Translations under genes and position numbers: made by a program
Notes under the pieces: generated by a model
The model's database searches: none
What the model saw: the letters and a program-made list of their open reading frames with translations, nothing else
Told to the model about the DNA's origin: nothing
Assembly (NCBI GenBank): GCA_051047955.1
Contig: JBPGPT010000001.1
Location: 124,001 to 188,000 of the forward strand
Direction: 5' to 3'
Length of the DNA stretch: 64,000 nt
From: Cystobasidiomycetes sp. EMM_F5
Taxonomy: Eukaryota
In this document: positions 1-64,000 of the stretch, piece after piece
Layout: each line of letters begins with the position of its first letter
Position numbering within the stretch: the first letter of the stretch is position 1

Positions 1-189
1 CGGCAACGGCATACTTTAGTAGACTCGATAAACCGACTCTATCGCCGTGCCGGACTGCGTTTTGAGGCGTTTTGAGGCTTCGAAACGCATAAAAGCAACC
101 GTAACACGATGCTGATTTTGAGCCATCGCAAAAACCCCGATTCGTGATGGTGCAGAGTCATTGAGTTGTACTTTACCCAGACATGCTAA

Positions 190-2053
190 CTAGATTTCCG
201 GATTCCGATGGGTTTTGAAATAATTTGTGCGGAAGTCAAAGTGACCGGGCTGTCTCGAGTCCGCGGGATCTTCGACTCGGATGCCATTTGTCGTTACGGC
301 TTCGCGCTCTTTCTCCATGGTAATCAGCTGACATCGGATAAGGTTAAGTTGGTCTTCCTGCGACATAAGCGAATCGTACACTTACACGACGAGACCATTT
401 TCCAAATTTCTGTTCCGAGTTTGCTATGAGTCGTAAACCCTGTAGTTGCGGCACATCTGAGTCCTTGTATATTGCGGTAATCGTGGGAAGCCAGTAAACC
501 TGTCGGGCAGTAATATAAGTCTTGGCGCTGACAGCGATCAATGCTCTCCTGCACCGTACCAGGCGTCCACCTGGCCTAAGAAGCAGCAAAGCTTGTTTGA
601 GCAGCTCCACCAATACTTCGGACATCTCCCATGTTCTCGACGGCGGGACAAAATCCGAGCGTCTGTATGGGAGATGTAAGCACATCCGTGGTATCGCGAC
701 GGGAGAGGATCTCACTGATGGGAGAACGTTCCATCAGGCATTTGATAAGGTCCATCTCGGGCTTTGTCTTCAACCTTCCTCCCTAATCGCTTCGCACTGC
801 AGGGTACGACTTCAGCCGGTAAGACCGACTTGTACAAACGCATGAACCGACGACTCGCGAACTCCGTATGGAGGGTCCGAGATGATCCTGGGAAAGATTG
901 TTAGCTCAATCCGTACGACGAGTAACACGTTAATTACTTACGCATCAATAAAACCGGTCGTTCGCCATGGATTCTGTGTGATATCAAAGACGCAACAGTC
1001 GAGGAATTGTTCCGTGACTCCATATTGCGTAGCACTGTCATAGACGGATTTTCCACGTTTACCACGTATCGATCTGCGGTAAAAGACTCATTAGACACCG
1101 AATTGCTACGGCACAATGCACAAACTTCACATACCTGCCATCGATATCACTGCCAAATACGTATGCTCCGAAGTGAGCAGCTGTGTAGAGCATGGACCCG
1201 GTTCCAACGAATGGATCGTAAATAATTTTGCCAGGTCCAGCTTTGGCCATGTTGGCCATGACAAGGGAGACGCCGGCCTCCATCGACGTATTACCAATGT
1301 AGACACGCTTCTTCAGATCAAATCGATCTATCAATGCTCGTTGTCCATCGCATACCTACGAGTGTGCTCAGCGGTCAGTATCGTACGTACAGGCGTCGGG
1401 AGGTGTTTACGCACCCATCTGCCAATGAAGACGCGACGCATGTGACGATCCGTAGGGCGCCCATCTCGGTGCACTACATCAGGCCAATCTTCCAATACGT
1501 ATACTTTCATGTCTGGATCTGACATTCGAATTGGCCCTTGAAAATCCAAGAAGGCAAAGTTCTGAATCACAGATCGCTTGTGCTCAGACGTGAGGCTATT
1601 ATTGTAACTCTCGACGACAAATTTGAAAGATGTGCCCGTCATATATGGCTCGAGCAGAACGCGAGTCGCTTCGCAATTCTGGAGATTGTGGAACAGCGAG
1701 TCGTATGTCGGAGCTTGAAGATCCTTTCAGAACTTATCACGCCAGCCGTAAAATCTGACCTGACGAACCAGTTGCCCATAATTCGTATACAGCCTTCAAG
1801 AGCACACACCGGCTGCCGAGACGATGAGCTGCTTCGTCTGAGGCTATCCGGACGCGCATGAACGGGTTCTACACAAGCGTTGGTATGGAATTAGCCTTGC
1901 AGAATAGAAATGGAATTTGCCGTAATCTACATTCAGGTCGACATCTGCTTGTGTCCACGATATTTCCACATCAAGCGCCTCGCAAACTGCCTGCAGCTCT
2001 GGCATGCGGAAGTCGGAAAGTATTTGCGCCCATTGGAGCAGATAATTTTTCAT
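190..2053 (-). CDS. TRM11: tRNA (guanine-10-N2)-methyltransferase, multi-exon
   Basis: Exons encode FRMPELQA, LKKRVYIGNTSMEAGVSLVMANMA, YDPFVGTGS, FGSDIDGR, an IISDPPYGVR-type motif IV, LLLRPGGRLV|YWLPT and a C-terminal FRTNYF. ATG at 2053, TAG at 190. Confidence 0.95.
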
Positions 2054-2217
2054 AGTAGAGCGCAGAGTCTTGCCGAGTTTAGTGTTACTGCATCTTAAGA
2101 TGCGATACAGGATTCCTTGCAATTGATCACCCGTTTGCCGGTCCCCAGAAACCAAAGCGCAGCCAGCAGCTAGCGGGCTTCCGACCCTCACACGCACTCA
2201 GAGCTACTTTCATTCAT

Positions 2218-3257
2218 ATGCTGCAATCAAATATGGACTTGCTTGCGCAACAGAAAGCCTCATCTCTACCAGTGTCGGAGCCGGACGCACAGGCCGACTC
2301 GGCTCTGTTCAAGCTCCCGCCAGAGATCAGATCTTTAGTATGGACGCACGCTCTCACTGCATACGATGACAAGTCTCGTCCGTATCAGTATGAAGGCTCA
2401 CATCACTGGCGGCCAAAACATACATGTGCAAGAGTGTATGACACGGCACTCCTTTCGACTTGCCGGGCAATCTATCTCGAGGCCCGCCATCTGCCGCTGT
2501 CCGTAAATACTGCATATGTCTGGTGTTACAGAGGTCCTGATGTTCATCAGGCGCCATCTGCTCGAGGTCGGTCACCACATCCTGTTGGCATCCCACCTTA
2601 TCTCCTTATCGTCTCTGACGCTTCAGTTGTTCCGTAGCCGTAGCATCTTTCCTCCAGGAAGACGCTGACCTTGATGAGGATGATACACCGAGGCACTTCG
2701 AAAGGTTCCGGCGAAACCCCCTAATCCCCAGTCACTTCATACGTTCGGCACACTTCTTCACTCAGCAATACTTTTTGGAGTGTGACAATTTCTACTTTGC
2801 GACAATGGCACCTGAGATGGCTCACGTAGAGCATCTGACTGTCACTCTACGAGGGTCTGATTGGTGGAACTATCGCGAAAGCCAGCCTTTAGGTATCGAT
2901 CCACGCCTTCCAGCCGCCGTCACCTCTAGTCGCATGTTGCGAGCATGGGATGCAGACGTGCGGGGGGAGTCTATCTCTCATCATCCGGAAGCTTGGGGAT
3001 CAAACATTCGTAACTTACCCAAATTGCAAACATTCACTGTAGAGATGGAAGTCGACGAGACTCGCGAGGCGGCACTAGGGGACCTTGCGGAACATGCTCG
3101 TCAATACTGGACCTTTCTGCACCACGGTGGAGACATAATGAAGGCTGCTGGGCCGCCGCTTGTGACGAAATGGACCGGCCCAGCCTGTTTGGGCGTAGCC
3201 AATCGTAAGAGTGTGAAAGACGTCTGTATTGCTACGTATACCCTGCGTTTCGTTTGA
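2218..3257 (+). CDS. Fungal hypothetical protein with F-box-like N-terminal motif (DUF7730/2EXR-like)
   Basis: SALFKLPPEIRSLVWTHAL and ALLSTCRAIYLEA are typical of this fungal family. One intron at about 2567-2637; the second exon ends at TGA 3257. Confidence 0.7.
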
Positions 3258-3363
3258 GTGGCTGTGAAGTCGTTGTGCATTAAGCGAGAATGCCGCCGGT
3301 TTGTCGTGTCCGCTTGAAGAAGTCTTGCATGTGCATTGAAGGTTAGGTCTCGACCAATCTCGC

Positions 3364-4015
3364 ATGATGGCTCAACCCTCATCTCCGCTATCCAGGCCAG
3401 ACCCCTCGGATGACGCTGCTCCTCTCATTACGCTTGACCGCCCGAGATTTTGTTGCGCGACGTGCGGCGTTGACTTGGCCTTGCAGGCAAGCAAACGACG
3501 GCCGTGCAAGGACACTTTATTGACTTTGGACATAGGATGAGCTGGTCTCTAGAGCGTTCTCTGGCAGTGCGGGTCCAGCATTTCTGTTGCGCTCTGCGTA
3601 TGCTTGAGATCTTGCTTGCTCTGTGCATCATTCGGCTGACTTGAAGCATCATTTACGGCGCATGGAACGCTAACTCTCAGTATCAACGTGAAGCTAGCAA
3701 AGAGCGAGCAGAAAATGCTAATGACAGGCATGCATACTATTAGCAACATCAGTTGTCGGGGTTGCGAGACAACCGTGGGATGGGTGTACATCAAAGCTAA
3801 CGATGCCGGGCAGAAGTACAAAGAAGGTTCGTAGTGTTTCTCTAGTAGATATGTGGTGAACAATTCATTCATTCCATCGGCTTGAACTTGCAGGAAAATA
3901 CATATTAGAAAAGGTTCGTCAACGTTGATACTGCCCCGTATACTCAATCGCAGGGTATGACTTCCATGCGCTGCAGGACAAAATCATGAAGGAGAACCTC
4001 TGGAGTACAGAGTAG
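3364..4015 (+). CDS. Yippee/Mis18-family zinc-binding protein (Moh1-like), 5 exons; not present in the ORF track
   Basis: Manual splicing gives ...FCCATCGVDLALQ|DELVSRAFSGSAGPAFL...|INVKLAKSEQKMLMTGMHTISNISCRGCETTVGWVYIKANDAGQKYKE|GKYILEK|DKIMKENLWSTE*. This has two CxxC pairs and the KYKEGK yippee signature. Confidence 0.92.
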
Positions 4016-4389
4016 GCTTTCAAGACTTGCAGGGATAGGTGGACGTCATAGCAGCATCAATACCGAACATGCCATGGAGAAAAGCACTTGAAAAGCTGAA
4101 GGTCGGGGCACTTTGTATAAACGGGTATGGATTGTGGCCAACGGTGTGTTCATCTGAGAACAACTGCAGCTTACACAGTAGATTGACAGAAAGTCCACCC
4201 TATGCAGCCAGATCGAAAATATCGACAAACGTAATCAACGGAAAGAAATGAATATATCGTGGATGCCCGAGTCCAGCACCAGACTTCCCAGCCTGAGGCA
4301 GCGGGAGGGCATTAGATGAAGAGGAGAAAAGTAAAGCGGTGACCAAATCTTGCGGCCCGACAAAACTGGACGCATGGCCGGTCTTCACT

Positions 4390-6663
4390 TCACCAAGCAG
4401 ACTCGTCCGCCTTCGCTTTTGGTGCAAAACGTTTGGCCTTCTGCGATGCACCAGGGCTCGCTGCACCGGTCATCTCAGCCTCCTCCTCTTCCCATTCGTC
4501 AGGGTCTGGAAACTCGACGAGTTCGTTGTCGAAATATGGGACATTGTCTTCGACATCCTCGACGGTGTTGTACACCCCATCGGGGGCCTGCCTAGCCTTA
4601 ACTCGAGATCCACTAGTACCGATCCATAAGTCTAAGATAGGGTCGTAGTATGATTTACGATCAGCCGAATAAGTGACGGGTTTGTTTGTATTCGGGTTTG
4701 GCTGTGGCAGAGCAACCGGGGTATTAGCTGTTGGGTTTGGCGCAGCGTTCGTGGTAGGCGGGTATGCTCCGGTCTTGTAATCGGTGTAACCAGTGCCGGT
4801 TTTAACTATAACGTAGAAACAGAGGTCACTCCTGCTATCTAAGAGCCATAACCATGATGTTCTTACCTGTCCATCCCATGCTTTGCATTATTGCAACCGT
4901 GCCGGGGCCGACGGCTCTTCGCATGTCAATCTTTTGGAGCGCAATGACCTATTTATGAGGTATGGTAGAGTTCAGCACCGCGAACGTCGGCAGAAGGGCA
5001 GTCATTCAGCAACGTGTGGTCCAGGAGGGACGTTGGGCCATGTCACAGTGGTGGAACTTACGTCATTTAGCTTATTGGCTGGCAAAAGACCGTTCGTTTT
5101 GGCGATGTGCTGAGCGACTGTGGTTGACGACGCGCTTTGATAGATCATAAGGAACTCTGGTGTTTCCCGATATGTGTCCGCATCCAAGTGATTGCAGGAG
5201 CTGCCCGGCTTGTACGGATTTAGATGCGTCTCAATGAAGAGGTCGAGATTGCCAGCTCTTGTGTTGAATGTGAGCGACTTGCTACTCGTCGACAAAGCTG
5301 CCATACTGGACAACAGGTCGACTACGACTGGGGATTGCTTCAAAAAAGCGTTGTTGGCGGCCGGAAGTCGGGAATTATCATTCGGGAAAAGAACGCTGTT
5401 TGCGTAGTTCACGATATCTGAACGGGACGTCTTGGTTGGCGGAGTGTTGTATCGGATAAATCGATCATAAATATTTTCCGTCAAGCTGCCGGCGCCTTCG
5501 TTTCCAAAGCTGATCACAGACGGAAGATAAATGTCCTTGCCATTATAAGACGATCTGCTCCACATGGAGGCGAAGCCTAGGCCGTGTAGCAGCTATAAGT
5601 GCAACAGCTCAGAATATCGACAGAATATCAACAGAAAGTCTAGCTGACCTCATGAAGGACCGTTCCAAGGACATCATAGACTGGATCGTTGGTGGCGGCA
5701 GGCAACTTGTCGCCTTGGAAGTAGAGGCGATTCTTCGTGAAGCCCGGTCCGTGATCAATGTCGCGTGAACTTCGAAATTTGTATTGCGCGGTAGTCCAGA
5801 TCGTCAGAGAAGCGTCTTTTAGGAGACCAAACCCACTGACTTACTTGATATGCACGTTGATATCGTAAGTCTCCAGGCTGAAACTGGCGAGGTCGGCCGC
5901 GGACAGGATTTGCTTTACCAAAGCCTGGGGATAATAGCGCGTCTGGCCATCATCGCTAACGAGAGGCAGTAGACGGGAGGGTCCAGCATTGCCTAAGGCC
6001 CCTGGCGTTTCACCTGGCGAACATGCTCCGCCAGCTCCGTTGCAGTACGGTTTGATCATCAGATTCCTAGCCATCGAGACAGTCAGACAACAAACGCTTC
6101 GAAACGCCTCGAAGTACATCAGTTCGTCCCCTTACACCTTAATCCTGGTCTTGATATCGAAGATGCCTGACAAGATTTGCCCGGCGCGGTTGAAGGTCGA
6201 AATGACCTGCGTGCAATAGTCGGCCCGGGAACTAGCACTGCAAACGAGTGTCAGAAGGGACACGGCTACGCCAACGACAGAGAATGTTCTACTTACGATT
6301 GACACGGGAACGACTGAATGAAGTCGAACATGGACGAACTGCCGCCATTGCTGACTAATAGGGGTGGAGCAGCGGACTTATGCAGGTCAATTTGCAAACA
6401 GACGGGGGCGTTGAGCGATGAGGTAGGCGGAGGTGTGAGGAATCTCGACTCACTGAGGGTACAACAGGGGCCGTCTTGGGCGCCCGGTATGCTCGCTTGG
6501 ACCGGTCGGCTACCATGCACTCCACAGGATAATGCGTCTTATTTGTTGGGTGGCTTTGTGCCAGACATGGAAGCGCTTCCTTAGCCACTGTAGGGGCCGC
6601 AGTAGGATGTCCCAGAGCGAGCGAAGCGCCTGTTGCTAAAGTTCCCAGTGTGAAAAGGAGCAT
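4390..6663 (-). CDS. Secreted zincin metalloprotease-like protein (HExxHxxGF...H...M topology), multi-exon
   Basis: Signal peptide MLLFTLGTLATGASLALG, then RYYPQALVKQ, YDVLGTVLHE|LLHGLGFAS across intron 5593-5648, then GSSCNHLD and PEFLM, followed by a Pro/Thr-rich and an acidic tail. 3' end approximate. Confidence 0.8.
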
Positions 6664-7555
6664 AGTGCCTGCAGTTTGAGATTGCAAAAGAATGTGATTT
6701 GTGTACTGCTGACGACGATAGGTAAGGACAGACTAAGGTAAGGAAAAGATGCGATGGCTGTAACGTAACGAAATGAGTGTGTTGGGAGAAAAGAATGAAA
6801 GCAAGGCAAGCCGTTTTCATACTAACACTGCGGCACATTATTGCAGGTGACCTGATCTCAGCGTAATTCCGCTAGACAATAGGTCAATCAGGAATGTGAG
6901 CTCCATGTGGAGGGAAAACTCGCTTCAGCGGAAACTCCCCGCAAAGTCGCTGCTCAAAGACCCCGTGCGCTGCTGATCAACGACATGCCTGACAAACAAT
7001 TATACATGCCTGAAGGCATTTTTAGTCAGCCGGTCAAGACTCCTCGGGTGCTCCCTGTCATATTTGTCTGCACGTACAGTAATACTGGAGTCCTGTTACA
7101 TACGGTGCATCCATAGAACCTGTTCTGTGTGTATACGACGAAATATCGTTTGTGCATAAGTCAAGTGCTTCCTGTGTAGAATTATATAACGTATTGAGGA
7201 ATGTTCCATCAAGTGCCGGCGCCGGAATGAGAGCATGGATCTTGACAGTGTAAGTTAGTCATTGTTTACCCTGCACATAACTTGACTGTCAGCTGTGCTC
7301 GGTTCGGTCACAATATGCAATCTATGTACAGCACTACTGTATGCCGCAACCATAAGTCAACAGATCTAGAGTCAGCTCGTTCCCTGTTCTCGACTCGACT
7401 CGAAGCACCGGCACTTGAACGCATCACGGCAGGGCGCAGAGAAGGCGTCAGCACAGCGTCTGCGAAATCATGCTCCGTTTCGGCTCCGGTCAAGACGCGT
7501 GCGGGGGATGCGATTACGATACAGTATGCACTACACACACGAACATATGTTCACG

Positions 7556-9376
7556 TCAAGCCTGTCCATTCTGTGCTGCTCCTGCCGGCGGCTGCACCTG
7601 CATCTTGTTCAGGAACTTGGTCAATCCCGGATTTCCCCCTAATCTGTCAATCTCTGCGCAAGCTTGTGCGTCCAAGCGGGTCAGCACGCTCCTTGTATAC
7701 TCGAAGGACCTGGTATTGCTCTCCATGTAATTCACCGCGAATGCCTTCATGGTTGCGTCTGTCGGTTTTTGCCGCAACACGTCTGTATATTTGACGATGC
7801 ATTCAGTACCGGTATATGCCCATCACGTCCTCAAAGAGGATTGCACTCACTCAATATGCGCTGATTGCTGGTGTCCGCTCGTATCGAATGTACGACAGGG
7901 AATGAAAACTTGCCTTCGGTTAGATCCTCGCAAAAGCCCTTGTTATTGGTGTACTGTGTGATGGATATGAGATGATAGGTGCATCACAATCAGCTCTGTA
8001 TCGCTCATGAGACAGGTGCAGACATCTCGACCTACGGTATCTGACCGTAAATTCAGATAATCATCCGCTATTTGGAAGAGAATGCCGATAAGGTTGACGA
8101 GGGGGATGTATGACCTGTCATTGAATCTGAGCCCTTGGCCAACTGCTGTCGGGACCGGCAAGCCTACTCTTTATTCGGTTGAGTAGATGTAGCCGCCATC
8201 AGTCGGATCGCTATTCGGAATAGTCCACCCGTTTCTGCAAGGAAATGAGAAGAGATGCAATGGGTGAAACGATGCGTCAGTAGAGTATCTACGCGGAAGA
8301 GGCACAAGGCTCTCAGTGAGTGCCAGGGACACACTCACTATTGCTGACCATATCAATATACTCTTGTTCTGTAGGACACGTTAGGGAGTCTCGCCAGTAG
8401 AGGTCCATCCCTTGTCCGCGATGTAAGTTGAGCAACTCGTCTACGCAAATGACACTGCATTCAGTCTCACTATCGCTTCCGGGAAGTTAGCGATGAACGC
8501 ACCATTCACAATCTCTAACAAGTTCGCGCCGTCGACTGCATGTGTTTGCAGCTCGAAGAGCTTCTGATACGCTTGAAAGTAGACGTAATTTGCGCAGTTT
8601 ATTGTTTGTGGTATCCCGTAAATTTTGTGTGCCACCGGACTTCCTCTCCGCAGCTATATTGAGAAGCGATATCAAATTAGAGCCGAAGAGGTGCCTTTGC
8701 ATGTTTGGAGACAGCTCACCACTGAATCATCTTCTACATCATCCATTCTGGACATGAGTTTGCGGATGGGGCAGGTCAGTCTGGTCAGCGCTAGGAGCGT
8801 AGAAACATACGCACAGAAGACTCGCCGTATGCAGCATCCCTACGACCTGCTTAACAACCTCTATACTTTCCGCAGGGACTTGCAACCATACATTGAAGGC
8901 GTCGATAAGCTGCGCTCGCATGTCCTTCCCAGGGGATGCGGCGAGATAGGTGAATGGCTCTAGGACCGTCTAAGATGTGCATGAAGGAGTGTCAGCTCCA
9001 TCTATCTGAAATCCCTGGTGCTATGGTGGTTTGGGTGTAAGTGGAATTACCAACTGACTGCTTCTTTTGCTGCTGGCCATCTCGTCGCGGGGCTGTCGCT
9101 CAGTTTGCCCAGGATATCATCATAATAAGATAGATCGCCTGCTCCCTGCATTGTCGCATTCGAATCCCGTGCTTGCGAGTCGTGTTGTAAATTGCTCAAG
9201 CTGTTGTTCATTGAAGAAGGGGGAGATGAGGAAGAGTCGCCGTTCGAGAGATAGAATGAGCTGCCGTTACTGCCGTTGCCGTTACAAGCACAGCAGCTGT
9301 ACTGATGGTTGCCGTTCCCATTAGTGGCTGACGACGAGGTCGGCTTTGACAGCGGCAGAGAAAGCTGGGGCTGCAT
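7556..9376 (-). CDS. BTS1: Geranylgeranyl diphosphate synthase (type III, BTS1-like)
   Basis: [74 protein letters not shown]. Confidence 0.93.
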
Positions 9377-9823
9377 GGTTGGACCAAAGTGCGAAAATGA
9401 CAGCAGGGTGGAGCGCAGACTGCAGTCACACCGACTGTCGATGGGACAGCTTCAGTCAGAAGAGCCTGAAGCTTACCACTACAATATTGCAAGTATTCTT
9501 GGCTTGCATGGTTCCGAAGATCTCGATTGCTTTGAAGACCACAACGATAGGCCGAATACAACGCAGTATACTCTCACAGAGCTTGCTTTTAGGTCGTTGG
9601 CCTTGTTCTACGCTCACTGCACTGCAGTTGTAGCCTCATAGTCCGTCCAATAACGAGCATCTCTTGTAGAATAGGTTGCCCTCCCACGCGTCACCGGGAT
9701 CCCCGGACGGGAAGCGACAGCTGCGATAATTAACGAGGCGAGCAGCTTTCAAACCCCAACACGCCGTAAGTGACAACGGCAGCGACGATAGAGACCTGCA
9801 GAGTCACTCGCTGCGTCCAAGTC

Positions 9824-12800
9824 ATGGAGTCTGCAAAGGGCATCGTCCGCAAAGGCTCGGGCTTCTTCAGGCGAGACAAAGGCGAGCACCATCATGACGG
9901 CGGCGAGCAACAGCAGCAGCAGCAGCATACTGCCGTGCCAGCGAACCCGATATCGGCAGTCAGACCTCTGCACGCACGGCGGGACAGCGCTTCGTCCGTC
10001 AAAGCAGCAATGCAGCTCAACCAGCACTTGATGTCATCGTCATCGTCCGAAGCAGTACCGCTGCCCTCGTACGCCTCGACGCCCGGAGGCAGAAAGAGGA
10101 GCGACAGCTTTGCTCCGTCTCCGCTTTCCGCAAAGCCCGGTCAGTTTGGCGAGCTCGTACGTCTCCATGTAGGCCGACTAATCTGAGTACTCCCCATGTC
10201 CCAGCCACTGCCATGAGTCCAGAAGACTCGCTCAAGAGTTACGAGCTATTCGAGGCACTACGGATGCGTCAGTCGCCTTCACAGAAGCCATTTTGATGGG
10301 GCTGTGCTCACTGTTATCGCCATGTATGCAGACGATCCGATACATTCGACGAATGAACAAACGGCTGCGCTCGTTGCTGCAGTCCAAGCTGCACCGCGGT
10401 CTGGGCCGGGAGTACCGACGCCGCTTCATACAGCAGTCAGATGCGCAAAGGTTCGTACTTCCTCCGTTTCTGCGTGTTGTGTGTTGCCCGCCTGTCGTTT
10501 GCTACCTGCCTGCCGTCGAACGGCAAGCCCCGCTCTCCGGGCCGGCAGCCGCAGAGGGCAGGCTGAAGCACCCATCATGCAGTCCTAATGCTGACTTTAC
10601 GTCTTCTTCTTCATTCCGCTTTCGTCTCATACACCACTCGATACATCGACGATCCTGTGCCCCACGTGCACCTCCTGCAACCTCACTCTCTGGCCTCCTT
10701 TGCACTCCTTGCCCATCACAAAACTTTCCGCCTCTTCTCTGTCAATTGCTCTTTCCAACATTGTCAATATCGACGACACGATAATCGATACCACGATGAA
10801 CATGGCCTCGAAACCGGACATGCTGCATTCCGGACTTCGCTTACATCCGCGATTGACGCACCGCTTCTCCTCGATTGATGTCCTATCCGAAACATCATGG
10901 ACTTGCAATGATGCCACTTATACTACCCCGGCCACGCATCGACAACCTAATTCTCAATCTCCAACACCACACAATCCTTCTGTGACGTATATCCCACGAT
11001 GGCTTCTTTCTCTGGTGCACAACCGATACTCGCGTATGAATGGGTCGCGCGTTGTGGTCTACATTACCGACGATCAAATTGCTTCTCTTATGCTCCGACA
11101 CCGCGATACACCTCACTTGTCTCCGCATGCACCAATGTCGTCCTCTATCGACTCCTGCATCAATGAACACGACGCCACTCTGCTCTCATTATACTCCGAT
11201 CAAATTGAACAGCTGCGAACCCTTGAGACTGTCTTGCCAGCTTGTGTCGGCGATATTAATGCTGTCGATGCAGATGGCCAGACTCCGCTACACGTAGCAG
11301 CCGCTCTTGGACGCGCTGATATTGTCAAACTCCTCCTCAGTCAACCTGATATCGTAAGTGTCGATAGTAAACTTGGCGTAACAGCGCTGAGTTTGCCATC
11401 GCGCAGAATGATGCTATCCGAGATCACAACGGTCGTACCGCTCTCGAGGTGGCCAAAGGTGCACAAGTGGCACAAGTCCTGCAAGGCAAGTTGACAATAG
11501 CCGTTCCAGCTTTTACAATTCCTAACGCATTACTACAGTCGCACGCGCTCAATATAACGAGACTTATATCTCGCTCTTGGCTGCCTATGCCGGAGCCTCT
11601 GGACAGTCGAGCCAGCGACAAAGCTTGACTGGCTATGCAACGCCAATCGCGACTGCTTCGGAGCCCATCGCTGTAGATGCGCTCACTACCAGTCTCGCCA
11701 ATACCGACACGCGAGAAGCACTGTATCGCTTCATCTCTAGGGAACGATCGTCAGGAATAGACTATTCAGCTTTGACTTCCGGGTCGAGAGGCACTACTGT
11801 CATTCACGAGGCAGCACGCAGAAGAGATGTGGATATGCTCAAGTTATGCGTTGCTCGCGGCGCTTCCCTGGTAGTTCGCGACAGGAAAGGCAAAATGCCA
11901 ACCGAGTACGCAAAGGACGATGCTGTTCGTGCTATTCTCCGCCAAGGAGCTACGAGCGAAAGCCGAGCCCTGCGTCAGTCGACATCTTCTCTCGCTAGTC
12001 TCTCTCTAAACCCGTCCGCTGGAGCTGGATCAGCCTCGGCACCCATAATGAAGGGTTATCTTAGCAAATGGACAAATATGGCACGCGGCTACAAGACGCG
12101 GTGGTTTGTCCTTCATCATGGTCATCTCAGCTACTATCGCGATCAAGAGGAGGAAGGTCAAGCTTCGCGAGGTGTCATTAGCATGGCTATCGCAACCGTG
12201 GAAATCTCGACAGACAAAGCTGCATTTATCGTTGGCACTACGCTGGGCAAGACGCCCAGATGGTTCTTGAAGGGTGCTCATCCTGTCGAGGTCATGCAGT
12301 GGATCAACGCACTCAGGACCAGCATCGAATTCGTCAAAATGGCAGATCAGGGAAATGCTTCGTTGACTATCCCGTCTTCGCCAAGTATTGGCGGAAGCAG
12401 TCCAAACATGTCGAGCTCTGCAAGTCTGCAACCTCCACAGGGGGCTATGGCGTCGTCGGCTTCCTCCATTGGCCGGTCATCCAATGCCTCTGACATATCC
12501 CTCCCCTCAAACAGGGACGGCAAGCCGGTCTTCCCTGGCATTAAGCGAACGATCACGTCCGGTACGGCCAATACTGCCAATACTGATCTTGACGGCACAC
12601 GACCAACAACACCAGAAATGACCGATGAGGAGGATGCATCAGCTTCCGGATCCCATGCACATCCACCTCATGAGGATACCTTCGTCTTCACTTCGAACAG
12701 CACAAAGACGCAAATCCAGTTGACAGAGCAACTTATCTCATCGCTGACATCGCCTGAGGCGGACCGCGATCCTGCCAGACGCAAGCAGGTCGTTACTGCT

Positions 12801-14943
12801 GCCCAACAATCTCTTCGTTCACTAGCGCAGTACTTCGACACGCACCTTGAGCAAATTACTGACCGCGAGCGGTATTTCAGCAAGCGGTGGGAGCGAGAGA
12901 TACAAGCTAAGCGAATGTGGGAAGATAACATGAAGAATGTCATATCCTCGCAAGCTGATTTGGAGCGAGAACTACAAGACACTGCAAGACAGAACGAGCG
13001 GCGCAAGCGAGTGCTGAAGGATATCAAAGCTGGTATGGACGCGGACATGGCAGCAGCTGAAGCTGGTATGGCGCCGGCTGCTGCCGCTGTCATGTCTGAA
13101 CAATCTCCTGCTACCCCGTCTGCGGCCCTGATCGGCGGAGCACTATCGCCGAGCCGCCTTCGTTCTCCAACTGCCGTCAGCCACGGTGTTATCGCGCAGA
13201 TGGAGCAGCTTGCGGCTGAGTCGGACTCTGATGATGACGACGATTTCTACGACGCCGTTGAGAGTGGGACGTTGCCCATCAAGGTAGACGAGCAAATCGC
13301 TTCACCTGGAAGTAAGGAATGGCCAGAAGACTTTAGACCCAATATACCCGAGGATGCCCTTGCGAGCTTTCAGGGTTACCGCAATCTGCGCGACAGGTTG
13401 CCCATTACCAGCGATGAAAGACCCCCTGTCTCGCTTTGGGCTATTCTCAAGGGTAGTATCGGCAAGGATCTCACTAAGATCTCTTTCCCGGTGTATTTCA
13501 ATGAGCCGACTTCGATGCTGCAGAGAATGGCTGAAGATATGGAATATTCGGAATGCCTAGACGCAGCTTCTGCCGAACAGGATTCGCTCAAACGTATAGC
13601 TTACGTAGCTGGCTTTGCAATGTCGAACTATGCTTCCACCATTGGTAGAATCGCAAAGCCGTTCAATCCCATGCTGAGCGAAACTTTTGAAATGGCTAGC
13701 TTGGACAAGCATTACAGATACGGTGAGCGTCACTCAAAGTACTCCGAAGCGCAAATGGGCTGACGGTCTTCCGGACTACAGTGAGCGAACAAGTATCGCA
13801 TCATCCTCCAATGTCGGCTTGTATCGCAGAATCGCCAGATTGGCTGTACTAGTGAGTCGACATCTGCCATTGCGCGCTAAGCTCTTCAGCTCATATGCAT
13901 CTTTCTAAAGCGGCGAAGTTGATGCCAAATCTAAGTTTTTGGGCAAATCCTTCGAGATCCGGCCGACTGGGATCGCACATGCCGAGCTTCTCCTGCCTGA
14001 AGCATGGGTATCGGGACAGGGCTACCCTGCCTCACGAGGTCGCCCAGGCTATGTCCGAGAGCATTACTCGTGGAAGAAAGTCACCACTAGCATATCAAAC
14101 TTCATCATGGGATCCCCTCAAATTGATCACTATGGCGATATGGAGATTACCAATCATCGAACCGGGGAACGGTGTGTGCTGACTTTCAAGCCTCGAGGAT
14201 GGCGTGGCAAGGATTCGTGCGAGATCAAAGGTACTGTTTTCGATGCGAAGGGTACCATTAGATGGGATCTGGCAGGCAGATGGAACGGGCAGCTAGGTGA
14301 GCGACAGTAAGCTGTTGATCTGGTTCAAAGACTAATCTCTCTGGCTTGTAAAGTCGCGCGCCGCGCCGGTGCCGGTTCGGGAGCCTTAATGCCAGATGAC
14401 GCCGTTCCTACGGTCAAAGGATCCGCCTCAGCAATTGCGCCCGAATACCTTCTCATCTGGAAGATCAATGTCCAACCGCCGAACATGCCCTTCAATCTGA
14501 CGCGTTACGCACTCACGCTTAACGATAGTAACCCGGACATCAAGAAGTACCTTCCTCCGACCGATTGCCGCTTGAGGCCGGATCAGCATGCGTTAGTCGA
14601 GATCCAGAGCTTACCGAGACCTTCAGTCAGCTGATAGTGCCTAAACCTCTACAGTTTCGAATCTGGGCAGTTTGAGCAAGCGAACAATCTCAAGGGCGCT
14701 CTCGAGACCTTTCAAAGGGCAACGCGGACGAAGCGCGAAACTGGTGAACTCCCTCCGCATAAGCCACGTTGGTTCTCTCAGCAAATGGATCCAGATACCG
14801 GTGTCCCGTATTGGGAGCCTTCGAGATCAGACGATGGCAAGGTGGAATACTGGGATGTTCGATTGGCCAATTATCACCGCTTGCAAAAGGGGGGCAATCC
14901 TGAATGGCCCAATGTCGACGAGATCTTTGGCGTCAAATTTTAG
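9824..14943 (+). CDS. Oxysterol-binding protein with ankyrin repeats, PH domain, FFAT motif and ORD (Osh1/Osh2-like)
   Basis: Ankyrin TPLH motifs, PH domain (KGYLSKWTNMARGYKTRWFVL), FFAT motif DDFYDAVE, and ORD motifs KDLTKISFPVYFNEPTSMLQRMAEDMEY, KPFNPMLSET, EQVSHHPP and LPPTDCRLRPDQ. Confidence 0.95.
9908..9925 (+). repeat. CAA(CAG)5 short polyglutamine tract in the OSBP N-terminus
   Basis: caacagcagcagcagcag is visible in the sequence. Confidence 0.8.
10451..11212 (+). other. 762-nt phase-0 intron of the OSBP gene with a distant branch-point candidate and a 628-nt AG-free zone
   Basis: Donor AAG|GTTCGT at 10451, CCTAAT/GCTGAC at 10584-10595, no AG from 10583 to 11210, acceptor AACAG at 11212. 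Splicing rebuilds an ankyrin repeat TPLHTAVRCAK|LRTLETVL. Confidence 0.8.
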
Positions 14944-15235
14944 CAATACTATAGATACGCAACAAGCGATGCTGTATCGACCGCAAACATCGTGTCTGTA
15001 GAGCCTTGTCGGCAGTGGTAAAGTCTTTGAATCGCCTTCAAGGCTTGCACCGTGAAAGGCTGCTCAGCCACGCGCAGCGACAACAGCATGATAGCCCTTT
15101 ACGAACAGTACAAAGTTTCGTGTATGCTTTATACTCCTATCTAATCCATAGCTACTTGACCTTATCCGTCTCTGATACATCTGCTTTTTTCGCTACAACT
15201 GCTCTGGAAACTTCTCTGTACTTCTGGCATACACG

Positions 15236-16107
15236 TTACGGCGTAGGACTGAGTTGCTTGGCCTCCGTGAAGGCTTGATCGTCATCGTCCGAATTGCCGC
15301 TGCTGGACGGGATTGACAGCAGAACAGGCGAGGCCACCGATGTCGGCGTCGGTGGATCCGAAGATCCGCCTCGCTCAGGGAGATTCAAGCCCAGTCCGAG
15401 CGAATTCTGACGAAGTGGAAGCTGCCCAGCCCCGTCTCGTACGCTTGCGCCCATGTGCGATTCTGGTTTTATCGACGCCAAAGGTTTCAGGAACATGACT
15501 GGCGAAGAGCTCGCCGTGTCGGCTTCGGAGGTCATGGCAAAGTCTTGTAGGCTCGCACTGCTTGAGACGGGTGACAAAGAGATTTCCCTTGTCTCGGTTT
15601 CGGTCGTAGAATGAAGGACCGGCTTGGATGCAACGATAGGCGAGGTGACGGTAGATCGTGAGAAAACAGGAGATGTTCTGAATTTGTAGAATGCCCTGTC
15701 ATAAAGATGTCATTTATTGAAGAGAAACAGGTCAAAAGTGTATCGCACTCACGTTCGGGTTCCCGACCAGAAGGGTTGGTCGTAAATTCTCCACACTAGA
15801 TATCCGCCGATATCGAGGAGGATTAGAATGACGACGGGTGCGATAGCCATGTATGCTAATAAATAGAACATCATACAGTCAGCCTTGTTGACGATTGACA
15901 AGGACGATTATCAAAGGTACGCCTCTTGAAAGAAGGGGAAACGAAGGGTTGGGCCTACTGACCTAGAACGCGGAAGATAACGGGCAACGGAGAGAGATAG
16001 GGAGGCAGTGGGCTGTTGATGACTTGACGGAAAGTCAGGCCTTGCATTGACGTAGCGTACTGCGACCGGGGCAAAGCGTCATTGATGTAGCCAAGCACGC
16101 GCTGCAT
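15236..16107 (-). CDS. Hypothetical small membrane protein with a Ser/Pro-rich tail
   Basis: Exons join through GT-AG sites: MQRVLGYIND...PVIFRVL|..YMAIAPVVILILLDIGGYLVWRIY...GTRT|AFYKFRTS...LSPVSSS...PTP*. One hydrophobic segment. Confidence 0.55.
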
Positions 16108-18050
16108 CTTTGTCCGGAACGACGTTGGTGAGCAATGAGATGTACAGCAGGACACAGTATTCAGATCAGTGCAGAGGTGTCGACCTCGTTCTTATCGCCC
16201 AGATGCGACAGAATTGATGGGGAGACGAAACGGACCGTTGAGCCGCAGGTGATCAGACCTGTCTCGCGGTGTTTGCCACCGAGGAAAGAGGTGTCCTCAA
16301 AGTACAGCATTTGACGAAAATACGGCTGCTCTCCTTAACGTATAACTACAATATATCTGCCGAAACATCGAGAAACATTCTCAAGGCATCAGTATTGCAA
16401 TGAGATGGTACTCGGAATTAATCACAACGGACACGATGAGATAGGGCTAATGAATTATACACGGGCTATACGTACCCAGTGACATGCTGACATTTCTCCG
16501 TACGTATCCCTGGCTCTGACCGCTGACAGCGATGTAAGTGAAGCGGACGAAGGATACCCCTTCGCCCCGCAATCAGAGACCGTCAACGTACGCCTTTTCA
16601 CCTGAAAACGAGGTATATATACTACTACCATTCTGTCATCTTCATCTACGGCCATACCAAGCAAGAAGCACTGCATCCCGTTCGATCTGCAAAGTTAAGC
16701 TGCTTAGGGCCTCGTCAGTACTATGGTGGGGGACCACATGGGAATCCGAGGTGCCGTAGATTTTTGCCATATTGAGGACGGGTAGAAGAGTACTTGACTC
16801 TTATTTTTTCCAAATCTGCCTGCCGTGACGGTTTCGTCAGTTTTGCTTGCGAAAGATTCGGAAGGCATACGGACGGGCGGGCCATGCTCACGAGCCTCAA
16901 AGAGTTTCACCACGCTCCCGGATATGCTAATAGTAGAAGATGTAGTGTCGCTTCTACAACTTTATTCAGTGTTTTTGTTTCGCTTGCGTAGGCTTCTGTC
17001 GCTAGGCTGGTAAGAATCAAGAGTGTCGGAAGAGAGGAGACCCGCTGTATGCTACGGAATAGGATTAGGAAACAATCAGCAATCAGGATTATGTTTAGCA
17101 GTCTAAGCTCTAAAGATCTTCAATTCAGACTCAAAATAACAAGACAATGTCAAACCAAGCGTTAGCCAAACGAGATATCCTGTCTGCGTTAAAAGAAGCG
17201 CGCAGACTATGTTAGAGCAGCTTCGCATGCACTGCACGCACGGTCTGATTATTCTTCGACCGTCAGTCGCCCCTGTACCTGGATTGCCTGTTAGTTCGTG
17301 TTTATTCTGTACAAGGGAGGTGGAGAGGCTTGTCCCGCAAGATCAGTGTGCATTGCTGAATTCTTCATGCTGCATGCGGGTAGAATCCCTCAGTCACTTG
17401 TTTCTGCTTCTTCTTCAGGATTTGCATTACTGGTCCTCATCATGACGCGTTTGTCCAAATAAACAAGCCATATGCATCTGCAGAGCGTGTAAAGTGCAGG
17501 CAGGAGGTGAGTCACAAGAAGGAAGCGGTAGTGAGCACCAAAAGCAATGGAGATGATTGTCAGAATACTCCATCCGTTGCATTTCTCTTTGAGCCTCAAG
17601 CTTGTCAGCTCGACCCTGTCATGCCGTTGCAGATGCGACTGATCGGTCCATGTCCCGCGAGGCGGAAACATTGGCTGTAGCGAGTAAACGAGCAAGCCAG
17701 CAAGCCAGCACCCTGCAGCCTCGATAGACAGCTACAAACTTGCACCACTGCGTCGGTCGACCTTATCAGCAGCAGTCTCCTAGACTACACTCGGTCTACC
17801 CAAAGTCTCGCTATCGACGTCGCCCATCATTCCGCCAACAAGCGACGCAGCTGGACGGGAGCACGAGCACGACGCGGACACTGCATCCGGCATTGCTGTA
17901 CCTCAGCTAGTGCTACACCGGCCATCGACGTCCATCAGCAGCATCGCTGGATTGCGAACGGTCCTCGGGAGGCTGCGCAGTAGTGGCAGCAACGGGAGCA
18001 TACCAGAGGAGGCCAGCGACGGGACTGCAGCCAGCCGGGCAACCAACGAT

Positions 18051-18469
18051 GTGAGTGGGTATATCGGATGCGCAGTGCAACGGCGAGCAGTGCCCAGTCC
18101 ATCCTGCCAGCCCGCTGAGGTGGCTCACGGATCTGCGCCCATTTTTCGTGGCCTGCCTCTTCGGAAAAACAAACACCTCTGCACGCCTCTGCGACTGTTT
18201 ACTGACTGCGCTCTCCACACCTCTTCCGCTCACGTCCCATCTGGCCCCTTTCACCTCACATTCTCTGGCGTCGCGACTCTGCATTCCTTCCTCTGTGGCT
18301 CGCGCTCTGCCCCGGGCCAAATAAATCAAAAAAACTCGCCCAAATCGAAACAAAACTTTGCCCGGTCTCGCACATCAAACACGACTGGCGCGCCGATATT
18401 ATTTACAAACCGAAATCAACACTGAACCGTCTCCTCTGGTCTGACTGCTGGCAATACTCTACAATCTAG
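18051..18469 (+). other. Putative 419-nt 5' intron of the AT3-GT2 gene with a 348-nt AG-free zone
   Basis: Donor GTGAGT at 18051, last AG at 18118-19, GCTCAC at 18123 and TACTGAC at 18200, next AG is TAG ending at 18469, 27 nt before the ATG at 18497. Confidence 0.65.
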
Positions 18470-18496
18470 AAGCCGCTGCCCACCCCTCTGTTTGCA

Positions 18497-21400
18497 ATGT
18501 ACAGCAACAGCGGCGGTCTGGCGCAACCTTCAGGGTCGGGCGCAAACATCAACAGCATGCGAGGCAGCGACTCCTCAGTCTACGATACCATTACATCTCC
18601 CACCAACGCCCACCATCCAGATCAGCACCACATGATGCACCACCAGCAGTACGATTCTGGCATGGCGTCTCCAGGCGGCGGTGTAGGGCATCCAAACCCC
18701 CAGCTCGGCGTTGATCCTGGCTACCACTCTGTAGGTGGTGCATACACGACTGTCAACAATCCTGGCAATACAGGTGCCCTCTCTGCTGGGCCAATGGGCG
18801 GTCATCACTCGGAGCCGTCAAGTCCGACCATGCAACAAGGTGGTGGCGACGATGCAGACTCAAACGGCGATTCCTCTTCAAACGGTTCGACAAAGGTAGA
18901 CTCACGCTCACCCAGCGCATACAGAGTCGGGAGACCTGGCTACCCAAACCAAAGCGAGGTGAGTGGTGTCAAAAACACGTCCCATTGCCACTTGCCACAT
19001 TTTCACCCAAGGAATGCTAACATGTAATCTGCACGCGTGTCTTTTTTGTTTGTCAATACAGTCAAATGACGGACATCATGGCTACTCTGAAGGGTTATAT
19101 GCTTCTCGGACCGCCAACAACTCTACCGGCTACGTGGATGCTCCCTTATTTCACCCCTCCTCACCCGGGTCTGCGCAGTCACACAATACGTATGGCAGAT
19201 TCAGAACAGGCTCATACCCCGGTCTCGACTCTAGTCGGACGAGCAGTATAGGCACACACGAAGGTGCCAATATCCCTTACAACACTTCTCGAACAGCTCT
19301 CAATAACGAATGGCGGCATTCTGTCGATACCACCAATGAAATCAACGCCATTGGTGGACCAGGAGGGGAAAAGTATAGAGGATTTGACGCGTCTGATGAG
19401 AAGCTCATAGCCAAGAATGGCCAAACCTACCAACCTATTCCCCCTTCATCGCCCGCTATGGGCGTGTCGACAAACGAAAAGTCGGCAAAGGGAGACGGAG
19501 CTGGCGGAGATGGTAGTAAGAAACCCGAAGCAGCTGTCGTTTTGAGCAGAGTCAACCGTCTAGCTTGGATTGATGGTCTTCGTGGCTTGGCTTCCATCGT
19601 CATCTTTACCCATCACTTCAGCGATCTTACGTGGACCATTTCTCACCCAAATGTCCTTTCGGACGGATCTACCTACGGCTTTGTCAAGAATGGACAACTG
19701 GCAGTCGGAATGTACTTCTTACTTGGTGGTCGTGTCTTGGCTCACGGTTTCCAGCGCTCGGCATTTGCCCCTCCCAAAGTTGCAAAGGACTCGCATGGTG
19801 CAGTCATCCCCGGAGCGCCCCTCATTCGCTCAGCGGGTCCAAAGTGGCTCTCTCTGTCCAGCTCCCTCTTCCGTCGATCTATTCGTCTAGCCTTCCCGGC
19901 CATAATCATTGGCTTTATCCAATGGCAAGTCTGCCTGAGAGGGTGGACTTCCACTGCAATTCTCGCCAACGAGCAGGTCCTTCGACCGACAAATCTGTGG
20001 GAGGCGACTTGGTGCGAAATTGGCGATGGTTTTGGCGACTTCTTGCAATTCTCCCTCGACCTTTTCACAAACCCGAATCATCAATATATGCTCTATGTCG
20101 GTTCTGCCCTTTGGACTACCTACGATCAATTCTGGGGATCCACGCTCGTCTACATTATCGCCGCTCTTACTGCTCCTATGGCTTGGAAGGGTCGTTATGT
20201 CTTGTTTGCCATCATTACCGTCTCACTGTGGTGGATCAATAGCTCAAACATGCTTTACGTGATCGGTCTGTGGGTATCTGATCTACATGCATCCGGCTTT
20301 GTCCGCAAATTGCAAGATCACTGGAAGCCTACTTTACTCATCGAGGTGCTCGTCATGACTTTGGCATTGGCCATGATTGGCGGTGGTTCCACCGTTGCTT
20401 CTCCAGCTGATCGCGCCATTGGCAAAATCACCGTCTACAATGGTCTGTTTGGCTGGCAACCCAGCTTCACATGGCCACAGTACATGTTTATGAGCAACTG
20501 GATTGTCGCCACGGCCATTCTCGTCTGGGTCGAAATCTCGCACGCCATGCAATGGTTTGCGTCATGGGGTATCTTTGTCTGGATTGGCAAGGTCTCGTAT
20601 GGCTTCTACCTCTTACAATTCCTGACTCTATACGGTCTCATGCCCCATCTCGTTATTCACTTTGCCAACCAAGGCCATTCTTACTGGGATATCGTTGTGC
20701 CAGCGTACATTCTCTGCCTCCTCTTCAACTTCTTTGTCGCTTGGGTTGCGTACCACCTTCTCGACAGAATCGGTCTCAAACTCGGAAAATGGATCTGGGA
20801 TGGATTCTTTGTCACCAAGCCAAAGACGTTTGGCAGCATGCCTCTGAAATTTGCAAGGTATTTGGGCGATGTCATCGTGCACGGACCTGGTCGCGCTGTC
20901 AAGGGAACGTCGAGCTCGTTTTCATCCAAATGGGCTGGACTTTCAAAATCCGCATGGACTATTGCACACTGGCGCACACCGACTACGAGACCACCTATTC
21001 CATCGCCAACTGACCCGGAAGTTCTGTCTCAGCTGCACTCCACTCGATGGACTACTGATCTTTCCGGCGACAAGGAGGCCATGAGGTGCCACAAGCTCCT
21101 CAAGTGGCAACAATGGTCGTGGGTGTTCCATCTTTTCTGGATTCCGGGCATGACTGCTATTTGGGTCATCTACCACCCCACCGGTCAATGGACATGGGAC
21201 GGTGTTACGTTCTCCACATTATGGCGTTTCATTTGGGTGCTGTCCGTACCGAACTGTCTCGCTGGTTGGTTTGGTTTCATCACACCAGACTGGGCACCCT
21301 CAAAAGAGACTATGGACAAGAAGCCAGTATGCAGAGAACATATCCGCAACTTCTTCATCGTCCTCGTTACCAAAGGATCTAACGAGTCTGCCGTCCGTCG

Positions 21401-22504
21401 TGGCTACAACAAGCTCGTCAAACTCGAGAAGTATCACCCCGCTGTCAAGACTGTCGTGTAAGTGTTATGCATGCTATAGTCAAAGGATGTACGTTGACGT
21501 CTAGACTATCTTTCAGCCTTACCGATGAGCCGTATGTGTACCCTGATCTCCAAAACATTGTGTGCCCGAAGGACTACGTCTCTCCGCTCGGTAAAGCCAA
21601 GTACAAGGCTCGTGCGCTCGACTACCTCCGTTACCACGTCTCTCTCGGTGTCTATGACTGGATCTTGCATATGGACGAAGAATCCGTTACAGATGCCGAG
21701 ACTATCCGTCGCTGCTTCGATTTCATCCGGTATACTCCCCATCATTTCGGTCAAGGTATGATCATGTACAACGGCGAAGGTTACTGGGACAATTGGTACT
21801 TCACAGTAGCAGACGGTATTCGTGTCGGTGACGACTTGGCCCGATTCCACTTCCAGAACACAGTCATTCAAAGGCCAGTCTTTGGTGTTCACGGTTCATT
21901 CTTGCTTACCAATGGAGAAATGGAAAATGAATGTACATGGGATTTCGGCTCTCTGGCAGAAGATTTCGAGTTCTCCCAAGATGCTTGGAGAAGAGGATTC
22001 ACATGTGGAAGAGTACACGGTATTGTGCGAGAACAATCCCCAGGCACGCTCCGCGATTTCCTCAAGCAGCGAAGACGTTGGTTTATGGGTATTCGCGACA
22101 TCAAAGGCATGTACGGTCTACCGCATCTTGCTGTCAATCTCTGGACTGTCGGCGTCTTCACCCTCGCTGTTACAATCATCAACTTGCCGTTTACGCTCAT
22201 TGATACCTCCCTCACTCCGTTCTGGTTGGCACTGTTGGCAGACTTCTGCTTCATTGTGAGCACGCTGAGAGCACATTGCGGCGAGCATTTGACTGATCCG
22301 TGCACACAGACATTTATTACCATTTACACATGGGGTCTGCTCATCCAAGAGCTCGACTACGGGCAAAAATGGTGGCTCATCTGCATACATTTACCGGCGT
22401 CCATTGTCATTCAACCTTTTGCAAGTATATCTGAAGGACTGGCTGCCATTTGGGCCATGTCGAGTGAAGATTTCGGCAAATTCGAAGTCATTGCGAAGAA
22501 GTGA
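18497..22504 (+). CDS. Acyltransferase-3 domain fused to an Egghead/BRE-3-like GT2 glycosyltransferase (~1263 aa; exons 18497-18958, 19062-21457, 21517-22255, 22310-22504)
   Basis: AT3 motifs: RLAWIDGLRG..HH, FRRSIRL, LWT, GKVSYGFYL. GT2 motifs: VTKG, YKARAL, HMDEES, ADGIRVGDD, HGSF, AEDF, EQSP, KQRRRWF. Exon lengths sum to 3792 nt in frame. Confidence 0.9.
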
Positions 22505-23077
22505 AGGCTGTCGACTGCCGCATTATGCCAGCCACAGGCATTGTATTCCGTCATTTTTCACAAATGCAAATCTCTCGTTATCTCGCATTTAGTTAGAGTT
22601 GTGCTTTAAAACATTCCTTCCGTTCGCTTCGACATGCATACACCTCGATGCCGTTGCGACAATATCGGTACCTTGCAGAAGGGTATCCAACCTTCATTTT
22701 CTGGCAGTTTATGCATGTCACCAACAGCAGCCACACCCACGGACGCTTTACATCCCTCTCGGCTCTCGGGAGTGGAGGATTCTTTCATCCATTCTTTACA
22801 CTCGTTATTTCTGTTGACATTTTTCCGCAATCAAAGCCAAGGCAATCCGCAGCGATGCAAAAGCCTTTAGCATCGTTTCGAGAATACAAGCGTTGTCATG
22901 CTCAGCAGTGCGTTTTCAATGCAGAATATTGAAAGGATATAGATTGTTATGCTGGCTTCGATTTGTATGCAGAGGCTTTTCATGACGGCGACTTGCTACT
23001 AGTACGTACACAGCTCACTCTTGATTGTGGCAGTGATCACGGTGGGGGCAAGTTACGTGGCCATCATCGATTCAATT

Positions 23078-24300
23078 TCACCCGTCCTCCCCTAATTTAC
23101 CTTGCGAAACAAGCTCTCCATCCAGCTCTTTGCAACACTCTTCAGCGAGCTCCTTCAAACGCGCTTCATCCTTGCCGATGAGGGAGACATCGACACCTTT
23201 CAGCAGCTTGGGATAACTACCTACTCGGATACCCTCGTCCTTGACTCGAGCTTGCAGGGATGTCAGGAATGGCGCAATATTGCTCTCTGGCATGGCGGTG
23301 TGAACGAGCACTCTGAAGGGCTTGCTCGAGGAAGGCTATAGATAGATTAGAACAAGAGAGTCATCAGGCCCACCGGACAAACATCTCATAGTGCAGACTT
23401 ACAGGAAGTGGAATGTAGGTGGAAACGTAAGCCAGCAAGAGTTGCTCGAACAAGCGCGGTACGCCCGGAAGGATACATAGCTTTCGCTGCATTCGCACTA
23501 TCGGCACCCAGAGTTCCGATGTGACGTGTAATACTTCTGAGTCTTTGACTGGAAAGAGTGCCATTCGCAGTCTCGCAGTTCTCTGTTCGTCCGTCTGCTT
23601 GACAGTCGAAGGTCTCCGCTTGCTGAGCTCCTCCATCCGTCTAATAGTTTCATCGTGATATGCAAGTTTGGCTGATTGTGGATCGAATGCTTTCGCTATG
23701 GATTCATACGTGATGTCTTTATTGGCAGACACGTCGTTAGTGAGGTCGTGTCGAGACATAGCCGTATAGCTTACCGTCGTGCGTTGGCCCGATCCCGCCG
23801 GATGTCACGACCATATCGTATTTGTCCGTCAGCCGCCTGGCCGCTTCCACTATCTCATCCTCGTCATCGGCAATGACTTCGATCCTGACGGAGAGACGGG
23901 TTCGTACGCAGCATTAGTTGGGACTCCCTCGATAGGCTTCTGCAACGTCATTGTGCTTGCAAAATACCTCTTGAGTTCGATACCCAGATCAAAGAGGGTG
24001 CGAGCCATAAAGTTGGAGTTACTATCTCGAGTCTTTCCATTGAGCACTTCATCACCTATAACGGTGTACATATGGATTCAAATTGAGTGGTAATTTCAGA
24101 CGAACGGAAATGTTGCGCCTACCGATGATGAGGCAGGCAGCCGTGCTGACATAACGCCCATCCTCCCACCGAGGCACATCAGACCTTGTAAACGTCGCCA
24201 TAGGAGCCCGATGCAAGTGGCTGCTTAAGGAAGATAAGCGGATAGAAGCTATCTTGCCGAGTGTGCAGGAAAGTGGTATTCGCGAGATAGCGGAGAGCAT
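23078..24300 (-). CDS. Molybdopterin-binding (MoCF_biosynth/CinA-like) protein, FAD diphosphatase-like (FLAD1 N-terminal domain / yeast YMR178W type)
   Basis: TAACLII|GDEVLNGKTRDSNSNF, GGIGPTHD|DITYESIAKAF, LPGVPRLF, VGSYP. Confidence 0.88.
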
Positions 24301-24535
24301 GCAACAGCCCAGTACAGCTCAGATTGAAGTTTTTGGATGGTATCAGCTGAAGGTGCTGTGCGTCAAGCCAGCTTTTATGTAATATAACGATCGCAATACA
24401 AGGATTGCCCTTGACGCAACTCCAATCGACATAGCGCATACCTTCCTAACCTCTAAGCATTCTCAAGTAGGTCGGCAAAAGGTCTGCTGTTATGCTGGCT
24501 CCCACTTACTCCGACCTCTCGCAAATTGCAGGGCC

Positions 24536-24745
24536 ATGGACGACAGTCGACCAAAGCAAGAATACATTACAGCCGAGGAGAAGGTCAAGCAGGCAGAAAG
24601 CATACTGTCCCAGATCTGGACTCTGGAGACGACAGATCCCGAACGAAAGGCCGCCAATCTCAAGATCTTTGGCGCATTAGGCCTCTTTGCAGGAGGAATT
24701 GCGTTTCTCAGATATGCTGGCGACCTGATTACGCCAGTATTCTGA
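24536..24745 (+). CDS. Small tail-anchored protein, probable TOM complex subunit Tom6
   Basis: 69 aa with one C-terminal TM segment, LKIFGALGLFAGGIAFLRYAGDLITPVF, resembling fungal Tom6 (from memory of the family). Confidence 0.6.
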   Translation: MDDSRPKQEYITAEEKVKQAESILSQIWTLETTDPERKAANLKIFGALGLFAGGIAFLRYAGDLITPVF

Positions 24746-25243
24746 CACATACGCAGTAAGTCATCTTGATGTAAGATGAACAGTGGCGACATTATACCGG
24801 CGTTGCTAAAGTGTTTTATGCTTGTTACAGACCTGTAATTCGAAGAAGCATCGCAAATTCTCGACATCGCTTCAGTGCAGCATAAAATTAGTTTATGTAA
24901 TGCTTTTGGGGTAAGGAAGGGTGGCATAACATATAGTGTGAGCACTCGATACGCGATTGAAAATCGAAAAAGCAGGCGCTGAACATTTGCCTAGGCTGCT
25001 GTCTTGGTTTGACGTTGGTACTAGCGTAGAGACTCGGTGTATCCAAGAGTTCTGAAGGTCCGCCCTGGTATAGCCTGTCTTTTCGAATTGTTGTATTTAT
25101 ATGGAATATCCCAACTCGACCATCCTCTTGGCCACTGGCTTGACTTCCACCGTATATAATGCGGCATTGGCAATGACCCACAAAGCTATGCACCAACAAG
25201 GAGGGCCAATCTGATTCTGTAGACTCATTGCTGAGTGTCCGTC

Positions 25244-28200
25244 ATGAACGGCACTCACGACACAGCTGGCGGGCAAGATGCCAAAGACCGCTTGGGCCAC
25301 AACACCCACCATCCTCTGAATCCGCGTGGATCGTATTCGCAGTTACCATTTGTGACTCCCACTAGGCCTGCGAGTCCACTGGTGGGCGCAAAGGCCGACC
25401 GGTTTGCATTTAGCACGACCCTACGCCGCCAGAGTCTCGGCGAGCACGACCATCAACAGTATCAACCGTACAATGGTCAGAACGCACACAGCGGGCAGAA
25501 GGAGCACAGCCATTCAGGGTTCTCCCGCATCATCAATGTTGGCACCGAAAGCGGTACAAGCCTCGGTTCTGCAAGCCTTCTAGGCACACACGCAACAATG
25601 TCGCCTCCGGTGCCAGCTCATCATCCTTTTGCGCATACAGCCGGTGTCGTCACTCCGTCAGCTCGTTTCGCTCGGTGTACAGTAGCGGACGCTGCAGCGC
25701 AACTTCAAACAAGCCTGGAGACGGGCTTGTCCAGTAGCGTCATCCATGCGATTCGGTCCATATCTGGGCCAAACGAGTTTGAAGTTGCACAACAAGAAAA
25801 AGCGCTCTCTAAATTCTTCAAACAATTTTACGAAAGCCCGTTGATCTTGCTGCTATTGGGTAGCGCGGCAGTCAGTGCCTTGGTAGGCAATATTGACGAT
25901 GCTGCCAGCATCACGCTCGCCATAATCATTGTCGTGACGGGTATGCATACGACAATCTTGCGAAGAGATCATGTGGGTCTGACCATATCTATTTACAGTC
26001 GGTTTCGTGCAAGAACAGCGGTCGGAAAAGAGCCTAGAGGCTCTGAACAAGCTGGTGCCGCACTGGTGTCACCTCATTCGGTACGATACGCTATTTAGCA
26101 GTGGATTGTCTTTGACACCAGCTCTGTAATAAAGTGATGGAACAAGGCAGAACCAATTGGCCAACGTATTAGTACCTGGAGATATAGTGTACTTCAAGGT
26201 TGGAGACCGTATACCAGCAGATATTCGGCTCATCCGAGCGATAGACCTGGAAATTGATGAGAGCAACCTTACTGGCGAGACGAGGCCTGCTCGTAAAAAC
26301 ACTGAACCTGTCGATGGGTACGGAATGAGTCACGATCCTGGAATTAGCGAGCGAACCAATACAGCCTTCATGGGCACATTGGTGCGCAACGGGAACGGTG
26401 CAGGAATAGTGGTAGCGACTGGTCAACAAAGTGAATTTGGAGTAATCTTCAGTATGATGCAGGAGGTCGGCAAAGCTTCATTAATACTTATGACGTGAGC
26501 ATATCGCTGAAACTTGTATATGCAGGTCGGCGAGCGGAAGACACCACTACAATTATCGATGGACGAGTTGGCAAAGAAGCTCTCCATAATTTCTTTCGCG
26601 GTAATAGGCTTGATCTGCTTGATAGGTGTGTATCAGCAGAGGTCCTGGTTGGAGATGTTCACTATAGGTGGTAAGTCAATCAATAGGGCAAAGAATTGAC
26701 AGTGACAATTTGTGCAAATCACGCAGTCTCGCTGGCTGTCGCAGCGATCCCTGAAGGCTTGCCAATAGTCGTGACAGTGACACTCGCTCTTGGTGTTTTG
26801 CGGATGTCGAAGCGTCAAGCTATTGTCAAGAAGCTACCGTCTGTAGAAACGCTCGGGTCCGTCTCCGTCATATGCAGCGATAAGACTGGCACCTTGACAA
26901 CAAACGAGATGACAACAATCAAAATATATACTGTCGATGACGGGATAATAGATGTTCGACATCGCCCTAGCCTTATTTCGGAAGCGGTCATAAAAACAGC
27001 GCTGGTCGGCAACCTTTGCAACGCTTCATTCCGGAGTCCAGAAGGCACCATTGTCGGCCAATCAACGGAGGTAGCTCTGTACAATGTGCTATCGATGCTC
27101 GGACTGTCCGATGCACGTGGCACTTTCACGAAAACGAATGAGCAACCTTTCAACAGCGAAAACAAGTGGCAATCGGTGACTGGCATTCTACATGACCCGC
27201 GGCAAAGCCTATCAGCGTCAGCCAGCCTTCAGCGCGAAGTAACATATCTCAGCGGCGCTTTGGAGGTAGTGCTGCCCAGGTGCAAGAACTATGTTCGCCT
27301 TGATGCATCAATCAGCGCACTGGACCAGTCGGTGACTTCTATTATTACGAGCAAAGCATCCGATATGTCACGGAGTGGCCTGAGGGTGGTGGCTCTGGGC
27401 TGTGGCCCGGACGAACACAATCTGGCGTTTTGTGGCTTACAAGGCATCATGGATCCTCCGCGTAAGGGTGTTGCCGATGCAATCGCATCGCTAAATGCTG
27501 CAAGCGTTCAGGTTGTCATGATAACCGGTGATTCCGAGGAGACTGCCGTCTCTATCGCTAGGGAGCTTGGCATCCGCGTCAATCCAGGTCGCTCGGGCAG
27601 CGTTCTGAGCGGTCGTGACATTGACGCACTCAGCCAGCGACAATTAGTTGAGCGTATTGCGGGTGTCAGTGTCTTTGCGAGAACAACGCCTAGACACAAG
27701 ATGGCGCTGATCGAAGCGTTCCAAAGTCGAGGTCATATAGTCGCCATGACCGGTGACGGCGGTGAGCAAGCGGCAACGAGCCTCGCGTAAAGTATGAAAC
27801 TGATAATGTCCACAGTAAACGATGCGCCAGCGCTTAAAATGGCAGATATTGGTATCAGTATGGGCAAAGGAGCTACAGACGTAGCAAAAGAGGCTGCCGA
27901 TGTCATCCTGGTGGATGATAATTTCGCCACTATAATTACCGCTGTTGAGGAGGGCAAATCGATATTTTATAATATCCAAAACTTTTTGGGTTTCCAGCTG
28001 TCTACTGCTGTCGCAGCCCTCACTCTGATCACGATCTCGACTGCGCTTCGGCTGCCCACTCCTCTCAATCCTATGCAAATCCTGTTCATCAACATCCTCA
28101 TGGACGGTAGGTTCTCTTGTGATACGTTTGTACTATTCTAAATTGACTGGAAACAGGGCCACCATCTCAGTCTCTGGGAGTAGATCCCGTCAACAAGGAG

Positions 28201-28718
28201 GTCATGCGTCGACCTCCGCGGCCCAAGAACGCATCAACTCTGTCCATCGCTTTGTTATATCGTATCCTCTTTTCAGCAACTATGATCGTCATGGGCACGT
28301 TATTCATCTATGCTGTCGAACTCAGTGACGGAGACAGCCCGGAGCGCGATCAAACCATGGTAAGCGATGGCGTCAGTTCGGATGACGGTCGCTGATGCCC
28401 ATATGAACCTAATCGCTGCAGACTTTTACCTCGTTTGTTTTCCTGGATTTGGTTTCGGCAGTTCAAAATCGCGGCTTGTCATGCGGCCTTACGCAAAATC
28501 GCATGCTGGTCACGACCGTTGGCATATCATTCATCACGCAGTTGCTCCTCATCTATTTTCCACCATTGCAGCATGTGTTCCAAACGGAAGCACTGGACTT
28601 CCACGACCTAATGGTACTCTTGGCATTAGGGGGTGTGAGCTTTACACTTCATGAAGTACGACGAAGGTGGGAACGACAAGATAATGACAAATTACGGTTT
28701 TTGGAGAGCGCAGTATGA
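25244..28718 (+). CDS. PMR1: Golgi Ca2+/Mn2+ P-type ATPase (SPCA type)
   Basis: [66 protein letters not shown]. Confidence 0.96.
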
Positions 28719-28854
28719 GGTGTCATCAGCCTTGTAGCAACATAGTAGAAGTCGCATGTAGTGGCAGCAGAGTTTGGTCGATTATGCTAAGAATATCCCT
28801 ACGACATCGATTGCTTCACAGTGATTGACGACAGCACGGTATACCAGATATCTT

Positions 28855-29637
28855 TCACACACCGCCAGGATGATCTAGGCTCTTCTGCACGTCTCCGGTC
28901 GCGTTACTAGCTGCATCCGACACAGTGCGAAGAAGGGCTGCGCTGACGTCCTCCAACTCGTCTGCGGTGAAGCAGCATTGAAACGAAAGCTGTGCAAACA
29001 CTTCTAACTGCAAGGCGCGTAGTTCACGCTGGCTGACTCCCCCGACTTTCGCTGCTCGGCAAGGTTCAATACGCGCGTCGCTGATAAATGTGGATGCCAC
29101 GGTGAGGCAGCTGAGCAGAAGTCTGTGTACCGTCCATTGATTCAACGAGGGCATGGGGTCTTGTGATTGTCTTTGTAAGAGGCGTGCAGAGGGGTGACAT
29201 TCGGGAAACAATGGTTGTAGGTCGTTGGAACCGGCTTGCTGTACGGCTGCATGAGATAAGCGGTTGATATAAAGTATTGCTATGAGCACAACGTCCGCTG
29301 AATATGGTGTGAGCTTGTATAGCCTGAAACGGGTTTGTTTGTTTAGTAAATTCCAAGCGACAAACGCCGTTGCTCAGCACCTTTGAAGATATGCCAGGAT
29401 GGACATGGGCGGCGTTTGTGCCGCATGGAAGCGTGTAATTGCGATACGCGATTGCTTTTCGCCCCGAAGCAGATTCGTGTTTGCGGTCACACACGTCTGT
29501 AATGCGGTAGCCACAACATTGACCAGTTCATTCGAGGGCAATCGCATCAGGGTCGCCGCGCTGGCACTGACAGACTCGGCAGCGCATGATATTGGTGGTG
29601 TGTGGTCAGGGAGAGCCTCATCGCTTTTGTTTGTCAT
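28855..29637 (-). CDS. Pho80/Pcl6-7-type cyclin
   Basis: TRFHAAQTPPMSILAYLQR|L..., LIAILYINRL, LNQWTVHRLLLSCLTVAS, AKVGGVSQREL. Confidence 0.85.
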
Positions 29638-29757
29638 GCATGTGTCGAAGTTGGCATGATGGATGAAAGCATAGTGCAACACTCCTTGAATTGTTCTACT
29701 CCGGACAAGTGACAAATATCACATTCGATGCGTACTAATATCTGTATTGACTAGCCT

Positions 29758-32700
29758 TTATCGCCTTTCCCGCAATAGAAGTACAGACAGGACCAAAGCA
29801 GACCCGAACAATCCTATCCAGCCAAATAATACAAGAACGTCACTGTACGGCGACAACAGTCAGCATATACGCGCAAAGAAGCTAAGTAACCAAGTACTTG
29901 CCGGTAGTAACTGTCCATCTTGAAGCCAAACAACAGCTCCATTATGATTTGCGCGTTTATCGAGACCGGGACACCAGATAGGACGTCGTTGATCATCAGT
30001 CCACCGCTCACTTCGTTAACCGATAAAGCTTCAAGGGTATATCTAAGGCCAAATGTTCAGCAGAATCACATTGTTCGGCTAAGCGAACGGACTTCAGTGG
30101 ATTGAGCCATTGTATCCACCGCAAAGCAGGCGGAATTTTTGAGAGATTAACAAAGAATCCTGCATATGCCAGTTGAGCCAGATTTATGACATTAGCTACC
30201 AACACTGCCACTGCTGGCTGAGGGATGACGACTGCCAGGAAAAGATTCCATAGAGTGATTGCCGCAGAGAATTCAACAAGAATGAGCAAGAACTATCAAA
30301 GTGAAGCAGAGCCGTCAATGTGGTTAGCCATCACGAACAAACACTTTGAGCTTGCCTTGAAGAAGTGCGCGGCGTCGGGCGACAACCCAACCATCCAGTA
30401 TGTTATGACGCCGAGTATTACCGTGGGCAAGAGTCGCAACGGCACAATATCCCAGATAGCACGCGATAGCATCCACACAATTGGTCCATAGTAGGCGGAA
30501 GCCCGTTCACGAAGGAAGAGCGACTTCACCACGGAGAGATTGGACAATGCTGAAAGGGCAGAGAAAGCGACCAGCGCACCTAAAAAGAAGAGTGCTCCGA
30601 TGCGGTCCTGAAAGCCAGCTATGGTGGTGTCGACCTTGAAATACAGTCCACCAACGAAGAGGCCAACTATAGCAGCAACCACGTTGTGCATAATGATAAG
30701 ACTGTAGTCTCGCCGAAGATTCAAGAACTCGCGATGGCTAAGTGCCTGGAATTGAGTCAGTCGCGTAGTCACTGGCCTCGCTGCCCTCGCCTTGACCGGT
30801 ACATAATTGTTATTTCCGTCATGTTCGTCTGATGTGCGATTTGCAACACCGCCGTATGAAGCCAGATAATCGTCCGATGGCGGGCCGGACGTATCGCCGC
30901 GACTGTCACTAGAGCGCGATTTATCCAAGTTGTGGATCGGTATAAGGTTTTGCTTCGAGCAGTTCGGCGAGGATGCAATGTCTAGCAAGTCTGGCGCACG
31001 TTGTGTTTCATCAGGACTAGCTACTTCCGCTTGGACTCGTCTTACTTACGATCGGCTGGATTCCAATCTTTAGGACATGGCATACCTTGCGCTGCGAAGT
31101 ACGCAGTGGCTGAAGCGGCGGGACCCAAGTATATTTGCAACCCTTGTGATGACAGGACCAATATAGTGTCAAAAGCGTGCTATATTGCTTCCACGTCAGT
31201 GTAATTCACCATATTTGCAATGAACCTACGAATATCTGAGAAGATGGCTGATGTATTGTCGCAACAATTGTAGTCCGCCCGAAAGTAGGGTCTTCATTGT
31301 GAGCCAGATCCCGTAGAACCGCCACCACTTTCGCGGCAGAAGTAGAATCCAATCCGGATCTACGATAAAAGGTTAGATCTTACTGCGCACTGTCAATTTC
31401 GATACTCACGTAGGCTCATCGAGAATCAGAATGGATGGTAATGCTATCAATTCCAAGCCAATGCTTAGCCTACGCCGTTCGCCCCCGCTGATACCGCGGC
31501 GTTCTCCCGAGCCAATGCGTGAATTTGCGATGTCCTGCAGGCCAAGCTGTCCCAAGACTTGCCATACTCTTTCCGCTTTCTCATCGTCGCTGATTGCTTC
31601 TGACAACTTCAGCCTGGCAGCAAACATTAGTGCTTCCCGCACAGCTGGCAAAGGTTGTCAAATGAAGAGTTTTAGCAAAGGAGGATGCGTTACAGGCTTA
31701 CTCAGATTTTCGGGCAGTATATCGGCTTGATCGACATAACCGATTCTCACGGCGGATGCTGAACGATCTCCAGTTGAAGAAATATGCACACTGCCTCTGA
31801 CTCGCCCAATCTTGCGTTTACCGGCCAGAATATCGACGAAAGTGCTGGTTCGGATTGTCAGTACATGCTCTTCACAATTCATGTCGTCCTGTAATAGCAC
31901 TCACGACTTTCCAGCTCCAGATGGCCCTAGGATTGCCATGAAAGCCCCGTATGGTAGCTCTCCGGACAGATCATCGAGCACAACCCTGCCGGAGCGCCCA
32001 TTAGAACGCGCTGGGAGTTCTGCGTTCTTCTCGTGGGCTGCAGTGCTCCCACTACGAGCGCTATGAGGGATTCGTCGTCGGAAAATGCTCGACATCGCGG
32101 CGCCCGATTGTGTCGGCAATGTGTATCCGATGTGCGACCATGTCAGACCGGCGGGCGTAGCTTGCGAAAGGTGTTGCCTTCCGCCCTTTCGTGCTCGTCT
32201 TTGTGCAACAAGGCCTAGCAAAAGAGCCAGAAGTACCAGACCGACCAGTCCTCCGACTACTGCCAGGCCTGCGATAACGCCCCCCGATAATCCATCACTA
32301 GCGCTTGCACTTCCAGTCCCAGAGTACTGCTGAACTACGGTAGATGACACACATTCTCCAAAGCGACAGCTGCTGAGCGCCAGCCCACTCTGTCCAAAGA
32401 GCTGCTGGAGCGTTGACTGGATGAAGCTACAAGCACTGCCGTCATAGCCACAGTTTATTTGCAGGTTTCCCGACAGGCCATTGAGGGTATCTGTCAGATT
32501 GAGCGGCGGACTGCAGAATGCCGCACCGGAAATACATCGACATTGCAGATTATTACACGAGAGCTTGATTTGGGAAGATGTGGTATCGTTTGTTTGAATG
32601 CACGAGTCTGCGGCACAGTAGAATTGTTCTTGCGGAAAAGCGGATGCGTTTGCAGAGTACCATAGTTGGGCATAAGTGGTGTTTTCAGGAGACAGACCCT

Positions 32701-33475
32701 GGGCCAAAGTAGAAGCGACATGAATATTGCGTTGGAATTTTCTGCTCAGGAAGGGAAAGCGTTAGATGGCTCTACTGCCGATAGATGCGTAGGTTGTTGT
32801 GGCAAACGCACAGTGTTGTCGTGCCGGGAAACACAGCTTGCAGAGTCGGGTTGAGGACATCGCATTGCGCGAATGAGGTGGTGTATGCATATGGTGATGT
32901 TGAGCATTGTACACTATCGCCTACGATCTGCCCGCTGCTGGACGAGCCACGGGCAGCGCTGACTGCAGCCTGGCAGGCTGCATCGGTCTGGCAGAGGTTG
33001 CAGTCTAGCCCGGTGAAGCCTGACGAGCACTGGCTCGTCGAATTGCATCCCGAAGGTCCAGCTGTGTTTTGTATTGCAGTTCTGTTGGCTGCAGCAGTCA
33101 CCGAGTTGCTGCACAGTATCGAGCTGCAGGTCGCCCCTCTGTACGCGGGTTGCATCAGCATGCCTCAGCTACGACTGGAGATTAACTAGCCAAATTGCCA
33201 GCACACGCACCCAAATCCCACCGGACACTGGCATGTCCCGCTGCTGCTCGCCGTTCCGAAATTGATGCACGACATGGCTCGAGTGACAGTTTGGCGAACG
33301 GCGATAGAGACAGGACTGGCTTGAATCGTCAGGGCAGACGATGCAGCACAGCAGCTAGCTGGTCAGCATGCGGCTATGGAACAGCATTGCATGAAGACAT
33401 CGGTCCTGGTCCAAGGCGTATTTACGCGCACGGACCCAAAGACATCAACAAAATCGATGGCCGGCCATGACCCAT
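29758..33475 (-). CDS. ADP1: Half-size ABCG transporter with a Cys-rich/EGF-like N-terminal ectodomain (Adp1-like)
   Basis: Signal peptide, CQCPVGFG and CSSGFTGLDC EGF-like motifs, a TM helix, Walker A GPSGAGKS, signature GISGGERRRLSIG, Walker B ILDEPT, NPAD, and an ABC2 membrane domain. Start exon inferred. Confidence 0.9.
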
Positions 33476-33719
33476 CTGCGAAGAAAGACTACTGATGCAT
33501 CCTGATGACTGCTGATAGAATAAGAGATAACGGCATGCTGATCCTAATCTCTGTTGATCTCCAGCCAGGCGGGAGCGAGGCGGGCCTTGTGATGACTTGC
33601 CATCTTGTTTACAGACAAGCTGTGGGCTGACATCGAAAATTGAGTCTATTTTGCGCTCGCGTGCTTCTTCAGTCAGTATACATCCGGAAGAGCACACCTT
33701 GTCACTCTTGGTCCACAGA

Positions 33720-35965
33720 ATGCAGATGCAGCCAGCTCGTAGCCGCCGCCCGACACAGACATATCCTGGGCTGTATGAAGCTCCTCGAACACCGTCTCGT
33801 CATCGATCCAAATCTCCAAACGCAACTTTTGCTACACCTCATCGACGAGACCCAACTCCAGATTGGGGACGAGCTTCACTGAGCAGAGCCTCCTCGACTC
33901 ACCCCCCAATACTGGCAAGGACACAAAGATCGGTCTCGAGAGGCAGTGATAGGAGAAAACCCTTGAGTACCGACGATGTCGAGCAATGGGAACTGCTTCG
34001 ACAGCAAGGCTTGATTTTGCGAGGCAGTTCTAGCGCGCATCCCGCTGCAGTTGCGCGCAATGAGGTGTCTGTAAGCAAGCCTGATCGCAATGTCTGCTGT
34101 TGAACATCAATCTGATGCTCAAAACCCACTTGCAGATCGTATCGACACTCCCACAGTCTTTCCACACATATCATACGATTGCGAATCCGCCGCAGTCAAT
34201 CTCTCGCCTACGCTCCTCTACGGGCAGTAACTCGTCCATGAGACTGCAAAAGAAGCCAACAGCAGTCTTTGCCAGGCCGTCTTTGCCTTTACAGAGACTT
34301 GATATACCGTTGCCGCTGGATGCACTGCAGGTTTCCCGAGACGGTGACATAGACCGGCGTACTGAACATACGAGGACATCCACTTTGCAATCTTCCTCCA
34401 GCCGACATGCTCAACTTCGAGCAGACAATACCTTTCTATATGAGCGGCCATCCAAAGCCTCGTATATCGAGAGAGAAAATACTGCCAAACAAGTCGAGAT
34501 GCAGAAACATCTTGCCGCTGTCAGCCGGAGTCGCCCTATAACTCCTGTAGCAACACGTAATGGCGCCAGTAGACGTTCCTCGCTGGCGCCGCGAAGATCA
34601 GTGGAATCATTGTACTCGATTTACGCTGGCTCGCCATCACGGACAGTTTCGCCTGCTCAGCATTCGGCTCTTGCATACCTTCAATCGCCTAATGTATCGT
34701 ATGGAATAAGGCGAGCGAGTGCCATGGAACCTCGCGAAAACTACTCGTCGCCATCTCAGATCAGAAATCGCCGAAGCTCTGCCCATCACTCCTCGCCAGC
34801 ATGGATGCCACCTACGCGCGAGCTTCAGTCATCGCAGCTGTCGCGGCAGGAGACAGAAGCATCTTTCTACTCTCAAACCACTATGCGGGAGGTCTATCCT
34901 GCAGCCCTGGTCCCATCATCCCGGCCTTCGAGTCGCGCAAGTGCTCGTTCTTACGCAATGGATACCTCAGTCTGTGGTCTGGATGATGATCATGGCCAAA
35001 TGATCTTGCAGAGCAGTGCAATGACGCCTCGAACTCTGAGTACCGCTCAATTACTATGGCATGATCTGTACGAAGAGCTACTAGCCGAGGACAGCATGAC
35101 TGAAATGCATCCAGGCTACTCTGAACACGACAACCCTATTCAGAAGTCGCCGCAGAAGCCGCAAAAGATCGTTTCGTCGGCCGACTTTATTCCGCCATCA
35201 CCTGTTGCTGTCGCACCGTTGCGACATCGCAAAACAATGAGACGGAATCCTTCAGAGACTGAGCAATATACTAGTCCGACTAGACCGCCCCTTCTCAGAC
35301 GTTCAGAGCCGAATCATGTATATGGAGGGCACGAAGAGCACGCTGACCGACTCATCAAGCGGGCGAGAAAGTCGGTGGAGGAAACGTCAATGCAGTCAAC
35401 GACTTCTTCTCCCGTCAAGCTACAACGTGAAATCCAGCCGTTGACTGCATCCCAAGATCTGCTGGCCCACAAGCCCTTGCATGAAGATCAGCCGCATCAA
35501 TCTCCCGTCCCTTCACCAGTCGGACAACTGGCGGCGAAGCTTCGCTCAAAACGTATCAGTGATCATGACGATGATATGGAAACATATGACTTCTCCGCCT
35601 TGGATGAATTGGCTCGTCGATCGGCGCCGAGTGAAGCTGGGGAGGAGAATGGCGATATGCACATGTCGATTACCTCTGCACTGACGGAGACCGACCAGCA
35701 GCAGTCAGCAGGCGAGGTCTCGGCCACGAAGCTGGATCCCTCTGCATCGAATTTCAGCAAAGACGATTCGGCGCTTAGGGACGCGAGCCTTAGCAAAGCC
35801 CAAGAAGCAAAGCCTCGGCCAGCTAACAGCCACTTACAAGGGATAGAGTCTGTAAGGAGACCCCTGGCTGCGATTGTGCGGAGCTCGACACGCATTCCGG
35901 CGCCTACTGCTCGCAAGTTCGCTGGCAAGATATATGCAAATAGAATAGACAAGCCTTTCGCATGA
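33720..35965 (+). CDS. Hypothetical low-complexity Ser/Pro/Arg-rich disordered protein
   Basis: Exon 33720-34070, intron GTAAGC...CAG (34071-34135), then about 610 open codons to TGA at 35965. No domain recognised. Confidence 0.7.
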
Positions 35966-36094
35966 TAGAAACAATAGGCGACCATAGCATGAGCTGTACT
36001 TTCATTCCCAATCTAAAATGACTGTTCAAATCGAAAGTAGACGTGAACAGCGGTATGTAGGCGAATGAGTGATGAGAATGAATGAAGACTAGCA

Positions 36095-36108
36095 GTGTGT
36101 GTGTGTGT
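36095..36108. repeat. (GT)7 microsatellite
   Basis: gtgtgtgtgtgtgt between convergent gene ends. Confidence 0.7.
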
Positions 36109-36210
36109 AGGTGCATACACCCGTTTGCTAATATTGGTAACGCTAATCCTGACCACCATGTCTCCGAAACCTAAGAAGCGATGTGTTTGCGGAAAAAAGG
36201 TTAAAAAACT

Positions 36211-37005
36211 CTAGAGAATCAACGCGGCAAGGACAGCGGCACCCAGGATAGCACAAGCTGCGCCCGCATTGCCGGTGCGTAGGGCTGAATTTGGGCGGCT
36301 GGTCGTGGAAGGCGGGACAGCAGCAACGCTAGCCGAAGTCGAAGAGCTCGAAGAGGTGGGAGTGGAGCTAGTGCCGGAAGTCTTGGAAGCACCGGCGGAA
36401 GCGACTGACGAGGATGTGGTGCTTGCAGGACCTAGAGAAGTGCCGATAGTAACACCGAATTGAGCGCATTGTGCTGCGCCGCCAGCAATGGCCGTTTGCA
36501 GATCGGCAGGATTGGTGCAGCTCTGTTGATGGAAGACATGACATTAGATCCATTAAGCTACCTCGATTGTTACGAAGGGCTTCACAGTTTGTAGGCTTAA
36601 CAGAGAAAACAAGGGTGTCAGTCAAACGCAGCCCAACTTGCTTTGATGAAGGAGATTCCATACCAGGCAGCAATCTTAGCTTGCAGCGATTGGTCTGTGC
36701 AAAGGCATTTGACATCGCTAATACCTCCGCATGCGGAAGACGCGGCATTGTTGAGAGTGCATGTTCTGCAGCCGGAGGTAAAAAGAAACCCAAAAAAATG
36801 CAGGAAATTGAGCAGATGCTACAATCTGACTTGTATAACATGCGCACAGTGCACATGTAGGGATACCAGCCGTGTTCTGTTGGGTGTGTGCCATTCAGCG
36901 TCTACGGACATGACCGTACGCACCAGCCCCGCAATTCGGACTCACCTGCGCAGCGACGAAAGCGGGCAGGATTGCGACAAGGGAGACGATCTTGAGTGTC
37001 AACAT
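36211..37005 (-). CDS. GPI-anchored CFEM-domain protein (copy 1); fragmented in the ORF track
   Basis: Manual splicing: MLTLKIVSLVAILPAFVAAQ|NTAGIPTCAL|TCTLNNAASSACGGISDVKCLCTDQSLQAKIAAC|LQT|SCTNPADLQTAIAGGAAQCAQFG. Eight Cys, a Ser/Thr stalk and a hydrophobic C-terminus ILGAAVLAALIL*. Confidence 0.88.
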
Positions 37006-37902
37006 TGTAGGTGTGCGTGATTAAGAGGGGCGTTCTGGAGAAATATAAGCAGGGTGGAGTTGCAGGACGGAAGAGAAGCCAAGCAACATCGCGCAAAAAT
37101 GGAAACCTCAGCCGGGCATCACAGACCTCCAGAGGCACTGCGAGGAGAACCGTATGCATTCCGAAGCCAATTTCTTGCCGATTCCAACGGCGGCTAACGG
37201 CTTTGGCTGAAAACTGTATAGCGATCTGCGGGACACTTGTTTCGTTCCAGCCTGGAGAACAGGACGAGCAGGGAACGGGATGATTGTCAAGAATCCGTAG
37301 TTTATCGAGCCAGTTGGAAGTCAAGCGGCCCAGGCGGCGCGGACAGAGCTTTAGGTCAGGACAGCACGGGCCGCCTTTCAAGAATTCAAGAATACCGAGA
37401 TGGTTTACTACCCTCGCAAAGAGGTCTGCCTATTTAGTAATTGCAACCACGTTCGGCAATACCACTGTATTTAACAACGAGTTTTGCTTGTAGGCGTGTA
37501 CGCCAAATTGTAATGCACCGACCCGTTCTCCCTCTTTCACATGCCTGCAGCTGATCCTAGACTCCTGGCAGTTCCTCGGAAGTCTCAGAACTCCGGGCAG
37601 CGCAAGGATTCAGAGACTCAGGCCGCCCACGGAACATACGGAAAGCCTCGTAGGGGTGCGCCTCTTACCAACGTTTTTTTTTACACAACCAAAACGTGGC
37701 AGAAAAACGCGAGAACCGCTACCGTCACGGAAGCGTGAATCATGCGAGTAGTTGGGTCGGCGGAATTTGGAGCTGCTGCTGCTGCCCGCTCGTGATGCAA
37801 TTTTAGCTGCACAGTGTTCCGTCGAGCATTAGGAGCTCTTCGCAGCATAGTAGAACTAGCACGTCGTCAGCCTGTCGCCTTACTCTCATTACCCTGAACC
37901 AC

Positions 37903-38661
37903 TTACTTCATAGTCGTGTTGGTCGAATTCGTGCCATTTGTGGGCAGTGTGACATTGATTGGGTACCCAATAGCAGCGCATGTGTACTAATCCAATTATT
38001 AGCAGTGTTTCTCGCATGCCGGGTGTAGTACAGCTCACGTTTCCGTATAGTAGGGCAGCAGTGAGATCTGTTGGCGAGCACGTCTGAAATACGAAACATG
38101 AGCATGGCTTTCGGAGGGAATGGCGACGACTTTAACTTACATAATTGAAGCATCTTTGTACAGACATCTGGAAGCCAGCATCTACAGGGCGGGTGCTTTT
38201 AGTGAAGCATTGGCACAAAAACCAAAGGACATACTCGTGCACAGGCATGTGAGGTTACCTATTCCCATGCACTTCAAGGGAGTTGCGAGTTAACTTTGCC
38301 CATCTGTAATCGTCTTCTATCAGTACTGCCGGCTCACAGTGGAATTGATGGCGTTTGCGATTGTACATGATCTAGAGGATGGAATAGGGAAGATGGTCAG
38401 CGTATAAAGTAGGGCCTTGAGTCGGTGAATCACTAACAGAGAGCAAGCCGGAACCTAGTTCGTGGTGACGAGTGGCGGACCGCGTACAGAGACAGAATTA
38501 AGACATGATCTCGCAAACGAGGAACGGCCATAGCTTACCGCTGCAGGTGCTGTATTGATGGCAGGTGCAGCAGAGCTTGTTGAAGTCGTGCTTTGTGCAA
38601 CCAATGTAGTCGGAAGCAAAACGAGCGAGACGACGCCAGCCAATACGTGTAAGAGCTTCAT
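37903..38661 (-). CDS. Secreted CFEM-domain protein (copy 2), many micro-exons; 3' end uncertain and may extend to about 37740
   Basis: MKLLHVLAGVVSLVLLPTTLVAQ...|VPACSL|SCTIANAINST|CMGIGNLTCLCT|.AGFQMSVQRCFNY|TCSPTDLTAALLYG. Cys spacing matches copy 1. Confidence 0.75.
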
Positions 38662-39014
38662 CGCTGATGCCAAATGAGCGAGAGGAGCTACGAGAGATTG
38701 CAGTTCGCTTTTGAGATTGCCAGCGAGTGTGTGTGTCAAACAAGCTCGTTGGGCAGATGCGGTTCCGTTTGCAGGTTGTCACAAGTTTATACGTCACGTG
38801 ACTTCGGAAGGCCTCGAATGGAAGGCAAGATTAGGTCTCCACATCTCACAACTTAGCCCGTTAACAGCCCTTCAATAAGGCATGCCCCGAGTGATCAGTC
38901 ACGCTGCTTTTGTAATGCGTAATATGCTGATATGCCTACTGCAAGTACACCCCTGGACAATATAGACTGAAGCTGTAAAGAAATCGGGACAAAGCAATGC
39001 ATGCGATGAGGTGA

Positions 39015-41251
39015 CTACATCATGCTTCCGAATACAGGACTTGCGTCTGACGTGTCACAAGTGAGCCAAAATCAGCTTTGAATTCCAACTTGTCTCGTCG
39101 ACTTACAAGCCATAGGCTTGATGTCGGGATGGGGTTGCGCTGAGAACGTAGTGAAAGTGATATTTCCCGCGTCATCTATCCGAAGTATGCCAGCGAGATT
39201 GCCAACCTGGTCGACATAATTCGGCGCACTGAAGACGGTGATGCATTGACCGCCATGCTCTATACTGTAGCCTGCTTGACGGACTTCATGGGACCGAATG
39301 ACTCCGCTGACACCATTGAATTCGAGGAATTTGCGAGTGATATCGGGACCGAAGCCGAGGCCGACGCCCTGAGATGACAGAAGGCATTTCGTATCGACGA
39401 GGTAGGTAAGGACGCAGGGATAGCACTCACCCTCTTGCTAGCTCCGCGTCCAGGGAGATCCTGAGGATCGGCCCACAGGCTTTCGCTCATTAAGCCAGCC
39501 GTACCAGGCTGTCTTTGGCGGATCCTATCAATCTTCTTCACGTCCGCGAGCGAGACGCCATCTTTCGAGTACAGACCCCCGTGAACGATGAAGAAGCGCT
39601 TATAGCCTTCAGGCGATAGAAAGGGGTTGATCGGTAAGCGAGTGTCTCGCCTTGCCAGCTCTCTCGGTTTCTGTGAGGCCGTAACCAATGTAGCTATAGG
39701 AAGCGCATAGAACGTTTCTTCGAACAATTTATACGTCAGCTCGGAATACTTCTTTTTGGTCTCTCTGTGCATGAAGGATCAGCTATTGCAGTATACTCAC
39801 GTGCGATGCAGCACTCGCACCCTTCGAAGCCGTAGACTTTGTTCATATCGCTGGTCTCGTGGTTTCCACGGTTTAGGTACACATTCTTCGGATATAGCCA
39901 TTTATAAGCGAAAAGAGTGAGGACGACTTCGGTAGACCAGCTACCGCGATCGACGAAATCTCCGTTGAAGACCATAGTGTGAGTAGTGCTAGGGTCGCCT
40001 GTCAAGGTGAACAAGTGAAGAAGGCTGGAAAAAACCAAGTCACTACGCATCTTTATGGTGTTTAAGGCCAGTCTGGGCGTACTCGAAATATTGTCCGTGG
40101 GTATCGCCAACGATGTCCGCGACTTCACCCTCAGGAATAGTGACATCGACCAGGGATGGTTCACTGGCCAGTATACTTTGCGCACCGAGCACAATCTCCC
40201 AAGCATGCCGCCGAGCTATACACTTCCCGCTTTTGAACCATTCCCGCATCTCATCGACGTATTTTTGTGTTATTTTACCCCGTCTGTTGCCCGCCTCGTC
40301 TGCTTCCTCCTCCATGATAGGCCCAGAGTAGTCTGCATCTAATTCCATGCCGTTCTTGAGCATGTCGACAGCACGCGGTACCATTGACACTTCATCCTTC
40401 CCGGCGATGCTGGGTAAGTACGTCAGTTGCAAGTTACTTCATTCCCGGAAATGTATTACGCACGCCTTCTCGAACTCCATCCTGCGGACTAGCTTCTGCG
40501 TGCTTTCCAACTGCAGCTTTGCTTGAGCATTCTTAGGTTCAAGTGCGATGACCTTTTTTAAATCAGAAACTGCTGCTTTCGGGCGCATGATGGAGAGCTG
40601 CGCTACGCCGCGACGATAATAGGCCTTGACATACTTCGAATCCAGTTCAATAGCTTTGGTCGCGTCGGAAATAGCTAGTCCATGTTCCTCCAATTTTAAC
40701 CTCGTTGCGGCACCTGTTGAGGAAGATAAGTACGCCTCAGACGAACTGGGCAGCAGGGCTGAGAATGCTACTCACGGTTGCACCACACGGCAGGATCGAA
40801 GGGATTCTTGTTCAACGATAGCGTATACAGCTGGAGCGCTTCATTATATTTTGAACTTGAAAACAGCTTGTTTGCATCAGACTTTATCCGCAGCGCTTCC
40901 TGCACGAAGTGCATTCGTCAGTATAGAACAATAGCATCTTAATGTGCTTATACTTACAGCCCTCTCTGTATGATCAATGTCCTCCAGACGGGCTTTACGA
41001 ATGCCATTGTCGCCAGATTCCGAATTTCCTTCAAACTGGCTGCCAGCACCAATGCTAGTCCCGTCTATCGATGGCTCTTTGTCTAGATCAGCTCCCAAGG
41101 GTGCTGGATATTCCTCGTTGGGGTCGTAAACTCCATTGGACTCTGGCAGCGAAATTGTCGAGCTTGCAGGTGATGCAGGCGCCAACGAAGGTCCAGCGAC
41201 TCCACCCGGGTCTTGACTACCGGATCCGACCGTCGATGAAGAGGCAGACAT
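39015..41251 (-). CDS. PPT1: Ser/Thr protein phosphatase 5 (TPR plus PPP domain)
   Basis: TPR motif YVKAYYRRG, GDTHGQ, NGDFVDRGSWS, NRGNHE, VHGGL, LWADP, IRSHEV, FSAPNY, and a C-terminal HPDIKPMAY. Confidence 0.96.
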
Positions 41252-41459
41252 GATGATGGGCCGCAGTCGAAAGCGAACAGGTCGATATGATTGACTAAAG
41301 AGCTTGATCGAAGTGGTCCACGACCATGCGGCTTGTTGGGTTGTCTTCTTGCTGACAGCACGCCAGTTTCCCATTCCATCCCGCACACGCATCTCAAGTC
41401 TGCTGCATGCCGAGTGCTCGAATCGCCAGTCTTTTGCGACTCAAAACGCATGTGAAGAC

Positions 41460-42478
41460 ATGTCTGCGTACGGCAAGATTGCAGCGCCTGTAGCTGCGTC
41501 CAATGAAAACCTTGTACCTCTTCTGTACCGACTACCTGACGGCTCCAAAAACCTTGCGGTCGTCCCGCTCAAGGGCAATGCCATGCCGGACGAACTGGTG
41601 CAGCACTTGGCGGAAGTATGGCTGGCAATCCCTGCTGTGTCTAAGTTGTGGTCGTGAACTGACTCGACTGAGTGTCCCTTTGCATTCGCAACTCAGCTAT
41701 TTAATGGCATCGTTCGCGAAGGCAGAACATATCCTCAGGAGAACGAGCTCTCCATCCAGGAGTTCAAGGTAAATGTCAAATGCATCTGAAGCAGGCGCCG
41801 TACTTACATGTAGAGTGTATACGATATTCAGGACTATTTCTTGGGTGAGACTTATCCCCATCTACTCCAGACAACCTCAATTAAGCTTGTTTCACAGCGT
41901 ACGACCTTTTCCTCGGCGTATTGCTACCGAACGAACTGGGCGAGACTGGCCTTGACAAGCAAGAACTGCCATTATCATTCTTCTCCGACTTACGAACGCG
42001 TGTCGAACGGGCAGGATCGAGGTGGAAAGATTTGTGTGCCGGTATGCTGTCGATGGCAGGTGGTAGCTATCTTACCAATAATGATACTCGCCAGGCTGCT
42101 ACTACGTGAAGCCAAACTACCCCGGGCGCAGTTCGCACTGCTGCAATGCAGGATTCATCGTGGATAGCAAGCATCGCGGGCTGAAGATTGGACGTACCCT
42201 TGGGGTCAGCTACCTGCATTATGCGCCGCAGTGAGCTTCGATTGTAGCACGTTGCGAATGCCAAATGAACAGGTCATCTATCCTACAGACTGGGCTACAA
42301 GTTTTCGGTGTTCAATCTGGTATACGTCAACAATATCGCAAGCATCAAGATCTGGGACTCTTTAGGTTTTCAACGCGTTGGACTCGTTCCCAATGCTGGC
42401 AGACTGAAGACTGTGCATGGAAATGGCGAAGAATATGTTGACGCATTCGTGTTTTGGCGCAACTTCGCCGAACCATAG
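41460..42478 (+). CDS. GNAT acetyltransferase, Mpr1/Spt10 family
   Basis: EGRTYPQE, YYVKPNYPGRSSHCCNAGFIV, HRGLKIG, LGYKFSVFNLVYVNNIAS, LGFQRVGLVPNAGRL. Confidence 0.9.
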
Positions 42479-43263
42479 CTCGACCGCACAATGACATCAA
42501 GGCGCAAGGTTGGGACATCTATATAGGACAGACACTAAGACTATCGTCGTCGATACTGCACAATACGTATTGATTCACGTGCAAAATTCAAACCAACCTC
42601 GCGCTCTTGATACGTCTGTCGAGGCCACACCGGCTATATATAGCGGATCTTTGCAGACATACTGTCAGTGTATCTTCGTTCGCAGACGCCGGACGCCTGC
42701 AATTTCCAGGCGAGGAGATTGGGCGCCTGCAAAAGGACGGCTAGGGCGGCTAACGGGAAGTGATCACAATGAGTCGCTCAGTCCATTACGGGAGATAGAC
42801 CCTGCAAGTAAACCATCCATTGGAGCCTGATTGCGTACACCAGGATGTCGGTTTCAAGCAAAGACCACGTGCAGCTAAACCTGGTTAACCAGCCAGAAAT
42901 CACGATGAGACGAAGCTTGTGTCGAGCGAGATACGATTATGATTCTTATTGGATATTTGCATTATGAGCTGAGGTTTACGCTACAAGGGTTATCGAAAGT
43001 CTAAAGCAACTAAACTGGGCGATGTGAGCGAAGTGCTTCCAGTAAAACCCTTGGAAGACAAGAGCGCCGAAACGAGACTGACTACTTCCTTCCAACGAAC
43101 CGCATTCACTGACAACTGCAACATTATGCTGTTGTAAGGCCTTAAAAATCCCATGTTGAAATTGCAATGCATGATGCAGAGAGATGCGAGATGATGAGAG
43201 CTCAAAGTGAGCTAAGCTAAGGTTGGTGATTTGCGCGACGAGACGTATGTTGCGGCATCATGA

Positions 43264-44436
43264 TCATAAGCTTCGCGGAATAGCCTGCGCCTGTTGCCAC
43301 GTTTGCCTCTTTTGTATGGCAGTGGATACATACGCTGCAGCTTCAGGAATATCCGGAGCGCCTTGAATGCGAGGGCAATGATGCACGTCCAGATTATCTG
43401 CGTTGTCTGGTGTTTGAGGCCCAGCAGATAAAGGCGCCGACGCCGGGGATGAAGGGGAATGAACGGCTGACGGGAAAGCAGATGAGAAAGCAGAGGATGA
43501 TGTAGACGATGTCTGAGATGAAGATTGGCTTGAGTACGCCTGAGATGAGCTGGTCGGGTATCCGAAAGCGTCTAAAGGGGTTTGCTGAGGAGACGAGGCC
43601 ATTGAAGCATTGGCTTGATAGCGTTGCGCGGAGCTTGGAGGGGAAAGAGATCTGCTGCTCTTGCTGGATGACGGAGAAGTGTGGCGGTAGGTGTGTGGCC
43701 GCAGAAGAGCACGGGCAGCATGTTTGGCCTGCTCGTGTCGGGCTTCTTCCTCGGCAGCACGACGTGTCCTTGAAGCGTCTCTGGCACGTTGTTGGCATGT
43801 TCGTGACCAGGCAGCTTCAGCTGAGCTGACAAAGTTATCCAGCTCAAACTTGCTTGCTACCACGTTCCAGCCGAGGAACGCAAACAGCTCCCTCTCCATC
43901 TGATTGACTTCCCGCAAACTGAAGTAGCTGGAGCCGACGATAGCCCAGGACTTATTGGAGTACGTGTCATCCATGCTGATCTTGGCAGACAACATCAGAG
44001 AAGACAGGAAGAGCCGATGTGGCGACGACGACGTTCCCCTGGCTGACGGATATCTCTGCTTGAGTCGGCTGAGCAGCAGCAGCGACTGATGCACGATGGA
44101 CACGGGTAAGCGCGTTCGGTATAATGCGTATGCCTGTGACAGATTTTGGCCGAGAGACGCGTTGAATTTCAGGGACGCGGTGGGTCAGCCAATTGGAATT
44201 TTCCGGTCAAATATGTCGAAACGCCTTACAATGAACTCTAGAAGCACAGGAGGCTGCTTGATGTGCGACGGCGACGCTGCAGGCGTGTATGGAGGTGTAT
44301 CGATGCCCTCACTCGAACAGCCTATGACTGTACCTGAGGTGGCGGCGCCGGCTGAAGACGGCTGACCAATTTCGAAGAGGGCAGCGATGACATACTCGCA
44401 AAACTCTGCGAGATCTTGAGATTCAGACGACGACAT
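43264..44436 (-). CDS. Pcl-type cyclin (Pcl1/Pcl5/Clg1-like) with a Ser-rich PEST-like tail
   Basis: LLEFI|AYALYRTRLP...LLLLSRLKQRYP, HRLFLSSLMLSAKISMDDTYSNKSWAIV, EVNQMERELFAFLGW. Confidence 0.9.
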
Positions 44437-46936
44437 CAGTCAGTATTGTAATGCTTGGTGTAGCGGAAAGAGGTGGGAGGGAATGGCAAATTCATTCCAC
44501 CTGCAAACTGTTGGCAGTGCCTGCGCGTCGAGCAAGGCACCCCGCTCCGCACAGTTACTCCGTGAAAAAATCGTTGAGGTTTCGCTTTGGCGGACACCGA
44601 AACGTGAAAATTCACGATCGCGTCGCTTCTGTGTCCAAAGTGATTTCGAACGGATGCAGTGTGTGTACGAATTGCATACCACATTGATCTTTGCAATGGT
44701 GTCCTGGCGTCGGGAAGATCTCGGATATGCAGTACCTCACCTTTTTGTCCGTATAGCGCGTCCGTCATGATGGTAATACGTAACCACTAGTTGTGTATAT
44801 TTGCTGATGATTCGGTGTTGCCTGTTGCCGCCAGTCTGCGCCAGACAATGGTGGCCAGGATATATAGGCAGACCGAAACTTGATGCTGCTAGAATGTCTA
44901 CCAGAAGGCGAAACGACAAGAAGAAGTCGTTCTGGGCTGCATAGAGGCGCTGTACACGGTGTACACGGTGATCCTGCCTGAAAGCTCTTGGAAGCGGATG
45001 GCTTCAGAAGATGACCGAAGCGAGGTTCGTTCCGGGGAGGCGTAGAGCAGCTGGAAGTGACAGGATTGTCACAACGAGCCGAGGTGTGCAGATCCAGTCG
45101 AAGTAAGCGAATGTGCTGACGTGGAAAGCTGCACGATCCTTCTCTCTAGATGGGTATATACTATGGGTCGATGTCGCTGACGTGTGATGACAACGGTGTC
45201 TTTCTGCAAGGGCAAAGATGCTTACGCATTTCCCCCCTCCTTCTCTGCCTGCTTCTCCGATGGGCACATTCCGTGATGACACCGGGCAAGTGGCTCTCTG
45301 CCACATGCAAATCTCTGTGTACATCCGCATCTTTTGCTGCCTGCAGCAGCTGTACCGCCGGATCTTCGGTATAGGCAAGCGGGTTATTCCGCGCGATCGG
45401 CTATTATTACGCGCGTCGGGTTTTGCGCATCTCGGACCACAAGATGAGCGTGCAAATGGAGCAATGATGCGCAAACATTCAAACGGACGCGTTAACGGGC
45501 TATTGTTTTTGCGGACAGTGCGCGCTTCCATTACGCAGCTTCGGGTATATGTATATCGACAGCACAAATACACCTACGTGGGGCCTGGTCAGTACGAAAG
45601 GCGTATATGAAGCGCTGCTTGCTCGTTTACGTTGCGCATACCGTTTGCTTATGCATATTTACAATTCACGACTGGTTCTGCTGAAACAAAACAAGGTGGC
45701 CACGGTCCGGAACTACACTCGCCTCGGCTTCGGCCTCTCGGTTGCTCGGGTACGGAAGGAGATTACCCGACGCTCTCCACAGCTGAACACGCGTGACGAA
45801 ATAGAAAGGCTCATCTCGTTGACGCTCATCTGATCCTCTCGACAGAACACTGACGACTTGTATAGGTCGCCATCAATCTACTGGACTTTTGCTTGACAAT
45901 GTACTAATGCCTGCTTGTTCGCAAGATGCGTATGGTCAGGAGGGCACGCTCTCTGCATTTAATCCGAATTCGCATATTCATGTGTACGGATGCGCTAATA
46001 CCGCTAACAAGACCATCACAGTGGTTTGACGGCCGCATTTCAAACCAGAACTTCGCGTAATCAGAGGGCAGGTGTCACCCCGACAGGCTGATTACGATTT
46101 CAGCACAGGCATGCACGCAAGGGTAGCTCCAGCGCGTTATACTAAGGCCCGCCTCTGGCTCCAGCGGAATATACTCCGGCATGCACGCCGAAGTCACTCA
46201 ACGCAGTCTCTTTCTGTTTGCTCTGATCTGTACCGAGACACAACCGCTGAGCTACTCACGTATGTAAAGCCACACGCTTGTGCCCGAAACATGATTACTA
46301 TTGCTACAAATGACAGGATATGTCTGCTACCGCTCCTCAGCATAGAGGTTAGAGAACGTAACTCCTAAATGGACGTTAGTCGCAAATGTGAGGTATTCCG
46401 TGTGCTAGTACTGGTATCGCAGTCAGCGCTGCTAACTTCCAAAAAGCTTTCAGTTGTCATCTACGATACTCTAGCTGACTCTGTACCATTCGGTCTTGTT
46501 CCACTAGGCGCGCCGCATTTTTTGATACATATCAGCTTCAAAGTCAGTACGCATGTGTGCCTTAATACTTGTTCGACGTATACATACAGGCTCTACTGCA
46601 CACTCGTGCGCAAACGATTTTCGTACATACATATTATCAATCTGTTGACCTCGCCCTCAATATTTTTTTTGGAAAAATGTGGGGAAGTGTCCACGGCGCG
46701 TTGAGGGTGCTTTCCGGGACTTCGACGCGTTCCGCGACAGTCAAGGGCACAGCAGTAGAGAGAAACACATATGGACATTCACCGTCCTTTCGCGATGCCG
46801 TTAAACATACTGCTCAATATGAAACGTATGGGCCGCAAGCCGTATTTGCTATGGTCCAGGTGCAGAGGCACAAATTATATTTGCAGGCACATGTACACTG
46901 CATACTGAGGCGCGAGTCTAGGAGAGCGTGCCAGTT

Positions 46937-48166
46937 TCACTGACTGCGCACTTCGGTTCTTCGAAACTGTACCGGGTGGACCTTATCGGATATTATACCC
47001 ATTTCCTGCAGCAACGGAGCTAAATTATCTGCATGTGGTAGCGACAGCTGCTCGCACAGCCACGCTCTATCAGCCACGCTTAGATACGCCTTCTGAATGA
47101 TACTGAGCGCATGTCGCTGCCGACGGGCGAGATCGCTGCGTACAATGAGCCAAGCGAACTTGTCGTATTCGAAAGGCTCCTTCACAATGCGTGCCATCCT
47201 GGCGTAGTTGTTGGCCAGATAGCATCTGAAAACTTCAGACGCAAAGATGATAAGTGGATGCGATGCCGGCACGCGGTCATCTGAGCCGTCGTTGCCAGTG
47301 TCGTCTTCAAATGAAACGTATTTACGGAGCAAGTCCTGATAAGCCTTGTAATCGCCAATGTGGCACACCAGGTGTAGCATATAATAGGAGATGTATCGTG
47401 TTCGCCTGTCAGGATATGAAGCGCCTGAAGTCCGCGTGACCTGTAGATGTGCCATTTCCGCAGTCAAAGCTGCCATGTCGGGCTGTCTTCTAGGCCTGTG
47501 TATATCGCTAACGAGGGCGGGAAGAATCGTCGCAATTTGTGGGACATTATTGGCAATGATGGCTAGTTTTGCCGAAGTCTCGTATGCTTCTGCAGCAAAG
47601 TGGTCGTCGCGACCAGAACTCACGATGCCTTCGCGCAGTTTGCGGAATTCCAGAAGAATCAAATCAAGCTGCGTTTTCTGATGCAGATGCTCTGCAACTA
47701 CAACTCCAAGCTCGTCTGGGTATGATGCTTGATAACGTTGCACCTGAAGAGCGAAAAAGGGTGCGTTAGCAGATACTTAGACTGATAATCTCGGGCGTTT
47801 CTGAGGAAGATCTCACTTTCCCCTCCAAATGGTCTCGAAACTCTTCTTGCACGACAGGGTCTGTCAAGCTGAGCCAACATGCTCGCAAGTCAGCGTACCA
47901 TTGCTGGGCTCCTTTCCGATGAATATCCACCTTTTGCCAGCGATAGTCTCTCCTCGGCTGGGACTGCTTAGATCCATATCATTGCGCCGCAAAGGCTTTA
48001 AATTCGCCTGTCGAAATCCACTTGAGGAGACATCATCCGTCTGGCGGCGAGCAGCGACAGTATGCCGAGTTTGATGTTCTGAGGTTGCAATACCTCGAGT
48101 GCCTATCTCCGTGCTCGTGCTCCACCGAGATGCGCCAGCACCCCGAGATGATCTCCATGGCTGCAT
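46937..48166 (-). CDS. Conserved fungal PCI/SAC3-like (CSN8/PSMD8/eIF3K-type) domain protein
   Basis: LEFRKLREGIVSS, FAAEAYE, NNYAR and IIQKAYLSV motifs of this family. Long terminal exon 46937-47743. Confidence 0.65.
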
Positions 48167-48406
48167 GTCAGCTGTCAAGCATGTAGTCTACTGCGTGGGT
48201 CGAAACGAGCTAGTCGTGGCAAAACAGATGTGTCAATAGGTCGCGACGAGCAGGTGAGCAGGTTGGTGTGAGACAGTCAAAAGCAATCATAGCAAGTCCG
48301 TGCAACGAAGATAGTGTTGATCATCTGGCTCTTTACTTTGAAATATTGCACATGGATCCTGCTCCTCTGCAACGCGAGAGAACGCCATAACACTCGATAA
48401 TCTAAG

Positions 48407-50639
48407 TTACGGCTTTGCTTCCCTGTAAAATAGATCCGAGAAATCATTTACGCTCATCTTTTGCAAAGCAGCCTTATCGTTGAAGGTTGCGATGATTCTT
48501 CGGTAAAGAGGTTATGGAATCAGACGAGGGCTATTGCGTTATCAGCTTTGCGACTCACTTCTCCACGTGTTCCTTTGAATACCAAGGAGCAACATGACGT
48601 TTGAATTTAGCTTCTAATAGCGGTGTCCCTTCAGCACGGCGGCTGCAATGAGCAAAACAATCAGTCAAAGTACCGCCGCAAGAAGCGACGAGTATGCACC
48701 GTTTGTGACCAACAGGATACAGCACCTCCACCTCGTCTAATACTGTTCCGTCATTGAGCGTGATCGTCAATGCATTACCGATAGATCGAGAGTCTGGATT
48801 GTGATAGTCGGTTGAGAAGAAGTCATCTTCCACGCATTCCATCTACCAGCGTACTCATCAGCGACACCTTCCACACAACGCATGTCTGCATACATACCTT
48901 TTCGCGTAGTGCGTCAATGCGAGGGTCTGCCGCTACGGCGTCAGTGTAGTCATCCGTTGTCAGGCGTCCGAAAATCAGTGGGATTGCGACCATATATTGG
49001 ATCTTCATTCGAGCTCGCTGTCAGCCTGCAATGCGACAATAGCATGCGATGGACGCACAGTGTGATCGCGGTCTGCGAAATTGTGCAAAGGCCCTTTCTT
49101 ATCGATGATGCGGATCTGAATGGAGAGCTATACATCAGTGATGACATGATATGATAAAATGGACTCGTGTGCGAAACGAACGGCGGCGTTCTGAGTGCGA
49201 ATCTTGACATGCTTAATGTCATCACTGGTCTTGCCCATCTCGCCCAACTTAGCATACAGGGTATGGGCAGCTTCGGCTGCTGTCTGTGCGTGGAACTCGG
49301 CCGGGAAGCTGATTTTGAAGAGAATATTCTCCATGATGTAAGAACCGTATGGCCTTTGGAACTTGAATTCATTGCCCTTGAAGCATACATCGTAGAAGCC
49401 CCATGTCTTGACCGTCAAAGCAGACCGATATCCCATCTCGCCCTTCTGGACCAATAGAGCGAGATTGACAGCTCGACTGCATGCATCGCCAGCTGCCCAA
49501 GATTTTCGCGAGCCCGTATTCGGCGCATGTCGGTAAGTACGCAGCGATGAGCCGTCGATAAAAGCTTGAGAGACGACATCGGCGGTTTGATCTTGGGTGA
49601 GGCCAAGTAGCTTCGAGACGACAGCCGCAGATGCGACCTTGACGAGCAAAACATGGTCTGTCGTGAGAGGTGTCAGCGAATGTCGCTAGTTCAGCATTCA
49701 TCTGCAGTACCTAATCCGACTTTGTTGAAGCTGTTCTCAAGAGCTAAACACCCTTGAATCTCGTGAGCCATGATCATGGACTCGAGAATGTCTTTTACGG
49801 TCAAAGGAGCTTTTCCATTTGCAACGTTGGTGCGCGAGATCCAGTCCGCTACAGCCAAGATTGCACCCCTATAGACATTCGAGGGTCAGGTAATCCTCTA
49901 TCATGCTTAAGCATTACGTCCATACAGATTGTCACTTGGGTGTCCCCACTCTGCCGCCCTGTCTCAGCAAGGTTCATCAGCTCTATGGGTGTAAAAAGCC
50001 TTGAAATCGACATCATTGCGTACAGCCAACAGTCTGAGGTTATCAAAAGTCAGTGACAGCTTTCCTCGGAACAAAGGTAATGATCTGACCATTATAGTCT
50101 AGCCAGCGAATTGCGGTACCGATGTTGAAAGCGGCTCTGATAGGATCCAATTGGTAGGGCGTGCCTGGCACACGAGCTCCATTCGGAACAACAGTGCCTT
50201 CGACTACGGGTCCCAAGATGTTTGTACATGTTGGGAAACGGAGACCTTCTAGACCCTGCAATAAGAAGAACCTAAGTTGCAAATTCAGATTAAGCAAAAT
50301 ACAGGACCCTACGCAGCCGATGGTATCCATCAGGCAAAGCCTAGCCGTCTCCATAGCCAATTCACTGTCAATCTTGAAGTTGTGTACATAGCTAGCAATG
50401 TCGTCGAAAACCTGATCCGGCGGTGGTCGCACGGTCAGCTTCGGATCCGCCTGGTGCATCTTGTGCGAGGCCGAAGCACTGAAAGCCCGGAAGTTCTGAG
50501 GCTTGATGGTTGCGCTTGAAGGGTAAGCGAGATGGGCGACGGCGCTAGAGGTCTGGTGAATCCGAGTAACGTTGACAACTGGTGCGACAGCTACGTGACT
50601 ACGAGACGGCAGAGAAGCGCCTAAGCGTCGAGCGAGCAT
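48407..50639 (-). CDS. PDH1: 2-methylcitrate dehydratase, mitochondrial (PrpD/MmgE)
   Basis: Arg/Ser-rich presequence, [57 protein letters not shown]. Confidence 0.96.
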
Positions 50640-50792
50640 CTCAATTCTCCCAGTCGTTATGTTCTGAGGTCAACTTGTGCTGAGATTGGCACTTCGCGTC
50701 CATACGCGCGCGCGGGCTCCGGCAACATCGTCTCCCGACGAGGAATAGACGGGCAACGAAACAGACTGCGCTTATGTACACCACTACGCTGG

Positions 50793-51851
50793 TCATAACA
50801 ACCAGGCCACCACTAGAGTCGCTAATAATGCGGTAGCGACTGTCATGGACCCTGCGGAAAGGTTTGATGCCGAGCTATCCCAAAAGCTGCTGTCATCGTC
50901 ATCATCCGACTTCGACGTCTGTTTCGCTTTCTTTTTGGATGTGGTCTGGTGACCTCCTCCGACGTAATCTCCGGAGGTTGTGATGGCTTTTGTCGGTAGG
51001 GTTTTTGTCCGGGTCGCAGGACCCGTAAGTTCTCCGTTATCCCACCCTACTGTACTCCGGTCACCTCCGTTATATGTCCAGACCGCTGTCCGAGTCACGG
51101 ATTTCTGTGGGTATACTCAGTACAACCGTTTGCGCACGGACTCGTGCTGCTCACTGTGACGGGAATGGTCAAGCCCTTTGTTACCACTTTGTCGGCAATA
51201 GTGAATCGACCAGGTCTGACATGCAAGTAAGCCCTTGCTTTGCAGAACTCGATAGCACGGCACTTACGAGTATGACTTTTCTTTTGTATTATCGTTATTG
51301 GTGAAGCGGTAGTAGTATATCTGCTCACTGCGCGGGGATGGTTAGCTCCGAGCACGATGAGGTTACAAGCTCTGCATACTATAGAGTGACATCGGGACAT
51401 TTGAATGCAAGCGTGACTGATGATGAGGTGTCGAGCTTCTTTGCAACGACGAGGATGGGTGTTTCAATCTGTAACATGATTGATGCTTAGAATATTCCAT
51501 TCGCCAACAATCTACTCTAGAAATCAACCTACCCGACTCATCAACTCGACGCGAGTACTGTTCCATGAGGATCCGTGCACTGTCGTCCAGCTGACTCTGC
51601 ATGTATCGCCAACATAAAAGAGGTCGCCGTTACGAGGGCTGAGAACGACTGCAGTCAGACAAGACCATGAGATAGCGCGACTTGCATAGACTCACGCGAT
51701 GGGATATGTGTCTGCGGCGACAGAGACAGCTCAGCTAGCACCCTCAGAAACCGAGATGGAGGAGCGTACCTGCGATGGTTCTTCCAGCGCATAAACAGAA
51801 TATAGAAACAATCGAGCATCTTACACGATTTAGTGAGGGCCGTCGCCGCAT
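50793..51851 (-). CDS. GPI-anchored Kre9/Knh1-like N-terminal (Ser/Thr-rich GPI family) protein, copy 1
   Basis: MRRRPSLNRVRCSIVSIFCLCAGRTIA|DTYPI..SPRNGDLFYVGDTCRVSWT..WNSTRVELMS, then RFTI, VGWDNGEL and a hydrophobic C-terminal signal. Confidence 0.72.
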
Positions 51852-52353
51852 GTCAAGCGATATGTGTGGACTTGCGGATGCGATGCGATGCGAGCCAAGG
51901 ATAAGCGTGCCCGGGGTATTAAGTAGCTGAGAGTCAGTAGGCTACCAGAGCTTTGGAGACCGATTGAATGAGTGTGATTCGATGAACTAGGAACTGTAGG
52001 GATTGCGGGCCTAAATGGTACGGAGATGAGTTGATATGCTCGGCCAGATGCAGCGCCTGAGCCTCTTCGGGCAATGCAGACCCTCACAAAGGGTTCAGGG
52101 ACAGCTCAATGTAGCTGCCCGCGCTTCGTGGGTAATTGCACATCTGCAGCAGTGTTGGTTTAAGGCTGAGACATGTACGTTGAGCATGTATGTTAGGGAT
52201 GAGCACCCGTAGTCGTGTCAGTCGGAATCAGCCAGCTAGCCGGCACTATTCAGTAAGCATGTAGCGGTACGATTGTTCAAGTCGCAACGACTAATAGGAA
52301 TACAAGTACGAGAAGCACACAAAGTGTCCGTGGATAGAGCACGCATGGGCTTT

Positions 52354-53443
52354 TTATGCCAAGACGAAACTTGCCAGGACGAAAGTAAAGACCGTTACTC
52401 CCGTCAACGTGAAGCTACGAGATGATGACGCAGAATTGGTACGTGTCGTCGTTTGTGCTCCCGCCTGATTATTGATGGCACTGCTGGCCGAAGACAACGG
52501 TGTCAGTGATCTGCTCGAGCTCGTCGTGATCGTAATCAGCGTAGTCGATGCTGGAAGAGTCGAGAGTGTGACAGGCGATGACAGGGAAAGACTGGTCGTA
52601 GGCACACTGCTACGCGCTACCTCTGAGGTGCTCTGCTTTGTGCTTGTGCTCGTGGTCGAAGCGGTAGTCGAGCCGCCTACAATCTTGCCGGTACCCCAAG
52701 GAATCGCTGAGCCATCGGGCTCCAGGGCGTTGGGAGCAGGTACCTTGTGACAGGATTAGAAAGATTAGACCGAGAATCTAAACCCCTTAAATACTGTATC
52801 GGCATACCGTTTGGCCAGAAGCCGTCGCTATAGTAAAGCGAGTCGTCCATGTAGCGTTCATACCATTATTCGTAAATTCTGTGAGACCAGGTCGCGTTAT
52901 TTGATTTAGCAAGACTGCCGAATCTCCAAGGTAGTATATACGCACGATAGAAATAGATTGGAGCTGGTGGATCCACTGTCGGACACGGCCAGGTGAAGGA
53001 CCCTTCGCCAGTTGTGCCGTCAAGGCCAGTGACGACAGTAGTGAGCGGAACCATATGGAAGTTGTCGCCTATATATGCTTGATTAGTACCTCGTAGTCGC
53101 GGAACATCGCCACCGAGCTGCACCGACCTGTCATGAGCTGGATAGCCATATTTTTCCATGTCCCGGTGGTATCGAGCGTCCTGTAGACTACGGTAAGCAG
53201 GTATATTGGTGATAGAACGTCTCAATCACGTACCACCCAATTTTGCATGACGAGCCAGCATTGAGCACGACCCCTCCATATGGGTAATTTGGTCCGACGA
53301 CTGAAACGAAGCGACTGAGCGTGTAGGTAGACACTACTGGCGCACTCTGGCTACTTACTGGCGTTGACAGAGGTATTCATAGCGAAGAGCGCAACGGCGG
53401 CAAAAGTGAGCCGCGCTTTCGACATTGTAGCGTGTTTTGGCAT
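52354..53443 (-). CDS. GPI-anchored Kre9/Knh1-like N-terminal (Ser/Thr-rich GPI family) protein, copy 2
   Basis: Signal peptide, PYGGVVLNAGSSCKIGW, DTTGTWKNM, GDNFHMVPLTTV..LDGT, WPCPTVDPPAPIYFY, WTTRFTIA, IPWGTGKI, a Ser/Thr stalk and a GPI-like tail. Confidence 0.82.
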
Positions 53444-54011
53444 GGGTGATTCCTTTTGAGCGAGTGGGCAAACACGGTAGACGGAGTCTCTACAGAGTCC
53501 TTTTGAGCGTTGCGGAGATGTAGCGTGTCGTAGTTTTGTCGGGTCTTTGTTGGTGTTGTTGGGTTGCCCGTAGAGCGAGCGTGTTTGTTTGCGTTGTTTT
53601 CGTCGGATTGCCGCAGGTTTCAAAGGCGCTGCCTCTTGTCTGGCGGTGTTCCAATCTGCAGCGGACAGCTGTGCAGTCTGGCAAATGAATGTGGTGGAGT
53701 TGCGGAAGGCAGCCTGTAGTAAAGTTGGGTTGGCTCGCAAAGGGACGCCGGGGTCACAGCGGCCGGCACACAAGAGGACGATCGAGCGTCGCGGTCTGAG
53801 CGCAAGATCATCGCACGCAGTACTGCGTAGAAACATGGTATCTTGCAGTGAAAGCTAGTACACGCACTCATCTAATCGGGCTCTGTGCCCTTCTCTTACA
53901 GTTGCATTTTTGCTTTGCGTATATTGCGCAGTCTCTGTGAACCTAAGCTACGTTGCAAAGAAAGGCTGCACGAAGTTATCGTCAATTACAAGTTTCTGCC
54001 ATCATGTCGTC

Positions 54012-56738
54012 TTAATCGGCTTTTGCCAGAACAATTGCGGTACGAGTAGGCAGGTAGGCCTGGATATGGTTGCTCCTGCCGTTCCAGCCGAGAGGATCCG
54101 TAAAGTATTCCGTACTGTGGTCCAGTCTGCCGTGCCCTCCAAACGTCTTCTCGTCCGTGTCGAGGATGATCTTGTACTTGCCAGGAGTCTCTATACCTAC
54201 CCGATAGTCAGTGTAGCTGTTTGACCAGTGGAAGTTGAAGATGAAGAGAAGGCCAGCTCGCTCAAACACGACTACCTTGTCATTTTCATTCTTGAGCGAG
54301 ACGTATGCTTGCGGTGCTGATAGCCAATTATATCTGGCTTCCGTATTGTTCATCTCGGCATCAAATCGGTAGAGGTACTTGTAACGGAGCAAGTCGTCGT
54401 CAACCAGGTTGAACTGCCGTCGGGCGTATTGGAAGGAATCGCCATTACCAGCACGAGGGAAGTCGAGCCATTCTGGATGTCCAAATTCGTTGCCCTCAAA
54501 GTTGAGGTAGCCCTCTCCTCCCAGGGCGTGAGTGATCAGTCTGTGATCGTCGTACGCACAAATCGTCAGACTTTGAACATGCAGAATGTTTATCAACATA
54601 GCTCCGCACCTGATCATTTTGTGCAGAGACAGGCCCCTGTCAATGACTGGCGTGCGCTCCGTAATGTCCGACATGTGAGTATACATCTCCTTGTCCATCA
54701 ACCAGAACGCGATAGTCTTGTCGCCGACGAGAGCTTGGTCGTGCGATTCAGCATACGTAATGCTCTTCTCGCCGTGTCGCCGGTTTGTCAGGGTGAAGCA
54801 AATATTGCCAAAGTCCCATTCGCTGTCTTGCTTTTCCTTGAGCAGCTTGATCCACATGTCTGGCACCGCCATCATCAATCGGTAATCAAATCCGACGCCC
54901 GCTTCAGTCGTCGGACGACACAGCGCAGGCATTCCAGACACATCTTCCGCGATTGTGATCACGCTCTCTGCATAGAGCTCATGCAACATTTTGTTCGCCT
55001 ATTCAATGCACATCGGTCAGCGTGTATACTTGACCGTCTAGCACCTGGCACTGACCAGCATCAGGTAGACGACAGCCTCCACGTCGACTTGCATGCCAAA
55101 GTATTCGTGGTATCCGCCTGAGAAGCCTGTTCCCATCCCGTGATGAACGTACATCATGCTGGTCACCCCATCGAAGCGGAATCCGTCAAACATGTATTCG
55201 TCCATCCAGAATCGCAGATTGGAAAGCAGGAACCGCAGTACTTCGTGATTACCATAGTTGAATAAGCGGCTGTTCACACACGTGTGGAAACGGACATTTC
55301 AGTGTCTAGCGTATAATTCAGGACGAACATTGGCTCTTACCTGTCCCATAGATCATGGTTGCCCTTTGGTCCGCTATGAAAATAACAAGCATCCGTGCCG
55401 TCAAACATATTGAGGCCGTCTTCGACATTCTTCGATGCATGCGAGTGTACGACGTCCAGCAGTACGGTAAGTCCCATGCCGTGAGCCGTATCAATCAGCT
55501 CCATTAGATCCTCGGGCGTGCCTGATACAAAGACTCTCATCAGCCTCATCCCTGCAAAGTCCACGAAGGCGCTACCAACCGTATCTTGACGACGCGCAAA
55601 AGAAGCTGGTGATTTGGTAACCGAAGCTTGCGTAATACTGACGAGTAACATTGTCAGTGCTGTCGTAACATCGAAGAGGTTCGCTCACAGCATGTTCCAT
55701 CACCGCCATCATTTGTACGGTATTGTAGCCGAGATACTTGATTTTGGGCAGGATATTTGCCGTAAATTCCTTGTAAGTCCCGACCCGCAAATCCGGCGTG
55801 GAGATGCCGACTATCACAAAGTTCGGTCAGGTTGACTGAGGGACAGACTGAAAGCACCTACCATGCGCTTCGTATACTTTCACAGCTTTCGGTGCAGGCG
55901 GCCGTTTGTTCTTGAAGACATACTTTTGCGGAGGATTCCAGAAAATCGCATCATACATTGGCGATACTTTCAAGTCTTGGGTAACGCGTCTGTCGATGTC
56001 TATTTAAGCAGATTAGTCTTATCGAGGTGATACTCATACCCACTTGATCCAGACCGGTAATCGGTCGAAAGATTCGCCAGATCCTTTAGTCATGGTGATC
56101 TGAGTTTAGCGGCTTATGTCAGCCGAGTATACTACGAGCGTACCCCATCTGCATCTACCTTGACTTTCGTATTGTGGGGAATGGCTGTTTGCCCATTCTT
56201 TGGCGGTAGCGTAATTTCCCACACGCCATACGGATTGCGCTTCATAGGGTGAGATTGCCTGTCCCATCCGTCTGTGGACAGAACGTGCAAATTAGTGACT
56301 GACATCTTGGACATATCGATGGCTTCTGCCTACTGAATTCGCCAATCAAATGAGCTGAGGCAGCGCCGGGAGCCCACTCTCTGTAGCTTATGGAATTGTC
56401 GCTGTGTACTTGAAAGCCCATGTTCTGATAGCTCTTGGAAAACTTGTCGAGTCCGCCTTCGTGCTCGTTGATGGTATTGATCCATTTCTCGAATAAGCCG
56501 TACCTGCAGAATGTTTGACGTTAATTCGAATGTCGCAGCAGCGTAAGGTTGCGACCGCAGCCGTACCGATAGTTGATTCCCTCTGCAAATGGTTCTAGCC
56601 TGTGTGCGCCATACCATCCTGCAGTCTCAGTCCAAAGTCTCCATCAAGCAGGAATAGGGGCAGCAGGCGGAGACCTCACCAAGGGTCCTGGTCGATGAGG
56701 GCTTTGGCTGCACCGAGGTCCTTCTTGACTTCAGTCAT
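54012..56738 (-). CDS. GLC3: 1,4-alpha-glucan branching enzyme (GH13_8)
   Basis: [79 protein letters not shown]. Confidence 0.97.
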
Positions 56739-57052
56739 AACGTCGACGTATGTGCGCACTCAGTGAGCGCTTTTGTGTGCCAGATACAGACTTGCAGCCG
56801 TGTTGGTCTTAGTCGCAGCTTGGTCTCGCACGACGTGACGCAGTGTGGTCGCCCCTCAGACGGTACCTGAAACTCGATCACGCACAGAGCTCGCTTGAAG
56901 CGGAGAAGAAGCAAGAGATGGTCGCAAGAAGACGACTACAGATACTCGCATGCCCATATACATCCGGCTGTGATCGTCTCTCCCGGCTAGCCGCTAACAT
57001 TGTACTATTGCTACACATTTGTGATGTTACTGATCCGAGCGAGTTGCGCAGT

Positions 57053-59266
57053 CTACACATAGTCATCCAAGCCCAACTGTTCGCTGACGACCACTTTGCG
57101 CTGGATGTAGCGAATCACAAAAACAGAAACAGCCGTCATCAGAAAGACTGCGTCAAACAGCCTCGTGAATATCCGGAAATCCGGCAGTGTCTCTAGGAGA
57201 GGGGCAGCTCCCTTTTCGTTGTCTGCATCGCTAGTAGGCAGGGAGATGAGAGAAGTGATGAGGTATATCGACTGGAGACTCGAACACGTTAGCAATGCCT
57301 GCAAAGCGACGTCGTTAGCATACTGACCATGAGCTGCGATAGAAAGAGTAGCATGAACGAAGCACTGTTGCCAGCACTAGTAGCCCGAAATACCTGTGCA
57401 ATCAAGTGTACGTCGCATGATTTAGTCAAGCTCGTCGTTCTTGATACAAATCGGCACTTACCCTCGAGACGTAGCTCAGAACGAAATTCATGTTGACTAT
57501 AATGATGCTTCCGACAAGGACGAGGCCCGCTACTTTTGACCAGGTATGGACGTCGATATCCCAACCAAAAGCAGTGGCAATGTACGAGAAAACAGCACCA
57601 GCTAGATCGGCTGGTGGTGTACGCTTCTGCCCTTCAGGCGAGCCGCTGGCAAAATAGTGCCCGAATACCAGATTAAAGCCAGACTAGACCAAGAATGCGG
57701 CAGCAAAGTCAGTCCAGAGAGTCTGCAAAGTCATCAATCGCCGTAAATGTGCTTACCACGAGGATGCGATAGACGCAATATATGGAGAATATGTAACCCA
57801 ACGTCTGTCGAGCAAACCCTGTCCAAGTCTTGCTCAGTTCGCTAATCTCCTTGCGTCGTTTTATGAGGTGCAGGTCGCGCGTCATTTGCGCTTCCATCGC
57901 CTCAAGCCCAGCAATCTCGTCTTGGAGAGATTTGACTTCTGTGATGCCGTTGATGCAGTCAGCTTCATAGTACACCGTATTGGCAGACAACGTACTCGTA
58001 GCATGAGGCGATGAACCAAACACTTTGGAGAAGAAACCTTGAGATTGACCGTCGCTGTTCGAAGAGGATTGTAATGCTGCAATCTCGGCCCTTCGGCCTG
58101 CCAGATCGTGCCGCATCTGAGCCAGTGAACGGGCAGCAGCATTGATATGACCATCAGTGACAGCTTCACTGAAAGCGGGAATCCGGCAACATCAGACTAA
58201 GGCTACTCTATCCCACGGAGGACCAAAGGCGCACCTTCTGAAACGTTCTCGCCAAATGAAGGCTTCCCATGCGGAATTGACGGCTGCGCCTCCTGATAGA
58301 GCCGCGATGAGCACCGTTCCTGGAACACACAGTCGGTCCAACGTCATGGCTATTATACCAGTCTGTTTCCCAGTCTCGACGCCCATTACGATTGCCAGCC
58401 AGTTGCCGACGGTGAACAAGCCTAGCAACCAAGCTCCGAAAGGAATGGCAGTGACGAAGACGAGCCGCTTCGTGCTAGCGCTTGTCGCTGTTGTCATATA
58501 TTTCGGTTGGCGTCAGCATGAACCTTGTTGACCGTTCTACAAACGCCTCACCTTTTGTGCGCATAGAGAAAAGCAGCGACATGCCCAGCGGAATTATCAG
58601 TACGATGAGGGCCAGAACGATAACGAGAGACATTGTCCAATTCAGGTAGCGAGCCCTGCGCACGCGACGTAAGCTTCAGCTGCGTGGAGAACCCTGAGGA
58701 GTAGTATCTCAAACATACAATGGTCCCACAACTGCTCCGAAGAGCAGTAGCGTAAAGAGGGTCATACATTCTGACACGGACAAGCAGAAGACGGCTGACG
58801 AAAGAGTGCGCGGCACTCCAGCTCCGGCCTTGCTTGCATTCTCTCGCAATACTCTGGTATTAGCGCCTGATCCAGACCTCCGCCTATTTGACATGTTTGC
58901 GCGACCTGCAGCGGTAGACGTGGACGAGGCGGACATTGCAGGCAGTATTACGCTGTTTGAGCTAGTTGCCCCACTTCGGAGATTGTACAGCTGATCTCGG
59001 AAGCTCTGTCCATTGCCCGGTACCGCACTGAAGGGTGTCCCTGGCTGGTCTTCCTGAGAGTCCGGTGAGGACGGGCCAAAGCCGCTGGAATTGGCGCCGT
59101 ACGATGCGCCTGCCGTGCTCGTCTCATCGCGAATGACCTGTCGCAGGTCGGCGTAGAGGGAGCGCTGCAAATACTGCTGCGCCAGGCCAAAGTAGACTGC
59201 GCGAAGTCCGAGCAGAACAACCGTCTCGAGGGCCAACCGGCCTGTCGATTCTTTCGAGGCCGACAT
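57053..59266 (-). CDS. Golgi pH regulator GPR89/GPHR (ABA-GPCR-like) membrane protein
   Basis: RLCVPGTVLIAALSGGAAV, EIAGLEAME, GYIFSIYCVYRI, LLFLSQLM.IYLITSLI, FTRLFDAVFL. Confidence 0.88.
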
Positions 59267-59433
59267 TGTCTCCCTAGCTGCAGCTGTTGTTCCTCATTCA
59301 GTGTGGCAGCATCTCATGCCAGGTTGTTGTCGGAAGCAAGAGCGCGTAGGCTGAATTAGGCGAAGTCGACGTGGAACTGGTCTCCAGCCTGCATTTACGA
59401 CAACCGAATACTGCAAAGTCAACTATTCGAGCC

Positions 59434-60626
59434 ATGTCTCGTATGGATATGCTCCCCAGAAGCTCATCGAGCGACTCTGACAGCGACAACGACATCGTAG
59501 CTTCATCCTCGTCACCGCAACAGCCAGCATTCAGCGTCCAAGAACTCCGGGAGCGCCGTCGAGCTGCGTTTGGGCGACAGCCAGCGACCAGCTCGAGCAC
59601 GGCAGTCTCGAGTACGTTGCAGTCTCAACCTGAAATTCTCACGCCGCAGATGGCGGATTCGACCACTCTCATTGCCGGCACATCGTCATCCCCACCACCG
59701 GCTGTCGTATCGTCGCCAGCGTCTGTCAAAGGCAAGGAAAGAGCAGTCAATCAGGATGGAACAGTCCTGGAGGGCGTGTCAGATCCTACCGTGACAGAGG
59801 TCAAGCCTGAGCTCCCTGCAGCCTCGGACCACAGCCCTTTCGCGTGCCATATTTGGTGAGTTCGCTCGAAGGGCCATTTCCAACTCTCGTATACTCACTC
59901 GGTTTACACTTGCGCTCCAGTCTCGAGACACCGGCAAGCGATGATTGTGTGGTGACACGTTGCGGGTAAGCCGTCTGCACCCTTATTCACACTCTGGTAC
60001 TGCCGCGTACTAATCTGCAGCTTTCAACAGACACCTATTCTGCTGTACGCATTTGCACGATTGCATTGACTTCCCTCATCTCATACATTGTTCGCAGGGA
60101 GCGATATATCCGCCTGGCTAGATTCGGATCCTCCGCGAACCTCGTCCTGTCCGGTATGCAAGAGTGCCATCAAGGACACTCAGGAAGACATCTTTCCAAT
60201 CTACTCTGGTGGGACGGACAGCAAAAAGCAGATCGATCCGCGTACAAAGCCTCGACCGAAACCAAAAGTTGAAGCAGCACCACCTCTTGCCCGCCCTGGC
60301 GGATTTGGCCTGTTTGACAACGGAGGCTGGCAGATACAGGCAGGAATGTTCCTTCCTGGTCTATCTCTAGGCTGGTCAAACGCACCGCGCATGCAACCAT
60401 TCATGAATCCGAGGCTGTTTCCTGGTGCACCTCCAGTCACACCTCAACAGCAAGCTGCAGCGCAGGAACAGGCACGCGTACAGCAAAGGAACGCACTCAT
60501 TGCATTCGCTGTCATGATTGTCCTCTTTTCGATATGTAGGTTGAAAGTAAGGGGCAACAGTGACAATGACCAACTGACGTGCCATCGTTAATAACAGTGG
60601 CTACCATTGAAGACATGGACTACTGA
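59434..60626 (+). CDS. C3HC4 RING E3 ubiquitin ligase, RNF5/RMA1-like, tail-anchored
   Basis: FACHIC|LE..DCVVTRCG|HLFC|W..ISAWL...CPVCK..IFPIY and a C-terminal TM segment ALIAFAVMIVLFSI. The RING is spread over micro-exons. Confidence 0.85.
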
Positions 60627-60745
60627 CTATATCTGGACAGCATTCAGGCCTTGTAGATTTTGACGGTCGCATTGCCGTTTCTGCACCACCACGTCGCGAC
60701 CTCCGTAACTGCCACTTGTCCGCTCGGCCCTACGTAGCTACAGGG

Positions 60746-63020
60746 TTACCTGTCTCCTTTCACTCTCGCCTTGTAATACTCAATACCTCTCCGGACGGCG
60801 TGCATACAAGGTTCAAGTGCCTGTCTAACAGCGTTCGGATCGGCGTTATGCTGCTTCTCAGCATCCGCTGCAACAGTGTCAACTCGATACTGTGTCTTTT
60901 CGAGATATTCGACCATTCGCTGTGCCTTGGCTGCTTTCTGCTGCGGGGTAGAAGAAGCCGCTGCGGAAATATCGTCGGGTCGAGGAGGTAATACCGCAGA
61001 CCAAAAGTGGCGCAGAAACTCGTTGGCTGCGGCCTGACACGATATCATGGCTCGCAAGACTGGTTCCGGGAACAATTTAGCATTTGCTGAAGCACTGGAC
61101 GATGCTGATGCATTATTTGCTATCCGGGAGATGATGTTGGTCTGTAAGGAGTCGAGCGCCTGGCTGGCTGCCGTCCGAGAAAAGTGAAACTTTGCAAGTT
61201 CAGGATGCCATTGTTTCAAACGCTTGCGAGACGCCTGGATAATGGCTACAGCCTCATCATCGTTGGTATGCTTAAGCGATGGAGAGCCTGTCTCGACTGC
61301 ACTTTCGCCAGCTCCTGTGCTGGACAAGCCTTCGTACATGCCATCGCGGTCTCTTACGTCAAGTGGAATGGCTTCGTCGCGTTCCTCTGGCTGTAAATCC
61401 TCGTAGATGATGTCGTCATAGTATTTGCGAGCCTGTCGTTCGAGGGAAATCAGGCTTCAGTCTTGGCCACGGAAGCGCATTATCCTTGTATGCTTACGCC
61501 CGCGTTCCCTCCGTCCAGAGATATAGCCGTCCGATTCCGTCGGTCATTGCCTCCTCTGCCAGTCGTTGCGTTAGTGTGCCTTATCGCCCGCAATGAATAC
61601 GAATGAGCTCACAGTGCGGATTCTAATAAGCGCTCGGAGTGCTCGTTGAATTTCCGCATCAGGGGAAGACTTTTGCGTTGCGACCCAGCTCGCATGGTAA
61701 AATCTTTTGCATTACCCGTTTCTCCGTGATCCTCTTCCGTAGCAGCGAGGTCTAGTAAGCGATATACGTCATCTTGCCGCATATTTTTGGGCTCGATATC
61801 GTCGTCTTCATCCTCAAGGTACTTGTCGAATATAGCGTCATCCTTGATATTACCGCCGGCACCACTTAGGCCGGCACCCCTCCCGCTGGCACGATGTCTA
61901 TCAAAGAGTCGGGAATGGAAATAGCGTTGCCAGAAATCTCCCTCCCCGAGCGCATCAGGCACATTGTCGCTATAAGCGCGTGCGACTATAGGGTACTGAT
62001 CGAATATGTCCTTGATGAGCTGCGATGACAGTTTGATCTTGACGTCTCCGCTCTCAGTCTGCTCGGGTCTGGGATCCACCATTTGCGCGCTGCGGCCAGA
62101 GATTTGCCCTGATGCGGAAGCTTCTGCTAGAAGCATGTACTCCCTGCCTTCCCAAAACTCTTCGTCACTGATCTGACCTGTTCTCACAAGCTCGGTGTGT
62201 AGTGCATTCAACTCTGCGTTTTTTTTCAACAACCGCGAGCGTAAAGTCCAGTCCTTTGTGGGATCCACTTGAGCAGACGCAGCGGCCATTGCCATGGGAC
62301 CATTCGCTTGAGTAGATGGAACTACAGCTGAAGACCCTGACGTCGATGCCTGAACTTGTGCAGCCATTACGGCGGCCGCATTTGCAGCCACTTGTGCGGG
62401 TGATGGTAAGCCGTTGTACAAACTCGAGTTCGGGCTAACGCCGTTCGCGGCAGGTGTGGAGGGACCAGAGACTGTAGCGGAGTAAGGTGGTGGCATGTTC
62501 GCAACGGATGCAGCCGCAGCTTGACGGTTCTTGGCAATGATGAGCGGAATCTCGCGCTTGAAATGCTCACGGTCCGACACTGCCGAAGGACCGGACGTGA
62601 AGCTGAGGGGTCCGAGGTACTTTGAGCATCAGTGCGAACCCACCTTGCGTGACAGGAGCTTACGTGAAGTTGTAGGCTTCTTCATTGGAACCGCCCACAA
62701 TGTCGAGGACGCCGACCTTGAGGACCACCTTGGCACCGCCTTCCTTGGACACAGATAATGCTGCAATGTTGTCATTGTTGAATAGTAGCAGCTTAGACGA
62801 CACATTGCACTCTAGTCACGAAGACTGCAAGCATACAATTTAGACGGCTGTGCTTGAAGCTGAGTTCGCCGTCAGTATTGGTCGAGCCTTGAAGCTGCCA
62901 TACGAGATCATTGCGCGTAAGAGTAAGCGTTCCAGGTTTCTTCCTGTAGGATGCGCTAGCTTGACACAGGTTCGCTGGCCCTTTGCCTTTGCCCGGCGAT
63001 TTCCCTGCAAGTGCTGCCAT
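60746..63020 (-). CDS. TFB1: TFIIH subunit Tfb1/p62
   Basis: N-terminal PH-like YRKKPGTL, BSD domains (LLKKNAELNALHTELV...EEFWEGR; IFDQYPIV...FWQRYFHS), DLAATEEDH, KFNEHSERLL, EFLRHFWS. Confidence 0.93.
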
Positions 63021-64000
63021 AATTTCGAGGTTATGCCTGAGGGATGCAACGTCCTAGAACATCATTTGTCATTGCATACAGACATACATAGTGGTTGCAC
63101 GTATACCAAACCAACTCGGACCCCAAACGCCGATTGTAGGTTGGAAGCGCTTTATTCCAACACAATCGGGATTGTCGACGAGCCGACGACGTTACATGTC
63201 TGTTACAGCAGCTACTTCCACCCGCCACACATTAATATTACTATGTGCAGGCATTTTGGTGCTCGCCAATTAACGAAAAGCTACGTGGGAATCGTCCATC
63301 GATGACGGGCAAGACGGCCAATGGCCTTGACAAATCAGATGCTGTGTGCGAATAGGCAAAGCAAGCGCTAACGGATGATCACTCTTATTGGAGATCAGCG
63401 TCCAGGCCGAAAAGATGCTAGACATCGGAGCCCCCACGCCATCCAGGTCAACAATCTCCCGCGAGAGCATCCCAACAACAACAATAATGTTACATGCATA
63501 CGATGCCATACGTACATACATATAACGGGCCATGTTTATACAATCCCGGACCGGCTCCTGGATATTATTGTAGTCGAGAGCCATGGCCGGTTCTCCCGTC
63601 AGCAGCTGCGGCCCCCAGCGACGCGAAGCAGCACAAGGATCGATTGCGTCTCATCAAGCTGCTGCCACCGATCCTCCCTTTCTGGCGCTAAAAGGACGGT
63701 AATCTTTGGCCAGCCGCTACGTGGACAATGACAGCCTTACGGAAACGGAGGATGCATTGTACGGATGACGGTTCGAGCAGTAGTCGTCTGGTTGCTGAAG
63801 TCTATGCGGTATTACATACTCTGAAGTGCTAAGCGAGACTGTTCAGACAGTTCGCACAGTTCGAACAGTACGCTGTGCAAGAGGGTGATTTTCACTGAAT
63901 TTACTGAATCCGGATGGTTTCCGGTGCGGTGTGATGTCTCGACGCCTGTAGTACAGTAAAGCGCATCTTAGGGGGGTCCTCTGTCGAGCTGGCTGTCGAC

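Follow-up and report, generated by a model that had tools for sequence, protein, structure and literature searches.

How the 3′ splice site is found after branching is debated between linear scanning, first-come diffusion capture and structure-guided docking. The question is raised anew by a 762-nt intron (positions 10451–11212; all features described here lie on the + strand) of a yeast with otherwise short introns, in which a 628-nt zone reaching from branch-point-like motifs to the acceptor contains no AG dinucleotide. Is the absence of AG from this zone a matter of selection, and would the spliceosome have to reach across it? The analysis covered the whole available stretch of 64,000 nt, referred to below as the window.

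The yeast belongs to the Pucciniomycotina, and homology identifies the segment 10451–11212 as a genuine spliceosomal intron. Its host gene is of the Osh1/ORP1L-like ankyrin-PH-OSBP type, as found with Pfam and collinear tblastn matches: the product encoded in the window (P0001) contains PF00169, PF15409 and PF01237, and its full-length relatives additionally possess ankyrin families. The nearest relatives, P0002 and P0003, show protein identities of 63% and 52%. The upstream coding exon (10332–10450), delimited by translation and by tblastn of the orthologues P0003 and P0004, ends in phase 0 with TPLHTAVRCAK, and the downstream coding exon (11213–11353), delimited with orthologues, tblastn and translation, starts with LRTLETVLPACVGDINAVDADGQTPLH and continues the ankyrin repeats. 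In the orthologous proteins TPLHTAVRCAK runs directly into L/PGTVDLVL, with zero residues between them and with collinearity over the junction. The intron begins with GTTCGT, ends with AACAG and is 254 × 3 nt long. Its acceptor AG (11211–11212) is the first AG 3′ of the branch motifs and restores the ankyrin repeat, which agrees with the original prediction and follows from the orthologue alignment, tblastn and translation. Related yeasts possess an intron of 57–68 nt at the same site, offset by 1 nt; this was the case in all five genomic loci that were read (four lineages), out of nine having matches that flank the intron site, and the short introns of these five loci carry CTGAC, CTGAT or CTGAG 18–22 nt 5′ of the AG. 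Since the orthologues are collinear across the junction and a short intron is found 1 nt away in five loci, the OSBP intron is, on these comparative grounds, both real and old, and its present length would correspond to a roughly tenfold expansion of the intron retained by the related yeasts. The other introns of the same gene measure 53, 53, 59, 64 and 65 nt by reading, in line with the previous estimate of about 50–70 nt for most other introns here, and the other introns of this yeast measure 47–113 nt.

A crude gene finder recovered many short introns of the window and placed the start of the OSBP gene at an ATG inside the intron. The "long introns" which it proposed (266–1154 nt, with normal AG counts) were untrustworthy and so were not used as counter-examples: the predicted intron of 432 nt hides a missed exon, as positions 88–146 of the MmgE_PrpD_N profile are absent (Pfam), and that of 1154 nt joins exons without support. 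Gene finders tuned to introns of 50–70 nt will miss or mis-join introns of the OSBP kind.

The last AG before the gap is located at 10581–10582 and the next one at 11211–11212, leaving an AG-free zone of 628 nt (10583–11210). A computed dinucleotide count thus bears out what a base-by-base reading had suggested. The composition of the zone (A 142, C 214, G 97, T 175) predicts 21.9 AGs from mononucleotide frequencies (Poisson P about 3 × 10⁻¹⁰ for none), and the window-wide AG rate of 6.56% predicts about 41; the original expectation had been 25–38. The remaining dinucleotides of the zone are near expectation, including CT, the AG of the opposite strand (65 against 59.5), and the depletion is therefore strand- and AG-specific. 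Among the 16 dinucleotides, only AG has free runs longer than 212 nt in the 64-kb window (630 and 350 nt), and when the window was simulated 200 times with a first-order Markov model, the longest gap free of AG or CT had a median of 132.5 nt and a maximum of 199 nt. In 13 related metagenome loci, AG- or CT-free runs did not exceed 155 nt, apart from 232 nt in an AT-rich unrelated fragment (L013). The 5′ boundary of the zone is sharp, six AGs being found in the preceding 57 nt and none in the following 628 nt; the internal AGs of the intron stand at 10526, 10547, 10553, 10555, 10560, 10567 and 10581, with none further 3′ until the acceptor. The zone thus has the first characteristic of the animal type, an AG-free run of at least 100 nt that ends at an acceptor and is beyond chance. 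Taken together, these data support a non-random exclusion of AG from the branch-point motif to the acceptor. As many as 239 dinucleotides of the zone are one substitution away from AG (AA 30, AC 60, AT 52, CG 45, GG 11, TG 41), so that a neutral zone would gain an AG at about 1% divergence; hence the AG-free state would need ongoing selection, and it is presumably selection, rather than youth, that keeps the zone without AG.

A second characteristic of the animal type, found here as well, is a consensus branch motif that lies at or near the 5′ edge of the zone and adjoins a pyrimidine tract. The motif scan revealed the tandem branch-point motifs CTAAT (10585–10589) and CTGAC (10591–10595), which begin 3 and 9 nt after the last AG and whose adenosines, A 10588 and A 10594, are 624 and 618 nt distant from the G of the acceptor. 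Strict CTRAY occurs three times in the intron (at 10585, 10591 and 10947) and nowhere within 260 nt of the acceptor. Pyrimidine content peaks directly 3′ of the distal motif, where the adjoining tract (10596–10635) contains 80% pyrimidines (45% T), as compared with 60% in the last 40 nt before the acceptor. Both the CTAAT/GCTGAC pair at the start of the zone and the pyrimidine tract after it are as the original prediction described them.

Between the donor and the branch motif, a GC-rich hairpin is predicted (10470–10582, with its core at 10490–10563), and its region holds all seven internal AGs of the intron together with a decoy CTGAA...GCAG. The segment 10451–10600 folds with −60.4 kcal/mol (z −3.41), none of 200 shuffles being equally stable; the core is retained on folding of 10421–10680, and the outer part of the hairpin gives way to other pairings once more flank is folded. 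According to this prediction, about 113 of the 143 nt from the donor to GCTGAC are looped out and about 31 nt are left unpaired. The stretch from the branch to the acceptor folds without excess structure (z +0.29; 12 of 20 shuffles are equally or more stable). Its structural distance is 20 against a shuffle median of 22 and is equalled or undercut in 40% of 60 shuffles, this MFE-based value being a weak statistic because shuffles have a median of 11. A fold bringing the acceptor to the branch was rejected, considering the z value of +0.29 and a structural distance not below that of shuffles.

Considering these facts, we hold with slightly better than even confidence that the OSBP intron combines an early branch point with a selected AG-exclusion zone. 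Most likely, the spliceosome would recognize the donor GTTCGT together with the earliest good branch site, either GCTGAC (A 10594) or the adjacent CTAAT (A 10588). As the stable predicted hairpin would loop out about 113 nt and so shorten the donor-to-branch distance, the unpaired path would amount to about 31 nt, comparable to the approximately 30–45 nt implied by the ordinary 50–65-nt introns here. After distal branching, exon ligation would use the first downstream AG, and this AG would coincide with the true acceptor solely because purifying selection keeps AG out of the 618 nt in between. Given the unstructured state predicted for the zone, scanning or a first-come search would lead to the acceptor, as proposed for animals, and, unlike in budding yeast, this search would proceed without a distance-shortening fold. 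Recognition of a short donor-to-branch module is favoured by the predicted hairpin, by the best pyrimidine tract adjoining the motif and by the drop in AG density. The original prediction that such a module is recognized, with a long AG-free reach to follow, is thus supported in part, the intron and the non-random AG exclusion being backed by homology and statistics; the hairpin, the in-phase open frame and the second AG-free run described below are additional to it. The AG-free run and its statistics, the homology-based intron, the motifs, the pyrimidine tract and the hairpin prediction are results, from which we infer which adenosine branches and that step 2 spans 618 nt.

Among the observations that speak against distal branching are a relaxed branch-like motif at normal spacing for this yeast and an open frame, in phase with the downstream exon, which distal branching leaves unexplained. 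The relaxed motif, CTCAT (11185–11189, A 11188), was found by the motif scan 24 nt before the G of the acceptor, the other branch-like motif near the acceptor being CTCAC at −97. It is possible, albeit rather unlikely, that the intron is spliced mainly via A 11188 and that the AG-free zone is a protection. Early branch-like sites (10588/10594, CTCAT 10626, CTCAC 10682, CTAAT 10947 and CTCAC 11112) would then be used only sometimes, and since any AG downstream of them would result in mis-spliced mRNA, selection would have removed every AG, with no productive step 2 over 618 nt. CTCAT sits at the canonical distance. The neighbouring 64-nt intron of the same gene (10268–10331) has CTCAC 21 nt 5′ of its acceptor and no other branch-like motif at normal distance, which makes a proximal branch plausible. 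Moreover, proximal branching would offer a gradual evolutionary path, on which every AG lost raises fidelity, and in yeasts a long branch-to-3′ splice site distance is described as hampering step 2 in the relevant passages of two reports (bioRxiv 10.1101/224170; PMC3239191).

The second AG-free run of the window, 7 kb away, looks like the OSBP intron in its design, and this shared anatomy counts in favour of early branching, but its motifs also furnish an argument for the proximal site. Here, motifs, counts and Pfam point to a putative intron (18051–18469) in the 5′ UTR of an acyltransferase-3/glycosyltransferase-2 gene, with a GTGAGT donor, six internal AGs up to 18118–18119 and CTCAC at 18124. 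Its AG-free run (18120–18467, no AG against 13.5 expected) ends at a TAG that precedes the ATG at 18497 by 28 nt and contains a perfect CTGAC 25 nt before the acceptor, showing that a canonical proximal branch site does not preclude an AG-free zone. In the OSBP intron, however, AG exclusion is total (none of about 22), even far from any branch-like motif, and fewer mutations would be needed to lose a handful of decoy branch motifs than to lose all AGs. Besides, CTCAT deviates from the CTRAY consensus and is followed by only 60% pyrimidines, whereas the zone starts exactly at the strongest branch motif, with the best pyrimidine tract and a predicted hairpin that would shorten the distance. Early branching remains our preferred reading.

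The open frame mentioned above comprises 206 codons (10595–11212) and was found by translation and evaluated with shuffles. Under either branch-point model, the zone might also provide the 5′ portion of a second transcript, initiated within the intron downstream of the branch motif. Translation of this transcript from the ATG at 10796 (or 10802/10820) would continue directly into the exon that begins at 11213 and would yield an OSBP isoform having a new N-terminus of 139 residues and lacking the first ankyrin repeat. We consider this doubtful. In its favour, frame 0 is open in only 8 of 5000 dinucleotide-preserving shuffles (any frame in 23 of 5000), while the two other frames of the zone have five stops each, and the intron length is a multiple of 3. 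Furthermore, no ATG occurs within 10591–10795, and each of the next three (10796, 10802 and 10820) belongs to frame 0 and has A at −3. Frame 0 is also the only frame with a positive codon score (+0.075 bits per codon, against −0.29 and −0.16 for the others), but this score falls to +0.035 without stops and AG-containing codons. Three-base periodicity of the zone is weak (chi-square 14.7, p 0.02, against 19–39 in true-exon pieces of equal length) and is absent from the ATG onwards (p 0.23). The conceptual product is skewed in composition, being rich in S, L, T, P and H and almost devoid of K, E and G, and as an isoform it would begin in the middle of the ankyrin domain. No homologue of it was found among 5.8 billion clusters (a word-seeded search of near lengths only) or by phmmer among 1.84 billion representatives, each search returning only the ORF of the window itself; likewise, it matched no Pfam family, and no similar protein stretch was found in the rest of the window or among the 13 related loci. 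It should be kept in mind that the open-frame statistics were chosen post hoc, after inspection of the data.

Several other explanations were considered and rejected. AG-free runs of 135–186 nt are present in membrane-protein coding exons of the window and are purely compositional there. The view that the OSBP run is a chance, compositional or artefactual feature, i.e., a pyrimidine-rich insert (a young insertion or a repeat element) that lacks AG by accident, could appeal to such runs and to the 62% pyrimidine content of the zone, but its probability is negligible, given that composition predicts 21.9 AGs, that runs free of other dinucleotides reach 212 nt at most and simulated ones 199 nt, and that the zone is single-copy within the window, with no internal repeats above 23 nt and no Rfam family. 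No introner-like second copy was detected in the 64-kb window or in the 13 related loci. The presence of a known structured RNA, such as a snoRNA, within the intron was rejected on zero matches to Rfam families in 10300–11400 on both strands at E up to 1. RIP- or editing-like hypermutation was discarded, as the zone is depleted in TA instead of enriched and shows no excess of GG. Without an internal AG, the zone cannot be spliced in a nested (stwintron) or recursive manner, and splicing out of 10451–10582 alone leads to an immediate TAA.

Early branching, the reading that we favour for the OSBP intron, may also be only one part of a more general arrangement, which we likewise regard as doubtful. 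This yeast lineage would possess expanded introns as a class, represented twice in the 64-kb window, with early hairpin-aided branching and an animal-like linear search through unstructured RNA, in the OSBP case over 618 AG-free nt, and the OSBP zone would be coding as well, which implies an in-phase 5′ extension, a second isoform and an intron-internal promoter. If this were so, the same 618 nt would be under constraints from both splicing (no AG) and coding (no stop). Early branching across a natural, unstructured 618-nt AG-free interval would by itself carry the animal-type rule over to a fungus with short introns, exceed the named human cases in length and provide a compact genetic substrate for measuring the reach of step 2. 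Should early branching in long introns prove general among fungi with short introns, AG exclusion would be the evolutionary signature that permits a tenfold growth of an intron without mis-splicing, and this signature can be scanned for in any genome.

As regards known systems, the intron resembles exitrons in its length, a multiple of 3, and in a frame open over 206 of 254 codons. It differs from them in that read-through is stopped by TAA at 10586 and TGA at 10592, the sole in-frame stops of the intron, both of which sit in the branch motifs; retention would also interrupt an ankyrin helix, and the orthologues lack the segment. An exitron or translated retained intron was therefore rejected. 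The RPS17B-type "zipper" stems of long S. cerevisiae introns shorten the donor-to-branch distance, according to the cited part of the study by Rogic et al. (2008, PMC2536676). The OSBP hairpin is similar in that a stable stem between donor and branch is predicted to shorten the effective distance; it differs in being a prediction only, in belonging to a basidiomycete and in having an outer stem that depends on the flank.

With regard to the distance from branch to acceptor, the passages cited from PMC3239191 describe budding yeast as reportedly structure-reliant and non-scanning, and animals as possessing AG-exclusion zones. In S. cerevisiae, lengthening of the branch-acceptor distance to about 120 nt abolished ACT1 splicing, and COF1, UBC13 and PSP2 need a branch-acceptor stem-loop that shortens the distance and hides silent AGs (PMC3239191). 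The OSBP intron is likewise fungal and has a branch motif far from the acceptor, but the stretch between them has neither excess structure (z +0.29), hence no such stem-loop, nor any silent AG to mask, and assignment to this structured type was rejected. Early or distal branching is, by the cited portion of a spliceosome profiling study, common in introns longer than 150 nt of S. pombe and C. neoformans, and in the latter species step 2 may be barred once the branch-to-3′ splice site distance exceeds 50 nt (Burke et al., bioRxiv 10.1101/224170). The OSBP intron would share with these long introns a donor-near branch and a branch-to-3′ splice site distance far above the usual 15–30 nt. While early branching as described there is non-canonical and possibly a dead end, the downstream sequence of the OSBP intron appears to be adapted to it by AG exclusion, owing to which early branching would still reach the correct acceptor.

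The literature on AG-exclusion zones that bears on fungi, as represented in open-access papers and bioRxiv (subscription journals may differ), gives only human and S. cerevisiae work, and the OSBP intron most likely represents an animal-like AG-exclusion design not so far described in fungi. In the parts of the human studies cited here, the AG-exclusion zones of distant-branch-point exons measure up to 438 nt, and the branch site is placed close to their 5′ end (PMC1431707), the named cases being 381 nt for PTB exon 11 and 438 nt for nPTB (Gooding et al., 2006, PMC1431707), and these zones are unstructured (Gahura et al., 2011, PMC3239191). The likeness to such exons, as they are portrayed there, consists in the long AG-free run up to the acceptor, the consensus branch motif with its pyrimidine tract at the 5′ end and the unstructured RNA; the differences are the length of 628 nt, the short-intron yeast host, the lack of an alternative exon and a branch that is here represented by a candidate motif.

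The large exon at 11541-13721 matched oxysterol-binding proteins with ankyrin, PH and OSBP domains, and the best named relatives of its product were found in Pucciniomycotina yeasts and rusts, Cystobasidium minutum (49% identity) coming first, followed by Sporobolomyces, Rhodotorula, Melampsora and Puccinia; metagenome relatives reached 63% and 52% identity. In two orthologous OSBP-type proteins (P0003 and P0004) the ankyrin segment TPLHTAVRCAK continues without a gap into LGTVDLVL or PGTVDLVL, in agreement with the translation of the window across the junction, TPLHTAVRCAK-LRTLETVL. In tblastn alignments the residues preceding the junction ended at approximately 10450-59 and the following ones started from 11219, nothing being placed in between. 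As judged from these comparisons, the segment 10451-11212 is an intron, and the join at 11211-12 fits the orthologues, as expected from the original prediction that the first AG serves as the acceptor restoring an ankyrin repeat. Other introns had been put at about 50-70 nt, which holds for this gene, as its further delimited introns measure 65, 64, 53, 53 (GC-AG) and 59 nt. Short introns predicted in the window by a crude self-trained gene finder span 47-113 nt, and their branch-like motif precedes the AG by 13-25 nt in most cases and by 35-51 nt in some. The GC-AG intron of the OSBP gene (11486-11538, +, 53 nt) has the donor GCAAGT and CTAAC 13 nt before the AG, and orthologues support the join VLQ-V(A/S)RAQ across it. 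A possible upstream exon at 9826-10139 (+; MESAKG..., about 105 residues, Q-rich) can be linked in frame to the MSPEDSLK exon via a 65-nt intron, 10140-10204 (GTCAGT...CTAAT...CCCAG), which would bypass an AG 5 nt past the branch A; candidate gene starts are 9826 or 10213.

The last AG of the + strand before the zone lies at 10581-82 and the next one at 11211-12, leaving 10583-11210 (628 nt) without AG. The zone contains 142 A and 97 G, from which 21.9 AG are expected; none was counted, so that the stretch originally read by eye stands. All the remaining dinucleotides occur in it, including CT, the opposite-strand AG (65 versus 59.5 expected). Window-wide, AG occupies 6.56% of positions, and it alone among the 16 dinucleotides is missing from stretches exceeding 212 nt (of 630 and 350 nt). 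For the longest AG- or CT-free gap, 200 first-order Markov simulations of 64-kb sequences gave 132.5 as the median and 199 as the highest value. The AG-free stretch is far beyond chance or composition. Since 239 dinucleotides in the zone (summed dinucleotide counts) are one substitution short of AG, neutral sequence would gain an AG at about 1% divergence, and the AG-free state therefore implies, as we infer, continuing purifying selection. The zone matched no Rfam family, had no second copy elsewhere in the window and contained no internal repeats above 23 nt.

The intron opens with the donor GTTCGT (10451, +), and its GC-rich first 132 nt contain every one of the 7 internal AGs, 6 of them in 10526-10582. 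Folded alone, 10451-10600 is predicted to form one long irregular hairpin (10470-10582, -60.4 kcal/mol; shuffle mean -47.1 kcal/mol, z -3.41, 0/200 shuffles equally stable); when 10421-10680 was folded, the core 10490-10563 was retained and the outer stem re-paired. With the full predicted hairpin, 19 nt separate donor and stem and 12 nt separate stem and A10594, giving an unpaired donor-to-branch path of about 31 nt, where ordinary introns here imply about 30-45 nt. The hairpin holds every internal AG of the intron and also encloses a decoy, CTGAA followed 16-17 nt on by GCAG (10579-82), whose use would lead to an immediate TAA. Directly 3' of it stand CTAAT (10585, +) and CTGAC (10591, +), which together with a motif at 10947 make up all three strict CTRAY sites of the intron. 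The 40 nt after them form its richest pyrimidine tract (80% pyrimidine, 45% T), compared with 60% pyrimidine in the 40 nt preceding the acceptor; the branch-like motifs and tract initially noticed at the start of the zone are thus corroborated. From the tract to the acceptor there is no excess structure (z +0.29; 12/20 shuffles fold as well or better), and no shortened structural end-to-end distance was found in the branch-to-acceptor stretch relative to shuffles.

At the strongest branch motif the AG density switches from 6 in 57 nt to 0 in 628 nt, and such a sharp drop, at a motif with the best tract and a hairpin, is expected if the motif branches and the first AG is ligated. The hairpin would shorten the distance from the donor to the distal motif, branching would occur in the A10588/A10594 region, and exon ligation would take the first AG downstream, 11211-12. 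We lean towards this distal-branch model, which on the sequence evidence is a well-founded hypothesis; from the original prediction, the AG-free zone reaching from branch motif to acceptor held good, and for branching there and the reach of the second step the balance is slightly favourable. To that prediction we would add, from modelled folding and by analogy, that the design includes the hairpin and that the observations agree with published early branching.

CTCAT precedes the acceptor by 24 nt, a spacing usual here, a neighbouring 64-nt intron has CTCAC at a normal distance, and branch-to-acceptor distances above 50 nt are possibly prohibitive for step 2 in C. neoformans, according to bioRxiv 10.1101/224170. 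Productive splicing might thus use the proximal branch, the zone merely protecting after occasional early branching at scattered branch-like motifs; this would also explain a second AG-free run, in which a perfect CTGAC stands 25 nt ahead of the acceptor. We regard this reading, the main alternative, as possible but rather doubtful. Common to it and to the distal-branch model is the very probable conclusion that selection maintains AG exclusion across the zone in connection with branch sites situated a long way 5' of the acceptor.

An open frame in the zone is unexplained by the branch models. The intron measures 762 = 3 x 254 nt, and its sole in-frame stops, TAA 10586 and TGA 10592, fall within the two branch motifs; the frame matching that of the downstream exon runs open from 10595 for 206 codons (10595-11212, +), the two other frames of the zone having five stops each. 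In dinucleotide-preserving shuffles that kept the AG-free state this frame was open in 8/5000 and any frame in 23/5000, statistics picked after the data had been seen. No ATG occurs in 10591-10795 (205 nt), and the first three beyond it (10796, 10802, 10820) all belong to the open frame. A second isoform initiated within the intron could coexist with either branch model and would account for the rarity of such a frame and for its first three ATGs, but is improbable given weak 3-base periodicity (chi-square 14.7 versus 19-39 for equal pieces of true exon; absent after the first ATG), a codon score of +0.075 bits per codon (0.14-0.24 in exons; +0.035 without stops and AG codons), no Pfam family, and no homologue except its own ORF either among 5.8 billion clusters searched by word seeding, near lengths only, or among 1.84 billion representatives compared in full by phmmer.

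Thirteen related metagenome loci comprised 9 genomic ones with hits flanking the site, 3 that were transcript-like or lacked the N-terminus, and 1 unrelated fragment. The intron sequence was read in 5 of the 9 flanking loci (L004, L005, L007, L009 and L010), representing 4 lineages, and each had a short intron of 57-68 nt (hand count) in which CTGAC, CTGAT or CTGAG precedes the AG by 18-22 nt. In these 5 loci the intron lies 1 nt further 3' (phase 1, after AAG+N) than the phase 0 intron here. From this sequence comparison, the intron occupies an old position (to within 1 nt) and has grown approximately tenfold in this lineage; the offset reflects either a 1-nt intron slide or re-gain at nearly the same site.

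The second AG-free run, 18120-18467 (+; 0 AG versus 13.5 expected), follows a 68-nt stretch, ending at 18118-19, that holds six internal AGs. A putative donor, GTGAGT (18051, +), precedes it, CTCAC (18124, +) marks its start, TACTGAC (18200-06, +) lies inside, and the canonical branch motif CTGAC (18441, +) stands 25 nt before a putative TAG acceptor (18467-69, +), itself 28 nt before ATG 18497, which begins an acyltransferase-3/glycosyltransferase-2 membrane-protein gene. Judging by these motifs, 18051-18469 may be a 5'-UTR intron of 419 nt with the OSBP-intron design; the fold of its 5' part was not significant (z -0.86). Where CTAAC or CTGAC stands 41-51 nt ahead of the AG of an intron, a matching AG-free stretch is seen. 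Two medium-length predicted introns on the - strand, 4949-5061 (113 nt) and 44134-44229 (96 nt; its CTGAC 51 nt from the acceptor), with 0 internal AG versus 4.2 and 4.0 expected, may be smaller versions of the AG-exclusion rule. AG-free runs of 135-186 nt also occur in coding exons (20002-20188, 21103-21287 and 22105-22240, +; 30356-30524, -) of multi-pass membrane proteins, acyltransferase/glycosyltransferase and ABC-2 transporter; hydrophobic codon composition explains them, which calls for caution in genome-wide scans for AG-exclusion zones. In an MmgE/PrpD-family gene, the crude finder's single 432-nt intron 49658-50089 (-) was rejected, as Pfam profile positions 88-146 are missing between the two predicted exons, pointing to a small exon and two short introns hidden there.

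In the open-access literature, to which our search was confined, no AG-exclusion zone was found reported in fungi beyond discussions of S. cerevisiae. Each element of the distal-branch model is separately backed by published work, which favours it. PMC1431707 describes AG-exclusion zones at human distant-branch-point exons, the branch site lying close to the 5' end of the zone; the longest ones named are 381 and 438 nt, and AGs inserted into such zones serve as acceptors. Human distant-branch regions are described as unstructured in PMC3239191. The OSBP-intron zone would be of this animal type and is likewise predicted to be unstructured. Distant-branch introns of budding yeast are, in contrast, structured: in S. 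cerevisiae a stem with masked AGs is required and scanning is said not to occur (PMC3239191), whereas the branch-to-acceptor stretch here lacks excess structure. Introns >150 nt in particular make use of 'early' branch sites in S. pombe and C. neoformans, and the authors suggest that intron size is measured ahead of the first step (bioRxiv 10.1101/224170); the proposed early branch of the OSBP intron would be analogous. The case is best described as an AG-exclusion zone of the animal type, unstructured and of record length, in a basidiomycete yeast with short introns, combined with a predicted hairpin-shortened donor-to-branch module.

Follow-up and report, generated by a model that had tools for sequence, protein, structure and literature searches.

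The OSBP gene and its long intron

The window, by which we mean the whole stretch of 64,000 nucleotides analysed here, comes from a cystobasidiomycete yeast and carries an ANK-PH-OSBP (Osh1-like) gene on its forward strand (Table 1). Pfam matches on the public gene model P0085 and on the orthologue P0003 place the ankyrin repeats, the PH domain and the Oxysterol_BP domain in this order, and in the PDB the matches comprise ORD chains (5h2d) and the ANK domain of Osh1 (5h28). The host gene shares its domain order with Osh1-type ANK-PH-ORD proteins and does not differ from them at the level tested, a likeness that does not concern the leader peptide discussed below. Our nine-exon model contains a single stop codon, the terminal one, and its residues 1-1184 align with residues 1-1216 of P0003. 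The end of exon 2 encodes the opening helix of the first ankyrin repeat that can be recognised, and the Pfam Ank_2 match of P0003 begins at residue 50.

Table 1. Features of the OSBP gene and of a second AG-free region, in positions of the window
Feature	Position	Strand	Remarks
Exon 1	10213..10267	+	MSPEDSLKSYELFEALRM then 1 nt; found by tblastn with P0003 residues 1-30
Exon 2	10332..10450	+	Ends ...PTPLHTAVRCAK; matches P0003 residues 49-61, LPTPLHTAVRCAK
Long intron	10451..11212	+	762 nt, phase 0, GTTCGT...CAG; boundaries fixed by homology
AG-free zone (AG-exclusion zone)	10583..11210	+	AGs between 10567 and 11226 only at 10581 and 11211
Branch-point-like CTAAT (10585) and CTGAC (10591)	10585..10595	+	Motif level; harbour both in-frame stops
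Open frame	10595..11212	+	206 codons; continues in phase into the ankyrin exon
Pyrimidine-rich tract	10596..10760	+	72% C+T, 58% in the flanking intron parts
Putative leader	10796..11212	+	417 nt, 139 codons; ATGs at 10796 and 10802, later ATG at 11036
Proximal branch-point-like CTCAT	11185..11189	+	A positioned 24 nt upstream of the final intron base
Ankyrin exon	11213..11353	+	LRTLETVL...SQPDI, 47 codons; Pfam ankyrin matches on P0085
Second intron-like stretch	18051..18469	+	Putative intron, GTGAGT...TAG; upstream of ATG 18498

The intron between exon 2 and the ankyrin exon is about ten times the usual length. The seven remaining introns of the gene measure 53-64 nt; each has a branch-point-like motif 13-21 nt upstream of the acceptor, and the stretch that separates the two is free of AG. 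The junction AK|LRT corresponds to CAK-LGT, CAK-PGT and CAK-QST in the orthologues P0003, P0004 and P0005, respectively. In four distant relatives (loci L007, L009, L012 and L004), the orthologous intron is 65, 57, 68 and 68 nt long, and no additional coding sequence adjoins it. The two closest loci gave no intron, L001 being a spliced transcript contig and L002 starting downstream of the intron site.

Several simple accounts of the long intron were rejected. Searches with blastn and tblastn (E 10) found nothing similar in the window or in 13 related loci that would point to a repeat, a mobile element, an introner or a duplicated exon, and an RNA gene borne by the intron was ruled out by an Rfam search of both strands of 10300-11400, which gave no match at an E value of ≤1. 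Use of the AG at 10581 as the acceptor was rejected because the exon would then start with TCC TAA. Exitrons are coding introns whose retention keeps the frame. The length of this intron is a multiple of three (762 = 3 x 254), but the whole intron has two in-frame stops, and only these two, TAA at 10586-10588 and TGA at 10592-10594, and since they stand in frame, the exitron reading was rejected as well.

The public annotation of the genome was produced by funannotate 'predict' after training with BUSCO, and its description mentions no RNA data. The public model of this gene, P0085, is an ab initio prediction that begins at ATG 11036, within the putative leader, lacks the two conserved upstream exons and drops conserved residues at two further places. 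Since this model starts in the intron and misses two conserved exons upstream of it, the open frame has already led one annotation pipeline astray.

Two AG-free zones and 3' splice-site choice

The original prediction had described the intron as free of AG up to its acceptor, and this holds for 10583-11210. The run between the flanking AGs is 630 nt, the longest in the window on either strand (the runner-up has 350 nt), while no AG-free run in the 13 related loci exceeds 155 nt. About 21 AGs would be expected from the base counts (A 139 and G 95 of 615), and none is present; directly upstream, seven AGs occur within 10526-10582. The zone begins 3 nt before the CTAAT/CTGAC pair and ends at the acceptor. 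At the motif level, it shows the marks of an AG-exclusion zone: an overlong AG-free run, a branch-point-like motif and a pyrimidine tract at its 5' end, and frequent AGs upstream. The tract was indeed found to be CT rich, as had been predicted. It had been read as promoter-like, but its position is also the one in which the polypyrimidine tract of a remote branch point would be expected. We think it probable that it serves as the polypyrimidine tract of the branch-point-like motifs, as part of the joint explanation given below.

Known counterparts are the human distant-branch-point exons, in which the branch point and the pyrimidine tract lie at the 5' end of an AG-free zone and the first AG is used (Gooding et al. 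2006, PMC1431707). The intron described here resembles these cases in being AG-free up to the acceptor, in having the motif and the pyrimidine tract at the 5' end and in having a normal AG frequency upstream. It differs in length, the mapped human cases reported there spanning 100-400 nt compared to about 620 nt here, where the branch point is known by its motif only. The human cases described in that report are all alternatively spliced (PMC1431707). The host here is a yeast gene whose other introns are 53-64 nt. Fungal introns with a remote branch point, those of COF1 and UBC13, have been described in Saccharomycotina by Gahura et al. (2011, PMC3239191), who cite distances from the branch point to the 3' splice site of up to 166, 471 and 185 nt for three groups. 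These introns are like the present one in being fungal and in having a candidate branch point far from the 3' splice site. In the Saccharomycotina cases, however, a stem hides silent AGs, and processive scanning is argued against in that study (PMC3239191), whereas the zone studied here has no AG and no predicted stabilising structure. Its predicted MFE is -112.3 kcal/mol, while the shuffles average -117.2 (z +1.13), so a fold that brings the branch point and the acceptor together is not supported. That no such distance-reducing fold is predicted counts against the explanation that we favour. A limited search found no fungal AG-exclusion zone in the titles and abstracts of the literature on the topic.

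The long intron is not the only such stretch in the window. About 7 kb away, in the putative intron at 18 kb, positions 18119-18468 form a run of 350 nt without AG that starts beside a CTCAC and continues with a stretch of 68% pyrimidine, a layout matching that of 10583-11210. A proximal CTGAC lies there at 25 nt. Each frame of this second zone has one or two stops, and the TAG at 18467-18469 directly precedes the frame of ATG 18498, so that no long frame enters the next exon there.

We consider it probable that the zone in the OSBP gene is the noncoding AG-exclusion zone of a distant-branch-point intron and that the open frame within it is luck. The spliceosomal intron, whose position in the ANK-PH-OSBP gene is conserved, would have grown to 762 nt in this lineage, with the distal CTAAT/CTGAC and the 165-nt pyrimidine tract forming the 5' end of the zone and the first downstream AG being the acceptor that homology requires. 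If the spliceosome takes the first AG past the branch point, intervening AGs would be selected against. The frame would then be a side effect combined with luck, and the leader would be no selected coding exon and is presumably not translated.

The open frame and competing explanations

The frame of the ankyrin exon had been said to stay open for at least 171 codons back into the intron; it is in fact open for 206 codons, to 10595, and the ORF extends over 10595..11494 if the next intron is read through. The two upstream ATGs and the 139-residue leader running into the ankyrin exon are likewise as described: the leader reads MNMASKPDMLHSG...LYSDQIEQ followed by LRTLETVL, in phase with 11213 and with no stop before the next exon. 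Both ATGs have an A at -3, and positions 10583-10795 contain a single ATG, at 10587, inside a branch-point-like motif (199 of 5,000 shuffles contained no ATG in this part).

How unusual such a frame is depends on what a zone of this composition would give, and we therefore used shuffles that preserved dinucleotides and were kept AG-free. A frame of at least 206 codons in phase with the exon was open in 7 of 5,000 shuffles of 10583-11212, and one in any frame was open in 19 of 5,000. For the leader alone, 126 of 20,000 shuffles were stop-free in frame. The other two frames of the leader have 4 and 5 stops, and the probability that none of the nine falls in the frame of interest is (2/3)^9 = 0.026. 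The open frame is thus rarer than chance, at roughly 0.001-0.03, which is unusual but not overwhelming. Without AG, TAG is impossible, and the C/T-rich composition thins out TAA and TGA; under the noncoding explanation, this would leave a chance of about 1 in 40 to 1 in 700 for the in-frame run. The rarity of this run, the codon-frame score of the leader given below, the scarcity of ATG in 10583-10795 and the A at -3 are among the observations that count against this explanation, as are the intronic start sites documented in another basidiomycete yeast.

The strongest competitor is an intronic transcription start at about 10600-10790 that would turn the 3' part of the intron into a first exon, with the ATG at 10796 or 10802 giving a 139-residue leader fused to LRTLETVL. 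Such a short isoform would be without the 58 residues at the N terminus, the first ankyrin helix among them. The long isoform would require this DNA to be free of AG, and the short one would require it to be free of stops. The small share of shuffles with an open frame and the partition of stops among the frames speak for the short isoform, as do the nearly ATG-free 200 nt upstream and the A at -3 of both ATGs. The codon-frame score of the leader is weakly positive (+0.085 per codon), above the maximum (0.070) of 86 off-frame control windows and within the range of 43 in-frame coding windows, which score from 0.043 upward with a mean of 0.174; it was reached by 3.7% of all shuffles and by 5.6% of the 126 stop-free ones. 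The codon-position composition of the leader, on the other hand, shows no significant bias (chi2 8.5, p 0.20), whereas the values for in-frame stretches of 417 nt from the large exon are 10.2-41.0; G at codon position 1 has a frequency of 0.19 versus 0.34. The residues of the leader are also those that translated C/T-rich DNA would give, with 7.2% His versus 1.6%, 0.7% Lys versus 4.1%, and 1.4% Gly versus 5.7%, so that its amino acid makeup mirrors the base composition.

There are precedents for an isoform of this kind. In Cryptococcus, Dang et al. (2024, PMC11302930) report start sites within introns of the coding sequence ('TRASS') as well as N-terminal isoforms that localise differently, and they base these cases on TSS-seq, northern blots and N-terminomics. 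The case here would be similar in that an intronic start in a basidiomycete yeast gene is proposed to lead to a shorter or different N terminus, but none of the Cryptococcus cases as reported has an alternative exon that must also be AG-free (PMC11302930), and the present candidate is an open frame. The OSBPL1 gene, with its long ORP1L and truncated ORP1S, is likewise an ankyrin-bearing OSBP-family gene with a long form and a short form of different N terminus (PMC7185962). As described there, ORP1S is without the whole ankyrin and PH regions (PMC7185962), whereas in the gene studied here a putative short form would exchange just 58 residues for 139 unrelated ones.

Apart from the window's own ORF P0084, none of 1,835,955,588 protein representatives is homologous to the leader, which matches no Pfam family (best E 0.12) and has no usable ESM Atlas match (recognition score 1686). 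Prediction with AlphaFold2 from the single sequence of the leader plus the ankyrin exon gave a mean pLDDT of 36; since the ankyrin part itself came to just about 50, this prediction, like the Atlas search, carries no information on the leader. Neither the frame nor the peptide was found to be conserved in relatives, the leader having no homologue and the intron being 57-68 nt in the four loci compared, although these are distant relatives only and the comparison has little power. According to the genome note, the Microsporomycetaceae, to which close relatives would belong, have no sequenced genome so far. The isoform would moreover start in the middle of an ankyrin repeat, since the intron lies after residue 61 of P0003, whose Pfam and PDB ankyrin matches begin at residues 46-51, and the CT tract has an explanation in splicing that recurs at 18119-18300. 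Because P0085 was predicted ab initio and drops conserved residues at two other places, its start inside the leader is not independent support. Two contigs of one run, whose RNA nature is a guess, cover 11945-12211 and 13223-13260, and none lies on the long intron. Taken together, we regard the short isoform as possible, though we would not expect it. That the same 617 nt serves both as an AG-exclusion zone in the full-length transcript and as a coding exon that opens a short isoform is a dual role that we find doubtful.

The frame could also be the remnant of a once-coding sequence or a young ORF occasionally translated from stray transcripts without any selected function. An intron of 254 codons with only two in-frame stops, both within branch-point-like motifs, would fit this, as would its length in multiples of three and a codon score between those of coding and noncoding sequence. 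Nothing resembling it was found at the DNA or protein level in the window or the 13 related loci, however, the leader has no homologue anywhere among the 1.84 billion representatives apart from its own ORF, and the intron of the relatives is short with no additional coding sequence alongside. To turn about 620 nt of coding sequence into an AG-free intron, roughly 20-40 AGs would have to have been lost with splicing kept intact. We hold this origin to be very unlikely.

We give equally little credence to the proximal CTCAT at 11185 as the branch point, with AGs excluded to avoid cryptic acceptors made by decoys or for the binding of splicing regulators and the frame again due to chance. Seven strict branch-point-like motifs are scattered across the AG-free zone, the last of them at an ordinary distance from the acceptor, and CTCAT is the sole branch-point candidate in the intron at 13852-13910, where it lies at 17 nt; the second zone likewise has its proximal CTGAC at 25 nt. 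Against this, both AG-free zones start 4-10 nt from a branch-point-like motif, for which we estimate a chance of about 6% each, and a start of the zones beside distal motifs is not predicted by a purely proximal branch point. The CTCAT 24 nt before the acceptor could nevertheless be the branch point used, which counts against scanning from the distal motif; in that event, such scanning would not explain the AG-free zone.

Implications for splicing and for Osh1-type proteins

The ankyrin region is the targeting part of an Osh1-type protein. If the leader is translated, the locus would place a young, lineage-specific N terminus on an Osh1-type lipid-transfer protein of membrane contact sites. 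It would also carry two overlapping codes, with a splicing constraint, the absence of AG over more than 600 nt, imposed upon a reading frame. The peptide would then have evolved under a ban on all codons and codon junctions that contain AG, and it would be a natural example of a splicing rule that moulds a protein. Even if the frame is a matter of luck, as we think probable, the AG-free zone of about 620 nt exceeds the 100-400 nt of the mapped human cases (PMC1431707). Together with the 53-64 nt of the other introns of this gene and with the second zone 7 kb away, this suggests that the lineage selects its 3' splice sites by a strict 'first AG after the branch point' rule, even when the distance is very long.

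The OSBP gene and its long intron

The OSBP gene in the window has nine exons and encodes an ankyrin-PH-oxysterol-binding protein. Exon placement was guided by the orthologue P0003, which has 1218 residues and comes from a spliced transcript contig. Joined by script, the exons give 1186 codons with a single stop, at the end, and residues 1 to 1184 of the product align to residues 1 to 1216 of P0003 at 57% identity. The large exon has 83 relatives, the nearest named ones being from Pucciniomycotina (Cystobasidium minutum at 49% identity), and among the members of its 90% cluster is a Cystobasidiomycetes sp. EMM_F5 protein that NCBI lists as hypothetical. The Pfam domains Ank, PH, and Oxysterol_BP are present on both this cluster protein and P0003, and the PDB matches include the Osh1 ankyrin domain and ORD chains.

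Features of the OSBP gene and the second AG-free stretch
Feature	Positions	Properties	Basis
OSBP exon 1	10213-10267		P0003
OSBP exon 2	10332-10450		P0003
OSBP exon 3 (ankyrin exon)	11213-11353		P0003
OSBP exon 4	11407-11485		P0003
OSBP exon 5 (large)	11539-13722		P0003
OSBP exon 6	13782-13851		P0003
OSBP exon 7	13911-14296		P0003
OSBP exon 8	14354-14591		P0003
OSBP exon 9	14655-14943		P0003
Long intron	10451-11212	762 nt, phase 0, GTTCGT...CAG	Orthologue junctions
Second intron-like stretch (putative)	18051-18469	GTGAGT...TAG; just upstream of ATG 18498 of a large-membrane-protein gene	

The junction across the long intron reads TPLHTAVRCAK/LRTLETVL and matches CAKLGTVDLVL, CAKPGTVDLVL, and CAKQSTVEFV in the orthologues P0003, P0004, and P0005, respectively, which identifies the stretch as an intron of the conserved isoform. 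The remaining seven introns of the gene measure 53 to 64 nt. At four genomic loci from more distant Pucciniomycotina, an intron of 65, 57, 68, or 68 nt sits one base farther downstream within the same codon neighborhood, and these short counterparts indicate that the leader, a putative 139-codon frame at 10796-11212 in phase with the ankyrin exon, is lineage specific. According to the genome note, none of 27 genomes of the class is a sister taxon to the isolate, and its presumed family is not represented by any genome (PMC12697161).

The GC-AG intron at 11486-11538 (GCAAGT...CAG) is backed by homology, as it retains the conserved GAQVAQVLQ (GSDVATVLQ in P0003). Upstream, an open frame at 9770-10186 (MESAKGIVRKG..., with poly-Q) could be joined in phase to the OSBP start via a 65-nt GT...AG stretch (10141-10205); its codon-frame score is negative (-0.127), and P0003 begins at the equivalent of MSPEDSL. 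A 267-nt contig from X1, a coded public sequencing run, matches the PH-domain region at 11945-12211 with 4 differences, indicating that a close relative of the EMM_F5 yeast is present at low depth in one other public data set.

AG-free zones and a proposed splicing layout

The 3' part of the long intron had been described as AG-free, and zero AG dinucleotides were indeed found between 10581 and 11211, where about 21 would be expected by calculation from base counts. Neither strand of the window has a longer AG-free run than these 630 nt; the runs next in length measure 350, 186, and 184 nt, and 13 related fungal loci reach at most 155 nt. The 186-nt (20003-20188) and 184-nt (21104-21287) runs lie inside the long coding exon of the membrane-protein gene (ORF 18963-21461) and exceed the expectation under uniform AG frequency; they may reflect T/G/C-rich coding of membrane segments.

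The zone starts 3 nt upstream of CTAAT (10585), followed by CTGAC (10591), and seven AGs occupy the preceding 56 nt. The CT-rich tract at 10596-10760, originally taken for a promoter, is 72% pyrimidine and directly follows these branch-point-like motifs; its composition stands, and its position is that of the pyrimidine tract in a distant-branch-point layout. In published distant-branch-point exons, the AG-free zone has the branch point and pyrimidine tract at its 5' end, the AG frequency is normal upstream, and the first AG is used (PMC1431707), a layout that the long intron shares at the motif level. Each of the seven other OSBP introns has a branch-point-like motif 13 to 21 nt before the acceptor with no intervening AG, and a proximal motif lies 24 to 25 nt before the acceptor in both AG-free zones. 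The distal and the proximal motif are thus both candidate branch points in each zone. No stabilizing fold of the AG-free zone was predicted, in contrast to the structured long introns of budding yeasts, which keep silent AGs (PMC3239191).

The second stretch has the same pattern, with its last AG at 18118, CTCAC at 18124, a 68% pyrimidine stretch, and 350 nt without AG. Every frame of this stretch contains stops and its position is non-coding; the architecture therefore needs no coding explanation.

The open frame and its readings

The original prediction of a frame open for at least 171 codons back from the ankyrin exon proved conservative, as it extends to 10595 (206 codons), and the ATGs at 10796 and 10802 do give a 139-codon leader. 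The intron length is divisible by 3, and the only two in-frame stops in its 254 codons, TAA and TGA, lie inside the branch-point-like cTAAt and cTGAc (10586-10594). In shuffles preserving dinucleotide counts, and hence AG-free, at least 206 codons were open in phase in 7 of 5000 trials or, when every frame was allowed, in 19 of 5000, and leader-only shuffles lacked a stop in 126 of 20000. The CT-rich first third is nearly stop-free in all frames (0, 1, and 0 stops), so only the leader part is informative. The leader's two other frames have 4 and 5 stops, and by our own arithmetic, a cruder but model-free test, the probability of none of nine falling in the named frame is 0.026. The stop counts per 115 codons in the second zone are 1, 2, and 1, a rate at which a 138-codon stop-free run would arise about 1 time in 5. 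Taken together, the frame is unusual yet within reach of chance.

Codon-position composition in the leader is not significant (chi-square of 8.5, P = 0.20); 417-nt stretches taken in frame from the large exon give 10.2 to 41.0, and G at codon position 1 is 0.19 in the leader, against 0.34. With a codon-frame score trained on ten long ORFs of the window, the leader reaches +0.085 per codon, which exceeds all 86 off-frame control windows (maximum of 0.070), falls in the low tail of 43 coding windows (mean of 0.174, minimum of 0.043), and is reached by 3.7% of all shuffles and 5.6% of the 126 stop-free ones; this is roughly neutral evidence. Leader residues track DNA composition (His, 7.2%; Ser, 14.4%; Lys, 0.7%; Gly, 1.4%). 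Among 1,835,955,588 representatives, no homologue other than the window's own ORF was found, and neither Pfam nor the Atlas nor a single-sequence fold yielded a usable result.

P0085, the public ab initio model of the gene, begins within the leader, at ATG 11036, and misses the two conserved upstream exons. It loses conserved residues at two more places: the nine residues GAQVAQVLQ, through an upstream GT used in place of the GC donor, and a stretch with EQVSHHPP. The model omits the small sixth exon (within 13723-13910), which encodes VSEQVSHHPPMSACIAESPDWLY, the conserved OSBP motif region, and which tblastn of P0003 recovers at 87% identity. The annotation used funannotate with BUSCO training, and transcript data are unmentioned in the genome note (PMC12697161). 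P0085 shows that the frame draws gene finders, not that it is expressed.

On balance, the stretch is probably a non-coding AG exclusion zone with a fortuitous frame. We consider it doubtful that a start inside the intron fuses the leader to the ankyrin exon in a short isoform, as originally proposed. Two reports offer precedents: start sites within coding-region introns, along with N-terminal isoforms of differing localization, in Cryptococcus (PMC11302930) and a long and a truncated form from OSBPL1 (PMC7185962). However, the putative short form would start in the middle of the first recognizable ankyrin repeat (ankyrin matches in P0003 begin at residues 46 to 51, whereas the intron comes after residue 61). 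The rest of the probability is shared by two alternatives, a young unselected ORF or remnant and a version of the splicing explanation in which the proximal branch point is used. The AG-free architecture itself, found twice in 64 kb, is robust and is the more interesting fact.
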